Source: a virus
Taxonomy: Duplodnaviria; Heunggongvirae; Uroviricota; Caudoviricetes
Reading direction: 5' to 3' (one strand)
Virus record (IMG/VR): IMGVR_UViG_2740892444_000005
Coordinates: 1 to 10,687 of that record
Length of the DNA stretch: 10,687 nt
Part shown: positions 1 to 10,687 of the stretch, piece after piece
How positions within the stretch are numbered: position 1 is the stretch's first letter
How the letters are laid out: each line of letters begins with the position of its first letter
The notes under the pieces: generated by a model
Told to the model about the DNA's origin: nothing
Seen by the model: the letters and a program-made list of their open reading frames with translations, nothing else
Databases searched by the model: none
Made by a program: the position numbers and the translations under genes

Positions 1-16
1 TTACAAACTCACTACA

Positions 17-340
17 ATGCTGTATAATTCGCGAAGAGTGAATTTAGCTAGTGCATCCATAGGTTCAATTCCTATGCCTACAATTCTCATCACAGCTCTC
101 CTAATAGTCGCATTTATCCGTTACCTCAACGTGTTACTTAACGATTACGTCAGTAAGGAGAAGCCTATGAGTAAATTATTCTGCCATGTAGTACTATATG
201 TATCTTGTTTCATTGAAACTTTTTGGGCTGGGGTGATAAGTGTAGTAGCGGGTCTGATGACGGGCGGTGTCCAAATTATTTTGGCACTAGCTAAATCTTC
301 TCAATTTTTGTTTTTTTATTCAAAGCACTTACACCCATAA
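17..340 (+). CDS. small hydrophobic protein of unknown function (possible membrane peptide); 5' end unresolved
   Basis: The frame is open back to the window start (no in-frame stop in nt 2-16), so the gene may be 5'-partial. An alternative internal start ATG at 177 is preceded by AAGGAG (165-170). The product has hydrophobic stretches (ILITALLIVAF; GVISVVAGLMTGGVQIILALA). I recognise no family. Confidence 0.3.
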   Translation: MLYNSRRVNLASASIGSIPMPTILITALLIVAFIRYLNVLLNDYVSKEKPMSKLFCHVVLYVSCFIETFWAGVISVVAGLMTGGVQIILALAKSSQFLFFYSKHLHP

Positions 341-908
341 ATATTATTTAAATCAATAAACTAAGTCACTCTACGCATATTTTCCTTATCATGGTCTTTC
401 GTGTTTTTTGTACTCAACATGATCGTTTCCCCTTTCTTTAATACACAGTGTGATTAGCTACGTCTTCTGTTGGAGCGAAGTGGACGGGTTAATTGAGCTG
501 AATGTCAGCTATGAGCGAAGAGCGGACTTGAGACTATTGTAAATGAAAACCATATAATTTTAACCGGCAGAAACACATGAGTAATTTTAAGGCTAATTAG
601 TTATCTGGGAGATGAGGGGCAAAGCACGATATCGTACACCAATGGAATAACCTTATGATTAATATAAATATAAAAGACAGAAAGCCTTCCTCAAAATGGC
701 TTGAATCAGGTGCATCTGTCTGCGAAACGATTTTTTAGACGTTTTTATCGCTTTCAGTTCAGTTTTCCCCTCGAATCCAAGTGACAAAGCCGATTTAGTT
801 TTCACACATCCGTACAATGTGCATCCCTCGATGAGCCTTTTCAGGCAAAGTTACGGGGATGCTTGATTCATTTAAACTGAGTTAGTACAACTTAATTAAT
901 AATATCAT

Positions 909-1955
909 TTATGCTAGAGTTGAATATTCTCCATTTCCTCGGTCGGTGAGTGTTAATTCGCGGCCATTTTCTGTAAATGTAATGGCATCCAGCAGGCTTT
1001 TTCCTGTTACAGCTATACCATATCCAAGGTTATCAATCTTTGAACTGTCCTCAGATGATATTGGTATTTGTACAAGCATACCAACAACAAAGCCGTATTT
1101 GTTAATTATAGGGCCACCGCTATTCCCCCCCTTAACCCTAGCATTGAATAATAAAAAGTCTTGTGAATCTAAGTAAGAGTGACCAGAACCAACAATTCGC
1201 CCCTTTGACAGTCGGACAAACGAATTTATATGCGAAACGTCATATAACTTTAATGCATCAAATCCTGGAATGGGTGGAAATCCTATTGATAAAATTTCAT
1301 CCAGTACCGAGGCTTTGGTTGAGACCTTAAGTGGTTGAATATTATCTTCCTTCGGAATGGTTGTGAAAACTAAAGCGATATCAATACGTTCATCGTTAGA
1401 TACAAAGATTTTATGTATTGGTAAAGCCTCACCACCAGCTCTAAGTATCCTGATACTCTTCATGTCTTCAATAACATGTCTGGCTGTAAATATCGTGTGG
1501 TTATTCCCAACAATAAAACTAGTACCAAGATCATGTGAACCATCACTTTTTTCAACAACAACAGGTAAAACGGAAGGACTAAGGCGGTCTATGATTGACT
1601 CAAATCCATCAGCTATAAAATCATACTTTCCATATTTCGCATCTGATTCATTGAAATTCGGTGCGAAATAGCAACGGTCAAAAAGAGTATGTCCTGAAGA
1701 CAATTCCATTAAAATACCTTCAGTTGCTAGCTTTTCACAATTGCGTATTAACTTCATCATATCGAGAGTATTTTCCCACTCAGGTTTGAGACGGGTCAGG
1801 CTCTCAATTGTTTTTCTCTCTTTTACGTTATCGTTTTCCGGTTTGTCATAAAAATATTTCACTATTTCTGTTGGTGTTACATATGTTTTTTTTATAGTCA
1901 TTTTTGTACCCGCGATGACGTTATTCCATATATTTTTCTTTGTAGAAAATATCAC
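909..1955 (-). CDS. trypsin-like (S1/PA-clan) serine protease with uncharacterised ~135-aa N-terminal domain; no obvious signal peptide
   Basis: 348-aa ORF. The catalytic triad is in canonical order and context: His160 in TARHVIED, Asp192 in DIALVF, Ser279 in GGNSGGP (codons at nt ~1119-1121 on the minus strand). The N-terminus is not hydrophobic, so the protein is probably cytoplasmic. The start at 1955 is GTG; an alternative ATG lies at 1901 (M19). Neither has a strong Shine-Dalgarno sequence. The gene is AT-rich. Confidence 0.8.
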   Translation of the reverse strand: MIFSTKKNIWNNVIAGTKMTIKKTYVTPTEIVKYFYDKPENDNVKERKTIESLTRLKPEWENTLDMMKLIRNCEKLATEGILMELSSGHTLFDRCYFAPNFNESDAKYGKYDFIADGFESIIDRLSPSVLPVVVEKSDGSHDLGTSFIVGNNHTIFTARHVIEDMKSIRILRAGGEALPIHKIFVSNDERIDIALVFTTIPKEDNIQPLKVSTKASVLDEILSIGFPPIPGFDALKLYDVSHINSFVRLSKGRIVGSGHSYLDSQDFLLFNARVKGGNSGGPIINKYGFVVGMLVQIPISSEDSSKIDNLGYGIAVTGKSLLDAITFTENGRELTLTDRGNGEYSTLA

Positions 1956-2361
1956 TATTGCTGGTAAATGTTAAGTTCAGTGCTCGCACTAAAGCTGGAT
2001 GATCAACGTCGCCCTCGTATGGAAATCAGGTAAGATTCATGTCTACTTGGGGTCTAGGGTAGACAGCATAAAAACGTACGATAGCGTTCGATTGGCTCTC
2101 ACCCCCGCCTATAAACCATGAGGTTGATAGGGTAGTATCGTTAGGCAATAGTATACATGTAAGTATCCAACCTAATTGGTCTTGAGATTTCTAACTAACG
2201 TGTCGTTATGTCCGCTTTTGGCACATAGCAGTCCTAGAGACAGTGTCGTAAAGTCATGTAGGATCGGTGGGAGGAGGTAAAAATCCTCTCATACAAAAAT
2301 ACGTAAAATCGATAACGGCTGGAGATCATTCAATACTCGCCCTATCGAAAGCTCACCAGCC

Positions 2362-2397
2362 AGCCGCAACACGTTCTTACATATGACGTGTCTGCGG
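2362..2397. repeat. imperfect-palindrome hairpin element, copy A (paired with copy B at 4832-4867)
   Basis: AGCCGCAACACGTTCTTACATATGACGTGTCTGCGG matches 4832-4867 at 30 of 36 positions. It folds as CCGCA-ACACGTT / AACGTG-TGCGG with a 1-nt bulge. Weaker similarity extends into both flanks (ACCA..GCC upstream, TC.AA.C downstream). Confidence 0.6.
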
Positions 2398-2410
2398 TTT
2401 CAACTCCACC

Positions 2411-2447
2411 AGCCCACCAATCATGATTGGGCTTTTTCGTTTTTCTT
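2411..2447 (+). terminator. putative intrinsic terminator (GC-rich hairpin followed by T-tracts)
   Basis: AGCCCACCAATCATGATTGGGCT (stem AGCCCA/TGGGCT) is followed directly by TTTTTCGTTTTTCTT. The T-run follows the hairpin only on the plus strand. No plus-strand ORF lies upstream of it. Confidence 0.55.
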
Positions 2448-2574
2448 CACCTGCAAGCAAACCGTTGTATCATGGCGGAATGAAGATGAGCTAGGAATAA
2501 TCTTACGAATCAGCTCAATATTCATATAAAAACATTTCGAACTTTGGTGTACAAAACTACATAGGGATAACTTT

Positions 2575-3777
2575 ATGTCTCTTCGTTTCAGACAAACCTT
2601 TACTCTATTTCCTGGCGTTCGACTCAACATTGGCAAGCGTGGAATAAGTGCAAGCATTGGCGTGCCTGGCGCAACTGTCAATGTTGGTAAAAAAGGGGTT
2701 AGAGCAACTGTCGGATTACCGGGCACAGGCTTATCTTATACTACACCTACCTTGCCCTATGATGATGGATACTCAGTTACCAATCCATTAAATCCAGCCC
2801 CTACAGAACCTCATTTGGGGTCTGGGTCATCTCCAGAAAATACACCATCGAACGCTAAAATATATATGCCTGTAGCTGGCATGAATGAAATATCCAGCGC
2901 TTCGGTAGAAGTCCTTACAAGTACCTCCCTTTTACCTTTACGAGATTTGATTGCTAAAGCACGAGAACAAAGAGCAGAAATAAAAGCAGATCTTCAAGAG
3001 GCTCTTGCCGAAGAATCAAAACAAAAAAGCGAGCTGGCTCGACGCAAATCAAGTCTATTCCGTTGGTTTTACAAACGACGCATCGCAGAACTTGAGACAC
3101 TACTCCCCCTAACCCAAGCTGAGATATCTCGCCTAGTTTCATGGGAAGACAGCACAAAAATAGCCATAACATTCGAGAGCAGTGATGCTTCACAGCGCGC
3201 ATATGCAGCGATGGTCCATGCATTTGATATGTTAAAATCGAGTGTCAAAAAATGGGATATTACTGCAGATAAAGCTACAGACCAGTTTGCTGAAAGAACA
3301 TTAGCAACCCGGTCTGTTAATCGTCACCCAGTTACCTTTGATTTTAGTTCAACGGATCTCATTCAATTTACAGGGCGTGCGATGAGGTTTGAAAATGTGA
3401 ATGGAGACGATATTTTGCTTTATCCTGGAGTTGCAGTCATACCACGAGCTGATGGAGCATTCGCTCTGATTGATTTACGCGAATTACAAATTAATTCAGA
3501 ATATCTAAGATTCCATGAGGAAGAAGGTGTTCCCAGTGACTCACGCATAGATGGTTATACATGGGCGAAAACGAATAAGAATGGCTCACCAGACCGTCGT
3601 TTTAAAGATAACTACCAAATCCCTATTTGCATTTATGGAAATATTACTTTCCATTCTCAAACAGGGGTAACTGAAGAATATATGGTATCAAATGCAGATG
3701 CCGCGCACGCCTTTGCTGAGGCAGTAAAACGTTATCAGATTTCACTCACAGAAACAGAAGCGTTGGTACAGGCCTGA
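2575..3777 (+). CDS. DUF4236-type protein (N-terminal Gly/Lys/Arg-rich DUF4236-like module, P/S/T-rich linker, predicted coiled coil, uncharacterised C-terminal domain)
   Basis: 400-aa ORF with ATG at 2575 and RBS AGGGA at 2563-2567. The N-terminus RFRQTFTLFPGVRLNIGKRGISASIGVPGATVNVGKKGVRATVGLPGTGLSY matches my recollection of the DUF4236 signature. A low-complexity linker (PTLPYDDGYSVTNPLNPAPTEPHLGSGSSPENTPSN) and a charged helical segment (AKAREQRAEIKADLQEALAEESKQKSELARRK) follow. I cannot assign the C-terminal ~200 aa. The gene is AT-rich. Confidence 0.85.
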   Translation: MSLRFRQTFTLFPGVRLNIGKRGISASIGVPGATVNVGKKGVRATVGLPGTGLSYTTPTLPYDDGYSVTNPLNPAPTEPHLGSGSSPENTPSNAKIYMPVAGMNEISSASVEVLTSTSLLPLRDLIAKAREQRAEIKADLQEALAEESKQKSELARRKSSLFRWFYKRRIAELETLLPLTQAEISRLVSWEDSTKIAITFESSDASQRAYAAMVHAFDMLKSSVKKWDITADKATDQFAERTLATRSVNRHPVTFDFSSTDLIQFTGRAMRFENVNGDDILLYPGVAVIPRADGAFALIDLRELQINSEYLRFHEEEGVPSDSRIDGYTWAKTNKNGSPDRRFKDNYQIPICIYGNITFHSQTGVTEEYMVSNADAAHAFAEAVKRYQISLTETEALVQA

Positions 3778-3836
3778 TTTATCGCCGATATGGGGACGAA
3801 TCGTAGGTTAAAACCCCCTAGAACAAAAAAAACCTT

Positions 3837-3864
3837 AAGAACCAGACTATTATGGCTGGTTCTT
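3837..3864. other. perfect 9-bp-stem hairpin between the two cassette genes (possible terminator/attenuator)
   Basis: AAGAACCAG-(10 nt loop)-CTGGTTCTT. It lies 60 nt after the stop of the 2575-3777 gene and is preceded by an A8 tract (3823-3830). That gives a T8 run after the hairpin on the minus strand, with a 4-nt spacer. There is no clean T-run after it on the plus strand, so orientation and function are ambiguous. Confidence 0.3.
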
Positions 3865-3881
3865 GTACGGAGGATTTGTTA

Positions 3882-3908
3882 TTGTACAACTCTTCTATCT
3901 GGTATATT
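3882..3908 (+). promoter_or_regulatory. candidate sigma70 promoter with extended -10 for the DUF2971 gene
   Basis: -35-like TTGTAC (3882-3887), a 15-bp spacer (short), TG at 3900-3901 and -10 TATATT (3903-3908), i.e. TGgTATATT. It lies ~80 nt upstream of the ATG at 3991. Motif match only. Confidence 0.3.
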
Positions 3909-3990
3909 TACGGATAGAACTGTTCAGGCTACTCAATCCTTTTTAAGTACAAATGAACAGATAGAAATAGTTATATTGCAAGGAGCTATC

Positions 3991-4779
3991 ATGCACACTG
4001 AGTATATATGGCGATACCTTGACATAGAGAAATTCTCTATGTTACTCGAACAAAATGCTTTATTTTTTTGCTCAGCAAAAAATTTTGAAGATCCGTTCGA
4101 AGGTGAATTTGCTTGGGGACATACTGGCTATAAAAAATTCATTGAGACACAGGAAAAACTATGCGCTACTTATGGTGCCGGCATGGACTTAGATCCTTTC
4201 ATGGCATTCAATTTAAAGACACTTAAGGAAATAAGCGAGAGGACATATATAAGTTGCTGGCATTGTAACGAACATGAATCTGAAGCTATGTGGAAGCTGT
4301 ATTGTAAAAACCCCGCTAAAGGCGTTGTCATAAAATCAAAGAAAAAAAACCTCCAAAGCCAACTTGAAAATAATAATCTAAACAAACTACAATTAAAACA
4401 CGTAAAATACGTCAAAAATTTCTGGATAAAACAATACAATCCAGAATCAGATGTATTCTTTAACAAGAGACCATCTTTCGAATACGAAAAAGAGTTTAGA
4501 GCTATTTTTCAAGAGAATACCTTTAACACTCCACCTGTAAAGGGAAAACTAGTCCCTGTATCTCTTAATAATCTGTTGGAAGAAATAAGGATTTCACCTT
4601 TCGCAGATAAGGATTTCAAAAATGAAGTTTTACAAATTTCAAAAAAACATGGACTAGATCTGAAAGTCAAAAACTCTGAAATTGAAATGCATCCCATCAT
4701 GCATGTTGAGGAAGAAATAATTGCAGAAGGCCCCAATTGGTATCAGTCAAAAATCAGATTGGCAATACGTGATGCTTAA
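3991..4779 (+). CDS. DUF2971-type protein
   Basis: 262-aa product starting at the ATG at 3991, which is preceded by AGGAG (3981-3985). The ORF-track start at 3790 is rejected because it has no RBS and the extension spans the hairpin. The family hallmarks as I recall them are present: YIWRYLDIEKFSMLLEQNALFFCSAKNFEDPFEGEF, CWHCNEHESEAMWKLYCKNPAKGVVIK and FEYEKEFRAIF. The gene is AT-rich. Confidence 0.85.
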   Translation: MHTEYIWRYLDIEKFSMLLEQNALFFCSAKNFEDPFEGEFAWGHTGYKKFIETQEKLCATYGAGMDLDPFMAFNLKTLKEISERTYISCWHCNEHESEAMWKLYCKNPAKGVVIKSKKKNLQSQLENNNLNKLQLKHVKYVKNFWIKQYNPESDVFFNKRPSFEYEKEFRAIFQENTFNTPPVKGKLVPVSLNNLLEEIRISPFADKDFKNEVLQISKKHGLDLKVKNSEIEMHPIMHVEEEIIAEGPNWYQSKIRLAIRDA

Positions 4780-4831
4780 TCTTATATTGAAGTTTTTTAT
4801 GTCTCCTGCTGAAACTAGCTAAAATTTACCA

Positions 4832-4867
4832 AGCCGCAGCACGTTATTGCATACAACGTGTATGCGG
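4832..4867. repeat. imperfect-palindrome hairpin element, copy B; probable bidirectional terminator between convergent DUF2971 gene and tfa
   Basis: AGCCGCAGCACGTTATTGCATACAACGTGTATGCGG has the same fold as copy A. It lies 15 nt from the tfa stop (4883-4885) and ~50 nt after the DUF2971 stop. Confidence 0.6.
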
Positions 4868-4882
4868 CGTATCTCAAAACGA

Positions 4883-5467
4883 TTACTCCATAACAGGGAC
4901 AGCAGGCCACTCAATATCAGGTGCAGTTGATGTATCAACACGGTTCAGCAACACCCGATACTTCTTCCAGGCTTCCAGCAACGAGTTTTCTTCCTCCGTT
5001 GCGATCTCCAGATCTACAGCATCCTGAAGTGGCGCAATATGCTCACTGGCTACCTGCATCAGGCTGTTTTTTGTTTCTTCCGCCTCCCGGATCCGGAACA
5101 GTTTTTCTGCTTCCGTATCCTTCACCCAGGCTGTGCCGTTCCACTTCTGAAACTCCCCTTCCGGCGATAACCAGGTAACATTTTCCGGTAACGGACCGAG
5201 TTCAGAAATAAATAACGCGTCGCCGGAAGCCACGTCATAAACCGTTTTACCCCGATGGTCTTCAACGAGATGCCACGATGCCTCATCACTGTTGAAAACA
5301 GCCACAAAGCCAGCAGGAATATCTGGTGGTGCAATATCGGTACTGTTTGCTGGCAGACCTGTATGAGGCGGAATATATGCGTCACCTTCACCAATAAATT
5401 CATTAGTCCCGACCAGCAGATTATAAATTTTTATGGTCCGTGGTTGTTCACTCATTCTGAATGCCAT
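4883..5467 (-). CDS. tfa: tail fiber assembly protein (lambda Tfa-like)
   Basis: 194-aa product, [18 protein letters not shown]...EWPAVPVME, is near-identical in length and sequence to lambda Tfa as I recall it. Its start overlaps the upstream stf stop (TAATG on the minus strand at 5465-5469). Confidence 0.9.
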
Positions 5468-6678
5468 TATGCAAGCCTCACAATATAGTTAAATGCGATG
5501 TTTTTGACGGTGTTTTCCGCATTACCAGCAGCGTTAACGGTGATGGTGTGTCCATGTGAACCAATCGCAACGGAGTGCGTATGAGCACCAATACCGACAG
5601 TATGCGCGTGTGCACCTGCAGATGCTGCTGTGCCGGACAGTGAGTGGCTATGATTACCATCTGTACTGGTATTAGCTAACCACCCCGTAGACATACCTAC
5701 TGAGCCTTGTACACCCCAGGTATTTTGACCTGAGCTTGTATAACCATATTGATAAGTATCTTTAAAAACACTGGGGTTAAATCGACGGCCATCTCTATGG
5801 CTGTGATTACCAGCTGCATTCGTGCTGCCACTTAAACTATGAGTATGCGCACCAGTGTTATTCGTGGATTTAGTGCCGTAATCAAACGATGATGTGGTTT
5901 TCGTACCCAAATCCGTACTGGATACGCTGGCGCTGTGGGTGTGCGATTTAATGCCGTCCTGTTCCTGAGACAATACGGCACGACCACTGGCGGGCTTGCC
6001 CTTAATCGTCCAGCCACGCATATCAGGGATCACGCCTGACGGATAAGCGGCTGCAAGTTTCGGGTAAGCAGATTTGTCAAAAGTCTGCCCCTGCATCAGG
6101 GCATAACCAGACGGAACGGTATCTGATGGCCACGGGATTGGTGCGCCGACTGGGTAGCTTTCTGGTGGAAGATTTTTCGAGGTATAAACTTCTGCCCAGT
6201 CTTCCTCAAAACCATAACCGTCTCTTGAAGAACGGTAGAACAGACCACCATTTCTGTAATGCGCCTTCATCTGCAGGGTCCGGCAACTTCCGACTCCGGT
6301 ATAGAAGTTAACCAGAATATAGCTGTCGCCAGAGCGGGTGACATTGTAAGCGCCTGATTCGGCATTCCAGGGAACGCCACCATCCGCATCGGCATATGTA
6401 TCCGTTGCCCTTCTGGCAAAAGCAGCCACATGCGCGGCGGTTATCCAGATTAACCAAATCCTTGTTGTTGGGGAATAACTAGGTCCACCTCGCCTGATGT
6501 GGCTAAAAGCAGGCACATAACAGCTAAGTATTTTCAACCAGAGAGAATCCTTAGCGTTGTGGTGAATGCGGCTCAGCGCACGCGGGTTAAGGTTGAGGCT
6601 GACAGTCGACCTTCTGTGGATACCCACCCGCCTGGTGTGCAACCTTCGCCAGGCACCGGGAGGCACCCGGCACCACAA
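5467..6678 (-). pseudogene. stf: side tail fiber protein remnant (C-terminal portion only, 5'-truncated)
   Basis: The C-terminal ~320 aa match the lambda Stf / StfR-type C-terminus as I recall it ([31 protein letters not shown]...[25 protein letters not shown]...[27 protein letters not shown]), including the periodic His-rich motifs (GAHTHS, GNHSHS, GAHAHT, GSHGHT). The N-terminal ~85 aa of the ORF (nt ~6420-6678) read as non-protein-like sequence, and no plausible start or upstream stf body is present. Full-length Stf is far longer. Confidence 0.8.
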
Positions 6679-6701
6679 CTTTATGCTGTGTGTAGTCCTG
6701 G

Positions 6702-6747
6702 CGGTACCAGTTTGTACCCTTGCTTCCGGCTGGTACCGTCCTTTTTT
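6702..6747 (+). terminator. putative intrinsic terminator (9-bp perfect stem, T6 tract)
   Basis: CGGTACCAG (6702-6710) and CTGGTACCG (6730-6738) form a perfect inverted repeat, each arm containing GGTACC, with a 19-nt loop. It is followed by TCC then TTTTTT (6742-6747). The T-run is on the plus strand only. The loop is unusually long. Confidence 0.4.
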
Positions 6748-6748
6748 G

Positions 6749-6835
6749 CAAAACAGAGAAGAGCATCACCGGACGACGGGCTCATAACCCAATCCATCCG
6801 GGCGGCTGCCACCGCAGGTGTTCTTCTCTGTTTTG
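6749..6835. repeat. long inverted repeat / extended hairpin (14-bp perfect arms, ~59-nt spacer) upstream of the yfdP-like gene
   Basis: CAAAACAGAGAAGA (6749-6762) pairs with TCTTCTCTGTTTTG (6822-6835). The pairing extends imperfectly inward (ATCACC.. with ..GGTG). It sits immediately after the 6702-6747 hairpin and ~50 nt upstream of the yfdP-like start. Confidence 0.4.
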
Positions 6836-6884
6836 TGGAGAAACCAACCGACCTTGCAGGGTCGATATGATGAGGAGCAGCAAA

Positions 6885-7247
6885 ATGGCTAGCGAACGCA
6901 GTACTGATGTGCAGGCATTTATCGGGGAGCTGGACGGCGGCGTATTTGAAACCAAAATCGGCGCAGTTCTCAGTGAAGTCGCTTCCGGTGTGATGAACAC
7001 GAAAACCAAAGGGAAGGTCTCACTCAATCTGGAAATCGAACCGTTTGATGAGAACCGTGTGAAAATCAAACACAAACTCTCATATGTTCGCCCAACTAAC
7101 CGCGGGAAAATTTCTGAAGAAGACACCACCGAAACGCCGATGTATGTCAATCGCGGTGGTCGCCTGACTATTCTGCAGGAAGACCAGGGACAATTACTGA
7201 CTCTTGCCGGTGAGCCTGACGGAAAACTCCGCGCAGCAGGTCATTAA
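6885..7247 (+). CDS. yfdP: YfdP-like prophage protein (unknown function)
   Basis: 120-aa product starting MASERSTDVQAFIGELDGG, from the ATG at 6885 preceded by GAGGAG (6872-6877). Alternative in-frame ATGs at 6867 and 6870 would add 5-6 aa. Length and sequence match my recollection of K-12 CPS-53 YfdP; the symbol is from memory. Confidence 0.65.
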   Translation: MASERSTDVQAFIGELDGGVFETKIGAVLSEVASGVMNTKTKGKVSLNLEIEPFDENRVKIKHKLSYVRPTNRGKISEEDTTETPMYVNRGGRLTILQEDQGQLLTLAGEPDGKLRAAGH

Positions 7248-7312
7248 TATCGTTCTTAATTAACTGATTATTTATCTCATCACTGAATATCTTAATATAG
7301 TGAGGACTTATT

Positions 7313-8137
7313 ATGTCTCAGAACTTAGACGCAACCGCAATTAATCAAATCCATGCCCTTATTTCTGCTCAGGGTGTTAATGAAATTATCAGTAAGATTG
7401 GTGCCGATGCTGTGGCATTGCCTGAGAATTTCCGCATTCATGATCTGGAAAAATTTAATTTAAATCGCTTCCGTTTCCGTGGTGCGCTTTCCACTGCCAG
7501 CATCGATGACTTTACCCGTTATTCTAAAGATCTTGCAGATGAAGGCACCCGCTGCTTTATCGATGCTGATAATATGCGTGCCGTCAGTGTGCTTAACCTG
7601 GGTACTATTGATGAACCAGGTCACGCAGATAACACCGCCACTCTCAAACTGAAAAAGACAGCACCGTTCTCTGCCCTGTTGTCTGTTAACGGCGAGCGTA
7701 ACGCCCAGAAATCACTGGCAGAATGGATTGAAGACTGGGCAGACTACCTTGTGGGCTTTGATGCTAATGGTGACGCCATTCAGGCAACAAAAGCGGCTGC
7801 GGCAATCCGTAAAATCACGATTGAAGCAAACCAGACCGCTGATTTTGAAGATAATGACTTCAGCGGCAAACGCTCCCTGATGGAATCTGTCGAAGCGAAG
7901 ACCAAAGACATTATGCCAGTGGCATTTGAATTTAAATGCGTTCCGTTTGAAGGTCTGAAAGAACGTCCGTTTAAATTACGCCTCAGCATTATCACTGGCG
8001 ATCGTCCTGTACTGGTTCTGCGCATTATTCAGCTGGAAGCGGTGCAGGAAGATATGGCTAACGAATTTCGTGATCTGCTTGTTGAGAAATTCAAAGACAG
8101 CAAAGTAGAAACCTTTATTGGTACTTTCACCGCCTGA
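7313..8137 (+). CDS. yfdQ: YfdQ-like prophage protein (DUF2303 family)
   Basis: 274-aa product starting [26 protein letters not shown], with RBS GAGGA at 7303-7307. It matches my recollection of K-12 YfdQ (274 aa). Confidence 0.8.
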
Positions 8138-8149
8138 TTTCATTACTGC

Positions 8150-8171
8150 AAATGCCCCTGTGGGGGCATTT
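8150..8171 (+). other. hairpin after yfdQ-like gene (weak candidate terminator/attenuator)
   Basis: AAATGCCCC-TGTG-GGGGCATTT: a 9-bp perfect stem with a 4-nt loop, 13 nt after the yfdQ stop. The T residues lie inside the 3' arm rather than forming a free U-tract, so termination is uncertain. Confidence 0.25.
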
Positions 8172-8264
8172 ATGGAAACGTAATTAACTCAATAATCACC
8201 GAATGGTGAGGGCTTCCTTTTACCCAAACTCAGCGCGGTGCAGCGCATATACGTGGAGAACAAA

Positions 8265-8801
8265 ATGTCATTTATTAAAACTTTTTCCGGGAAGCATTTT
8301 TATTATGACAAGATAAATAAAGACGACATCGTGATTAACGATATCGCGGTTTCCCTTTCAAATATCTGCCGCTTTGCCGGTCATCTTTCTCACTTCTACA
8401 GTGTCGCCCAACATGCGGTGCTTTGCAGCCAGCTGGTGCCGCAGGAATTTGCTTTTGAAGCGTTAATGCATGATGCAACAGAAGCGTATTGCCAGGACAT
8501 CCCCGCACCACTGAAACGCCTTCTTCCTGACTATAAACGGATGGAAGAAAAAATAGATGCAGTAATCCGTGAGAAATACGGGTTACCTCCTGTTATGAGC
8601 ACGCCAGTGAAATATGCCGATCTCATTATGCTGGCAACCGAACGCCGTGATCTCGGGCTTGATGATGGCTCTTTATGGCCTGTACTGGAAGGTATCCCGG
8701 CAACAGAGATGTTCAAAGTTATTCCACTGGCACCGGGCCATGCCTACGGGATGTTTATGGAACGCTTCAACGAGTTATCGGAATTACGCAAATGTGCATA
8801 A
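8265..8801 (+). CDS. yfdR: HD-domain phosphohydrolase (YfdR-like)
   Basis: 178-aa product from the ATG at 8265 (RBS GGAGAA at 8255-8260; the ORF-track start at 8238 is rejected). It has HD-superfamily motifs (HLSHFYSVAQHAVL; ALMHDATEAYCQD). It matches my recollection of K-12 YfdR. Confidence 0.85.
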   Translation: MSFIKTFSGKHFYYDKINKDDIVINDIAVSLSNICRFAGHLSHFYSVAQHAVLCSQLVPQEFAFEALMHDATEAYCQDIPAPLKRLLPDYKRMEEKIDAVIREKYGLPPVMSTPVKYADLIMLATERRDLGLDDGSLWPVLEGIPATEMFKVIPLAPGHAYGMFMERFNELSELRKCA

Positions 8802-9670
8802 CTCATGTAGTTAGTTTTTCTGGCGGGAGAACATCCGCATATCTTGTTCACCTGATGGAAGAACAAAGAAAGGCTGGCAATAACGTCTGCTACATCTTTA
8901 TGGATACCGGTTGCGAACATCCGCTGACATACCGCTTTATCCGGGAGGTTGTGAAGTTCTGGGACATACCACTAACTGTGTTACAGGTCGATATAAATCC
9001 TGAGCTTGGGCAGCCAAATGGTTATACAGAATGGGAGCCAAAGGATATTCAGACACGAATGCCGGTGCTTAAACCGTTTATGGACATGGTTAAAAAGTAC
9101 GGCACGCCATACATCGGCGGCGCGTTCTGTACTGACAGGCTAAAACTCATCCCTTTCACGAAATACTGCGATAACCATTTCGGACGAGGTAATTACATCA
9201 CATGGCTGGGTATTCGTGCAGACGAACCCCGTAGGCTGAAACCGAAATCGGGCATCCGGTATCTTGCCGAGCTGTCAGATTTTGATAAGTCGGATGTTAT
9301 CCGGTGGTGGCGAAAACAACCTTTTGATTTGCAAATCCCGGAGCATCTCGGGAACTGTGTTTTCTGCATCAAAAAGTCAACGCAAAAGCTGGGGCTTGCA
9401 TGTAAAGACGAACCAGGTCTGATGCGAGTTTTTAATGAGCTGGTTACAGGCAAACACGTCAGGGATGGTCATCGCAGAACAGGTAAAGACATTATGTACC
9501 GTGGTCACCTGACGCTTGACGGAATTGCCAGAATGTCTGCCAACAGCGACTACAGAAATTTGTATCAGGCAATGGTACAGGCCAGGCGATTCGATACCGG
9601 CTCGTGTTCAGAGTCATGTGAAATCTGGGGTGATCAATTGGAATTGGAATTCGAAGAGGTAGGGGTATGA
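8792..9670 (+). CDS. PAPS-reductase-like / PP-loop ATP-pyrophosphatase family protein (phage type)
   Basis: 292-aa product from the ATG at 8792, which overlaps the yfdR stop (ATGTGCATAA). The N-terminal PP-loop motif SFSGGRTS is present. Relatives are common in lambdoid prophage early regions. The ORF-track start at 8675 is rejected because it would overlap yfdR by ~40 codons. Confidence 0.8.
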   Translation: MCITHVVSFSGGRTSAYLVHLMEEQRKAGNNVCYIFMDTGCEHPLTYRFIREVVKFWDIPLTVLQVDINPELGQPNGYTEWEPKDIQTRMPVLKPFMDMVKKYGTPYIGGAFCTDRLKLIPFTKYCDNHFGRGNYITWLGIRADEPRRLKPKSGIRYLAELSDFDKSDVIRWWRKQPFDLQIPEHLGNCVFCIKKSTQKLGLACKDEPGLMRVFNELVTGKHVRDGHRRTGKDIMYRGHLTLDGIARMSANSDYRNLYQAMVQARRFDTGSCSESCEIWGDQLELEFEEVGV

Positions 9671-10011
9671 CAACCGAAATCAGCTACCATGCACTGCTTG
9701 AGCGCGCACGGAATAAAGTGCAGAGCATTGAGTTCGCCTTAACACAGAGTGCATTCGCTGAGATTCGCGCTGAGCTTGAAAATGATTTAGAACTGGCACG
9801 GATTGCACTGGCATCTCTGGAAGTTGAGCCAGATGAACGCGCAGCCTATGAATTATTTATGGAAAAGCGTTTCGGTAAAACAGTCGATCGTCGGAGAGCA
9901 AAAAACGGCGATAACGAATACATGGCATGGGATATGACTCTCGGTTGGATCGTCTGGCAGCAACGAGCTGGTATCCATTTTTCAACAATGTCACAGCAAG
10001 AGGTGAAATAA
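9667..10011 (+). CDS. hypothetical prophage early-region protein
   Basis: 114-aa ORF. Its ATG overlaps the upstream stop (ATGA at 9667-9670) and its stop overlaps the xis start (TAATG at 10009-10013). Acidic, helical-looking sequence. No family recognised. Confidence 0.65.
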   Translation: MTTEISYHALLERARNKVQSIEFALTQSAFAEIRAELENDLELARIALASLEVEPDERAAYELFMEKRFGKTVDRRRAKNGDNEYMAWDMTLGWIVWQQRAGIHFSTMSQQEVK

Positions 10012-10361
10012 TGGAGCCATACAGCCTCACACTCGATGAGGCCTGTCATTTTCTCAAGATATCCAGACCGACTGCCATTAACTGGATACGCACAGGGCGT
10101 CTTCAGGCAACACGCAAAGATCCCACTAAGAATAAATCTCCTTACCTCACAACACGACAAGCCTGCATTGCGGCTCTTCAGTCTCCGCTGCATACTGTCC
10201 AGGTGAGCGCGGGTGATGGCATAACAGAGGAAAGAAAATGTCACTCTTCCGCAGAGGTGAAATATGGTACGCCAGTTTCACATTGCCGAACGGTAAAAGA
10301 TTTAAACAGTCTCTTGGAACAAAGGACAAAAGGCAGGCGACAGAACTCCATGACAAGCTAA
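10011..10361 (+). CDS. xis: excisionase (P22 Xis-like)
   Basis: 116-aa product [40 protein letters not shown], with RBS GAGGTGA at 10002-10008. It matches my recollection of P22-type Xis in length and sequence. It sits immediately upstream of, and overlapping, the integrase start. Confidence 0.75.
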
Positions 10362-10687
10362 AGGCTGAAGCATGGCGGGTCAGCAAACTTGGTGAAATAC
10401 CTGATATAACGTTCGAGGAAGCGTGTGTCAGGTGGCTTGAAGAGAAAGCACATAAAAAATCACTGGACGATGACAAAAGCCGGATCGGATTCTGGCTTCA
10501 ACATTTCGCAGGAATGCAACTAAGAGACATTACTGAATCAAAAATTTATTCAGCAATGCAGAAAATGACGAACCGGCGTCATGAGGAAAACTGGAAACTC
10601 AGGGCAGAAGCATGCAGAAAAAAAGGGAAACCTGTTCCAGAATACACGCCAAAACCAGCGTCCGTTGCAACGAAGGCTACGCACTGA
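10238..10687 (+). CDS. int: tyrosine integrase, N-terminal (arm-binding) region only; frame ends at TGA 10685-10687
   Basis: [46 protein letters not shown] is the N-terminus of P22 / CPS-53 IntS-type integrases as I recall them. RBS AGAGGA at 10226-10231. The frame terminates after 149 aa, whereas family members are ~385 aa. No catalytic domain is visible in this window. Confidence 0.8.

Follow-up and report, generated by a model that had tools for sequence, protein, structure and literature searches.

The window analysed here, a 10,687-nt stretch of DNA from a tailed phage of the class Caudoviricetes, is a deleted and decayed lambdoid prophage at thrW. Its low-GC left block is, by alignment, the positional and flanking-sequence homologue of the non-essential b region of phage lambda, which runs from tfa to att. 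The explanation that we hold to be probable is that this block is a two-slot lambdoid compartment at thrW, with cassettes exchanged by recombination and with candidate anti-phage genes as cargo. A lambda-type accessory compartment at the tail-fibre end is an already well-known kind of feature. The features of the window are listed in Table 1.

Table 1. Features of the window (positions in nt; nested features follow the feature that contains them).
Feature	Position	Strand	Remarks
Outermost module, right-hand end	1–500	+	57-aa hydrophobic ORF at 167–340, no family; RefSeq annotation of identical DNA
Solo S1 (HtrA-type) serine peptidase module	500–2205	-	Gene 909–1901, 330 aa
Non-coding element, ~190 bp	2211–2397	.	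Divides outer from inner slot
Hairpin copy A	2363–2398	.	GCCGCAACACGTT-N-ACGTGTCTGCGGT, inner end of element; read from sequence
Inner cassette	2399–4832	+	DUF4236 gene, intergenic hairpin and DUF2971 gene
DUF4236 gene	2575–3777	+	400 aa
Intergenic hairpin	3837–3864		A8 run before it (on the minus strand, T8 after the hairpin)
DUF2971 gene	3991–4779	+	262 aa; Shine–Dalgarno AAGGAG at 3980–3985
Hairpin copy B	4833–4868	.	36-nt inverted repeat, 14 nt 3' of tfa stop codon
tfa (tail-fibre assembly)	4883–5467	-	194 aa, first backbone gene; Pfam Caudo_TAP, 7.8e-45
stf C-terminal fragment (side tail fibre)	5467–6443	-	Pfam Collar, Phage_fiber, gp37_C
Early-left and integration remnant	6885–10687	+	
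yfdP-like gene	6885–7247	+	
yfdQ	7313–8137	+	
yfdR	8265–8801	+	
PAPS-reductase family gene	8792–9670	+	
Hypothetical gene	9667–10011	+	
HTH_17 xis-like gene	10011–10361	+	
Tyrosine integrase, 5' part	from 10283	+	

The backbone is a deletion remnant of ~5.8 kb that retains tfa, the stf fragment, early-left genes, the xis-like gene and int. The deletion junction, placed at 6439–6443 by alignment blocks to the related loci L002 and L004, joins the stf fragment to the early-left region. Relatives of the window occupy the thrW site with an int that differs from that of CPS-53 and lies beside the xis-like HTH gene; in these relatives thrW comes after the integrase. A 48–64-nt thrW repeat was located beside int and again ~1.6 kb to the left of the window (6378–6425 of L002, in which base 1 of the window is base 8001). 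Because this att repeat lies outside the cargo, the cargo is within the integrated element, and the low-GC block sits between tfa and attR inside the att-bounded unit. The island does not begin at base 1, as an initial annotation had assumed, and extends the same ~1.6 kb further left to the attR copy of thrW.

The repeat also counts against the least probable of the readings considered, which takes the AT-rich block for plain host chromosome or for an independent genomic island abutting the prophage. Such a reading could draw on 16 of 80 IMG/VR contigs that terminate no more than 25 nt from the tfa stop (prophage callers often halt at tfa), on a phage collection in which no isolated phage has the window cargo, and on remnants of IS3 and other mobile elements just past the cargo in strain VE-T2. 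It is opposed, besides, by Ec1119, in which identical cargo follows the tfa–stfR–lom–J module of an intact prophage, and by PSJ-29, in which the DUF4236/DUF2971 cassette and tfa occur together at another att site, tRNA-Pro. Lambda has the same layout inside its packaged genome, and every protein tested (all except the 57-aa ORF) belongs to a PHROGs family over its full or nearly full length.

Identification of the window as CPS-53/KplE1 was rejected, as its relatives lie at thrW with a different int and only yfdP–yfdR (6866–8799, 98.8%) and 263 nt at 9802–10064 are common to both; the tfa genes and cargo of CPS-53 have no DNA similarity to the window. Both elements are decayed and carry cargo beside tail-fibre-assembly remnants. 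CPS-53, however, occupies argW, has intS and torI at opposite ends and carries gtrABS-type cargo (yfdGHI) between intS and tfaS. The gtr genes that the initial annotation had named for K-12 are thus present beside the tfaS/yfdK remnants, but placed between intS and those remnants.

GC content was computed as 0.388 over 1–4880 and 0.479 over 4881–10687, and the best maximum-likelihood single change point fell at 4828 (log-likelihood ratio 46). When 100-nt blocks were shuffled, the difference was matched or exceeded in 0 of 20,000 permutations. The GC3 values of the four cargo genes (0.31, 0.28, 0.30 and 0.32) do not overlap the range of the nine backbone genes (0.43–0.50; exact Mann–Whitney p = 0.0028). 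The AT-rich left part and the shift near 4880, previously judged by eye, were therefore borne out (38.8 versus 47.9% GC), with a significant change in both GC and codon statistics. The accompanying estimate of ~35% GC was too low: the average is 39%, and the block is uneven, with 0.32–0.39 at both ends and 0.42–0.45 over 2000–3400, a stretch spanning the conserved element and the DUF4236 gene. Placement of the boundary at the tfa stop and the second repeat copy was correct. The stop codon occupies 4883–4885, homology to relatives with other cargo ends at 4832, and the change point and the homology breakpoints coincide with hairpin copy B.

The GC step is shared by related loci and is not special to the window. 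In 42 loci with a Tfa at least 94% identical, mean GC was 0.492 over the 2 kb up to the tfa stop and 0.380 over the 2 kb beyond it; a drop of at least 0.05 past the stop was found in 39 and a rise in none. The lambda b region is itself 36% GC, versus 54% for tfa to J; a high AT content is hence a lasting trait of the compartment, and low GC alone is no proof of recent arrival from a different donor. The earlier proposal of horizontally acquired cargo of different origin thus holds for swappable accessory cargo, but a different donor does not follow from low GC alone.

From attR, the order of the compartment is outer slot, ~190-bp element ending in hairpin A, inner slot, hairpin B and tfa. Window positions 2198–2397 align to lambda between ea31 and ea47 (83.7%) and 4834–5616 to lambda tfa and its hairpin (94.4%); the element and both hairpins are shared with the b region at 84–89% identity. 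In lambda the element lies between ea47 and ea31, and a lambda lysogen contains it together with both hairpins. The b region resembles the window block in its place between tfa and att, in its two-slot layout and in its strong AT bias, whereas its slot genes are unrelated to those of the window; attB(lambda) lies between gal and bio, in contrast to a deletion remnant at thrW.

Of 5426 E. coli genomes, 5388 contain the element, at 16,212 places in all. It gave no match to Rfam and no covariation support for an RNA structure. Hairpin copies A and B are identical at 29 of 36 positions (81%) by direct comparison. They have no clear U-tract in the sequence or the predicted folds, so a terminator role is putative. 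In L004, with an empty inner slot, the element directly adjoins the tfa hairpin and a single hairpin is present. By locus, the distance of the element from the tfa stop is +16, +1064, +1480, +1605, +1758, +2486, +2817 or +4130. About half of the cargo classes part ways at or inside the 3' end of tfa, with hairpin B absent, and the hairpin is therefore a frequent but not obligatory junction.

Alternative contents were found for both slots. The inner slot holds DUF4236 and DUF2971 genes here and ea47 in lambda, and is empty in other prophages, which is consistent with dispensability for phage growth; the outer slot of the window contains the S1 peptidase among other genes, that of lambda ea31/ea59 and that of other loci Avs2. 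In a prophage of the same type at thrW, with an identical integrase protein, Avs2 replaces the window cargo. Loci whose Tfa is at least 94% identical differ widely past tfa: more than a dozen unrelated contents occur there, and the first 300 nt fall into 23 distinct sequence variants among the 42 loci. Occupants identified with Pfam and PADLOC include McrBC, retron type XII RT-TIR, DRT UG17, PtuA-like Ea59/Ea31, Pin, a methyltransferase, an alpha/beta hydrolase, omptin and a CdtB-like nuclease. While tfa is present in 5234 of the 5426 E. coli genomes (96%, median three copies), two of the cargo modules occur in 123 and 52 of them (1–2%). This rarity and the varied occupants exclude the left region as conserved backbone of related prophages and uphold the swappable slot beside the tail-fibre genes that the initial annotation had proposed.

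The anchors and the tail-fibre genes recur in related phages, but the AT-rich genes between them are unrelated, which makes homologous recombination at the flanks most likely. From the observed anchor homology, alternative contents and module mobility we infer that cassettes would be swapped at shared flanks between co-resident or superinfecting lambdoid phages. Some exchange junctions would fall outside these flanks, for instance within the 3' end of tfa. In lambda, homologous recombination with Rac and Qin is known to exchange DNA of the stf/tfa region (PMC3945230).

Matches to other genomes resolve the window cargo into a mosaic of three or more modules, each mobile on its own. The outermost runs left past the window into a gene for a 288-aa PDC-S64/HEPN-like protein (PADLOC, 1.8e-21) and then to attR; the PADLOC PDC families denote candidates only. 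A module break lies at ~490–530. The adjoining S1 unit (490/504–2205) is independently mobile in ~40 genomes and in strain A32 stands at the tail-fibre end of another prophage; in Nitrospina a homologue of the peptidase is a solo low-GC gene.

The S1 peptidase has the catalytic triad H142, D174 and S261, matches Pfam Trypsin_2 (1.9e-17) and, over its full length, phrog_18002. Its sequence matches in the PDB are HtrA/DegS protease domains only. No PDZ domain was detected, the N-terminal ~120 aa were assigned to no family, and the N-terminus (MTIKKTYVTPTEIV...) shows no signal peptide on reading of the sequence. A periplasmic protease of the HtrA/DegP/DegS kind was rejected, as the domain matches but the PDZ domain and a visible export signal are missing. 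PADLOC matched residues 133–298, the protease domain, to the protease modules of RT-Protease_XI, LmuA and HamA; retron type XI (RT-protease), Lamassu and Hachiman were likewise rejected, since only this domain matches and the 1.7-kb mobile unit contains no RT, LmuB or HamB partner. Lit of e14 is similarly a protease carried as prophage cargo, and the window enzyme is also predicted to be cytoplasmic; Lit, however, is a zinc metalloprotease.

Within the inner cassette, the DUF4236 protein is 65–68% identical between Enterobacterales and Rhodobacterales, shows no similarity to lambda Ea47 and in Klebsiella is encoded alone at a prophage end. The DUF2971 protein matches PF11185 (30.7 bits; Pfam cut-off 22) and PADLOC PDC-S31 (2.6e-20); the gene of a homologue with 81% identity stands by itself behind ogr in a P2-like prophage. 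It models with an ART fold and as a predicted DarT-like ADP-ribosyltransferase. Y140, E166 and E168 do not vary among 44 homologues; from their position in the modelled fold, Y140 would be the motif II Tyr and E166-x-E168 the motif III ExE, as described for DUF2971, a predicted ART family (PMC12522546). Antiphage activity has been published for Aristaios, a single-gene DUF2971 system of Lactococcus (PMC11381338). The likeness to Aristaios and DarT is one of family and modelled fold. A DarTG toxin–antitoxin pair was rejected: the neighbours are DUF4236 and tfa, and the DarG-type macrodomain partner of DarT is lacking.

None of the cargo genes in the window encodes a virion or replication function. 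We infer that they would be expressed in the lysogen as single-gene anti-phage factors acting by abortive infection or exclusion. By its modelled fold, the DUF2971 protein would respond to infection by modifying either nucleic acid or an essential protein; by analogy, the HtrA-type protease may be a Lit-like proteolytic effector; the DUF4236 protein and the HEPN-like PDC-S64 protein are candidate defence factors. Location alone is no sign of defence, since relatives carry omptin, a Cdt-like three-gene cluster, Mn-catalase, GGDEF and AraC regulators in the same slot.

The cargo genes could instead be delayed-early functions under pL, as lambda ea47/ea31/ea59 are, that aid the phage's own lytic cycle or its takeover of the host. 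Both genes of the inner cassette, DUF4236 and DUF2971, are oriented toward tfa, as is ea47, so that read-through from the int side would be possible in an intact phage, and the T4 ADP-ribosyltransferases Alt, ModA and ModB modify host proteins. We regard this as unlikely, as the modules persist intact and 99–100% identical in prophage remnants without any lytic genes, each is also found solo in non-phage or different-phage contexts, and the same slot holds the host-protective Avs2, retron, DRT and McrBC systems. That the cargo benefits the bacterium in virulence or fitness, for instance through a secreted protease or toxin, appears highly improbable. The Cdt-like cluster, omptin and AraC-type regulators of relatives would fit it, and DUF2971 proteins have been proposed as Legionella effectors (PMC12522546). 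Against it, no N-terminal signal peptide was seen on reading the S1 peptidase and DUF2971 sequences, the window contains no secretion partner, and the carrier strains come from pig, chicken, sheep, carrots, water and human, with no pathotype association.

Among known systems, the compartment also resembles the P2/P4 defence hotspots of prophages and satellites, reportedly mapped by Rousset et al. in 2022. In both, a fixed position in a temperate phage is flanked by conserved sequence and filled with cargo that varies greatly and is often defensive, and Avs2, retron, DRT, McrBC and Septu-like systems stand at the position of the window in relatives (for the defence-island repertoire of E. coli, see PMC10121019). 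The present slot differs in being lambdoid and tail-fibre-distal and in also carrying virulence and metabolic morons. A limited literature search did not find a paper mapping the hairpin-delimited two-slot anatomy.

By analogy with integron attC, the 36-nt imperfect hairpin may be a structure-specific target for recombination or insertion. One hairpin is present when the inner slot is empty and two when it is occupied, which fits a cassette pattern of the integron type; on the other hand, no IntI is present, many cargo classes are joined without the hairpin and covariation is weak. That the inner slot is a true cassette site and, separately, that DUF4236 and the solo S1 protease are new single-gene immunity proteins is very unlikely. 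If true, it would mean that lambdoid phages shuffle single-gene defence cassettes (ea47, DUF4236/DUF2971, a methyltransferase and more) by a dedicated mechanism and not by general recombination.

Base composition was examined with a sliding-window profile, in which GC was 0.32–0.45 over the left 4.8 kb and 0.42–0.56 rightward. Mean GC was 38.8% in 1–4880 and 47.9% in 4881–10687. The single best change point was placed at 4828 (log-likelihood ratio 46), and the observed GC difference was reached by 0 of 20,000 block permutations. Codon usage followed the same division: GC3 was 0.28–0.32 in the four cargo genes of the left block and 0.43–0.50 in nine backbone genes, with complete separation of the two sets (exact Mann–Whitney p = 0.0028). 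The shift at ~4880 reported in the initial annotation was thus confirmed, the left-block value of ~35% being corrected to a mean of 39%. The boundary had been assigned to the tfa stop and the second copy of a repeat, and the tfa stop codon (4883–4885) and a 36-nt inverted repeat (hairpin copy B) do lie beside the change point.

The low-GC block is not uniform, 2000–3400 having 42–45% GC. Recursive GC segmentation with a strict threshold gave no break besides 4828, and the internal mosaic was therefore set by homology breaks against other genomes (~500, 2205/2211, 2398 and 4832) in place of GC sub-segments. From tfa to attR the whole block measures ~6.5 kb with 40% GC; the host flank and the tail genes are both at 55%. 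Sigma-70-like promoter matches in 1–5600 were slightly enriched (22 observed versus 15.7 +/- 2.9 in shuffles), as expected of AT-rich DNA, a likely H-NS target. Homologues of the S1 peptidase and the DUF4236 protein encoded in the block lie below host GC even in high-GC hosts. A common pool of mobile genes under xenogeneic silencing, and not one foreign donor, may account for the AT-richness.

Features of the window, with modules a–e of the low-GC block followed by the backbone (genes in their order along the window)
Feature	Position	Strand	Content
Module a	up to ~500		small hydrophobic ORF (167–340); continuing left of the window
111-nt piece	417–527		at module boundary
Module b	~500–2205		solo S1 peptidase gene (909–1901)
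Module c	2211–2397		conserved non-coding element (190-bp element), ending in hairpin copy A (2363–2398)
Module d	2399–4832		DUF4236 gene (2575–3777) and DUF2971 gene
Intergenic hairpin	3837–3864		9-bp stem after an A8 run, between the DUF4236 and DUF2971 genes
Module e	4833–4868		hairpin copy B
tfa	4883–5467	minus	
IS009 match	4926–5124	minus	within tfa coding sequence
stf C-terminal fragment	up to 6443		
Deletion junction	6439–6443		
STnc100-like match	6526–6749	plus	upstream of the yfdP-like gene
yfdP-like gene			
yfdQ			
yfdR			
PAPS-reductase-family gene	8792–9670		
Hypothetical gene			
HTH_17 xis-like gene			
int			

Hairpin copies A and B were compared directly and are the same at 29 of 36 positions (81% identity). 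They are the repeat of the initial annotation; the pair has no exact 10-mer seed and was missed by a generic repeat finder. Another pair from the repeat finder, D5 (286–304/4814–4832), looks like chance. No Rfam match was obtained in the cargo or the 190-bp element, RNAalifold gave no covariation support for the element, and a consensus terminator scan called neither hairpin A nor hairpin B. Both hairpins are without good U-tracts; they may be terminators. The 190-bp element was found at 16,212 places in 5,388 of 5,426 E. coli genomes. The 111-nt piece recurs with 96% identity in three large plasmids of E. coli and at another chromosomal site, and is possibly a small dispersed repeat.

A lambdoid prophage reduced by deletion makes up the right half of the window. 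By megablast, the whole window was present in none of 5,426 complete E. coli genomes. 13 genomes are 100% identical across 1–5096 and 8902–10683, and in these the locus ends in a tyrosine integrase directly adjoining tRNA-Thr (thrW) and proA. Strain Ec1119 carries the same left-hand DNA after a complete tail module (tfa-stfR-lom-J). The thrW 3'-half recurs as a 48–64-nt copy 1.6 kb to the left of base 1 of the window, and the genuine thrW gene adjoins int; the low-GC block accordingly falls within the integrated element, with tfa on one side and attR on the other.

Two distinct internal deletions of one prophage were observed. In the window, the stf fragment runs into the early-left region across an overlap of 5 nt; the 13 closest genomes lack 5097–8901, and there the junction of tfa and the PAPS-reductase gene has an overlap of 9 nt (13089–13097 of L001, the locus of a close relative). 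The PAPS-reductase-family gene stands where K-12 CPS-53 has yfdS/yfdT (window 8799–9802), and this region is a second mosaic replacement, within the 'backbone'. The last four bases of the window (CTGA, 10684–10687) differ from all close relatives, whose matches end at 10683 (L001 reads TCTT there), and give an in-frame stop after integrase residue 149; they may be the edge of an insertion just past the window. The Rfam IS009 match is full length (227 bits, gathering score 117); the STnc100-like match, in a non-coding stretch, is sub-threshold (40.3 bits versus a gathering score of 47, E = 4.5e-6).

In a K-12 lambda lysogen (locus L006), the order is tfa, hairpin, ea47, hairpin and element, ea31, ea59 and the bio side of att. 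The element and hairpins stand in the same order as in the window, so that the low-GC block is the counterpart of the lambda b region and comprises two slots, an inner one between the hairpins and an outer one from the element to att. The inner slot holds the DUF4236 and DUF2971 genes in the window, whereas it holds ea47 in lambda; it is empty in strain Ec-U11, in which tfa directly adjoins the element and its one hairpin. Direct comparison of Ea47 with the DUF4236 protein showed that they are not homologous. The outer slot contains the S1 peptidase gene and its neighbours in the window, in contrast to ea31/ea59 in lambda, and Avs2 in strains Ec-U11 and E2386. Lambda Ea59 matched PADLOC PtuA (8.8e-185; ea59/ea31 at L006 3382–5846), and Ea59/Ea31 matched PDC-M01A/B (up to 8e-202 and 5.8e-113); on these matches the lambda outer slot holds a predicted Septu-type ATPase and HNH-nuclease pair. 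The compositional heterogeneity of lambda, with its AT-rich b region, is textbook knowledge, as are morons; the b region has 36% GC against 54% for tfa to J. The low-GC block is phage-borne and flanked by anchors common with lambda. Defence hotspots at fixed prophage positions are already known (PMC10121019; Rousset et al., 2022, as cited in PMC11364771), and the locus is a further instance of this known compartment type, with uncharacterized occupants. In a limited literature search, no description of the two-slot anatomy delimited by hairpin and element was found.

80 IMG/VR loci with Tfa 94–97% identical to that of the window were fetched, and the 42 with enough downstream DNA were analysed. 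Across the tfa stop mean GC changed from 0.492 to 0.380, with a drop of at least 0.05 in 39 of the 42 loci and a rise in none. The element lay at +16, +1064, +1480, +1605 (lambda/ea47 class), +1758, +2486 (window class), +2817 or +4130 from the tfa stop, and the predicted downstream proteins formed 82 families. Representatives of the alternative contents, identified by Pfam or PADLOC, were an McrB-like AAA protein with McrC, a retron type XII RT-TIR (6.5e-188), a DRT UG17 reverse transcriptase (8.3e-159), a Pin-type invertase, a SAM methyltransferase, a secreted alpha/beta hydrolase, an omptin and an endonuclease/exonuclease/phosphatase-family nuclease (Pfam Exo_endo_phos). The last is the middle product of a three-gene cluster in a sister prophage (L085, ~+918 to +3018 past tfa), which by eye looks like CdtA, CdtB and CdtC, the middle one being the putative CdtB. 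An Mn-catalase, a GGDEF protein, AraC-type regulators and IS transposases were recognized by eye only. In 16 of the 80 viral contigs the end falls no more than 25 nt from the tfa stop, indicating that automated prophage boundaries tend to clip off the cargo compartment.

The swappable cargo slot proposed in the initial annotation is upheld by strain Ec-U11, in which Avs2 occupies the interval from tfa to the att repeat although thrW site and integrase protein (WP_001132557.1) are unchanged, and by prevalence among the 5,426 complete E. coli genomes. There, tfa occurs in 5,234 genomes (median of three copies per genome), the DUF4236/DUF2971 cassette in 123 (as a unit in 122) and the S1 peptidase module in 52 (at least 80% of 1–2205 in 15). 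The genome tally and the relatives exclude the alternative that the left region is conserved backbone; the block occupants are variable, rare and independently mobile.

The comparison with K-12 CPS-53 in the initial annotation is right as to gene content. The gtr-type genes yfdG/H/I do adjoin tail-fibre-assembly remnants (tfaS and yfdK), whereas layout and site differ: CPS-53 is integrated at argW, its two ends carry intS and torI respectively, and its gtr genes lie between intS and the fibre remnants. Only 6866–8799 (yfdP-R, 98.8%) and 9802–10064 are shared with the window. thrW is the integration site of P22 and of the Shigella serotype-converting phages, and gtr clusters adjoin att there, which makes the analogy reasonable in spirit.

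The DUF4236 protein (400 aa) consists of a 55-residue N-terminal DUF4236 domain, a disordered linker, a long coiled coil and a C-terminal alpha/beta domain. The last was confidently modelled and had no informative neighbour by structure or sequence. Identity is 93% in Klebsiella, where the gene is the solo last prophage gene, between the tail fibre and smpB/ssrA, and 65–68% over the full length between Enterobacterales and Rhodobacterales (Paracoccus, Sedimentitalea, Phaeobacter); such conservation is unusually high for a mobile gene. The DUF2971 start was set at 3991 versus 3790 (longer ORF) or 4039 (RefSeq), with AAGGAG 5 nt upstream and homologues called elsewhere at 262 aa with full coverage. 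Its product is predicted to be a DarT-like ADP-ribosyltransferase. Because of the intergenic hairpin, the two genes are probably separate transcription units. An obligate pair was rejected, as each gene occurs solo elsewhere and the hairpin and a separate Shine–Dalgarno sequence lie between them.

The S1 peptidase (330 aa) has an HtrA-type catalytic domain (H142, D174, S261); a PDZ domain and a signal peptide are both absent, and the N-terminal ~120 residues gave no assignment. PADLOC matches cover the protease domain only and are to the protease modules of retron type XI, LmuA and HamA. The gene moves as a 1.7-kb unit: in strain A32 it lies at the Pin and tail-fibre end of another prophage, and in Nitrospina a homologue is a solo gene of 40% GC in a 56% GC genome. 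Beyond the window, module a encodes a 288-aa protein matching the PADLOC candidate PDC-S64 (1.8e-21), with weak, sub-threshold HEPN and DUF3644 matches and no PDB relative found. All cargo proteins tested against PHROGs (the 57-aa ORF of module a excepted) fall in PHROGs of no assigned function. Against isolated phage genomes the cargo gave no megablast match, and tblastn gave only distant Microcystis-phage homologues (32%).

Cassettes would be exchanged mainly by homologous recombination at shared flanks; for lambda with Rac and Qin, homologous recombination in stf/tfa has been demonstrated experimentally (PMC3945230). In about half of the cargo classes the sequence departs already at the 3' end of tfa or inside it, with no hairpin B; this hairpin is thus a frequent and not an obligatory junction. 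The lysogen would express the cargo genes, each of them functioning on its own as an anti-phage effector. Such a role is suggested by analogy with neighbouring occupants, by the candidate-family matches and by the predicted DarT-like fold; slot location alone is no proof of defence, since the same slot also holds virulence and stress genes.

The interpretation of the block as exchangeable cargo is supported. The tfa stop/hairpin, the 190-bp element and att are reusable anchors for harvesting cargo from the ~14,000 tfa loci of complete E. coli genomes. Four rare candidate single-gene anti-phage factors are nominated: the DarT-like DUF2971 ADP-ribosyltransferase, the DUF4236 protein, the cytoplasmic HtrA-type protease and the HEPN-like PDC-S64 protein. 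The long-enigmatic ea47, ea31 and ea59 of lambda occupy the same two slots. Current concepts are unchanged: the locus follows a rule already known for temperate phages, in which fixed genome positions host AT-rich accessory and defence genes that are swapped fast.

Follow-up and report, generated by a model that had tools for sequence, protein, structure and literature searches.

We found that the window, as we call the whole 10,687-nucleotide stretch of DNA analyzed here, carries a mobile, single-gene prophage cassette whose product is a protease of 330 residues that joins a predicted winged-helix domain to an HtrA-like catalytic domain lacking a PDZ domain. We regard this gene model as highly probable, and likewise the domain architecture and the view of the gene as a mobile cassette that stands alone. 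Judging from genomic context, we give about an even chance to the proposal that the gene encodes a one-gene phage-exclusion or abortive-infection protease expressed from the prophage. The features of the cassette, in window coordinates, are as follows.

498 to 529, no strand: distal (3′) cassette boundary, an inverted-repeat/hairpin element, CTGAATGTCAGCTATGAGCGAAGAGCGGACTT
909 to 1901, minus strand: protease gene, 330 aa, WP_034169312.1, "S1 family peptidase"; stop codon at 909–911
912 to 1001, minus strand: C-terminal tail, residues 301–330, two short helices and a β-hairpin (AF2 secondary structure), no PDZ domain
1002 to 1565, minus strand: HtrA/Deg-type chymotrypsin-fold protease domain, residues 113–300
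1476–1478, 1380–1382 and 1119–1121, minus strand: catalytic codons for H142, D174 and S261, respectively
1566 to 1901, minus strand: N-terminal domain, residues 1–112, predicted winged-helix fold at about 1–82 plus a helical linker
1946 to 1974, minus strand: sigma-70-type promoter-like element with an extended −10, TTAACA-17-(TGa)TATTTT, from a promoter scan; it contains GTG 1955
2201 to 2232, no strand: proximal (5′) cassette boundary, a degenerate inverted-repeat copy (ATGTCCGCTTTTGGCACATAGC...); the DUF4236/DUF2971 module starts directly beyond

The first-pass annotation had described an open reading frame at 909–1955 on the minus strand with the motifs TARHVIED, DIALVF and GGNSGGP, all of which we recovered from the window, and had offered either GTG 1955 or ATG 1901 as its start; of these, only the ATG was retained. 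By sequence comparison, the true start is ATG 1901 and the protein has 330 residues: the PGAP gene call covers 909–1901, homologues start at the methionine that this ATG encodes, and the PHROG 18002 profile (1–330 of 330, E = 9e-234) aligned to residues 19–348 counted from GTG 1955, so that the protein is a full-length member of this family, which bears no functional annotation. GTG 1955 was rejected because it falls within the conserved promoter-like element, and in-frame stops precede the ATG at the homologous loci L007 and L064. Counted from the ATG, the catalytic triad is H142/D174/S261 (H160/D192/S279 from the GTG). Because dN/dS for the gene is 0.12–0.15, we consider it a constrained gene and no chance reading frame.

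Pfam Trypsin_2 (PF13365) matched the protein at 64.8 bits (cut-off, 27.6; E = 1.9e-17), and the His-Asp-Ser order, the GxSGG nucleophile motif (GGNSGGP at S261) and, as predicted, the double β-barrel chymotrypsin fold of Peptidase S1/clan PA were all present, the AF2 model of the protein having a pLDDT of 86.6 and a pTM of 0.85. The triad, previously described as intact, was complete and invariant across 41 homologues down to 26% identity; because it is intact and conserved, the enzyme is probably active. Purifying selection acts on the N-terminal and protease domains alike (dN/dS = 0.09–0.21 in both). Alignment to a DegP-like protease placed V256 at the position of DegP Ile205, from which the S1 pocket is probably hydrophobic; the invariant K257, a candidate for lining this pocket, was dropped on the same alignment.

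The closest sequence and fold matches came from the HtrA, DegP and DegS proteases (MEROPS S1C), a relationship that would favor an exported housekeeping protease of the DegP/DegQ/DegS type. We give next to no weight to this reading. The prophage protein shares only about 20% sequence similarity with these enzymes, is non-core, and has an N-terminal winged helix in place of a PDZ domain and an export signal. Pfam found no PDZ domain, and the AF2 model leaves just 30 residues after the protease domain. With either start, we found no signal peptide or transmembrane segment by Kyte-Doolittle hydropathy and no lipobox; the 19-residue mean peaked at 1.2 overall and stayed at or below 0.19 in the first 40 windows, so the initial claim that an N-terminal signal peptide is missing holds for both starts. 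Because there is no export signal, the protease is likely cytoplasmic and soluble. NCBIfam scores for Deg-type models were 20–46 bits against cut-offs of 408–800, roughly 10-fold short (best, TIGR02037, 45.6 against 416.2; DegS, 33.9 against 408; DegP, 20 against 720), and the gene is accessory, with 38% GC. On the question of homology to DegP/HtrA-type housekeeping proteases, the protein is thus not an orthologue, given the lack of a PDZ domain, the low NCBIfam scores and its presence in 0.76% of E. coli genomes.

The first ~135 residues had been reported to resemble nothing recognizable; their real extent is 112 residues, now predicted to fold as a winged helix followed by an aromatic helical linker with a conserved Y90/Y93/G99/F100 motif. 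We searched 1.84 billion representative proteins with a profile of the domain, and 206 carried it: 192 join it to the protease, and the remaining 14 comprise a single weak match of repeat-like character and 13 short proteins (at most 167 aa), which may be truncated. The fused family forms about 180 clusters at 50% identity among ~1.8 billion sequences, and its near-full-length members, nearly all of 302–370 aa with three of 381–463 aa, match the N-terminal and protease profiles only. We had considered whether the domain is a shuffled sensor module carried by other effectors, and the same search gave no such case; many defense sensor modules do recombine with other effector domains, unlike this one. 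A classical DNA-binding winged helix was also unsupported, as the domain has no conserved basic residues and a median net charge of −1, and for want of such basic residues its ligand is more likely to be a protein than DNA. A Pfam match to CTD12 (ABC-3C) was discarded, being below the cut-off (E = 0.0039) and lying mostly in the non-coding 18-residue extension.

The cassette occupies window positions 498–2229 (1.7 kb) and consists of an inverted repeat, its own promoter, one gene and a second inverted repeat. At 38% GC, against 48% for window positions 5000–10687, it fits its previous description as AT-rich prophage cargo. Identity to P2-type, lambdoid and e14-type contexts begins at the 498–529 boundary, and the proximal breakpoint lies at 2229–2231 when the context is P2 or lambdoid, and at 2208–2210 for the neighboring cassette. 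Homologous cassettes with 79–86% identity have in common only the gene and ~80–110 bp upstream, the promoter-like element being kept in three such loci (L007, L011 and L064) although their flanks diverge. This bears on the possibility of a self-restrained addiction-module toxin that stabilizes its carrier element and is held by the N-terminal domain or by a small partner missing from the annotation. Restraint is indeed needed for a protease that sits in the cytoplasm with no obvious inhibitor, the IetS/IetA protease-ATPase toxin-antitoxin pair offers a precedent (PMC13069673), and toxin-antitoxin genes adjoin the plasmid copy described below; however, we found no conserved partner reading frame, as the flanks hold ORFs of 27–52 aa only, unconserved in the 79–86% cassettes, and no Rfam family match. 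On these grounds we rejected a partner ORF or RNA concealed in the flanks, and we hold the addiction module to be very unlikely.

A screen of 5,426 E. coli genomes turned up 41 (0.76%) that carry the cassette with coding sequence at least 99.4% identical; there it occupied at least five prophage contexts: 15 copies were in a window-type context, 13 in the P2 G-FI (Z/fun) slot, 11 in e14-like prophages, one in a lambdoid prophage near hokD and one elsewhere. The window context is a lambdoid remnant in which the cassette lies beyond the tail-fiber assembly gene and the DUF4236/DUF2971 module. Klebsiella IncF plasmids also carry the cassette, flanked by the same boundary repeats and adjoining arsenic-resistance and toxin-antitoxin genes. 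At the level of sequence, the cassette has demonstrably moved horizontally between prophage hotspots and plasmids. More broadly, the family is represented in Proteobacteria, Bacteroidota, Cyanobacteria, Nitrospinota and Deinococcus, and a survey of 185,579 species genomes placed it at 44 loci. The protease also occurs in IMG/VR viral contigs, where it sits among early or accessory genes. Such surroundings, together with carriers that include prophages, plasmids and metagenomic viral contigs, would suit a counter-defense or inter-element weapon that degrades host immune or competitor proteins for the mobile element rather than aborting infection. We consider this distinctly unlikely: many family members are chromosomal without a visible mobile element, no record in the INPHARED phage genome collection encodes the protease (one weak match, at 23% identity), and the conserved sigma-70-type promoter-like element, being separate from the phage operons, would suit a gene expressed in the lysogen.

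Across 52 loci, no neighbor family was common to more than three, and the protease gene stands alone, without a conserved partner. Some loci have defense-type neighbors (GAPS4, HEPN_AbiU2, DUF4238, RT+SNF2, pAgo/TIR, retron VII, AbiEii, PglZ, methyltransferases of restriction-modification systems and several candidate families of PADLOC). Other homologues are surrounded by housekeeping genes (Nitrospina L004, Algibacter L010), and neighbor Pfam families include RRF, TrmD and LptF. Strain CP66-6 has a DRT8 reverse transcriptase close by, and a reverse transcriptase lies beside the L008 homologue; neither association was conserved. The housekeeping neighborhoods are among the points favoring a lysogenic-conversion or host-fitness protease that is not involved in phage defense, for example a cytoplasmic quality-control or regulatory enzyme that helps the lysogen or plasmid host under stress. 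The HtrA-type fold typically serves protein quality control, GenBank labels the sister Z-region cassettes merely "putative lysogenic conversion protein", and the plasmid copy lies beside arsenic-resistance and toxin-antitoxin genes. We rate this explanation as unlikely but far from implausible, because the extreme sporadicity of the gene is unlike that of a generally useful stress function, because it recurs in prophage hotspots and beside defense genes, and because a dedicated winged-helix domain suggests a specific ligand.

The genes next door in the window offer a further alternative, in which the protease processes or regulates the DUF4236 and DUF2971 proteins as one system. The protease gene is divergent from DUF4236, as the first-pass annotation had it, and the two modules are adjacent in the window and in 15 genomes, but the functional link that it had suggested did not survive the co-occurrence check. 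About 430 further genomes carry the pair without the protease, a DUF6602 gene filling the slot, and the pair is not adjacent to the protease in 26 of the 41 genomes that bear the latter. Furthermore, the boundary repeat at ~2201–2232 splits the two modules, homologues of neither protein adjoin the protease at other loci, and the 52 loci share no neighbor, all of which makes a joint system highly improbable.

Trypsin-like domains are established defense modules (PMC12799240, PMC7736814), and cytoplasmic trypsin-fold proteases take part in anti-phage immunity in Hachiman (HamMAB), AVAST/Avs1, Lamassu and DRT/retron type XI (Tuck et al. 2025, PMC12799240; Mestre et al. 2020, PMC7736814). The PADLOC RT-Protease_XI, LmuA and HamA models matched the catalytic domain of the prophage protease with E-values of 8e-13 to 2e-7. 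In those systems the protease forms a fusion with a sensor enzyme and activates an MBL pro-nuclease encoded upstream, whereas the prophage protease has no HamA, Avs, LmuA or RT fusion, and its PADLOC matches are limited to the protease part of the profiles. No MBL family is among the top neighbor Pfam families, no neighbor is conserved at the 52 loci, and no MBL-fold pro-nuclease was seen upstream in the E. coli contexts inspected directly. No PADLOC v2.0.0 model matched over its full length, the best candidate-family match being PDC-M35A (E = 3.3e-7, residues 126–295), and literature searches by accession, PHROG identifier and keyword found nothing on the family.

The nearest counterparts in genomic setting are the lysogenic-conversion cassettes of the P2 Z region (AJ512676–AJ512685), reportedly described by Nilsson, Karlsson and Haggard-Ljungquist in 2004. 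In 13 genomes the protease cassette fills the same slot, between the tail-fiber assembly gene G and the sheath gene FI, and both kinds of cassette have the same flanking inverted repeats, their own promoter and AT-rich single-gene cargo. They differ in the cargo gene, and the protease cassette also occurs in lambdoid and e14-like prophages and on Klebsiella plasmids. P2 fun excludes phage T5. In prophage e14, Lit is a single cytoplasmic zinc metalloprotease that aborts infection when activated by a phage peptide, its trigger being the T4 Gol peptide and its target EF-Tu. Lit serves as the mechanistic template for the function proposed here, although its fold is unrelated to that of the prophage serine protease.

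We base the proposed defense role on the P2 Z/fun hotspot, the lysogenic-conversion type of cassette, the sporadic and mobile distribution, and the defense-type neighbors at some loci. Among the P2 tail genes, the Z/fun locus is recognized as a defense hotspot (PMC13586616), and accessory hotspots hold non-defense cargo too, the P2 cos-proximal site carrying a plasmid-partitioning system and cytolethal distending toxin (PMC9122126). As to how defense might operate, we tentatively propose, with somewhat less than even confidence, an undescribed one-polypeptide immune system, without a partner nuclease, ATPase or antitoxin, in which a winged helix dedicated to sensing would directly recognize a protein or nucleic acid of the phage and activate the HtrA-like protease by allostery, the whole unit being disseminated among prophage hotspots and plasmids inside its inverted-repeat boundaries. 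In the phage-exclusion or abortive-infection reading more generally, the winged helix and aromatic helical linker would pack onto the PDZ-less protease, and the winged helix would take the place that PDZ domains have in HtrA proteases, in regulation or substrate recruitment. A phage-derived ligand, or a phage-induced change, would license the protease, which might then cut a phage protein or an essential host protein, blocking infection. Observations that run against a defense role are the restriction of the PADLOC matches to the catalytic domain, the silence of the literature on the family, the homologues among housekeeping genes, the absence of the N-terminal domain from other effectors and the non-defense cargo of the hotspots.

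Bacterial protease immunity has so far been known mainly as multi-component, with a trypsin-like or caspase-like protease activating a partner effector, the other case being the metalloprotease Lit. If the proposal is true, a stand-alone serine protease with a small recognition domain would be among the simplest sensor-effector designs and an easy model for how a cytoplasmic protease is silenced and which targets it cleaves in an infected cell. A role would also be assigned to a gene that recurs in the P2 Z/fun hotspot and in the cargo slots of lambdoid and e14-like prophages, and defense catalogs would gain a family of ~180 clusters (at 50% identity). Even if defense is the wrong reading, a false link to DUF4236/DUF2971 is removed and the gene model corrected.

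With regard to the boundary elements, most hairpin copies folded no significantly better than shuffled sequence, and their candidacy as a new mobile-element end was dropped, as they are already annotated as Z-region inverted repeats: the element matches the "left inverted repeat" of AJ512676–85, around the "putative lysogenic conversion protein" ORFs. The arms at 508–527 and 2210–2229 were the top inverted-repeat pair, motif scans also recovered the 498–529 element, and the repeat arms at locus L013 measured 33 nt.

We found that the window encodes an intact, conserved, HtrA-like protease that carries a winged-helix domain of its own, borne alone on a mobile, AT-rich cassette (38% GC) together with a conserved promoter-like element. 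The minus-strand open reading frame at 909..1955 reported by the first-pass annotation is present, and its triad motifs were confirmed as H160, D192 and S279 when numbered from GTG 1955. That annotation had left the start open between GTG 1955 and ATG 1901, of which the second stands: a start at ATG 1901 yields 330 residues with the triad at H142/D174/S261 (codons verified), the RefSeq/PGAP call spans 909-1901 (WP_034169312.1, "S1 family peptidase"), and the same Met is the common start among aligned homologues. Residues 19-348 in GTG numbering match the entire 330-position profile of PHROG 18002 (E 9e-234), a family of function unknown to which we assign the protein by sequence. GTG 1955 was rejected because in-frame stops lie immediately upstream of the ATG in two 79-86% identical loci (L007 and L064) and because it falls within a promoter-like element, which is kept in L007, L064 and a further locus, L011, with the bases around it diverging:

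1974..1946, minus strand: promoter-like element TTAACA-17 nt-(TGa)TATTTT, including GTG 1955

With pairwise dN/dS of 0.12-0.15 against enterobacterial homologues, the frame has the signature of a constrained protein-coding gene.

Residues 144-293 match Pfam Trypsin_2 (E=1.9e-17, 64.8 bits, cut-off 27.6), and His, Asp, Ser and the GGNSGGP loop are invariant in an alignment of 41 homologues reaching down to 26% identity; by these sequence features the enzyme is classed in clan PA/Trypsin_2. An AlphaFold2 model from the family alignment was well defined (pLDDT 86.6, pTM 0.85), residues 213-227 being its only poorly defined loop. Sequence matches in the PDB were weak (E of at least 1e-6) and confined to residues ~90-315; they align V256 with DegP Ile205, which suggests a hydrophobic S1 pocket. 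As the first-pass annotation had maintained, a signal peptide is lacking with either start (19-residue hydropathy maximum 1.2 overall, at most 0.19 near the N-terminus), so that, with no hydrophobic N-terminal segment, a cytoplasmic location is a reasonable and probably correct reading. The same annotation had named a DegP/HtrA housekeeping protease as the identity that would speak against its proposal. Unlike DegP/DegQ/DegS, however, the protein has no export signal and no PDZ domain by Pfam search or in the AlphaFold2 model, and its NCBIfam matches score 20-46 bits against cut-offs of 408-800, which rules out membership.

The N-terminal domain is predicted to be a winged helix (~1-82) followed by helices 85-110, which hold its most conserved residues in the alignment (Y90, Y93, G99 and F100). 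A dN/dS of 0.16-0.21 indicates purifying selection on the domain. It lacks conserved basic positions and carries a median net charge of -1, features with which a protein ligand appears more likely than sequence-specific DNA binding. A search of 1.84 billion representative proteins with a profile of this domain returned only 182 matches at E ≤0.001; among all proteins gathered, 206 contain the domain, and 192 of these have the protease domain as well, while the other 14 comprise one weak repeat-like match and 13 proteins of at most 167 residues that may be truncated. The two domains occur in a single, fixed combination. Among predicted viral structures, none matches both of them (query TM-score ≤0.51).

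We compared all open reading frames within ±6 kb of the gene, all against all, across 52 loci. These represent Proteobacteria, Bacteroidota, Cyanobacteria, Nitrospinota and other groups. No family of neighbours recurred in more than three of the 52, and the larger clusters were only antisense shadow frames within the protease gene itself. The gene is a stand-alone unit. A functional link to the adjoining DUF4236/DUF2971 pair, which the first-pass annotation had entertained, is refuted as an obligate one by the lack of linkage in related genomes: protease and pair occur together in only 15 of 5,426 complete E. coli genomes, and ~430 further genomes carry the pair (from ~2208-2210 onward) with a DUF6602 gene in the protease's place. 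This slot behaves as a site of cargo exchange, as judged from the genomes compared. The pair itself (window 2575-3777 and 4039-4779) is an independent module found in ~448 E. coli genomes; its DUF2971 gene starts at 4039 according to PGAP (246 aa) rather than at 3790, the longest frame, and matches the PADLOC candidate PDC-S31 (E 2.6e-20). DUF6602 fills the slot in most genomes with the pair (4422-5738 in locus L002, 4441-5820 in locus L003); its N-terminal part hits a model for PD-(D/E)xK nucleases (E about 1e-9), and in L002 a 604-aa PDC-S71 protein lies nearby.

The ends of the cassette coincide with an imperfect inverted repeat, copies of which were located in four other loci:

498-529 and 2201-2232 (arms 508-527 and 2210-2229), window: inverted-repeat element bounding the protease cassette
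6587-6619/8302-8334, locus L013: inverted-repeat copies
5683-5706/7148-7171, locus L064: inverted-repeat copies
3062-3085/4020-4043, locus L003: inverted-repeat copies
7594-7617/11267-11290, locus L059: inverted-repeat copies

GTCCGCT-N10-AGCGGAC is the core pattern in every copy, and the arms measure 33 nt in the P2 context. The element also flanks a Klebsiella plasmid copy of the cassette and bounds unrelated cargo: DUF6602 (one clear copy, in L002), a 261-aa frame, DUF2254 with BCCT, and an HNH gene in the P2 slot. When a 55-nt stretch that includes the repeat was used as a probe, it matched 4,364 places in 2,601 of the 5,426 E. coli genomes, a figure that counts partial matches too, and all matches listed were intergenic. 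The repeat is not new. Its motif falls in the annotated "left inverted repeat" of GenBank entries AJ512676-AJ512685 ("proviral Z-region" of P2-like coliphages), of which AJ512680 has a "right inverted repeat" feature as well, the two flanking "putative lysogenic conversion protein" frames with their own promoters. Since the repeats match and the structure is of the same type, the protease module is a P2 Z-region-type cassette that circulates outside P2 as well.

The coding sequence was present at ≥99.4% identity in 41 of the 5,426 genomes (0.76%), in five contexts:

15 of 41 genomes: lambdoid remnant of the window type, adjoining DUF4236/DUF2971
13 of 41 genomes: P2-like prophage, between tail-fibre assembly gene G and sheath gene FI
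11 of 41 genomes: e14-like element, adjoining a BRO-N gene
1 of 41 genomes: lambdoid prophage, near hokD
1 of 41 genomes: adjoining an integrase and a GIY-YIG gene

The DNA common to these contexts is window 498-2229, reaching ~2400-2430 in the e14-like ones; cassettes at 79-86% identity, two Klebsiella IncF plasmids among them, share only the gene and ~80-110 bp upstream. The gene is very sporadic: 185,579 species genomes yielded 44 loci, and it was present on 12 contigs among the 2.9 million of IMG/VR. Window bases 1-4900 match E. coli chromosomes exactly, for example CP053723, where a degraded lambdoid prophage occupies this region, adjoining tRNA-Thr/proA. Window 5097-8901 (a tail-fibre fragment, a DUF2303/YfdQ-like gene and an HD-domain YfdR-like gene) is missing from CP053723, the sole 100%-matching genome whose flank was examined, and there truncated tfa and PAPS-reductase genes directly adjoin each other; the window is therefore a less deleted version of this remnant. 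A full-length Rfam IS009 match (4926-5124, minus strand, 227 bits, gathering score 117) lies inside the tail-fibre assembly gene.

Genomic context leads us to infer a phage-exclusion or abortive-infection role, on the strength of the P2 Z/fun hotspot (the G-FI slot in 13 E. coli genomes), defence-type neighbours and trypsin-fold precedents. Both the Z/fun locus and a site among the P2 tail genes are listed as hotspots for defence in a 2026 survey, the tail-gene site holding 16% of recognisable P2 defence systems (PMC13586616). In E. coli the cassette is surrounded by numerous known or candidate defence genes (DRT8 with a PD-(D/E)xK partner, PDC-S64-like, PDC-S71-like and DUF2971), and homologues elsewhere neighbour GAPS4, HEPN_AbiU2, DUF4238, FRG/PDC-S15, RT+SNF2, pAgo with a TIR partner, retron VII, AbiEii, PglZ and restriction-modification methyltransferases; DUF4238 protects against T7 (PMC9122126), and proteases of the trypsin fold have an established place among defence modules (PMC12799240, PMC7736814). 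Some homologues sit among housekeeping genes. We hypothesise that the winged helix, in place of the PDZ domains of HtrA, would bind a phage-derived ligand and so license the protease to cleave a phage or essential host protein, a scheme patterned on HtrA allostery and the e14 Lit protease. That the protein amounts to a complete one-protein sensor-protease immune system we consider possible, if on balance doubtful.

The protein does not belong to the nuclease-protease pairs of Hachiman, AVAST, Lamassu and DRT, or to retron XI, as the protease here has neither a fusion nor an MBL partner. PADLOC returned catalytic-domain matches only and no catalogue entry, and neither the literature nor PADLOC yielded a paper or model for the combined architecture. 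We rate the protease as a variant akin to defence proteases or to the protease morons borne by prophages; its gene is clearly defined and amenable to experiment, and the functional claim rests on context.

Several further loci are of note. In strain CP66-6 (locus L001, 2412-4777 and 7969-8835), sequence adjoining the window on the left encodes a DRT8 reverse transcriptase (E 5e-166) and its PD-(D/E)xK partner within a P4-like remnant in which IS3 interrupts the integrase, with a 288-aa PDC-S64-like protein ~1 kb past the protease; the region as a whole is a stack of defence-type cargo. A 39%-identical homologue in locus L008 (5848-8324) lies tail-to-tail with a 474-aa reverse transcriptase (RVT_1), 39 bp apart, near a large SNF2-type helicase; as other loci do not preserve this layout, the genes probably share a defence island by co-residence. 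More distant members of the family, at 28-31% identity, occur on non-enterobacterial IMG/VR metagenomic viral contigs of 36-48 kb (L078 4917-5960 and L077 4983-6008) among HNH endonuclease, PAPS-reductase and unknown genes, the L078 gene lying on the strand opposite to most of its neighbours.

Follow-up and report, generated by a model that had tools for sequence, protein, structure and literature searches.

The apparently orphan terminator at 2411-2447 of the window, i.e. of the whole stretch of 10,687 nucleotides that was analysed, is very probably the decayed end of an E. coli ssrA (tmRNA) gene together with a remnant of the ssrA terminator, left as an old integration scar in a prophage cargo region. 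By alignment to related loci, the noncoding gap in which it lies is a mosaic of three unrelated blocks (1902-2207, 2208-2398 and 2394-2447) and not a single unit, and no dedicated RNA gene is needed to explain its sequence. This ssrA scar, with its deletion-derived hairpin next to a module of the lambdoid b region, is a further instance of an already known feature type.

Setting and layout of the noncoding gap

The window is E. coli chromosomal DNA, and the megablast query was 100% identical to strain CP66-6_Sichuan and to 14 other complete genomes. According to its annotation, the CP66-6_Sichuan locus (L001) is a thrW-linked patchwork of prophage and satellite remnants. On the left side it carries P4-like delta and psu genes, a reverse transcriptase and an integrase split by IS3; in the middle follow two small genes and the S1 peptidase (all on the minus strand), the gap under study and the DUF4236 and DUF2971 genes (plus strand); the right end holds tail-fibre assembly remnants, a second integrase and tRNA-Thr. 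The part upstream of the peptidase (L001 5310-11316) is a P4-like satellite remnant (delta/ogr, psu, IS3-split integrase), with a reverse-transcriptase gene pair in its psu-int hotspot. Within the window, Pfam placed a tail-fibre assembly gene and a tail-fibre gene convergent on the DUF4236/DUF2971 cassette (Table 1). The only match of the window at Rfam gathering level was IS009 (RF02111, 227 bits) at 4926-5124 on the minus strand; as it lies wholly inside the tail-fibre assembly gene, this 'RNA family' match is one to prophage coding sequence.

Table 1. Coordinates of the features in and around the noncoding gap, numbered along the window
Feature	Position	Strand	Evidence or remark
S1 (trypsin-like) peptidase gene, divergent left neighbour	909-1901	-	RefSeq annotation of the identical locus L001; Pfam Trypsin_2, E=1.7e-17
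Block 1, accompanies the peptidase gene	1902-2207		holds hairpin 2041-2064 and promoter-like site 2124-2152
Block 2, noncoding prophage module (~190 nt)	2208-2398	+	megablast, phage matches, alignments; no conserved ORF
ssrA 3' end relic	2394-2419	+	alignment to ssrA 336-363: 2 mismatches, two deletions of 1 nt
Relic parts: GCGGT (T-stem 5'), TTCAACT (T-loop), ACCA	T-loop 2399-2405; ACCA 2416-2419	+	
Relic middle: decayed T-stem 3' strand and acceptor strand, CC-ACCAGC-CC	between 2405 and 2416	+	
Native ssrA trailer, first 11 nt (ATCATGATTGG)	2420-2430	+	then ~135-nt deletion
Hairpin and T-tract	2411-2416 / 2428-2433, to 2447	+	5' arm from ssrA acceptor strand; 3' arm and T-tract from the 3' half of the old ssrA terminator
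Promoter-like site TTCACC-16-TATCAT, between terminator and DUF4236 start	2446-2473	+	consensus scan 9/12, chance-level alone
DUF4236 protein gene, first cassette gene	2575-3777	+	Pfam DUF4236, E=3e-21; annotation
DUF2971 protein gene, second cassette gene	4039-4779	+	Pfam DUF2971; PADLOC PDC-S31, E=2.6e-20; L001 annotation
Tail-fibre assembly gene	4883-5467	-	Pfam Caudo_TAP; convergent on cassette
Tail-fibre gene	5467-6678	-	Pfam Collar, gp37_C; convergent on cassette

The initial annotation described an ORF-free stretch reaching up to the protease start. The gap is indeed real, although the annotated peptidase start lies at 1901 and not at 1955, so that the noncoding gap comprises 1902-2574 (673 nt). 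Its lack of any sizeable plus-strand ORF could be verified, as between the peptidase and DUF4236 there are only frames of 40 aa (1999-2121) and 48 aa (2383-2529).

By its conservation, Block 1 belongs to the peptidase gene. It is 100% identical in the window, L001, L002, L031, L039 and L042 and 99.7% identical in L026, and when the window is compared to L002, identity falls to about 88% exactly at 2208. After the identical Block 1, the sister loci carry a different module allele (about 88% identical) with variable ends, namely a full ssrA trailer in the case of L002 and no ssrA part in the case of L042. Blocks 1 and 2 were found together by megablast in only 15-27 of 5426 complete E. coli genomes. 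A hairpin proposed at 2041-2064 exists in Block 1 (-10.6 kcal/mol on folding). In the case of the promoter suggested near 2124, the consensus scan gave a match of only 9/12 (TTGATA-17-AATAGT, 2124-2152), and 26 such sites were present against a chance expectation of 22.4, which does not set it apart from background. The transcript that had been envisaged, an sRNA or leader running from this promoter to the terminator at 2447, could likewise not be upheld: the putative promoter and the terminator stand on different mosaic blocks, no Rfam or ARAGORN gene was detected and covariation is weak.

ssrA-locus DNA at 2399-2447

The alignments show that 2399-2447 is ssrA-locus DNA, consisting of the ssrA end from the T-loop to the CCA, the start of the trailer and then the 3' half of the terminator with its T-tract, and that the ssrA T-loop is where it meets the noncoding prophage module. 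Important insight can be gained from sister copies, which retain an intact ssrA end of 23-28 nt and the full trailer. The ssrA 3' end is kept at 28/28 positions in L002 and at 27/28 in L003, compared to two deletions and two mismatches in the window; the Rfam tmRNA model gave a local T-arm match in L002, limited to model positions 347-363. In L002 and L003, the 155-190 nt after the CCA are 90-92% identical to the sequence beside ypjA in 4170 of the 5426 genomes. With a chimeric query, this sequence was found directly after ssrA in 3223 of the 5426, where it ends in the ssrA terminator AAAGCCCACAGATGTGGGCTTTTTCG. Because of this contiguity with ssrA, the sequence after the CCA is identified as the native ssrA trailer. 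The match of trailer and terminator is specific to the ssrA locus, a point on which the assigned origin depends.

Pairwise alignment describes the window as the L003 type minus a single contiguous gap of about 135 nt, with CCACCAATCATGATTGG retained before the gap and GGGCTTTTTCGTT following it. The same was obtained against L051, in which the native ssrA terminator tail is identical to GGGCTTTTTCGTT. The ssrA part of the window reads CTCC-ACCAGC-CCACCA and carries CCAGCCCACCA, the delta-T357 form of the displaced chromosomal ssrA fragment; the T missing here accounts for one of the two 1-nt deletions. Delta-T357 is known from the displaced ssrA fragment at the right junction of CP4-57 (PMC10107115).

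The window shares several properties with this CP4-57 junction of E. coli K-12 and with Islander-type 'tDNA fragments'. Besides the delta-T357 form, these include identity to the 3' part of ssrA from a known integrase sublocation (T-stem/T-loop), where the breakpoint lies, to the CCA, and a flank that continues directly as native ssrA-locus DNA, seen in the trailer and, in the case of L023, in an ssrA-int junction (99.5% identity). Unlike the CP4-57 junction, the scar of the window lies away from the ssrA locus, inside a thrW-linked prophage remnant (in other strains it is icd-linked or in other prophages), and it has the trailer deletion of about 135 nt, a decayed T-stem and no adjoining cognate integrase.

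A functional tmRNA is defined by a full tRNA-like domain (5' GGGGCUG with CAGCUCC, including the G3-U pair), a tag frame and pseudoknots, and by its detection with ARAGORN or Rfam. The copy in the window lacks U357 and has a broken T-stem. A complete or permuted tmRNA gene was also considered and rejected, with ARAGORN giving 0 genes in the window and in L002-L005, and the tmRNA_permuted model reaching 21 bits against a cut-off of 47 bits. The ssrA-derived part has decayed differently in L014, L018, L035, L050 and the window, and this independent decay across copies implies that it is not under selection.

As reported initially, a hairpin followed by a T-tract is present on the plus strand, where AGCCCA (2411-2416) pairs with TGGGCT (2428-2433) and is followed by TTTTTCGTTTTTCTT to 2447. 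Thus, a G+C-rich stem-loop with an immediate U-tract (U5CGU5) lies on the transcribed strand, as in rho-independent terminators, although it is weaker than the GC-rich terminator first described. In detail, it consists of a 6-bp stem with 4 G-C pairs and an 11-nt loop, with an energy of -8.1 kcal/mol compared to -17.4 kcal/mol for the native ssrA terminator. As many as 14 of 200 shuffles fold as well, and the hairpin, being outside the loop limit of the consensus scan, was not called by it. The window retains the 3' stem half and T-tract of the native terminator (TGGGCTTTTTCGTT) in the same orientation after the ssrA end; unlike the native terminator, it has lost the original 5' stem half along with the trailer, and its new 5' arm is the acceptor strand. 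The present hairpin therefore owes its formation to base pairing between AGCCCA of the ssrA acceptor strand and TGGGCT, which has survived from the old terminator. A genuine ssrA terminator can be aligned with the 3' stem half and the T-tract, and by this homology hairpin and T-tract are more than a chance occurrence.

The dispersed module and its junction at the T-loop

Block 2 is probably an attP or attR arm adjoining the crossover. By megablast, it has matches in 423 of 5426 complete E. coli genomes, mainly to the 3' half of the queried region, and 200 phage records match the module, mostly of lambdoid and Stx phages. In the case of phage lambda (L007, NC_001416), the unannotated intergenic segment between ea31 and ea47 in the b region (24162-24350, minus strand) is about 80% identical to window 2208-2398 over some 190 nt, in the same orientation relative to cargo and tail-fibre genes. 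Unlike the window, lambda has no ssrA-derived sequence after the module, no T-tract and no annotated feature there. The lambda record holds an unexplained misc_recomb at 24389^24390, 39 nt from the 5' edge of the module.

Neighbours of the module include pinE, tail-fibre assembly genes, restriction-modification genes, a displaced icd fragment (e14-like prophages) and the DUF4236 cassette. The 3' end of the module faces cargo and then convergent tail-fibre, tfa or pin genes in the annotated contexts that were examined, and its 5' flanks are unrelated across more than 10 contexts. Because these 5' flanks differ completely between copies, no promoter is conserved with the module. Both edges are sharp in many contexts, which would equally be expected under selection on a functional unit. 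Shortened copies are common, and divergence is low, with copies being 76-100% identical. In O157:H7 PV15-279 (L006, 3883-3983), the 3' half of the module lies between a dinI-like gene and a tail-fibre assembly pseudogene, and the prophage that bears it sits directly after ssrA.

A protein-coding remnant was rejected for the module, as no reading frame stays open through the copies and clear codon periodicity is absent. In some genomes, PGAP places short 'capsid protein' or 'hypothetical' pseudo-ORFs over it. On the minus strand, RefSeq has a 44-aa 'hypothetical protein' (WP_001297180.1) over module and ssrA scar (window 2327-2461, L005 6120-6254), and 'capsid protein' or 'nucleocapsid protein' pseudo-fragments are annotated over the same DNA elsewhere; these minus-strand calls are probably spurious calls on noncoding DNA. 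An origin of the module as a diverged part of the ssrA body was not accepted either, since the local alignments gave two conflicting registers, to ssrA 266-328 (19/300 shuffles as good) and to ssrA 43-104 (1/300), as judged with mononucleotide shuffles on an A-rich sequence. Exact lambda sequence was also seen in unrelated assemblies (L052-L145; Pseudomonas, Enterococcus, Paenibacillus, Vibrio, Chromatium and MAGs), often on contigs of about 48 kb or below 1 kb, and is most likely spike-in or control contamination. A scan of genome contigs with a 16-base pattern, which was too short, gave 94 loci; the 20 that were checked were all lambda contamination or chance matches (2 by chance).

The homology of the module stops within a few bases of the ssrA T-loop position; this holds for lambda, pinE-type copies, phi458 and at least three further classes. 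The IMG/VR contig L023 shares its module allele with L012, and in it a second genuine ssrA-locus haplotype follows at the identical T-loop point. This haplotype comprises an ssrA end, a different terminator and a P4-type integrase, and many genomes have real ssrA-int junctions that match it at 99.5% identity. The attachment of one module to two ssrA haplotypes at a single point is a signature of site-specific integration into the ssrA T-loop. The junction of L023 (2066-3673), with module, ssrA end and P4-type integrase, is absent from the complete E. coli genomes in the collection; it looks as if an element carrying the module had its true right junction here, within a tandem array at ssrA. 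In general, islands are known to rebuild the tRNA or tmRNA gene that they have split, leaving a displaced fragment behind, and T-stem sites form the largest class (PMC4383910). An apparently intact present-day prophage integrated at the ssrA T-loop is found in UMNK88 (L146, 4697-6190), where the order is integrase, an arm of about 135 nt, T-loop, ssrA 3' end, trailer and ypjA. About 10 other genomes have the same displaced ssrA fragment starting at the T-arm.

Seven loci have C-terminal integrase remnants on the same strand as the module, at 1.3-1.8 kb upstream of it; in L004 the distance is 4.5 kb. Within the module there are direct repeats CGTAAAGTC and CGTAAAATC, 55 bp apart, and a related word, GAAATCAT, is also present. 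In these respects the module resembles the attP arms of tyrosine integrases (lambda P/P' and the integrase-proximal arm of UMNK88), which are AT-rich stretches of about 135-190 bp beside the crossover with short direct repeats, placed between the integrase (here its remnants) and the core. Unlike the UMNK88 arm or lambda attP, it has no homology to either in sequence and no adjacent integrase, and its role as an arm is putative. The possibility that the module is the very arm of the UMNK88 ssrA phage was rejected, as nhmmer found no homology and only two short words are shared. With a chimeric query, the module was found at the native ssrA-ypjA junction in 0 of 5426 genomes, and no module locus contains ypjA sequence. 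In the phage record search, no record covers both the module and the ssrA end, and the complete predicted site (integrase, module, T-loop and ssrA end at the ssrA locus) was found in none of the searched phage and genome collections.

We infer that the module is a former attachment-site arm of a phage that used the ssrA T-loop. In the proposed mechanism, an ancestral temperate phage would have integrated at this T-loop by a tyrosine integrase. Its attachment site would have consisted of the module as one arm, the T-loop as the crossover and the ssrA 3' end with trailer and terminator, the phage-borne copies of the latter being needed for rebuilding a working tmRNA gene. Later, the integration module would have been replaced and the attachment site would have decayed. 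Module and scar may then have persisted beside the tail-fibre genes as an anchor of homology that separates two cargo slots with exchangeable content; here these would be the slots of the S1 peptidase on one side and of DUF4236/DUF2971 on the other.

Alternative readings and implications

A small RNA was the function first suspected in this gap, and in its strongest form the module of about 190 nt, with or without the terminator at 2411-2447, would be a prophage sRNA gene or a processed noncoding RNA, whose tRNA-like end acts as a processing or stability element. We consider this quite improbable. Like prophage sRNAs with Rho-independent terminators, the gap is free of ORFs and has hairpins and a closing hairpin with T-tract on one strand, but it differs from them in lacking a conserved promoter and a family match, in its weak covariation and in its variable 3' ends. 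Concerning the structure, the plus strand of 2205-2447 folds at -73.9 kcal/mol (z = -4.3), yet the minus strand folds about as well (z = -3.2). The helix GGGAGGA/TCCTCTC passes through G-C, G-U and A-U states, a clean compensatory change from C-G to U-A is seen at one pair of the hairpin at 2361-2397, and none of 500 shuffles reaches the covariation score. Against this, the RNAalifold consensus of 20 distinct module copies (211 columns) amounts to only -21.4 kcal/mol; its covariation term is -0.9, and it has 1 compensatory pair. The minimum free energy structure of the window is paired in 82.2% of cells compared to 81.3% in shuffles, with many pairs broken in most sequences; its 6 pairs with changes on both sides were reached by 24 of 500 shuffles. 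The hairpin GAGGA/TCCTC, pointed out initially, does exist (about 2267-2292, -12.9 kcal/mol), but it varies mostly via G-U pairs and is weakened in one common allele. A covariance-model search returned no Rfam match to the module, even at E<10. A sigma-54 or sigma-70 promoter inside the module was looked for by eye and by scan and rejected, and with the 5' flanks being unrelated, none is conserved outside it. Retention of the module with sharp edges in some 420 E. coli genomes and in 200 phage records would suit an RNA gene, whereas many copies are shortened and their 3' ends vary (short terminator in the window, full trailer, pinE, and lambda without T-tract). Furthermore, lambda derivatives lacking ea47-ea59 grow and lysogenise (PMC9674246), and this deletion entails loss of the module too; no report of an sRNA from the lambda b region was found in the literature. 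A broader alternative, still unlikely, is that the module is a noncoding element with a so far unrecognised function in lambdoid, e14-like and Stx prophages, with the ssrA scar being only a historical neighbour. As RNA, it could be a structured part of a leftward b-region transcript; as DNA, it could be a former attP arm that is now a fixed anchor for exchanging cargo or defence cassettes on both sides.

Two further readings concern the scar itself. The hairpin, T-tract and preceding structure could form a regulatory 5' leader of the DUF4236/DUF2971 cassette, similar to an attenuator or riboswitch, which we regard as very unlikely. They do have the orientation of the cassette and lie about 130 nt upstream of its start, and 123 genomes show 95-100% conservation of the segment 2380-2600, the match being covered by a DUF4236 annotation in 24 of 25 listed records. 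This conservation is, however, that of the cassette itself and offers no informative variation. Module and scar also precede unrelated cargo, i.e. a restriction enzyme (L003), a BRO-N gene on the opposite strand (L002) and an integrase (L023); the promoter-like site lies downstream and not upstream of the T-tract; Rfam gave no riboswitch family match; and the sequence is fully explained as ssrA-locus DNA. Least credible of all is that 2399-2405 is a still-active attachment site (attP, attL or attR), at which an integrase moves the cassette or a prophage today. The T-loop core with its flanking GCGG half-site, the direct repeats within the module and the integrase genes elsewhere in the locus would fit such a site. 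The right half of the core is nevertheless damaged by two 1-nt deletions and a mismatch in the T-stem/acceptor strand, and no cognate integrase adjoins it, the nearest integrases being the IS3-split P4-type gene and that on the thrW side. No partner copy of the core was found, and none flanks the cassette in the window. The reading as a decayed integration scar of ssrA is thus preferred over these alternatives.

An insulating role had also been put forward for the terminator, and conservation with the cassette had been proposed as a check. Here the outcome differs by segment: 2380-2600 is kept with the cassette in the 123 genomes mentioned, but the whole stretch occurs in only 15-27 of 5426 genomes. 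The promoter-like site at 2446-2473 is within the segment conserved with the cassette. From this conservation and the position of the site after the T-tract, the relic, with its hairpin and T-tract, may act as a weak insulator that stops plus-strand read-through before the DUF4236 cassette. Such an effect is plausible and would be a by-product of the origin of the sequence as an ssrA scar.

Regarding the cargo, the pair of DUF4236 and DUF2971 (2575-4779) matches the PADLOC candidate system PDC-S31 via DUF2971 only. The S1 peptidase (909-1901, minus strand) is a stand-alone protein with a protease domain that is common to the RT-protease, LmuA and HamA models. The genes in the two cargo slots flanking the module may be defence genes.

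In conclusion, a false sRNA candidate has been removed, and the case illustrates that an apparently orphan terminator can descend, by way of an integration scar, from a tRNA or tmRNA gene. Scar and module mark the boundary between two exchangeable cargo slots beside prophage tail-fibre genes, and this boundary is helpful for delimiting cassettes, among them DUF4236/DUF2971 (PADLOC candidate PDC-S31) and the S1 peptidase. The homology to lambda and the module as a cargo-slot boundary are side points worth retaining: the presence of the module between ea31 and ea47 of lambda suggests descent of part of the lambda b region from a phage with an attachment site at the ssrA T-loop.

Follow-up and report, generated by a model that had tools for sequence, protein, structure and literature searches.

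Two probably unrelated and separately mobile cargo genes stacked beside the tail-fibre genes of an E. coli prophage lineage

The window analysed here is a stretch of 10,687 nucleotides from a virus of the class Caudoviricetes, in which the first-pass annotation had noticed two co-oriented, AT-rich genes encoding proteins with domains of unknown function. Both open reading frames were found as described (2575–3777 and 3991–4779, + strand), and their G+C contents of 0.43 and 0.34, respectively, contrast with the values of 0.49–0.51 obtained for the tail genes. They lie downstream of tfa, the tail fibre assembly gene and last of the late genes (4883–5467, − strand; Caudo_TAP, E 7.8e-45), with which they are convergent and, as initially stated, antisense to the late genes. 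The intergenic spacer of 213 bp includes a perfect stem-loop of 9 bp (AAGAACCAG / CTGGTTCTT; 3837–3864, + strand), identified by direct reading of the sequence and missed by the terminator scan because it has no T-run. This stem-loop is likely to be the 3' end of the transcription unit of the first gene.

The first gene encodes a protein of 400 aa, with the predicted DUF4236 domain at its N terminus (PF14020, residues 3–56, E 3e-21, 76.1 bits against a gathering cutoff of 27) and no second domain recognised by the Pfam search. The protein is covered over its full length by phrog_17982 (E 5e-194) and is hereafter referred to as DUF4236-long; the full-length PHROG match and the typical DUF4236 N terminus both lead to uncharacterised labels. 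The AlphaFold model is of poor confidence (pLDDT 55), and at that level it reproduces the architecture first read from the sequence, with a basic, Gly-rich beta-meander, a variable low-complexity linker, long helices (residues 122–194) corresponding to the coiled coil, and a beta-rich C-terminal domain. The latter is conserved and carries the motif W-x-K-x-N-K-D-G-S-P-D-R-R-F, and no known fold relative was found for it. Searches of PADLOC, NCBIfam and the PDB (family-profile sequence search) yielded no match to the protein. The family is very large (2911 clusters at 50% identity) and strongly conserved, the E. coli and Rhodobacterales members sharing 65–70% identity, and its genes occur at the ends of prophages, on ICEs and within islands, often adjoining defence genes. 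A literature search for PF14020 returned nothing relevant, and the only paper found to name DUF4236 lists such a gene beside YedK and UmuC in a Salmonella prophage remnant.

In the 620 nt of non-coding DNA that precede the DUF4236 gene, tRNA/tmRNA and Rfam scans detected nothing. Local alignment with the Klebsiella tmRNA identified a relic of the ssrA 3' end (T-arm and acceptor of the tmRNA) together with 12 nt of flank (2393–2430, + strand), with an alignment score of 56 against the Klebsiella tmRNA end, where shuffled sequences reached 34 at most. The relic and its flank match the arrangement at the Klebsiella ssrA-prophage junction. We also considered the whole of 2207–2410 as a diverged 3' half of ssrA, and rejected this possibility, since the scored alignment leaves only 2393–2430 as ssrA-derived. 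The relic is followed by an intrinsic-terminator-like hairpin with a T-run in the computed fold (2411–2445, + strand). By eye, the aligned Klebsiella sequence has a G+C-rich stem and then a T-run at the same place. A promoter-like site (TTCACC-16-TATCAT, 2446–2473) and a leader of about 100 nt complete the region (2446–2574, + strand), and upstream alignments showed this promoter and leader to be conserved across Enterobacterales. Conservation stops there, and no cis-regulatory element conserved between classes was found upstream of DUF4236-long genes. The terminator-like hairpin would shield the DUF4236 gene from upstream transcription.

The open reading frame of the second gene opens at 3790 or at 3991. 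The latter start (3991–4779, + strand; 262 aa) is backed by full-length homologs of 262 aa and favoured by the PADLOC profile alignments, which begin at residues 5–7; the RefSeq start corresponds to window position 4039 (246 aa). Pfam places the DUF2971 domain claimed for this protein at residues 100–170 (PF11185, 30.7 bits against a gathering cutoff of 22), and structural alignments of the predicted model (pLDDT 92.7) revealed a DarT-type ADP-ribosyltransferase fold. The FEDPFE motif pointed out in the first-pass annotation is present, and the family alignment shows no variation at its residues D34 and E37, but the ExE catalytic motif of the literature corresponds to FEYEKEFR (E166 and E168; PMC12522546) rather than to FEDPFE. 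The residues E166, E168 and Y140 are invariant in the same alignment, S97 and Y104 are nearly so, and R8 falls in a conserved WRY of strand 1; these residues are assigned to ADP-ribosyltransferase motifs by literature description and not by residue-level structural superposition. The NCBIfam search gave no match to this protein, nor did the PDB family-profile search at E ≤ 1.

The DUF2971 gene had been taken for novel and unnamed, and this does not hold. Four profiles of the PADLOC family PDC-S31 match the protein, the best being PDLC04993 (E 2.5e-20, profile positions 67–235 of 245), and DUF2971 was described earlier, on the one hand as a DarT/AbiGi-like ADP-ribosyltransferase (PMC12522546), on the other as an Abi system of one gene, Aristaios (PMC11381338). 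PDC-S31 is a bioinformatic candidate family, of which a literature search found no mention; its single-gene organisation is shared by the DUF2971 orthologs, which are single genes in prophage or island cargo positions, whereas the gene in the window adjoins an unrelated DUF4236 gene. The likeness to Aristaios lies in PF11185, the predicted ADP-ribosyltransferase fold and the single-gene layout. Aristaios, which acts by abortive infection, is a protein of 316 aa borne on a plasmid of Lactococcus, a Gram-positive host (PMC11381338), whereas the E. coli protein has 262 aa and is encoded by a prophage. The identity to DarT in the structural alignments is 8–14%, no DarT Pfam match was obtained at E ≤ 0.1, and the DUF2971 protein also differs in having large helical inserts and an additional region at its C terminus. 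Furthermore, a DarG macrodomain partner is absent, the neighbours of the gene being DUF4236-long, which has no other domain, and tfa; the solo DUF2971 orthologs likewise lack a DarG-type partner.

A pair of similar hairpins had been thought to bracket the two genes as a specific mobile unit. The repeat itself is real, since the left copy of 36 nt (2362–2397, + strand; direct repeat family D1) and the right copy, located where the DUF2971 and tfa genes converge (4832–4867, no strand assigned), are identical at 30/36 positions and both fold. However, neither copy is specific to the cassette, and both lie in conserved sequence where the tail-fibre genes adjoin the cargo. The sequence downstream of tfa, including the right hairpin, is common to about 4365 E. 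coli genomes, with homology starting at window position ~4829. The left hairpin is the end of a boundary element that is non-coding and about 190 nt long (2209–2397, + strand), present in 398 genomes by megablast, mostly without the cassette, with homology stopping at window position ~2400. This element folds better than shuffled sequences (z −3.3) and had no Rfam match; together with its hairpin it could be an sRNA, a terminator or a recombination boundary. In many E. coli prophages it marks the point where tail-fibre modules give way to variable cargo, the junction sequence occurring in hundreds to thousands of them.

The view of the two genes as prophage accessory cargo in a variable slot directly after tfa was borne out, as other E. 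coli prophages hold different cargo there: the ybcY methyltransferase pseudogene of DLP12, a hypothetical protein of 410 aa, SMODS+SLATT and an FRG-domain gene. Cargo hotspots of prophages, holding morons or defence genes, are known from the Z/fun and tin/old loci of P2 and the b region of lambda. The hotspot described here likewise combines a fixed site with variable cargo, located at the end of the tail-fibre genes, oppositely oriented, AT-rich and differing between related prophages; unlike those of P2 and lambda, it is marked in part of the prophages by the 190-nt element and hairpin, for which we found no prior description.

The co-occurrence survey across genomes did not sustain the idea of a two-gene cassette, since the pairing was confined to one E. 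coli lineage. In E. coli, both genes were present in the same 122 of 5426 genomes, always together and at a nucleotide identity of at least 98%. None of the 31 viral loci with DUF4236-long that were not of the E. coli type (35 loci in all) had a DUF2971 neighbour, none of the 17 species-genome loci encoding a 400-aa DUF4236 protein had a DUF2971 gene, and 33 of the 37 viral DUF2971 loci lacked any DUF4236 domain. A Klebsiella prophage carries a solo DUF4236-long gene (93% identity) at its ssrA end, and others were found in Paracoccus, in Phaeobacter and in a Serratia ICE beside Gabija-like genes. The DUF2971 orthologs at 81–82% identity (Enterobacter; island) were also solo, the settings being a P2-like prophage, where the gene follows ogr, and an integrase island, with no DUF4236 gene within 6 kb. 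The difference in G+C content (0.43 against 0.34) likewise speaks for independent genes. Both genes retain, in other elements, a conserved upstream region of their own, that of the DUF2971 gene (3865–3990, + strand) aligning with the sequence upstream of its solo orthologs, so the pair lacks the shared regulatory sequence of an operon. Finally, the DUF2971 gene carried frameshifts at four different positions in 5 of 10 E. coli-type loci, some of them in homopolymer runs and thus possibly assembly errors, and the DUF4236 gene was intact in all 10.

We therefore suggest, with a probability of about 0.6, that the region consists of two unrelated, separately mobile single-gene cargo modules stacked in the tail-fibre-adjacent hotspot of one E. 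coli prophage lineage. The first module (~2393–3865) would comprise the ssrA-end relic, the terminator, the promoter and leader, and the DUF4236-long gene, a layout seen at the ends of Klebsiella prophages integrated at ssrA. The second (~3865–4831) would comprise the DUF2971 gene and its own upstream region, and the flanking hairpins would be part of the conserved post-tfa junction rather than of the cargo. The hotspot beside the tail-fibre genes may be recombination-prone, and the modules may have ended up adjacent there. An anti-phage role had been proposed for the pair; it is plausible for the DUF2971 gene. From its fold and family, the DUF2971 protein would be an NAD+-dependent ADP-ribosyltransferase resembling DarT, of the PDC-S31/Aristaios kind, which would most likely respond to the sensing of a phage infection by ADP-ribosylating nucleic acid or an essential protein, with the halting of phage replication and abortive infection as the probable outcome; it would act as a single gene, with no DarG-type antitoxin. 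Our best guess for DUF4236-long is a stand-alone protein made in the lysogen, possibly a coiled-coil oligomer, with a role in exclusion or in the cell envelope.

A bolder proposal would be that DUF4236-long founds a widespread single-gene family of anti-phage or superinfection-exclusion proteins and, separately, that the 190-nt element and hairpin constitute an undescribed hotspot marker. The first part fits the size of the family, the E. coli-Rhodobacterales conservation and the mobile carriage, often beside defence genes; with both parts taken jointly, we consider this proposal tentative and rather doubtful.

Neither gene need serve defence: the DUF2971 protein might modify a host or competitor target, in an effector-like or regulatory manner, and DUF4236-long might be an envelope or cell-wall accessory, for example in lysis or conversion. 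A Pfam census of the window protein and 71 relatives longer than about 415 aa (from 133) points in this direction, as C-terminal bacterial SH3 domains were found in 32 of the 71 longer relatives and PG_binding_1 in 4 of them. DUF4236-long also occurs among housekeeping genes in Paracoccus and Phaeobacter, and about 18% of DUF2971 proteins were predicted to be effectors in a Legionella survey. However, the DUF4236-long protein of the window has no signal peptide, SH3 domain, PG-binding domain or transmembrane segment (maximum KD19 1.34), the DUF2971 protein matches a PADLOC candidate family and shares its Pfam domain with a validated Abi relative, and defence-type genes recur as neighbours of both genes. 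We thus regard a role outside defence as unlikely.

It is still less probable that the E. coli pair is a recent, true two-gene defence system, in which DUF4236-long would sense or regulate and the DUF2971 ADP-ribosyltransferase would be the effector. Because the genes are always together in E. coli (122/122 carriers), share one orientation and have a short spacer between them, a functional coupling specific to this lineage is conceivable, and they are located in a hotspot of the defence type. However, as all the carriers belong to a single lineage at a nucleotide identity of 98% or more, linkage alone suffices to explain co-inheritance; the nearest relatives of each gene outside E. coli are solo, the upstream regions are separate with a stem-loop between the genes, and the DUF2971 gene decays beside an intact neighbour. 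A DarTG-type toxin-antitoxin system, with the DUF2971 protein as toxin and DUF4236-long as antitoxin, would agree with the DarT-like fold, with a co-oriented upstream neighbour as in many such operons and with the loss of a putative toxin while the antitoxin is kept, but it appears very improbable, given that DUF4236-long has no macrodomain or other hydrolase signature and is widespread without any ADP-ribosyltransferase neighbour, and that the DUF2971 orthologs at 81–82% identity occur without a nearby DUF4236 gene.

The interpretation as two stacked modules removes a false lead, in that a seemingly novel cassette is better seen as two independently mobile genes lying together by chance. The DUF2971 gene joins a catalogued class of DarT-like ADP-ribosyltransferases that are single-gene defence candidates, and this provides a concrete biochemical hypothesis. 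The junction element could be used for mining further cargo beside the tail-fibre genes of E. coli prophages, and the DUF4236-long (phrog_17982) family, very large, strongly conserved and wholly uncharacterised, deserves attention.

Both ORFs reported in the first-pass annotation were present as given: the DUF4236-long gene (2575–3777, +; 400 aa) and the DUF2971 gene (3991–4779, +; 262 aa), the start of the latter at 3991 being backed by full-length 262-aa homologs, as opposed to the RefSeq start at 4039. Pfam DUF4236 matched residues 3–56 of the first protein (E 3e-21) and Pfam DUF2971 matched the second over threshold. Both genes lie on the + strand, convergent with the tail fibre assembly gene tfa (4883–5467), and the bracketing hairpins (2362–2397 and 4832–4867) were confirmed as a 36-nt direct repeat with 30 of 36 positions identical. 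The window is E. coli DNA derived from a degraded prophage, and its positions 1900–5000 matched several complete genomes at 100%. The proposal that this cassette is a novel two-gene system was not supported, since at the loci surveyed there was no pairing beyond the E. coli lineage and the nearest orthologs of each gene were found alone.

Each gene was found in 122 of 5426 complete E. coli genomes and the whole segment also in 122, and these counts therefore correspond to a single set of genomes, with at least 98.4% nucleotide identity and several prophage insertion sites. Outside this lineage, the association vanishes. Full-length homologs of the DUF4236-long protein occur in Rhodobacterales (65–70% identity) and other Enterobacterales (85–93%). 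Paracoccus and Phaeobacter carry the gene on its own, as does a Serratia ICE, where genes for an OLD-type ATPase and a UvrD helicase lie next to it. The Klebsiella ortholog (93% identical) is the final gene of an ssrA-integrated prophage, antisense to the tail-fibre genes, and no DUF2971 gene was found with it at the inspected locus. DUF2971 stood beside DUF4236-long in 4 of 35 viral-contig loci, all E. coli-type, and within 8 kb of it in none of 17 species-representative genome loci. Conversely, a DUF4236 domain was absent within 6 kb from 33 of 37 viral DUF2971 loci. The Enterobacter soli DUF2971 ortholog (81%) stands by itself behind ogr where a P2-like prophage ends, an 82% ortholog is alone in an integrase island, and Pseudomonas relatives are alone in prophages. 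Pseudenterobacter timonensis carries another small ORF whose N-terminus is a DUF4236 domain (L099:10243–10692, +; 150 aa), located about 1 kb downstream of DUF4236-long.

Further signs of the independence of these genes are their own upstream regions, an intergenic stem-loop, a gap in G+C content and frameshifts restricted to DUF2971. The 130–140 nt 5' of the DUF4236-long gene show conservation in Klebsiella and Serratia too and contain a -10-like TATCAT downstream of an intrinsic-terminator-like hairpin; the ~125 nt 5' of the DUF2971 gene share homology with the corresponding stretches of its solo orthologs. The two genes are separated by a perfect 9-bp stem-loop, and their G+C contents are 0.43 (DUF4236-long) versus 0.34 (DUF2971). 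The DUF4236-long leader (2446–2574, +) is strongly conserved between E. coli, Klebsiella and Serratia, for example in TTCATATAAAAACATTTCGAACTTTGG, and holds a GAGCT/AGCTC inverted repeat; this conservation was absent in Alphaproteobacteria. The DUF2971 gene was frameshifted in 5 of the 10 E. coli-type loci checked, and the DUF4236-long gene was intact in all 10. The frameshifts comprise the loss of 1 nt from an A8 run (gene position 352; window 4339–4350) and separate indels at 73, 118 and 619 of the gene. Assembly errors in homopolymers may account for some of these changes, but the A8 deletion recurs in independent assemblies with the same linked substitutions. Among the 122 carriers, a 40-row spread sample showed about one annotation in four at this gene to be something other than 'DUF2971 domain-containing protein'.

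The AlphaFold model of the DUF2971 protein, with a 35-sequence alignment as input, was confident (pLDDT 92.7, pTM 0.84), and the family alignment showed E166-x-E168 (FEYEKEFR), Y140, D34 and E37 to be invariant and S97 and Y104 almost so. The model and these residues agree with a published survey that places DUF2971 among the DarT/AbiGi-like ARTs and notes its conserved Tyr and ExE motif (PMC12522546). Aristaios, an experimentally validated single-gene abortive-infection system from a lactococcal plasmid, is a DUF2971 protein (PMC11381338), and the window protein matched the PADLOC candidate family PDC-S31 (E 2.5e-20). The gene is therefore assigned to a known class, its candidate defence family having been catalogued before. 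Membership of DarTG was rejected, as the protein lacks a sequence-level DarT match and the gene, unlike DarTG, has no macrodomain partner beside it.

The cassette is flanked by two diverged copies of a junction hairpin. The right copy begins the sequence common to ~4365 E. coli genomes, directly downstream of tfa, and the left copy ends a conserved non-coding element of ~190 nt (2209–2397, +; also L095:3501–3693, L096:3501–3695 and L097:3501–3689 in other loci). This element occurs in ~400 E. coli genomes, the majority without the cassette; in three such genomes whose context was examined, it has a tail-fibre module (tfa or pinE) on one side and, on the other, variable cargo: SMODS+SLATT, an FRG-domain gene or a GIY-YIG gene. 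It folds better than shuffled sequences (z -3.3), with one compensatory pair; it has no Rfam match, and in AR_0162 a good T-run comes after it. Possible roles are those of an sRNA, a bidirectional terminator or a recombination boundary. The left hairpin leads straight into a 38-nt relic of the ssrA (tmRNA) 3' end, including 12 nt of downstream flank (2393–2430). Its layout is identical to that of the ssrA/prophage junction in Klebsiella, in the prophage with the 93% ortholog, and we therefore consider it to be an old attachment-site scar, along with which the adjacent DUF4236-long module appears to have been carried over. Recombination between prophages at the junction boundary would be the simplest explanation for a cassette lying between hairpin copies.

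The earlier reading of this site as a prophage cargo slot was supported by the presence of other cargo at the equivalent position: a ybcY methyltransferase pseudogene in DLP12 and a 410-aa hypothetical gene in another strain. Just left of the junction element is an S1/trypsin-like serine protease (909–1955, -; 348 aa; phrog_18002), matching PADLOC entries (RT-protease, LmuA, HamA) only via its protease domain. Strain CP66-6, where this degraded prophage sits at tRNA-Thr/proA, has a PDC-S64-like gene and a reverse transcriptase among the genes farther left; the entire left flank thus resembles stacked defence-type cargo. The tail-fibre ORF upstream of tfa (5467–6678, -) apparently preserves just the C-terminal part, with the first ~90 residues reading as out-of-frame filler, so the prophage is a remnant; tfa itself is truncated in CP66-6, where it is fused to a fragment of a PAPS-reductase gene. 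A strong Rfam IS009 match (227 bits; 4926–5124, -) lies wholly within the tfa coding sequence, where this 'RNA family' maps onto the conserved 3' portion of tail-fibre-assembly genes. A sub-threshold STnc100 sRNA match (6526–6749, +; 40.3 bits versus a gathering score of 47) falls in the G+C-rich sequence that separates the truncated tail-fibre fragment from the yfdQ-like gene.

The DUF4236-long protein is matched over its full length by phrog_17982, labelled as of unknown function, and, beyond DUF4236, had no matches in Pfam, PADLOC, NCBIfam or PDB. A basic, glycine-rich beta-meander (+8, no acidic residues) is predicted for its N-terminal 57 residues. After it come a variable linker rich in Pro and Ser, two long helices and a beta-rich C-terminal domain, in which the motif W-x-K-x-N-K-D-G-S-P-D-R-R-F-x-x-N-Y-Q-I-P is strikingly conserved; the protein contains no hydrophobic segment. 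The family defined by its C-terminal 300 residues comprises 2911 50%-identity clusters (E <= 1e-3), or 393 at E <= 1e-30. Among 71 longer relatives scanned, added C-terminal domains included bacterial SH3 (32) and PG_binding_1 (4), hinting at a cell-wall connection for part of the family; both domains are absent from the window protein. Genes next to DUF4236-long are mixed (SRAP/YedK, a PDC-S49-type KAP NTPase, DUF6602/PD-DExK, ABC-3C CTD1, integrases, a resolvase, a MobA relaxase and, at times, plain housekeeping genes), and the sole paper found naming DUF4236 does no more than list such a gene, alongside YedK and UmuC, in a prophage remnant of Salmonella. From location alone, our working guess is that DUF4236-long acts on its own as an exclusion or defence-type cargo protein. 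It represents a very widespread uncharacterised family, worth experiment in its own right.

Follow-up and report, generated by a model that had tools for sequence, protein, structure and literature searches.

Two imperfect palindromes that bracket a foreign gene module in a lambdoid E. coli prophage are, as we see it, probably ancient alleles of a single lambdoid stem-loop that edges a cargo slot. The stem-loop would act as a hairpin at the RNA level, and the content of the slot would be swapped through homology in its flanks. The window, by which we mean the whole stretch of 10,687 nucleotides that was analyzed, is lambdoid by its yfdP-Q-R and lambda-type tfa genes, and a P2-like Z/fun hotspot was ruled out as its context. 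The slot is a cargo ('moron' or defense) site between the stf-tfa late operon and the att/int side, the b region of lambda. The repeat is real, and because a conserved stem-loop stands at the slot edges and the same layout surrounds ea47 of lambda, it looks like a module-boundary element instead of a new mobile element. The features are collected in Table 1.

Table 1. Features in and around the cargo slot of the window
Feature	Position	Strand	Remarks
S1/trypsin-like peptidase	909–1955	−	Cargo of a second slot left of the conserved block; Pfam Trypsin_2 1.9e-17
Block X, conserved, non-coding	2208–2297	+	Homologous to lambda ~24270–24360; lambda alignment and 50 unique loci
Core leader Lf1, 64 nt	2298–2361	+	Hairpin always at its end; comparison across phages and loci
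Hairpin copy A	2362–2397	+	AGCCGCAACACGTTCTTACATATGACGTGTCTGCGG, then TTTCAACT; A-type (distal) allele; homologous to lambda 24162–24195
Second hairpin and T-run, terminator-like	2411–2444	+	GCCCACCAATCATGATTGGGC TTTTTCGTTTTT; just downstream of copy A; fold −9 kcal/mol
Cargo gene 1, DUF4236 protein, 400 aa	2575–3777	+	Pfam DUF4236 3e-21; unrelated to lambda Ea47
Cargo gene 2, DUF2971 protein, 329 aa	3790–4779	+	Candidate defense gene; Pfam DUF2971; PADLOC PDC-S31 2.6e-20
Short remnant of the Lf1 3' end	4812–4831	+	ACTAGCTAAAATTTACCA; abuts copy B on the left; anchored alignment
Hairpin copy B	4832–4867	+	AGCCGCAGCACGTTATTGCATACAACGTGTATGCGG; B-type, tfa-linked allele; homologous to lambda 22573–22606
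Tail fiber assembly gene tfa	4883–5467	−	Pfam Caudo_TAP 7.8e-45; protein near-identical to lambda Tfa

The repeat pair

The initial annotation had described copies A and B as direct repeats with a common hairpin fold, and both the pair and its coordinates are correct. The copies are identical at 30 of 36 positions and have the same orientation, and a degenerate pattern fitting both finds exactly two sites in the window and none in 200 dinucleotide shuffles. The shared fold has a stem of 12–13 bp with one bulged base. On the plus strand its energy is −18.8 kcal/mol for copy A (z −4.4) and −19.0 kcal/mol for copy B (z −3.9), and in neither case was any of 200 shuffles as stable. Copy B lies beyond the stop codon of tfa at a distance of 15 nt, as had been stated. 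The sequence enclosed by the copies is indeed a foreign, AT-rich module, with a GC content of 0.32–0.44 (2400–4800) against 0.50 from 4801 onward, where tfa is located.

The similarity that was said to continue into the flanks exists for about 20 nt on the left side of copy B, which resemble the 3' end of the block preceding copy A, but is absent between the A-flank and the B-flank to the right of the hairpins. In anchored alignments the left flank of B matches Lf1 of the Rac type with z 3.25, a score reached by 22 of 5000 shuffles, and the flank of A itself with a score reached by 85 of 5000. Only the anchored comparison is significant; free local alignment of this flank to Lf1 or to the left flank of the lambda B copy was not. 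Six of the 36 positions differ between the copies, and lambda shows an identical split into A and B alleles, so the duplication is old. By this comparison of sequences, copies A and B appear to be old, diverged alleles that are arranged likewise in lambda, and not the product of a fresh duplication.

Distribution and conservation of the hairpin

Members of the hairpin family occur in 4470 of 5426 genomes, and all inspected contexts were prophage. The median of one place and the maximum of five per E. coli genome set the element apart from a REP-like repeat scattered genome-wide, a possibility that the initial annotation had raised. The matches listed in a relaxed-pattern taxonomic scan were mostly chance matches in high-GC genomes, plus lambda contamination. 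For a closer survey 201 instances from 163 loci were gathered by pattern match, which biases the frequencies within this locus set. Every two-copy locus in it has the copies in direct orientation, and at all loci with a detected tfa end the hairpin and tfa are convergent. The flanks fall into 7 left and 12 right classes that are combined as mosaics, and B-type alleles adjoin tfa in 55 of 61 instances.

Across the set the stem is kept, with 97.4% of cells paired and 8 of 12 stem pairs invariant, and the loop positions are conserved as well. Covariation is thin and consists of one compensatory pair, a C:G to A:U double change, while the bulged base is variable (T, G, A or missing). This degree of sequence conservation exceeds what a plain terminator needs and could be due either to common descent in the recent past or to a ligand that recognizes the sequence. 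In another reading the palindrome, with CACGTT...AACGTG as half-sites, would be bound by a dimeric regulator in the manner of an operator. The stem and some loop positions are indeed conserved above the needs of pairing. However, a candidate regulator is not linked to the element, the sole change on both arms preserves pairing, the bulge position varies freely, and the element is found at the 3' ends of genes and not at promoters, so we consider a regulator site very unlikely.

The conserved sequence left of copy A

Copy A ends a conserved stretch composed of block X and Lf1 (2208–2361), which is homologous to lambda 24196–24360 in the ea31–ea47 spacer; window positions 2200–2397 align to lambda 24162–24360. 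The left edge of X reappears as a megablast boundary at query positions 249–252. Searches of X with tRNA and Rfam models gave no match. A tRNA or tRNA fragment was rejected as its identity in view of the negative ARAGORN and Rfam results and of a T-arm-like stretch that shows no covariation. Lf1 is 87–91% identical in HK97, HK106, mEp460, Stx phages and lambda, and its left edge is sharp, with at least five distinct contexts upstream. It is non-coding, as every frame is broken by indels, and no conserved RNA structure is predicted for it, the alifold consensus giving the terminal hairpin alone. The HK97 counterpart of the block comes after int/attP/sib, just past sib, and the order in this phage is int-attP-sib-Lf1-hairpin-tfa.

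These flanks bear on the earlier proposal that copy A is the 3' remnant of another tfa-type gene that was deleted. The linkage of the hairpin to lambda-type tfa is tight, since it lies 15–16 nt past the stop codon in 91 of the 170 tfa ends of the set, and a methyltransferase cargo class (tfa'+methyltransferase) duplicates about 200 nt of the tfa 3' end. Yet no tfa remnant adjoins copy A: with three Tfa proteins as tblastn queries the nearest tfa end was that of the actual tfa gene, at a distance of 2486 nt. A lost tfa would be expected on the side of A that is the cargo promoter region, and the other side is the non-coding Lf1/X block, which is att/int-side sequence in HK97 and Rac-type phages. 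An origin of copy A from a lost tfa gene is thus extremely improbable.

The same layout in phage lambda

Lambda has a two-copy layout as well, with one hairpin (22573–22606) after tfa (orf-194), the other (24162–24195) in the ea31–ea47 spacer, and ea47 between them. As in the window, the hairpins are homologous, have the same order and orientation and are spaced on the same principle, the tfa-linked copy is 15 nt past the stop codon, X and Lf1 precede the distal copy, and a single cargo unit lies in between in the same orientation. The cargo is different, ea47 taking the place of the DUF4236 and DUF2971 genes. The proteins are unrelated, and a comparison of Ea47 with the DUF4236 protein was negative. 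The lambda hairpins differ from those of the window at a few positions, and no TTT tail follows the distal one in lambda. Neither hairpin has an annotated feature in the lambda record, and among the papers searched none described a lambda terminator for the site after tfa or for the ea31–ea47 spacer.

The sib (tI) element of lambda and HK97 resembles the hairpin in its location: viewed from int it comes right after attP, it is on the strand that is transcribed in the int operon, and in the prophage it ends up at the end opposite int, as in Rac. The two are nevertheless distinct. In HK97, sib is annotated at 21042–21091, directly upstream of Lf1, as a separate neighbor; the hairpin unit begins at 21041 and extends distally, and there is no sequence similarity. 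The hairpin stem also falls far short of the length of an RNase III substrate. A role as part of the attP core was rejected as well, because the single copy in K-12 Rac is about 200 bp inside attR.

Cargo variety, empty sites and joints

Cassette-free relatives show what an unoccupied slot looks like. In 40 loci of an enlarged set (20 in the first set) a single hairpin joins the left flank of copy A straight to tfa, as the initial annotation had anticipated for an empty site, and strain Ec-U11 carries such a site at the same thrW prophage site. The 40 Lf1-hairpin-tfa junctions comprise 33 B-type and 7 A-type alleles; the hairpin of one empty site (L115) is apparently chimeric. In occupied slots the cargo is on the right-hand side of the Lf1-linked hairpin, and with a lambda-type tfa a second, tfa-linked hairpin stands at the far end.

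The element also flanks cargo other than that of the window, since 12 right-flank classes abut it. Cargos at the slot include ea47, DUF4236/DUF2971, PDC-S31-like genes, a methyltransferase, a stress/catalase set, pin/ydfK and a putative restriction-modification pair, the last assigned from ORF translations only. Three cargo types are bracketed by directly oriented copies. The flank with the second hairpin downstream of copy A is common to other cargo classes (Rf4, Rf5 and L249). An empty site, unrelated cargos at one position and atypical base composition of the cargo are the marks of a moron or cargo slot, and all three are present. Lambdoid-phage morons (Juhala et al. 2000, as cited in PMC4104026) are likewise extra genes between otherwise adjacent neighbors, with deviant composition and a terminator-like hairpin as limit. 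The hairpin in the window differs in that it is no moron-private terminator but one conserved family belonging to the flanking phage modules on both sides.

Variable cargo beside a tail fiber assembly gene is also found in the P2-like defense hotspots (Rousset et al. 2022, PMC9122126). The S1 peptidase of the window, which has partial PADLOC matches to protease domains of defense proteins, is also present in the P2-like tfa-sheath hotspot, where the sequence upstream of it is identical; a hairpin copy was not seen at that locus.

The cassette was not encountered with only one copy of the element: the DUF4236/DUF2971 match spans both hairpins in every genome listed, and coverage is at least 80% in 122 genomes among the matches listed. 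This cassette moved between prophages together with both hairpins, and its joints are further left, at ~2208 and ~2300. Between right-flank classes, similarity stops 0–5 nt past the hairpin in 38 of 45 pairs.

Possible roles of the hairpin in RNA

With a folding energy of −18 to −20 kcal/mol and a conserved stem, the hairpin has the stable G+C-rich stem-loop of an intrinsic terminator. A canonical U-tract is absent at both copies, as it is in lambda, and a simple scan for a hairpin followed by a T-run called neither A nor B. The stem of copy A is followed by TTTCAACT only; copy B has no U-run on the plus strand and CUUGGUAAAUUUU on the minus strand. Distal copies elsewhere mostly continue into a T-rich stretch, which is TTTTT at 33 loci of the Rac/ydfK type and TTTCA at others, and some homologues have none. 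Polymerase modified by N or Q would ignore such terminator signals. The suggestion that copy B is the terminator of tfa is plausible from the sequence, and not stronger than that because a U-tract is adjacent in neither direction.

The hairpin is probably an RNA 3'-end or insulator element. Read on the plus strand, it would end or insulate cargo transcripts as well as those arriving from the int/sib/dinI side, and on the minus strand it would cap the tfa mRNA at its 3' end. Cargo that parted these two units would leave each of them with its own copy of the hairpin.

A different RNA-level role, which we consider doubtful, is that Lf1 and hairpin A form an sRNA gene or a processed 3'UTR sRNA of about 85–100 nt, composed of an unstructured seed body and a terminator hairpin. 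Many lambdoid prophages would then be carriers, and copy B would be a truncated, non-functional copy that now serves as the 3' hairpin of tfa. The sharp-edged 64 nt of Lf1 are ~88–91% conserved across very different phages even though they are non-coding, and a predicted unstructured leader followed by a stable hairpin and TTT or TTTTT is the architecture of Hfq-type sRNAs. In some phages Lf1 comes directly after sib or a dinI-like stop codon, as a 3'UTR would. Prophage moron sites are known to harbor sRNAs with conserved 3' hairpins (PMC4104026). Against an sRNA are the failure to find a conserved promoter, with upstream sequences varying by class, the lack of an Rfam family match for Lf1 and the missing U-tract in lambda.

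Known sRNAs did not provide an identity. The PasB probe sequence differs, svsR lies within the 3' end of cI, and AgvB, AsxR, Esr41 and STnc100 were dismissed as there was no Rfam match; the supplements of EHEC Hfq-CLIP work contain no match to the Lf1-hairpin unit. The 3'-terminal stem-loop consensus of the Shigella sRNA CssrB (Rfam RF02799) equals a common hairpin variant read on the minus strand, but the match is limited to the final 36 of the 180 positions in the model, and the RNA body is unrelated. The scores of 20.6 bits for the window and 32.6 bits for locus L023 fall below the gathering threshold of 76. This match is the one lead, and an indirect one, to RNA 3' ends at the hairpin.

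Possible mechanisms of cargo exchange

How exchange takes place at phage hotspots is acknowledged to be an open question (PMC9122126), and two routes can be considered here. In the route that we prefer, X-Lf1-hairpin on one side and hairpin-tfa on the other would serve as homology patches around the slot. Homologous recombination between co-resident lambdoid phages would exchange the content between these patches, and new joints would survive mainly just outside the hairpins.

In the second route the hairpin itself would be a site dedicated to recombination or docking, at which cassettes are captured, its two copies being the footprints of insertion. Hairpin- or cruciform-promoted breakage might be involved, or short-homology annealing by Red/RecET-type recombinases, comparable to attC or to the 'linker' sequences of modular phages. 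Homology breakpoints that lie, for most pairs of classes, 0–5 nt from the edge of the hairpin and direct copies around three cargo types are consistent with such a site. The A-type, B-type and chimeric (L115) empty sites would fit a hairpin-by-hairpin crossover. The bulged imperfect palindrome is reminiscent of integron attC, with which it shares the extra-helical base and the direct orientation at cassette boundaries. Unlike attC, the hairpin is not accompanied by an IntI integrase, RYYYAAC/GTTRRRY cores or cassette arrays, and there is a single slot. By inspection it has arms of 11–12 bp around a center of 9–11 nt and is unlike att cores, dif, hix and the attC R/L motifs; neither GTTRRRY/RYYYAAC nor similarity to the dif or hix consensus was found in it. 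No consistent recombinase accompanies it either, the neighbors being lambda-, Rac- or thrW-type integrases, Pin invertases or none. The age of the A/B split and the DUF4236 cassette joints, which do not fall at the hairpin, also argue against docking, and if intact terminators were selected for, the joints that survive could just as well come to lie at the edges of hairpins.

Recombination at the element, as proposed in the initial annotation, is accordingly conjectural: the copies are old diverged alleles, and the cassette spread with both of them. We regard a dedicated docking site as unlikely. The same low probability applies to the broader proposal that the hairpin and Lf1 form an active cassette-exchange signal, a structured short-homology docking sequence that steers the capture of b-region cargo and defense genes. 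If true, that signal would supply a mechanism for the turnover of phage defense hotspots. A widespread, undescribed prophage sRNA made up of Lf1 and the hairpin would be an alternative compatible with it.

A new kind of mobile element is not revealed by the present evidence. What the comparison provides is a pair of sequence landmarks, X-Lf1-hairpin and hairpin-tfa, for a major cargo and defense slot in lambda-like prophages, by which the slot can easily be delimited and mined over thousands of genomes. The architecture is also that of the textbook phage, lambda, in the surroundings of ea47. Exchange of cargo at phage hotspots thereby becomes an experimental question, namely whether transfer depends on the hairpin or on its flanks and whether the hairpin acts as a terminator or insulator.

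Two copies of a stem-loop in the window

The window is part of a lambdoid (CPS-53/Rac-like) E. coli prophage that adjoins thrW in some strains. The cargo (the DUF4236 and DUF2971 genes) is AT-rich, with a GC content of 0.32-0.44 versus 0.50 from tfa onward, and in PADLOC the DUF2971 protein has a match to PDC-S31, a candidate defence family. The DUF2971 ORF gives 329 aa from the first ATG; the RefSeq product is shorter (246 aa, locus L001 10039-10779), and in some genomes the ORF carries no annotation.

Features of the window and of the corresponding region of lambda
Feature	Position	Strand	Remark
S1-peptidase gene and upstream region	909-2229	minus (gene)	leftmost gene; also L248 3950-5270
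Block X	2208-2297		lambda ~24270-24360
Leader Lf1	2298-2361		64 nt
Hairpin A	2362-2397		
CssrB-like Rfam match	2365-2401	minus	sub-threshold; also L023 1973-2035
Second stem-loop	2411-2444		14 nt after A
DUF4236 gene	2575-3777	plus	between A and B
DUF2971 gene	3790-4779	plus	between A and B
Hairpin B	4832-4867		
tfa	4883-5467	minus	Caudo_TAP, 7.8e-45
Rfam IS009 match	4926-5124	minus	full-length, 227 bits, within tfa coding sequence
Truncated tail fibre gene		minus	after tfa
STnc100-like match	6526-6749	plus	40.3 bits, threshold 47; between tail-fibre remnant and yfdP
Inverted repeat, 24-nt arms	6749-6772 / 6812-6835		83% complementary, 39 nt between arms; junction of truncated tail fibre gene and early-region genes
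yfdQ and PAPS-reductase-like gene			rightmost, past truncated tail fibre gene
Lambda hairpin	22573-22606		15 nt past tfa (orf-194) stop
Lambda hairpin	24162-24195		ea31-ea47 spacer

The initial annotation placed two direct repeats around the cassette, and both were recovered at these positions and in this orientation, with 30 of 36 positions identical and with 15 nt between the end of B and the tfa stop codon. Exactly two sites in the 10.7-kb window match a degenerate pattern covering A and B, while 200 dinucleotide-preserving shuffles gave none. The proposed common fold also holds, since each copy forms a stem of 12-13 bp with one bulged base (plus strand: A -18.8 kcal/mol, z -4.4, and B -19.0 kcal/mol, z -3.9; minus strand: -18.3 and -20.0 kcal/mol). 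The similarity claimed for the flanks shrinks to about 20 nt left of B. In anchored alignments the score of this flank was reached by 22 of 5000 shuffles against the Rac-type variant of A's flank and by 85 of 5000 against A's own flank; free local alignments of the B left flank were not significant.

The second stem-loop is followed by the T-run TTTTTCGTTTTT and forms a tandem with A immediately before the cargo genes. Several other cargo classes share its flank (CAACTCC...CCAATCATGATTGG). VE-T2-type genomes lack about 3.8 kb (window ~5093-8900) but show 100% identity to the window elsewhere; in them a tfa fragment is fused to a truncated PAPS-reductase-like gene (L001 10883-11857).

A conserved boundary of the cargo slot

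In lambdoid phages the cargo slot of the b region is bounded by a conserved stem-loop. The empty slot has a single copy, and a slot with cargo between the Lf1 unit and a lambda-type tfa has two diverged copies. Lambda itself carries both, and in the orientation of the window its order is int, attP, sib, ea59, ea31, X with Lf1, hairpin, ea47, hairpin and tfa. Therefore ea47 occupies the exact position and orientation of DUF4236 and DUF2971, and a comparison of Ea47 with the cassette proteins found them unrelated. Window 2200-2397 aligns with lambda 24162-24360, which makes A the 3' terminus of a conserved non-coding unit composed of X, Lf1 and the hairpin. This alignment of A's flank and a search for tfa ends contradict, for this locus, the earlier alternative that A is left over from a deleted tfa; a duplication that includes the tfa 3' end is present in the methyltransferase cargo class. 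In HK97, Lf1 and the hairpin immediately follow int, the att core and the annotated sib and precede tfa, so the element adjoins sib yet is distinct from it. Exact lambda b-region fragments also occur in assemblies from unrelated organisms such as Bradyrhizobium, Streptomyces, Chromatium, Pseudoxanthomonas, Leeuwenhoekiella and Tardiphaga (loci L145, L170, L173, L180, L191, L194, L199, L203, L204, L228 and L243), most likely as lambda DNA contamination.

The survey set comprised 201 hairpin instances in 163 loci from two IMG/VR pattern scans and fetched records. In all cases with a detected tfa end, the hairpin is convergent with tfa. The single copy expected in cassette-free relatives was found, as Lf1, hairpin and tfa are directly joined in 40 loci; these empty sites include strain Ec-U11, which has the same thrW prophage with Avs2 left of block X. 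Two copies occur in 38 loci, direct in every one, with three main cargo types (tfa' plus methyltransferase, ea47 and DUF4236/DUF2971). The alleles form two groups. The A-type, with the loop C[T/C]TGCATACG, goes with Lf1, and of 61 instances of the B-type, with the loop ATT[G/T]CATACA, 55 lie directly next to tfa. This split is common to lambda and the window, which indicates that the two-copy architecture predates their divergence and that the cargo has since been replaced.

Clustering of 100-nt flanks gave 7 left and 12 right classes in mosaic combinations. The Lf1 flank is joined to at least 10 unrelated cargo sequences, among them ynaM-ydfK-pin, a Pin invertase with invertible fibres, ea47, the DUF4236/DUF2971 cassette and a putative restriction-modification pair judged only from ORF translations. 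Similarity ends 0-5 nt past the hairpin in 38 of 45 pairs of different right classes sharing Lf1. Lf1 itself is ~88-91% conserved and always ends in the hairpin, in HK97, lambda, Stx phages, Rac-like prophages and prophages with Pin-invertible fibres; upstream of it stands sib, the stop codon of a dinI-like gene, a Rac-type attP arm or block X. Block X is non-coding and conserved with a sharp left edge and holds a T-arm-like stretch, GGAGGT(T/A)(C/A)AAATCCTCTC; searches of it gave no tRNA, no Rfam match and no supporting covariation.

With a 59-nt query around B the hairpin family was found in 4470 of 5426 complete E. coli genomes, at a median of one and a maximum of five places per genome. 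This low copy number excludes the dispersed REP-like repeat that had been named as a rival identity; the hairpin is a family restricted to prophages. Three genomic contexts were inspected. In K-12 the right end of Rac holds the copy, ~200 bp inside attR and with TTTTT after it. In strain 2015C-3107 a Rac-type integrase gene precedes the copy by ~290 bp and ynaM-ydfK-pin follows it. In O157 the copy stands between a methyltransferase gene and stress/catalase cargo.

Spread of the cassette

The DUF4236/DUF2971 cassette is present in 122 complete E. coli genomes at ≥80% coverage. Among the matches listed, each extends through hairpin B, and its left end is the query start, the left boundary of X (~2208) or that of Lf1 (~2300). 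None of those listed starts just inside hairpin A, and a cassette with a single hairpin copy was not seen among them. Hairpin A was therefore not the joint when the cassette spread between prophages, and both copies travelled with the cassette. These joints, the long-standing divergence of the copies and the lack of a linked recombinase make it unlikely that the hairpin is a dedicated recombination site, a role favoured by the exactness of the joints and by the chimeric appearance of the empty-site alleles. The conserved blocks around the hairpin probably serve as the homology source for cassette swapping.

The S1-peptidase cargo gene also occurs in a P2-like prophage of strain ETEC4090, between tail-fibre assembly and tail sheath genes, so the same cargo is common to P2-like and lambdoid 'after-tfa' hotspots. 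The ~270 nt upstream of the gene (window 1960-2229) are 100% identical there, and identity ends at ~2229 inside a GTCCGC...GCGGAC hairpin of the P2-like copy.

RNA structure of the element

Across 23 distinct hairpin variants 97.4% of cells pair, both bases of one stem pair are changed (C:G to A:U) and the bulged base is variable or absent. As 8 of 12 stem pairs are invariant, there is little support from covariation, and common descent alone could account for the conservation. On the plus strand the stem is followed by TTTTT in 33 Rac/ydfK-type loci and by TTTCA for A and HK97; the tfa-abutting copies have no T tail on this strand, no class has an adjacent U-run on the minus strand, and a simple terminator scan calls neither A nor B. 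The only Rfam contact of the hairpin is CssrB (RF02799, a Shigella sRNA), a sub-threshold match to which only the 3'-terminal stem-loop of the model contributes; this stem-loop equals a common hairpin variant in minus-strand orientation. Lf1 with the hairpin could represent an sRNA not described before or a 3'UTR element, in keeping with a non-coding, sharply bounded, predicted unstructured leader that ends in a hairpin, but neither a conserved promoter nor a Rfam match nor expression evidence was found for it. The probable role of the hairpin is to form RNA 3' ends of the converging transcription units or to insulate these units.

Morons bounded by terminator-like hairpins (Juhala et al. 2000, cited in PMC4104026) and variable cargo after tail-fibre genes (PMC9122126) are established ideas. 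A non-exhaustive literature search found no description of the hairpin/Lf1 unit or of hairpins around lambda ea47. When the lambdoid cargo slot is mined, the hairpin element is a useful landmark, and it gives a concrete handle on exchange at this hotspot.

Follow-up and report, generated by a model that had tools for sequence, protein, structure and literature searches.

The stretch of DNA analyzed here, 10,687 nucleotides that we call the window, is contained as an exact piece in the E. coli draft contig GCA_000804345.1. Its left part (positions 1 to 4800), which lies outside the deletion described below, is a cargo or "moron" block at the tail fiber-distal end of a prophage, in which Pfam searches recovered an S1/trypsin-like peptidase on the minus strand (909 to 1955) and, on the plus strand, a DUF4236 protein (2575 to 3777) and a DUF2971 protein (beginning at 3790 or 4039 and ending at 4779). 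PADLOC assigns the DUF2971 protein to the candidate defense family PDC-S31 (E = 2.6e-20). Beyond the cargo lies tfa (4883 to 5467, minus strand), coding for a predicted tail fiber assembly chaperone. Intact at 194 amino acids (aa), as the first-pass annotation had held, its product aligns without gaps over all 194 residues with the lambda Tfa protein (186 identical; 96%) and matches Caudo_TAP (PF02413; E = 8e-45) and PHROG 105. The start of tfa at 5467 overlaps the stf stop, and the presence of a full-length Caudo_TAP open reading frame (ORF) immediately downstream of stf places the predicted product in the Tfa family. An Rfam IS009 match is found inside tfa, with a single-sequence fold weakly better than shuffles (z = -2.1).

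The stf remnant itself occupies positions 5467 to 6443 of the minus strand and comprises the C-terminal 324 codons (5467 to 6441) of a lambda-type side tail fiber. It retains the collar domain and a His-rich tip homologous to lambda orf-314, the C terminus of lambda Stf (176/249 identities in the tip; 71%), and it agrees with the estimate of a surviving C-terminal piece of about 320 aa. The full-length isogenic Stf has 1176 aa, with both PF08400 (phage_tail_N) and Phage_fiber_2; the N-terminal 852 residues, including the tail attachment domain, have been deleted. Within the longer ORF at this position (5467 to 6678, minus strand), matches to tail fiber families are confined to the C-terminal part: Pfam detects only Collar (E = 2e-12), gp37_C, and Phage_fiber, and neither the PF08400 tail attachment domain nor the long shaft, whereas PHROG 295, annotated as "tail fiber protein," is matched with an E value of 6e-141. 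Likewise, a BLASTP alignment with the 1120-aa StfR of strain Ec1119 begins only at ORF residues 77 to 80, corresponding to StfR residues 806 to 808. Judged by its domain content, stf' is best classified as a fragment rather than a functional member of the lambda-type Stf family.

The remaining 5' part of that frame (6444 to 6678, minus strand) is not stf sequence and is an accidental extension that runs antisense to the leader of the early-left operon. With it, the mechanically delimited ORF reaches 403 aa from a TTG start and has no exact-protein record; the gene caller on record instead chose a TTG at 6537, preceded by AAGGA, giving a 356-aa product that an exact-protein look-up finds in one contig only. 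Look-ups of 267-aa and 320-aa versions returned nothing but Stf fragments from Rac-like and Qin-like loci, which are unrelated.

On the plus strand, positions 6444 to 6884 are the leader that natively precedes the distal early-left genes, a stretch contiguous with yfdP in SWYH.B349aT (99.98% identity), WCHEC020031 (98.2%), and Ec-U11 (96.8%). The leader matches PHROG 33599 and holds a degenerate small ORF (6559 to 6870) that PGAP elsewhere labels a "frameshifted hypothetical protein." An interval of some 450 bp had been noted between the end of stf homology and the early genes; the distance holds (442 nt to yfdP), but it is no gap, since from 6444 on the sequence belongs throughout to the native early-left region and the fusion itself lies at 6443. 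The retained distal early-left genes (6885 to 10361, plus strand; Pfam and PHROGs) are yfdP (6885 to 7247), yfdQ (DUF2303; 7313 to 8137), yfdR (HD phosphatase; 8265 to 8801), a PAPS reductase-like gene (8792 to 9670), a hypothetical gene (9667 to 10011), and the excisionase gene xis (9927 or 10011 to 10361), in the same order that is seen downstream of cI in D10, SWYH, and Ec-U11. They are followed on the same strand by the N-terminal 148 codons of a tyrosine integrase gene (10238 to 10683; PHROG 10426), the thrW-specific int of relatives, which we take to be P22-Int-like. Identity with intact int ends at 10683, where IS10 has inserted into the gene; the last 4 nt of the window (CTGA, 10684 to 10687, plus strand), recognized from the continuation of the source contig, are the first of the IS10 terminal repeat and provide the shortened int ORF with its stop codon. 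Past the window, the contig continues with TGAATCCCCTAAT and then ends, 13 nt beyond the window and inside the IS10 end that interrupts int. In SWYH.B349aT, an IS10 family element occupies the identical 9-bp target, GGCTACGCA.

On the left side, the part of the source contig beyond the window contains one further cargo gene, an att repeat, and the chromosomal LysR', paoD, and paoC genes. A copy of the 45-nt att core lies 1575 to 1619 nt to the left of the window, and the same repeat is present at thrW in SWYH and Ec1119. In close relatives, tRNA-thrW is the integration site of this type of prophage, which lies between paoD and proA and has thrW-proA directly after int; as the thrW side of the source strain lies beyond the end of the contig, the thrW placement rests on these relatives and on the left flank. 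The element thus combines a left att repeat with xis and int at its right end, as do tRNA-linked cryptic prophages, and it is devoid of the lytic genes that the siblings D10, Ec1119, and SWYH have at the same place, between stf and yfdP. On these grounds, the window can be assigned by sequence to a defective lambdoid prophage of the type found at tRNA-thrW in relatives. In J, lom, stf, tfa, and its HK97-type head, the prophage is of lambda-like make, and it combines these with a yfdPQR module like that of CPS-53. The P22-like comparison that had been proposed does not extend to its structure, as only int and xis resemble P22 and the structural genes of the siblings are of lambda/HK97 type.

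The first-pass annotation had interpreted this arrangement as a large internal deletion that fused a tail fiber remnant to the early-left region, with stf homology ending near 6420. The deletion is supported at the nucleotide level from both parents, but base-level comparison moves the end of stf to 6443. The left parent is matched within stf through 6443 and the right parent is matched perfectly within the leader from 6442, so that a three-way alignment places the join at 6443|6444 over a 2-bp perfect microhomology, TA (6442 to 6443), embedded in an imperfect one (4/5; GGTTA versus GGATA). Exact extension against the isogenic parents L010 (left) and L006 (right) gives the same join. Ten other prophage copies (L010 to L019) are 100.000% identical to window positions 1 to 6443 (0/6443 differences), and all run on into a longer or complete stf; the stf genes of Ec1119, PSJ-29, Ec-U11, and D10 lose homology to the window at exactly 6443, with no difference from the D10 gene over the 975 nt of stf'. 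On the other side, SWYH.B349aT matches window positions 6439 to 10687 at 99.976%, and there the matching stretch is preceded by cI/cro, replication, lysis, head, and tail genes. The break falls inside an stf codon. Neither filler DNA nor an insertion sequence occurs at the join, no repeats linking its two sides were found, neither side has a second copy in the window, and no site-specific recombination site is present there. The joint thus has the makeup of a microhomology deletion, with identity of a few base pairs and no long homology.

Head, tail shaft, lysis, Q, replication, cro, and cI genes are all absent from the window by ORF, Pfam, and PHROG analyses, in line with the earlier reading that the genes normally separating the two blocks are missing. 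That reading would have been undermined by structural genes lying outside the window in a rearranged but complete phage; the visible flanks of the source contig contain none. We pieced the ancestor together from the overlapping siblings L010, SWYH, and D10, as none of the assemblies compared contains a wholly intact copy that has both flanks at 100% identity. It would have been a prophage of about 45 kb with the order att, cargo, tfa, stf, lom, J, tail, head, terminase, lysis, and Q/nin, followed by replication, cro, cI, oL/pL, leader, yfdPQR, the PAPS reductase-like gene, xis, int, and thrW. When placed on the nearly complete prophage of D10, the left breakpoint corresponds to L008 position 9208 and the right breakpoint lies between the end of cI (41277) and the point at which homology resumes (41761). 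By this measure, about 32 kb has been lost, comprising the N terminus of stf, lom, J, the tail, head, lysis, Q, replication, cro, and cI genes, and oL/pL-like operators; the deleted segment includes the motif AACTAAG-N4-TTAGAT with a promoter-like site (L006 31566 to 31627).

Taken together, these observations very probably identify the feature as the scar of one large illegitimate deletion, at the level of microhomology, in a lambda-like prophage. A single break-and-join event would have connected stf codon 852/853 to the DNA some 780 bp downstream of cI via TA, probably through RecA-independent illegitimate recombination or end joining at the microhomology. One event is the most parsimonious account, and two or more successive deletions with the same final joint are also possible. 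Both retained blocks appear from consensus scans and repeats to be transcriptional orphans, because stf'/tfa has lost the late promoter and yfdP-xis has lost pL. What is left, about 13 kb plus the insertion sequence, is a grounded, noninducible cryptic prophage. The deletion is likely to be recent, given that the remnant carries no substitutions.

The same prophage type has suffered comparable losses repeatedly. The ten copies identical over positions 1 to 6443 display at least seven other deletion patterns. In these isogenic loci, five first junctions could be placed exactly and have microhomologies of 2 to 5 bp (TACCC, TA, TAA, TA, and TTA), and the junction of the VE-T2 type has GGAT. The sibling alleles (the VE-T2 group, SWYH.B349aT, and L011 to L019) have the same cargo and flanks 99.98 to 100% identical to those of the window, and all are internal deletions with 2 to 5 bp of microhomology where resolved; their endpoints, in contrast, differ in every allele, and the deletion in the window is the largest among alleles retaining all of tfa and yfdP. 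Within stf, the breakpoints are spread over different places (window-equivalent positions 6443, 6601, 6935, 7333, 7774, and 9060). In the complete genomes VE-T2 and SWYH.B349aT, the prophage adjoins thrW. The VE-T2 type joins the 3' end of tfa (5096) to the PAPS reductase-like gene (8902), so that tfa is truncated with the cargo kept in 13 complete-genome records of this group; in SWYH.B349aT, tfa has been removed and the cargo is joined to a truncated J; and in L019, an in-frame replication protein::Stf fusion has formed. We considered whether the VE-T2 allele could descend directly from that of the window, but this is disfavored because its int is intact and that of the window is disrupted by IS10. 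For VE-T2, the sequences expected from a nested deletion and from one separate deletion in an intact ancestor are indistinguishable.

Two other origins for the joint have to be weighed. The draft assembly might have wrongly connected two prophage fragments at 6443|6444. The contig ends at an IS10 repeat, which marks its source as a short-read assembly, and the junction is seen in that one draft assembly only and hence is without independent replication: a 300-nt probe found no spanning match in 5,426 complete E. coli genomes, and a 35-nt exact pattern found none in GTDB representative genomes or JGI metagenomes. However, assemblers need shared k-mers and the identity between the two sides is limited to 2 bp, the sequence at neither side recurs in the window, and the contig is on record for two samples. 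Moreover, analogous junctions of 2 to 5 bp occur in closed genomes (the VE-T2 group, SWYH.B349aT, Ec-U11, and WCHEC020031) as well as in several other drafts, which makes a misassembly highly improbable. We give even less credence to an origin by modular assembly, in which a small int-xis-yfdPQR element would have gained a cassette of tfa, stf tip, and cargo from another prophage. Lambdoid phages are mosaics, yfdPQR is also found with other integrases and sites (proL in PSJ-29 and argW in K-12 CPS-53), and stf tips are present in Rac-like and Qin-like remnants as well, all of which would fit such an origin. Against it, both flanks are 99.98 to 100% identical to copies of one prophage type that sits between paoD and thrW in the complete genomes SWYH.B349aT and Ec1119, and in those copies the genes between the flanks are still present, in the order typical of lambda; the position of the break within a codon and the remnant's loss of its own N-terminal domain and start codon likewise speak for a deletion.

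A different question, concerning the persistence of the remnant rather than its origin, is why tfa is intact beside a dead stf. Against five homologues, tfa has dN/dS values of 0.10 to 0.24, indicating purifying selection in the phage gene pool; as a test of selection after the deletion we rejected this ratio, because the remnant has accumulated no substitutions since the event. Indeed, stf' (975 nt), tfa, and the cargo show zero substitutions relative to isogenic copies, and because of this recency an intact tfa is the neutral expectation, which is sufficient without invoking selection. It had been suggested that selection on the adjacent cargo or a terminator retained tfa. Neither is needed, although the cargo part draws some indirect support: the cargo block is kept in every allele seen and is 99.98 to 100% identical in VE-T2, SWYH.B349aT, and L010 to L019, even where tfa is truncated or removed. 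The terminator part fails, as the interval from the start of the scan to the tfa stop (4700 to 4882) contains no terminator-like site and the counts of promoter- and terminator-like sites in 4700 to 7400 by consensus scan are within shuffle expectation.

Lambda Stf is reported to use OmpC. A more specific proposal for the persistence of the remnant is that the 324-aa tip, expressed together with Tfa via the 5' extension or by read-through and folded by this chaperone, would mask an outer membrane receptor and block the adsorption of phages that depend on that receptor. This has a precedent in the chimeric StfE2 of cryptic prophage e14, which is reported to block T2 adsorption (PMC12529663) and of which the remnant would be an activation-free analogue. 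The open frame with collar and tip beside an intact chaperone gene, the acceptance of the 356-aa product by the gene caller with AAGGA ahead of its TTG, and the recurrence of Stf-tip plus Tfa remnants at other prophage loci are consistent with retention for such a function. Nevertheless, zero substitutions since the deletion leave no time for visible selection, tfa and stf are truncated or altogether lost in sibling alleles, and the breakpoints in stf do not cluster at a domain border. Further, the late promoter has been deleted, the promoter-like sites upstream are not above chance, and no invertase or other activating device is found nearby. We hence regard retention of the remnant for such a function as very unlikely, and the receptor-masking activity itself as equally doubtful. 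If true, it would offer a selective reason for the recurrent stf-tip-plus-tfa end state at several prophage loci.

The closest analogue of the deleted prophage is K-12 CPS-53 (KpLE1), whose remnant architecture is similar. There, yfdK (tail fiber assembly) and yfdL (a C-terminal fiber pseudogene) lie on one strand and face yfdP-yfdQ-yfdR-...-xis (torI) on the opposite strand, the structural, lysis, and immunity genes having been deleted; yfdP-yfdR is 98.8% identical in DNA to window positions 6866 to 8799. Unlike the window, CPS-53 occupies argW, has another integrase (intS) at the opposite end, and carries gtrABS, whereas Pfam detects no gtr genes in the window. It also keeps yfdM, yfdN, and yfdO fragments (methylase, PerC, and replication) between its fiber remnant and yfdP, where stf' in the window joins the leader directly; its tfa and stf remnants have no DNA similarity to those of the window, and yfdS takes the place of the PAPS reductase-like gene. 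From this comparison, the window is a related mosaic and not CPS-53, the yfdPQR module alone being common to both. With lambda, in which stf-tfa corresponds to orf-401/orf-314/orf-194, the intact siblings share the orders J-lom-stf-tfa-(b region cargo)-att and cI-pL-early left-xis-int. The window differs in having lost the N-terminal 852 residues of Stf, in its yfdPQR-type early-left genes in place of exo/bet/gam, and in an Int that targets thrW in relatives, and the head module of the siblings is of HK97 type. The grounding and decay of prophages have been described (PMC6379469), a picture for which PMC3105296 and PMC7744054 are also cited. Like grounded defective prophages in general, the element combines an int inactivated by an insertion sequence, internal deletion of lethal functions, and retention of moron or cargo genes, and it differs from them in nothing of substance, being a specific and precisely mapped case.

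The finding is thus an instance of ordinary, well-known prophage decay, here mapped to the base. By itself it matters little, as this is textbook prophage inactivation of which CPS-53 already provides a similar example, and its modest value lies in its precision and context. This prophage lineage includes no fewer than ten different deletion alleles whose flanks are essentially identical. They may constitute a natural data set on prophage decay, and such a series could reveal the spectrum of decay in size, endpoints, and microhomology, its tempo, and which of the ends, the cargo or the early-left module, tend to be kept preferentially.

An ORF listing and family searches over the whole window place at its left a cargo block of low GC content (~0.35; ~0.5 in the phage genes) that encodes an S1 peptidase (909-1955, minus strand), a DUF4236 protein (2575-3777, plus) and a DUF2971 protein (up to 4779, plus). 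It is followed on the minus strand by the tail fiber assembly gene tfa (4883-5467) and a tail-fiber ORF (5467-6678), and on the plus strand by yfdP (6885-7247), yfdQ/DUF2303 (7313-8137), yfdR (8265-8801), a PAPS-reductase-like gene (8792-9670), a hypothetical gene (9667-10011), an excisionase gene (to 10361) and a tyrosine integrase gene of which only the first 148 codons are present (10238-10683). No tRNA gene was found in the window. The PAPS-reductase-like gene belongs to PHROG 424 and matches PADLOC SspD (E = 1.4e-14), with weak DndC/BrxP matches; its slot is held by yfdS in K-12 CPS-53, D10 and Ec-U11, which points to a module swap inside the early-left operon.

We found that the tail-fiber ORF has tail-fiber homology only from about residue 80 on, the BLASTP match beginning at ORF residue 77 and residue 806 of the 1,120-aa StfR of strain Ec1119, and that family searches retrieve only Collar, gp37_C and fiber-repeat domains. 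The first 79 codons of this mechanical ORF are the early-left leader read antisense. The 324 stf codons kept, out of 1,176 in isogenic copies, agree with the ~320 aa of surviving Stf reported in the first-pass annotation; its placement of the homology end near 6420 needs correction to 6443, the exact point at which DNA similarity ends for each of four independent stf genes that are complete or longer than the remnant (Ec1119, PSJ-29, Ec-U11 and D10). The Stf tip shares 71% identity with lambda orf-314, and Tfa is intact, as had been claimed (194 aa, 186/194 identical to lambda Tfa, gap-free). Within the tip, a variable region between His-rich repeats (5653-5826, residues ~285-343) is identical in D10 and the window; in Ec1119, PSJ-29 and Ec-U11 it has diverged from the window beyond the reach of BLASTN, its flanks being 96-99% identical. 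The Rfam family IS009 (RF02111) has a full-length match at 4926-5124 (minus strand; 227 bits versus a gathering score of 117), all of it on the coding strand of tfa and in the 3' half of that gene; its single-sequence fold is weakly better than shuffles (z = -2.1), and the stretch is mostly kept (4926-5096) in the VE-T2-type deletion alleles of complete genomes and not at all in the SWYH.B349aT prophage.

To the right of the join, window positions 6439-10687 are 99.976% identical to the SWYH.B349aT prophage, and the same early-left stretch is 98.2% identical in WCHEC020031 and 96.8% in Ec-U11. Because all three strains have this stretch shortly after the cI-like repressor gene, running unbroken into yfdP, the 442 nt that separate yfdP from the stf breakpoint are native leader and no gap; they account for the ~450-bp spacing noted earlier. 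The leader carries a degenerate small ORF (labeled a frameshifted hypothetical protein by PGAP), a 24-nt inverted repeat just upstream of yfdP (6749-6772/6812-6835, 83% complementary, 39-nt spacer) and, also upstream of yfdP, a minus-strand terminator-like hairpin (6866-6847). In a three-way alignment with exact extension against the isogenic parents, stf matches through 6443 and the leader from 6442, so that the parents share a perfect microhomology of 2 bp, TA (4/5 for GGTTA versus GGATA), and no inserted bases or IS were found at the join.

The extent of the loss can be read from D10, where thrW harbors a prophage of this type that is almost complete, in the order tfa, stf, lom, J, tail genes, HK97-type head, terminase, lysis, Q region, replication, ymfL, cro, cI, yfdPQRST, xis, int, thrW. 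On the D10 map (L008) the left breakpoint is 9208 and the right one lies after cI, which ends at 41277, and before homology restarts at 41761, giving a deletion of ~32 kb; the remnant totals ~13 kb plus IS, versus ~45 kb for the reconstructed ancestor. With both parents matched, these data support the earlier proposal that a large internal deletion joined the stf remnant to the early-left region. In SWYH.B349aT (L006), operator-like repeats AACTAAG-N4-TTAGAT overlap a plus-strand promoter-like site just downstream of cI (31566-31627), and repeats AACTAAG-N4-(C/G)TTAG recur in the cI/cro intergenic region (30825-30889); the two sets are probably the oL/pL and oR of an e14/ymfK-type immunity region. 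As both fall in the segment missing from the window, the yfdP-xis block is without its repressor and probably also without its pL-type promoter.

The alternative of a rearranged but complete phage, with the structural genes outside the window, is opposed by the source contig. The 356-aa version of the chimeric ORF occurs, by exact-protein look-up, in one contig on record (GCA_000804345.1, JUJZ01000037.1; 2 samples), of which the window is an exact substring. Its left flank holds one further cargo gene, an att core copy 1575-1619 nt before the window start, LysR', paoD and paoC, and on the right it stops 13 nt past the window, within the IS10 outside end CTGATGAATCCCCTAAT; no structural genes were found as far as it extends (left into paoC, right 13 nt). 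Since the contig runs into the IS10 end, int is cut after codon 148 and its closing TGA is IS10 sequence (10684-10687); relatives whose int is intact have thrW and proA directly after it. In SWYH.B349aT, the same 9-bp target GGCTACGCA of int holds an IS10-family element (ISVsa5, L006 36564-37888), with the inside end facing int where the window has the outside end. These opposite orientations at one target imply either that a hotspot was hit independently or that an inversion took place.

Ten sibling copies (L010 to L019), found by exact Tfa protein look-up and all with the same cargo, are 100.000% identical to window 1-6443 (10/10) and then run further into stf. L010 is collinear through J and I, and the nine others show at least seven other deletion patterns. 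The surviving stf part is joined to the terminase region in L012/L018 (microhomology TACCC), to a Q-proximal region in L014 (TA) and to a replication gene in L019 (TTA), the last an in-frame fusion encoding a 682-aa replication-protein::Stf. L015 and L017 are multi-deletion alleles (first junctions TAA and TA), L011 joins J' to the terminase region, and L013/L016 join lom' to the ymfL region. The VE-T2 type (13 records, complete genomes) joins 5096 in tfa to 8902 in the PAPS-reductase-like gene at GGAT, with int intact and flanks 99.98-100% identical to the window, and in SWYH.B349aT, also a complete genome, only the final 11 nt of tfa remain, linked to a truncated J, with the capsid and tape-measure genes fused by a second deletion. 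Across this series (L010 to L019, L001 and L006), one prophage is represented by at least ten different alleles with internal deletions, their flanks 99.98-100% identical and their window-equivalent breakpoints at 4893, 5096, 6443, 6601, 6935, 7333, 7774 and 9060, among others. Similar non-isogenic remnants occur at thrW (Ec-U11 and WCHEC020031) and at proL, where PSJ-29 has tfa followed by an stf' of 488 codons and by yfdP.

The window has one joint between two points ~32 kb apart with 2 bp in common; across the alleles endpoints are scattered, and the resolved joints have 2-5 bp of microhomology, with TA within several. The deletion probably arose by RecA-independent illegitimate recombination, through slipped mispairing or end-joining at microhomology, a route that is generally established for spontaneous E. 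coli deletions. Removal of lethal lytic functions would have helped fixation, the prophage having perhaps lost the ability to excise, in this strain at least, through the disruption of int by IS10; this corresponds to the "grounding" idea of PMC6379469.

Why tfa is intact was earlier tentatively attributed to selection on the adjacent cargo or a terminator. A check for purifying selection gives tfa dN/dS of 0.10-0.24 versus five homologues, which mirrors selection in the phage gene pool and not in this remnant. Because the remnant shows zero differences (0/975 in stf' versus D10; 0/6443 versus the ten isogenic copies), an intact tfa beside a cut stf is the neutral expectation for a recent deletion with an endpoint falling by chance in stf. 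The scan shows no terminator-like site in the part it covers downstream of tfa, and near the junction promoter and terminator counts fall within the range expected from shuffled sequence. Sibling alleles in which tfa is partly or wholly lost still have the cargo at 99.98-100% identity, which suggests that the cargo, if anything, is the part preferentially kept. A role of the Stf tip and Tfa as a receptor mask against phage adsorption is conceivable because a chimeric Stf of e14 is reported to block adsorption of T2 (PMC12529663); we consider it very improbable here.

The slot between tfa and att varies among thrW lambdoid prophages: in the window (1-4800) it holds the S1 peptidase, which matches protease modules of retron and Lamassu-type models, DUF4236 and DUF2971 (PADLOC candidate PDC-S31, E = 2.6e-20); in Ec-U11, avs2 (L005 10060-14514); in D10, a DEAD/DEAH helicase pair (L008 4471-7094); and in WCHEC020031, a GIY-YIG protein (L007 5136-5909). 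The slot resembles a defense-gene hotspot. A module boundary lies at 2298-2397, homology to the PSJ-29 proL remnant and Survcare253 beginning at 2298-2301. Two strains have in the chromosome, close to ykgJ, a sequence with 88% identity to 84 nt of this region (2300-2383), and in Ec-U11 a sequence adjoining avs2 matches 2211-2397 at 84% identity; the 2298-2397 region could represent a short dispersed repeat.

Among described elements, the one most like this remnant is K-12 CPS-53. There yfdK (tfa) and yfdL' (a pseudogene of the tail-fiber C terminus) share one strand and yfdP-yfdQ-yfdR-yfdS-yfdT-torI face them from the opposite strand, the phage middle being missing. Its yfdP-yfdR are 98.8% identical to those of the window, whereas its att site, integrase, cargo and tail-fiber sequences differ, and unlike the window it retains yfdM/N/O fragments. 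Qin, Rac and e14 of K-12 have similar ends made of an stf remnant and tfa, and exact-protein look-ups place Stf tips identical to that of the window in such cryptic-prophage loci. The feature is of an already known kind, in an allele private to one assembly, and what is added here is solely its base-level map and the series of sibling alleles.

Follow-up and report, generated by a model that had tools for sequence, protein, structure and literature searches.

A probable terminator gate and a conserved three-way-junction RNA in the early-left leader of SfV-like prophages

Two inverted repeats located ahead of yfdP in the stretch of phage DNA analysed here (10,687 nt, referred to as the window) form two consecutive RNA structures on the plus strand of the leader of an early-left operon. 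The first, hairpin 1, is very probably an intrinsic terminator read from the plus strand. The second, hairpin 2, is very probably a functional structured plus-strand RNA; it folds as a three-way junction, one arm of which ends in a copy of the anticodon arm of initiator tRNA, and it is apparently undescribed, being absent from Rfam 15 and from the searchable literature. Together they probably constitute a composite device, in which a terminator gate is followed by a functional structured RNA that is made only upon read-through. The features of the region are listed in Table 1.

Table 1 Features of the early-left leader region of the window and the evidence used to define them
Feature	Position	Strand	Evidence
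Tail-fibre gene remnant, truncated	5467..6438	-	Pfam domains; blastn homology limit at 6439
PL leader, surviving 5′ part	6439..6555	+	blastn against intact phages
sRNA-17 counterpart, STnc100-related, multibranched	6556..6747	+	Rfam alignment; sRNA-17 mapping; fold
Hairpin 1, stem 6700-6712 with 6728-6740, loop 15 nt	6700..6740	+	RNAfold; 69 variants
Terminator U-tract	6742..6747	+	Sequence; T5-T7 in all variants
Three-way-junction RNA (hairpin 2)	6743..6845	+	RNAalifold, pair counts, covariance model
P1, closing helix of ~24 bp	6743-6767 with 6817-6842	+	Alignment of 30 sequences
P2	6769-6780 with 6788-6801	+	Alignment of 30 sequences
P2 tip CGGGCUCAUAACCC, GGG/CCC stem and loop CUCAUAA (6781-6787)	6777..6790	+	metY comparison
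P3, variable arm	6802-6805 with 6812-6815	+	Alignment of 30 sequences
Small hairpin CGACC-UUGCAG-GGUCG just 5′ of the yfdP start codons	6850..6865	+	Sequence, scan
yfdP, first early-left operon gene	6885..7247	+	RefSeq annotation of identical prophage; codon-position signature

The hairpin block belongs to the early-left leader and lies apart from the deletion junction

The window originates from a degraded SfV/SfIV-like prophage adjoining the thrW/proA integration site. Comparison with SfV, SfIV, PhiR49_1, Kati and an E. coli prophage using blastn showed that early-left homology begins at 6439, and the tail-fibre remnant is therefore taken to end one nucleotide before. A mechanically predicted minus-strand ORF of 403 aa continues up to 6678, and its tail-fibre Pfam domains (gp37_C, Collar and Phage_fiber) begin only at residue 98; the stretch up to 6678 is antisense read-through into the leader. 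On this sequence comparison the deletion junction is placed at 6438/6439, approximately 260 nt upstream of the hairpin block. The suggestion that the block itself marks the deletion junction or a recombination scar is contradicted by this homology limit and by the intact state of the block in functional phages: SfV, SfIV, PhiR49_1, Kati, mEp460, ST64B and phiNP all carry it between the cI repressor gene and yfdP. A PL-like promoter with operators follows directly after cI in ST64B, mEp460 and SfV, and is itself followed by 600-700 nt without a credible gene. Because of its site between cI/PL and yfdP in intact phages, the block is assigned to the early-left operon yfdP-yfdQ-yfdR...xis-int, as part of its leader. 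Deletion has removed the native promoter/operator together with the immunity region from this prophage remnant, and a scan detected no promoter inside the block. With the native promoter gone, the hairpin elements in the window may be relics that have fallen silent; the family to which they belong is functional in intact phages.

Matches to positions 6450-7000 (551 nt, covering the block and the start of yfdP) were found in about half of the complete E. coli genomes (2,860 of 5,426), and also in Shigella, Salmonella, Citrobacter, Klebsiella and other phages. Relatives retrieved via YfdP were solely 100% identical, and added no diversity. The block is absent from the CPS-53 prophage of E. coli K-12, where a deletion ends right before yfdP, and K-12 data are consequently uninformative on it. 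In-frame alternative starts of yfdP are located at 6867 and 6870. ST64B and locus L098 have a hairpin of other sequence at the position of the small hairpin that precedes the yfdP start codons, and a weak terminator-like hairpin is present 3′ of yfdQ.

The inverted repeats form stable structures on the plus strand

The preliminary description of this DNA had pointed to two stacked palindromes, both of which are present. A 9-bp perfect inverted repeat with GGTACC in each arm (CGGTACCAG/CTGGTACCG) has its arms at 6702-6710 and 6730-6738, with T6 following at 6742-6747, and a 14-bp perfect inverted repeat (CAAAACAGAGAAGA/TCTTCTCTGTTTTG) with a 59-nt spacer occupies 6749-6762 and 6822-6835 and can be extended to 24 nt with 83% complementarity. 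RNAfold prediction for the plus strand of 6690-6850 gave -71.6 kcal/mol (z = -5.8), a stability reached by 0/200 shuffled sequences. The 14-bp perfect repeat is far beyond chance (0/1000 shuffles, maximum 11), and no second 161-nt stretch of the 10.7-kb window contains one. On its own the 9-bp repeat is unexceptional, as repeats of at least 9 bp arise in ~4% of shuffles; it is considered meaningful because the stem extends to 13 pairs, a U-tract follows, and the structure is kept in relatives. The folding, the conservation and the compensatory changes described below bear out the proposal that the block is a regulatory or structural RNA element rather than coding sequence.

Hairpin 1 has the properties of an intrinsic terminator

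The 13-pair stem of hairpin 1 is followed by a single C and then by U6, which is the hairpin and U-tract arrangement of an intrinsic terminator. A simple terminator scan misses it, the 15-nt loop exceeding the 8-nt limit of the scanner. Upstream sequences taken from phages and prophages across many Enterobacterales comprise 69 unique variants; their stems differ (they include GGCGGTACCAG, GGCGGCATC, GGGCGGTAACA and TGCCCATC) and a hairpin with T5-7 is found in every one, such that it is the structure and not the sequence that is conserved. These data agree with the earlier suggestion that the first hairpin with its T6 is a terminator, and transcripts from the window would be expected to end at approximately 6745-6747. 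No alternative pairing of the terminator/antiterminator kind, which had been among the roles proposed for the block, was detected between hairpins 1 and 2. For read-through RNA the prediction is that the U-tract pairs with GGAGAA to form the base of P1; these putative basal pairs are invariant and hence without covariation support. A match of 6687-6741 to DicF (Rfam, E ~1) reflects UGGCGGUAnCAGUUU, which is shared with the DicF terminator, and is not significant.

Hairpin 1 probably terminates a leader RNA corresponding to sRNA-17 and related to STnc100

The RNA upstream of hairpin 1 folds into a multibranched structure with a 9-bp closing stem (GUUGUGGUG/CACCACAAC, 6556-6564 with 6671-6679). 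Its published counterpart is sRNA-17, a 193-nt RNA defined by 5′/3′ RACE and Northern blot in an mEp460-like prophage of E. coli K1 RS218 (PMC7719688). The published sequence (supplementary alignment, PMC7719688) maps to mEp460 (L003) 4855-5047; it spans GUUGUGGUG to GGUACCGCUCUUUU, and its 3′ end lies inside the hairpin 1 U-tract, after the fourth U. From 6699 onward mEp460 and the window are 97% identical. This position is a mosaic breakpoint between the SfV/SfIV-type window and mEp460, upstream of which sRNA-17 and the window RNA have a common architecture and closing stem and differ in body sequence. Both RNAs lie upstream of yfdP, end in the same hairpin 1 and U-tract, and are of similar length, the window counterpart running from 6556 to ~6745 and ending at the terminator.

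Deletion of sRNA-17 raised yfdP from 0.5 to 47 reads (~95-fold), and yfdR increased as well (PMC7719688). The authors take sRNA-17 to act in trans and to be transcribed from an ArcA-regulated promoter of its own; they discuss neither a terminator nor a gating function and make no mention of the downstream three-way junction (PMC7719688). Hairpin 1 offers a simple cis explanation for the published rise of yfdP and yfdR, and we read the yfdP rise as a cis effect of terminator loss. Because the mutant was constructed with a pKD3 cassette (PMC7719688), the rise could stem from cassette read-through instead; under either cause it is a cis effect.

A search with Rfam aligned 6526-6749 to the full length of STnc100 (RF02076) with 40.3 bits (E = 2e-7), a score below the gathering score of 47, and this segment is best read as an STnc100 relative and not as a curated member. 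The terminator of the STnc100 model coincides with hairpin 1. STnc100, related to the PasD sRNAs according to a 2026 preprint, resembles the leader RNA in its UGGUG/CACCA-type closing stem, its multibranched fold, the conserved CACCGGGAGGCACCCGGCACCA hairpin, the 3′ terminator and its phage-borne location. Canonical STnc100 (207.7 bits) is located in the late region of 933W after stx2B (PMC12370729), and no three-way junction follows it there. Hairpin 1 is thus already known in substance, through sRNA-17 and its relationship to STnc100.

Hairpin 2 is a conserved three-way junction

In BLAST comparisons with Salmonella, Citrobacter and other phages, no part of the leader is as well conserved as 6743-6848, and a 50-nt core of it also matches Klebsiella phages at another genomic place. 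Between the window and ST64B the leader is 77% identical and yfdQ-yfdR 66% identical, and yfdP gives no blastn match. Further loci were gathered by pattern scans, and 30 diverse sequences were aligned with MAFFT and folded with RNAalifold. The resulting structure is a three-way junction closed by P1, with P2 and a variable P3 arm whose length ranges from ~14 to ~45 nt across relatives. The second element is thus not a simple hairpin: the 14-bp repeat forms part of the closing helix of this junction, whose tRNA-like arm did not figure in the preliminary description.

In the alignment of 30 sequences 98.1% of the cells at pair positions are paired, and nine pairs show double (compensatory) changes, in 39 cells altogether. 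None of 500 shuffles reached the observed percentage of pairing, the number of double-change cells or the covariation score, and 1/500 reached the count of nine pairs; control structures slid by 1-3 columns were paired in 41-54% of cells. Several G-U pairs are conserved, and a covariance model derived from the alignment scores the window with 109 bits on the plus strand and 27 bits on the minus strand. Hairpin 2 is therefore assigned to RNA read from the plus strand.

No Rfam family covers hairpin 2 at gathering or E-value thresholds, and matches to MIR1094, Hairpin ribozyme and ftsZ-DE are at chance level. A literature search for initiator-tRNA mimics, tRNA-like leaders or decoys in phages returned nothing on hairpin 2. 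Strings in P1 resembling boxA/boxC and the GcvB seed are base-paired and are not conserved across types, and a hammerhead was considered on account of CUGAUGA in the Klebsiella type and dismissed, this motif not being conserved in other types. A UGCUCUU-like string in the P1 3′ strand of relatives is likewise base-paired, and is absent from short-stem types.

The P2 arm ends in a copy of the initiator tRNA anticodon stem-loop

Positions 6777-6790 are identical to the anticodon stem-loop of the E. coli K-12 initiator tRNA metY (gtCGGGCTCATAACCCgaag) over 14 consecutive nt (CGGGCUCAUAACCC), including the three G-C pairs and the CAU-containing loop CUCAUAA that characterise the initiator arm. The likeness is confined to this arm: hairpin 2 lacks a D arm and a canonical T loop, and in the window form there is no acceptor stem, discriminator and CCA, P1 being followed by ACC AAC. 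ARAGORN predicted a tRNA neither in the window nor at the Klebsiella-type element, and the Rfam tRNA model (RF00005, E up to 10) gave no match in 6450-6950 or in L008 3995-4170.

Most loci were retrieved by a pattern containing the core, such that the invariance of the core is partly circular, and elements were collected again via a 3′-tail anchor outside the core, which corrects the circularity only in part. The exact core was found in 177 of 214 anchor hits. The other 37 include ~17 unrelated chance hits in a coding gene, leaving ~197 genuine elements, of which ~20 are core variants with changes at the equivalents of tRNA positions 32, 33, 37 or 38 or with one weakened G-C pair. CAU is kept in all but one of these ~20 variants. 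Loop variation at the equivalents of positions 32, 33, 37 and 38 would not be predicted by strict mimicry. ST64B has U37 at the corresponding loop position.

Relatives of hairpin 2 are found in other genomic contexts

A scan of genome contigs with a pattern of 17 specified bases returned 85 hits, ~70 of which are expected by chance, and use was restricted to hits in Enterobacterales and to one model-supported locus in Acidobacteriaceae, in which the P2 arm is located within a simple hairpin. Klebsiella-type relatives (13 variants) are 71-72 nt long with a closing stem of 6-7 bp, always lie 5 nt (GAUAA) past the CCA end of a phage tRNA and downstream of Q, and in 13/13 variants end in GGCC-R-CCA. 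Their size, tRNA-adjacent site and R-CCA end are as would be expected of an RNA matured by tRNA enzymes. Relatives of a third type, together with locus L210, come just after a terminator that itself lies downstream of a Q-like gene, and they precede holin/lysis genes. In both L210 and the Klebsiella type the next gene is 130-190 nt away from the element and lies beyond a terminator, and mEp460 has a single copy of the element, with none in its rightward operon. The theme shared by these contexts is that the element comes directly after a 3′-end-forming signal (a gate terminator in some cases, a tRNA in others) and heads an operon that is expressed by antitermination.

Proposed function of the two elements

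The proposal that follows starts from structures whose strand, non-coding status, conservation and genomic contexts are established, and from an RNA 3′ end at hairpin 1 that has been demonstrated for a near-identical homologue (PMC7719688). The first element (6700-6747) would end a leader RNA of ~190 nt, the sRNA-17 counterpart, and would bar RNA polymerase from the yfdP-int operon except on read-through. We infer both this gating role and the production of the second element on read-through only, the latter because hairpin 2 starts at the terminator U-tract. The tRNA-like module would then be cut from the leader by host RNA-processing enzymes: RNase III, acting on P1, in the long-stem form found in the window, and tRNA-processing enzymes in the short-stem R-CCA relatives of tRNA arrays. 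The operon mRNA would thereby acquire its 5′ end, and a small RNA would be freed whose initiator-like anticodon arm is presented to a host factor. P1 of the window type, with 24 predicted pairs, has the length of the nearly continuous duplex (~20 bp or more) typical of RNase III substrates. P1 comprises only 5-7 bp in the Klebsiella type and type 3, and because its length ranges from 6 to ~26 bp among relatives RNase III cannot be the general processing route. The processing step and the host partner are both putative; that hairpin 2 is an excised tRNA-like module is put forward tentatively, and dependence of its function on a factor that recognises initiator tRNA is a possibility we regard as somewhat unlikely.

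Parts of this arrangement have precedents. In the lambda PR′-6S RNA-tR′ gate a short terminated leader RNA lies ahead of an operon that needs read-through, and the lambda N leader is processed by RNase III. The window has in common with these a terminated short leader, a first gene that follows read-through, and a long leader duplex before the first early-left gene. It differs in having no sequence similarity to lambda, and no lambda-type nut arrangement (boxA CGCUCUUA, boxB with a 5-nt loop, N gene) was seen in the sequence. The T4 species 1 and 2 RNAs are small stable RNAs co-processed in phage tRNA clusters, and mascRNA is a tRNA-like RNA cut from MALAT1. The Klebsiella-type relatives resemble these in being tRNA-sized, in lying 5 nt past a tRNA 3′ end and in their R-CCA terminus; the window form has a long closing helix and not an acceptor-like end.

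The most specific form of the proposal, which we hold to be rather unlikely, is that hairpin 2 is a phage-made mimic of the initiator-tRNA anticodon arm, released after the lytic gate is passed, which engages a host factor that reads initiator tRNA. In Shigella and Salmonella the PIN-domain VapC/MvpT toxins cut initiator tRNA in its anticodon loop, and a candidate role of the mimic is that of a decoy for toxins of this kind; alternatively, its target could be MetRS, IF3 or the 30S P site, to which it would bind as a ligand. If true, the mimic would be an RNA-based counter-defence or translation-takeover device present in many enterobacterial temperate phages. Hairpin 2 as such is a well-supported structured RNA without an Rfam family and with no description found. 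The copy of the initiator arm, the position behind the gate and the relatives in tRNA arrays lead to testable hypotheses on leader processing in temperate phages, and hairpin 2 possibly bears on interference with initiator-tRNA biology or tRNA-targeting toxins.

Alternative explanations

Hairpin 2 might instead act in cis, without excision, on the translation or the mRNA stability of the first operon gene, as an operator, for example by controlling access to the RBS region, protecting the mRNA 5′ end, pairing the CAU loop with the AUG region or providing a ribosome standby site; we consider this improbable. The element is separated from the downstream yfdP start codons by 22-40 nt, in type-3 relatives it precedes the holin start by ~50 nt, and on direct reading of the sequence its loop (CUCAU/UCAUA) is complementary to AUGAG/UAUGA at 6866-6875. 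This match is, however, not above chance, every start codon being complementary to CAU. The spacing between the element and the start codon that follows varies, a terminator and a long spacing precede the next gene in L210 and the Klebsiella type, and the latter is placed in a tRNA array and not in a 5′ UTR. The thrS operator is a known mimic of a tRNA anticodon arm in an mRNA leader, and the arm of hairpin 2 is also embedded in an mRNA leader; unlike in a thrS-like operator, its loop lies ~85-100 nt upstream of the yfdP starts and not at the RBS, and the spacing is variable in relatives, some of which have an intervening terminator.

Processive antitermination at downstream early-left terminators, by an RNA comparable to HK022 put or Bacillus EAR, is very unlikely, given that the element comes after the terminator and is found alongside Q in late leaders. 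In favour of it, the early-left regions of SfV, mEp460 and ST64B have no annotated N-like protein, the element heads long operons, it precedes a terminator in L210 and the Klebsiella type, and a weak terminator-like hairpin is present after yfdQ. Like hairpin 2, put is structured, encoded in cis and located in the early leader of a lambdoid phage without an N gene. However, put is a two-stem, V-shaped RNA of ~70 nt located just downstream of the promoter and upstream of terminators, whereas hairpin 2 is a 103-nt three-way junction immediately after, and not before, the gate terminator. Furthermore, the Q antiterminator encoded just upstream in late-leader contexts would make an RNA device redundant, the rightward operon of mEp460 has no copy, and the Klebsiella type resembles a member of a tRNA array.

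That hairpin 2 is a decaying tRNA pseudogene without present function is suggested by the anticodon arm it has in common with initiator tRNA, by the relatives within tRNA arrays and by the frequency of tRNA genes in phages. This is highly improbable for an element that is the best-conserved leader piece between genera, in which compensatory changes maintain pairing in many lineages, and whose P2 arm is the same in each of the three distinct genomic contexts where it recurs.

The remaining readings, at the level of DNA, of a deletion scar and of protein, were rejected on the homology limit, the strand asymmetry and the codon-position data. A protein-binding palindrome had been among the earlier suggestions, and a role of the palindromes as DNA (operator, recombination site or cruciform) or as a scar could be seen in the GGTACC palindromes within hairpin 1, in the resemblance of TTGTACCCT in its loop to half of the SfV OR operator TTGTACCCTATCGGTACAA, and in the degraded state of the prophage. 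It is hardly tenable, as the same hairpin 1 is present in mEp460, a phage of a different immunity type, the U-tract is on one side only, each conserved G-U pair would be an A-C mismatch on the opposite strand, and the covariance model scores are strongly strand-asymmetric; the scar, in addition, is opposed by the position of the junction and by the block being intact in functional phages.

Least probable of all is a protein-coding region, as a YfdP N-terminal extension (226 aa in SfIV and Kati) or a separate small gene. ORFs are annotated over the block in several records, including a RefSeq 'frameshifted hypothetical protein', and two frames are open over ~100 nt in most variants; the sequence is GC-rich, short stretches of such sequence stay open, and a simple open-frame test is uninformative. 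Variable sites at codon positions 1/2/3 in 38 close relatives number 2/3/29 in yfdP, a clear coding signature, whereas 6566-6884 has no third-position bias (16/13/18 in the frame of the ORF starting at 6566; 13/18/16 when read in the frame of yfdP). Among close relatives the frame is broken by a 1-nt indel in the U-tract and by an 8-nt indel, P3 changes length by non-multiples of 3, and the changes in the stems are compensatory. In 63 hairpin 2 variants the distance from the core to the 3′ anchor is 60-64 or 79-87 nt, and 20 of the 63 are out of register. The ORFs over the block had been dismissed at the outset as Pro/Arg/Gly-rich junk, and the codon-position and indel data agree with that assessment: reading frames are broken and the palindromes are conserved through compensatory change. 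The 226-aa ORF exists in the SfIV and Kati annotation because the U-tract is one base shorter there, and gp36 and gp37 of mEp460 and p34-p36 of SfIV are probably leader RNA rather than genes.

Start of the PL transcript and the hairpin 1 terminator

The initial ~100 nt of the PL transcript was conserved between SfV and ST64B (ACAGGCAGGACGCCCACGAAGUAGCCGCC...CAGGAUGA), and CAGGAUGA was also common to the putL region of HK022. The transcript start could be a put-like antiterminator allowing polymerase past hairpin 1, the terminator stem at the 3′ end of the sRNA-17-like leader RNA. Over window 6687-6741, hairpin 1 was weakly similar to the DicF terminator hairpin (Rfam DicF, E about 1), with which it has UGGCGGUAnCAGUUU in common; DicF, too, is located in the early-left-type operon of a lambdoid prophage.

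tRNA-like features in relatives

In one relative (L098), the tRNA model matched the leader 5′ of the sRNA-17-like module, with canonical D and T loops and a 68-nt insert replacing the anticodon arm, and two isolated T-arm-like hairpins lay 3′ of this match. A hairpin bearing the same ACGGGCUCAUAACCCAAUC arm as P2 was found by the covariance model of hairpin 2 in an Acidobacteriaceae MAG (L176), where the closing stem is 9 bp and unrelated in sequence, which suggests that the P2 motif extends outside Enterobacterales.

Annotated genes and RNA families

Hypothetical ORFs annotated in mEp460 (gp36, gp37) and SfIV (p34, p35, p36) overlap the structured leader, on the opposite strand for most, and are probably not genuine genes. 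The Rfam IS009 match falls within the tail-fibre assembly gene, which matches Pfam Caudo_TAP, and this 'sRNA' family may be just a conserved segment of that coding gene. In SfV, mEp460 and ST64B, C4 antisense RNA and IsrK matches adjoin 5′ of the antirepressor-like gene, an arrangement resembling a second immunity module of the P1 type.

Coordinates of features in the window and in related sequences
Feature	Sequence	Coordinates	Strand	Score or detail
5′ part of PL transcript	SfV (L002)	4368-4500		
	ST64B (L009)	2420-2540		
	HK022 (L219), putL region with CAGGAUGA	~720-640	-	
Terminator-like hairpin	window	8140-8170		AUGCCCC-UGU-GGGGCAU, then UUAU; directly after yfdQ
tRNA model match	L098	1800-1925		40 bits
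T-arm-like hairpins	L098	1950-2050		
P2-type hairpin	L176	~2545-2633		32 bits
gp36 and gp37	mEp460 (L003)	4560-4928 and 4970-5113		
p34, p35 and p36	SfIV (L005)	3032-3729 and 3617-4297		
Rfam IS009 match	window	4926-5124	-	227 bits
Tail-fibre assembly gene	window	4883-5467		
C4 and IsrK matches	SfV (L002)	2226-2414		
	mEp460 (L003)	2323-2511		
	ST64B (L009)	187-375		
PAPS-reductase-family gene	window	8675-9670		

Deletions and mosaic structure of the prophage remnant

The immunity region and PL are absent from the window, and the true boundary, where the tail-fibre remnant meets the early-left leader, is at 6438/6439; the 403-aa minus-strand ORF extends ~240 nt past the remnant into the leader. 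The same island, with its S1 peptidase, DUF4236 and DUF2971 genes, occurs in several complete E. coli genomes (L004 against window 1-5096 and 8902-10683), but there with an additional loss of window 5097-8901, which takes out the entire block and yfdP-yfdR. By comparison with SfV, SfIV and PhiR49_1, window 8799-9802 has undergone mosaic replacement, and a PAPS-reductase-family gene takes the place of the orf29-like genes of those phages.

Follow-up and report, generated by a model that had tools for sequence, protein, structure and literature searches.

Introduction

The closest described relatives of the integrase considered here are the thrW-specific tyrosine integrases of the Shigella phages SfIV, SfII, SfI, and SfV and of the P22-like Salmonella phages. 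The intact allele of the gene, found in near-identical Escherichia coli genomes, encodes a 387-aa protein that is alike these integrases over its full length, showing 100, 99.5, 99.2, and 98.5% identity with Int of SfIV, SfII, SfI, and SfV, respectively, and approximately 90% identity over 387 aa with Int of the P22-like Salmonella phages ST64T, L, and BTP1. IntS of K-12, encoded by CPS-53 (KpLE1), is likewise a prophage tyrosine recombinase of approximately 385 aa, and CPS-53 shares gene names (yfdP, yfdQ, and yfdR-like) with the early-left genes described below; however, its attachment site is argW and not thrW.

Premature termination of an int gene by an insertion sequence (IS) is an ordinary, well-known kind of gene disruption. 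The IS-disrupted int genes of cryptic prophages and islands in E. coli and Shigella have the same outcome as the locus described here, a split int in a decaying element, and only the type and position of the IS differ. The classical target preference of IS10, the insertion sequence of Tn10, is NGCTNAGCN, and the element has one gene for a DDE transposase of approximately 402 aa. IS10 is 1,329 bp long and is flanked by a 9-bp duplication (PMC10359306), and ISVsa5 is placed in the IS10 group within the IS4 family (PMC4036041).

The DNA analyzed here, a viral record of 10,687 nucleotides referred to in its entirety as the window, carries a remnant of a lambdoid prophage with an integrase gene of the SfIV type. 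In contrast to the SfIV-type phages, its integrase copy ends at residue 149 without the catalytic domain, its cargo is different (there are no gtr genes in the window), and a large deletion has occurred.

Results and Discussion

The integrase gene fragment and its intact allele

The int open reading frame (ORF) on the plus strand (10238–10687) had an ATG start, 149 codons, and a TGA at 10685–10687, as the first-pass annotation of this DNA had reported. The TGA was the final triplet of the window, which shows nothing 3′ of the stop. The 149-aa product was identical to residues 1–149 of the intact 387-aa allele. Past residue 149 the intact allele reads ...VATKATH|LSFIKALL..., in agreement with the annotation, in which the family continues from KATH into LSF. 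In Pfam, PF00589 (Phage_integrase, catalytic) matched residues 184–355 of the intact allele with 164 bits and did not match the 149-aa product, in which the catalytic domain, with its active-site residues and the tyrosine nucleophile among them, is missing; the proposal of a disrupted integrase devoid of this domain was thus confirmed. Because the 149 residues are identical to those of the intact allele and the catalytic domain is absent, the premature stop is real and the frame is not a chance ORF, and the window encodes a fragment of a family-member gene instead of a functional member. For an N-terminal arm-type DNA-binding domain, as is typical of lambda-like integrases, the only Pfam match was to DUF6538 (residues 3–44), which was sub-threshold with 22.3 bits against a cut-off of 27, and among solved structures none matched the N-terminal third of the integrase by sequence.

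The enzyme had also been described as P22/IntS-type. The comparison with the P22-like integrases upheld the first half of this assignment but not the second, as BLASTP against K-12 IntS gave E = 0.024 with 21% identity over 72 aa, which is no meaningful sequence similarity. As judged from their sequences, the integrase and K-12 IntS are unrelated beyond the level of the fold.

Fifty-five complete E. coli genomes covered at least 80% of the window from 9000 to 10687. The alignment ended at 10683 in 29 of the 30 matches listed for these 55 genomes, and the genes at those 29 matches were annotated as full-length tyrosine recombinases. Strain VE-T2 (NZ_AP027960.1, locus L002) showed 100% identity with the window as far as 10683, and its sequence goes on as GCA TCTTTCATTT. 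In relatives with identical flanks, int was followed by tRNA-Thr and proA, so that the placement at thrW is seen in these relatives, beyond the edge of the window.

The start codon of the integrase is annotated differently in public records. PGAP places the start of the intact integrase at an internal TTG at window position 10283, giving a protein of 372 aa (WP_001132557.1), and the ATG at 10238, which lies 45 nt upstream of this TTG, gives 387 aa. In tblastn searches, all 387 residues including the N-terminus aligned with the integrases of SfIV and P22-like phages. With the ATG start, int and the xis-like gene (10011–10361) overlap by 124 nt.

The junction between int and IS10

The features at the end of the window are as follows.

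10238–10683, plus strand: 5′ fragment of the SfIV/P22-type tyrosine integrase gene, 446 nt consisting of codons 1–148 and two bases of codon 149, identical to the intact allele of VE-T2
10675–10683, unstranded: IS10 target site GGCTACGCA, the same 9 bp that lie on both flanks of the IS in strain SWYH.B349aT, matching 5/6 of NGCTNAGCN
10684–10687, plus strand: first four bases, CTGA, of the outside-end terminal repeat of IS10; the C completes His149 (CAC versus CAT), the TGA is the stop, and intact alleles have TCTT

The last four bases of the window, CTGA, differed from the TCTT of the intact allele at all four positions; the intact allele reads GCA TCTTTC at this site, and the window reads GCA CTGA. 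The source contig, JUJZ01000037.1 (GCA_000804345.1, locus L008), had the same gene order and matched the last 10,450 bases of the window with 100% identity. This contig stops 13 bases beyond the TGA, with the sequence GCA|CTGATGAATCCCCTAAT at its end. All 17 bases of CTGATGAATCCCCTAAT were identical to the outside end of IS10/ISVsa5 (17/17). A terminal inverted repeat beginning with CTGA is a hallmark of IS10, and the visible IS10 sequence of the window's genome, of which the window shows 4 bases and the source contig 17, matched annotated ISVsa5 copies with no difference in kind. The run of the source contig into the IS10 end indicated that the stop codon was supplied by the IS.

Two exact look-ups of the 149-aa product gave 22 and 15 contigs, and ten of the 22 were inspected. 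These ten contigs, all with the identical 149-aa product, ended 13–115 bases past the TGA, within the IS10 end. Short-read assemblies break at multicopy repeats. The source contig ends 17 bases into the IS because IS10 is such a repeat in a short-read assembly, and the window had been trimmed to the stop codon.

The first-pass annotation had attributed the stop to a 1-nt indel or a nonsense mutation and had suggested a search for the catalytic domain in another frame downstream. The one observation that speaks for a point mutation, or for a homopolymer sequencing error, in an otherwise continuous int is that the frame stops exactly where the relatives go on with LSF. However, all four terminal bases differ, and a one-base deletion would give CTTT and not CTGA. 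Moreover, the 13 further bases of the source contig enter the IS10 end instead of int in another frame, the site is not a homopolymer, and the same junction recurs in many independent assemblies. This cause of the stop therefore has virtually no probability and was abandoned.

We consider it very likely that the int gene of a thrW-integrated SfIV/P22-type lambdoid prophage remnant was interrupted between 10683 and 10684 by IS10 (ISVsa5-type, IS4 family). IS10 would have inserted by cut-and-paste transposition with duplication of the 9-bp target GGCTACGCA, and its terminal CTGA would complete the His149 codon and provide the in-frame TGA. The 149-aa product would retain the N-terminal arm-binding region and a portion of the core-binding region, without the catalytic domain (184–355). 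With the outside end next to the 5′ fragment of int, the transposase gene and int would share one reading direction. The genome of the window would accordingly be predicted to hold an IS10 of the full 1,329 bp and, beyond it, the second copy of the 9-bp target, then the 3′ part of int, and then thrW.

IS10 copies in the int genes of other genomes

Strain SWYH.B349aT (NZ_CP091773.1, locus L001) was the sole complete genome listed that matched the window to its last base. Its integrase is annotated as two fragments flanking a gene for an "IS4-like element ISVsa5 family transposase". The inserted element measures 1,329 bp, with imperfect terminal inverted repeats and a 9-bp direct duplication, GGCTACGCA, and it lies at the same nucleotide as the break in the window, in the orientation opposite to that of the window. 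The left junction reads ...GAA GGCTACGCA | CTGAGAGATCCCCTCATAATTTCC..., and the right junction reads ...GGGGATTCATCAG | GGCTACGCA | TCTTTCATTT.... Beyond the IS, the 3′ part of int is kept and is followed by tRNA-Thr (thrW) and proA. In silico removal of the IS and one copy of the duplication restored the intact junction and left 12 differences from VE-T2 in the 2,000 bases that were aligned.

A junction search of complete E. coli genomes found an insertion at the window's site only in SWYH.B349aT and found no junction in the window's orientation; the evidence for the window's orientation consists of four draft contigs together with exact records of the chimeric protein described below. Strain MINF_8D (NZ_LR890606.1, locus L013, 3549–4877) has a separate IS10/ISVsa5 in the same int gene, at codon 298, with the 9-bp duplication AACACAGCC on both sides; owing to this separate position it was rejected as a match to the junction in the window. 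The sequence of the MINF_8D copy is identical to that of the SWYH.B349aT copy. Both copies are 1,329 bp long and encode a 402-aa ISVsa5-family transposase, and both are simple insertions with perfect 9-bp duplications.

The location of the window's junction at the extreme end of a short-read contig is what would be expected if int and IS10 reads had been joined in a chimeric contig end. However, this breakpoint is shared by the ten inspected contigs, which stem from different projects and assemblers, and by a closed genome that also shows the target duplication, which makes an assembly artefact exceedingly improbable.

Insertion of Tn10 as a unit was ruled out in SWYH.B349aT, in which a solo 1,329-bp IS lies between the duplication copies. 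At the junction in the window, the outside end fits a solo IS10 and Tn10 alike, and a whole Tn10 is unlikely.

SWYH.B349aT has a second ISVsa5 copy approximately 10 kb from the copy in int, adjoining a truncated rtcB, and prfH is missing compared with VE-T2 (L001, 23679–24887 and 25061–25615). This second copy suggests a further IS10-associated deletion near thrW.

Orientation and repeated use of the insertion site

In both annotated copies, the start codon of the transposase gene is 108 nt from the CTGATGAATCC end and its stop is 13 nt from the CTGAGAGATCC end. The CTGATGAATCC end also contains an IHF-like motif at approximately +30 to +42, the feature that defines the IS10 outside end (PMC3159471). 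The nearby transposase start and the IHF-like motif identified CTGATGAATCC as the outside end and CTGAGAGATCC as the inside end. In the window and at loci L004, L006, L008, and L012, the 5′ fragment of int borders on the outside end, and in SWYH.B349aT and at loci L003, L005, L007, L009, L010, and L011 it borders on the inside end; thus, six of the ten inspected draft contigs end at the inside end of IS10 and four at the outside end.

Because an IS cannot flip in place, the presence of both orientations indicated at least two independent insertions at this nucleotide. Upstream of the insertion there were two haplotypes (0 versus 11–12 differences in 424 bp), and both IS10 orientations occurred on each. 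In addition, the IS10 copies at L003 and L010 differed from the SWYH.B349aT copy at 6 of 96–119 bases and represent IS10 sequence variants. From these sequence comparisons, the occurrence of both orientations on both haplotypes, together with the variant at L003 and L010, points to a likely four or more insertion events.

The target GGCTACGCA matched NGCTNAGCN at 5/6 specified positions. Only five sites in the 1,164-nt int gene, including GGCTACGCA, had one mismatch or less to NGCTNAGCN, and none was perfect. A literature search on IS10, integrase, and thrW found no report of such a hotspot in the literature searched.

The recurrence of the same product could also be read as a sign that the 149-aa protein is conserved and selected, for example as an arm-site-binding regulator or an exclusion factor; the identical 149 aa are present on 15–22 contigs from varied samples and prophage backgrounds, and the site was struck independently more than once. 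Against this, the stop came from the IS10 terminus in every case inspected, no IS-free gene with an end at 149 aa was found among these cases, and the recurrence is explained by the target preference of IS10. Furthermore, the intact 387-aa protein was present on at least 1,000 contigs, compared with 15–22 for the truncated product. We therefore regard a selected 149-aa product as very improbable.

The far side of IS10

For an IS10 in the window's orientation, the predicted far junction reads ...AAATTATGAGGGGATCTCTCAG|GGCTACGCA|TCTTTC. At this junction the transposase stop and an in-frame ATG overlap (ATGA), and this ATG starts a 247-aa ORF beginning with MRGSLRATHLSF... (MRGSLR + ATHLSF...), which corresponds to the arm-less C-terminal two-thirds of Int. 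The exact 247-aa chimeric protein is on record as WP_016238889.1, annotated as "site-specific integrase", and as EOV44330.1 (E. coli KTE221), and it was present on four contigs. The 253-aa chimera predicted for the opposite orientation likewise exists in NCBI records. The existence of both predicted chimeric proteins indicated that there are simple insertions in either orientation that retain the 3′ part of int. The in-frame ATG of the 247-aa ORF in the inside end of IS10 is probably fortuitous.

The insertion in the window's genome is probably simple as well. A simple insertion predicts that ...GGGGATCTCTCAG|GGCTACGCA|TCTTTCATTT would be present elsewhere in GCA_000804345.1, that GGCTACGCATCTTTC would stand between the inside end of IS10 and the 3′ part of int, with thrW beyond, and that GGGGATCTCTCAGGGCTACGCATCTTTCATTT would share a contig with the remainder of int, tRNA-Thr, and proA. 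Alternatively, the IS10 at the break could mark a rearrangement, such as an adjacent deletion or inversion mediated by IS10 or a recombination between IS10 copies, in which case the 3′ part of int and thrW would not lie on its far side. The contig of the window ends 17 bases into the IS, before its far side; IS10 is numerous in many E. coli genomes, with up to approximately 45 matching places per genome; and the second ISVsa5 copy of SWYH.B349aT, 10 kb away, lies beside the truncated rtcB. All of these would be compatible with a rearrangement, but the insertions in SWYH.B349aT and MINF_8D are simple with perfect 9-bp duplications, and NCBI genomes encode exactly the chimera that a simple insertion oriented as in the window would produce. 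A rearrangement is consequently regarded as unlikely.

In a further-reaching reading, nucleotide 446 of SfIV/P22-type int would act in nature as a strong hotspot for IS10; its repeated use, in either orientation and on two or more prophage haplotypes, would fix thrW prophages with their cargo in the chromosome, possibly under selection, and the 247-aa arm-less Int might be made at a low level by translational coupling. We consider this reading as a whole to be distinctly improbable. Of mild note is only that IS10 has repeatedly used one nucleotide of int, in both orientations.

The prophage remnant around int

The remainder of the window contained the following features.

909–4779, unstranded: cargo consisting of an S1 (trypsin-like) peptidase and DUF4236 and DUF2971 proteins (Pfam; PADLOC PDC-S31 for the DUF2971 protein)
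4883–5467, minus strand: tfa, tail fibre assembly (Pfam Caudo_TAP, E = 7.8e-45)
5467–6441, minus strand: 3′ part of stf (side tail fibre), 5′-truncated (Pfam Collar, Phage_fiber, and gp37_C)
6442–10010, plus strand: early-left non-essential genes for YfdP-like, YfdQ/DUF2303, YfdR-like 5′-deoxynucleotidase, PAPS-reductase-family, and one hypothetical protein (Pfam; 99.98% collinearity with SWYH.B349aT and its annotation)
10011–10361, plus strand: intact xis-like helix-turn-helix gene, an excisionase candidate (Pfam HTH_17, E = 1.6e-08; phage records annotate an excisionase beside int)

A deletion junction was located at approximately 6441/6442, where the tail-fibre match ends (at approximately 6443) and the early-left match to SWYH.B349aT begins (at 6439). 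This junction joins the 3′ part of stf directly to the early-left genes. In SWYH.B349aT, approximately 30 kb of tail, head, terminase, lysis, Q, replication, and repressor genes lie between these two blocks, and that prophage is itself damaged. The remnant in the window has no structural, lysis, replication, or immunity genes, and its description in the first-pass annotation as an immobilised, cryptic element was supported. The architecture of the window was found in 0 of 5,426 complete E. coli genomes, in which the best coverage was 64%, in two pieces.

In VE-T2-type genomes, the region corresponding to 5097–8901 of the window is missing, and a fragment of tfa is joined to a 5′-truncated PAPS-reductase gene (L002, 11903–11911). 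This deletion is larger than that in the window, its flanks are 100% identical, and int is intact. The deletions of the window and of VE-T2 are nested in one lineage. The presence of the larger deletion together with an intact int indicated that the structural decay is independent of the int lesion and that the two are separate events. At the left boundary, a direct repeat of the thrW end is 64 bp long in SWYH.B349aT and 33 bp in VE-T2, in which it lies approximately 1.6 kb to the left of the equivalent of the window start.

No active recombinase can be produced from a truncated int, so that the remnant is unable to excise by itself. The att repeat kept in relatives and the intact xis-like gene make excision with the Int of a related phage in trans conceivable, and, from this gene content, excision might occur if a related phage supplied Int in trans. 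The annotation had also held that loss of the integrase fixes the cargo in the host; this remains correct as to the loss of self-excision, but the link is weaker than proposed, because VE-T2-type genomes decayed with int intact and relatives keep the att repeat.

The cargo block, located between the tail fibre genes and the far att site, was also present at the left end of the thrW prophage in SWYH.B349aT and VE-T2. The DUF2971 protein (3790–4779) matched the PADLOC candidate system PDC-S31 with E = 2.6e-20, the S1 peptidase (909–1901, minus strand) matched the protease domains of the RT-Protease_XI, LmuA, and HamA models, and the DUF4236 protein (2575–3777) had no PADLOC match. The block at 909–4779 may be a candidate for anti-phage defence. 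Among the early-left genes, the PAPS-reductase-family protein (8792–9670) matched the PADLOC SspD model with E = 1.4e-14, and only its first approximately 70 residues matched Pfam PAPS_reduct. In VE-T2, a second island (L002, 226–5029) lies directly past the left att repeat; this island has an integrase of its own, interrupted by IS3, and a gene for an RNA-directed DNA polymerase, possibly of a retron or DRT-type defence. The VE-T2 prophage and this second island look like a tandem array of elements at thrW. This neighbouring island (IS3) and MINF_8D (IS10 at codon 298) are examples of an int split by an IS.

Implications

The gene at the end of the window should be annotated as "int, interrupted by IS10", and the end of the window is no natural gene end. 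More generally, when an ORF ends on the final triplet of a contig or window, a repeat boundary should be suspected. The independent IS10 strikes, in both orientations, on one nucleotide of a widespread integrase constitute a natural example of the target preference of IS10, and insertion of IS10 into int is one route by which thrW prophages are locked in.
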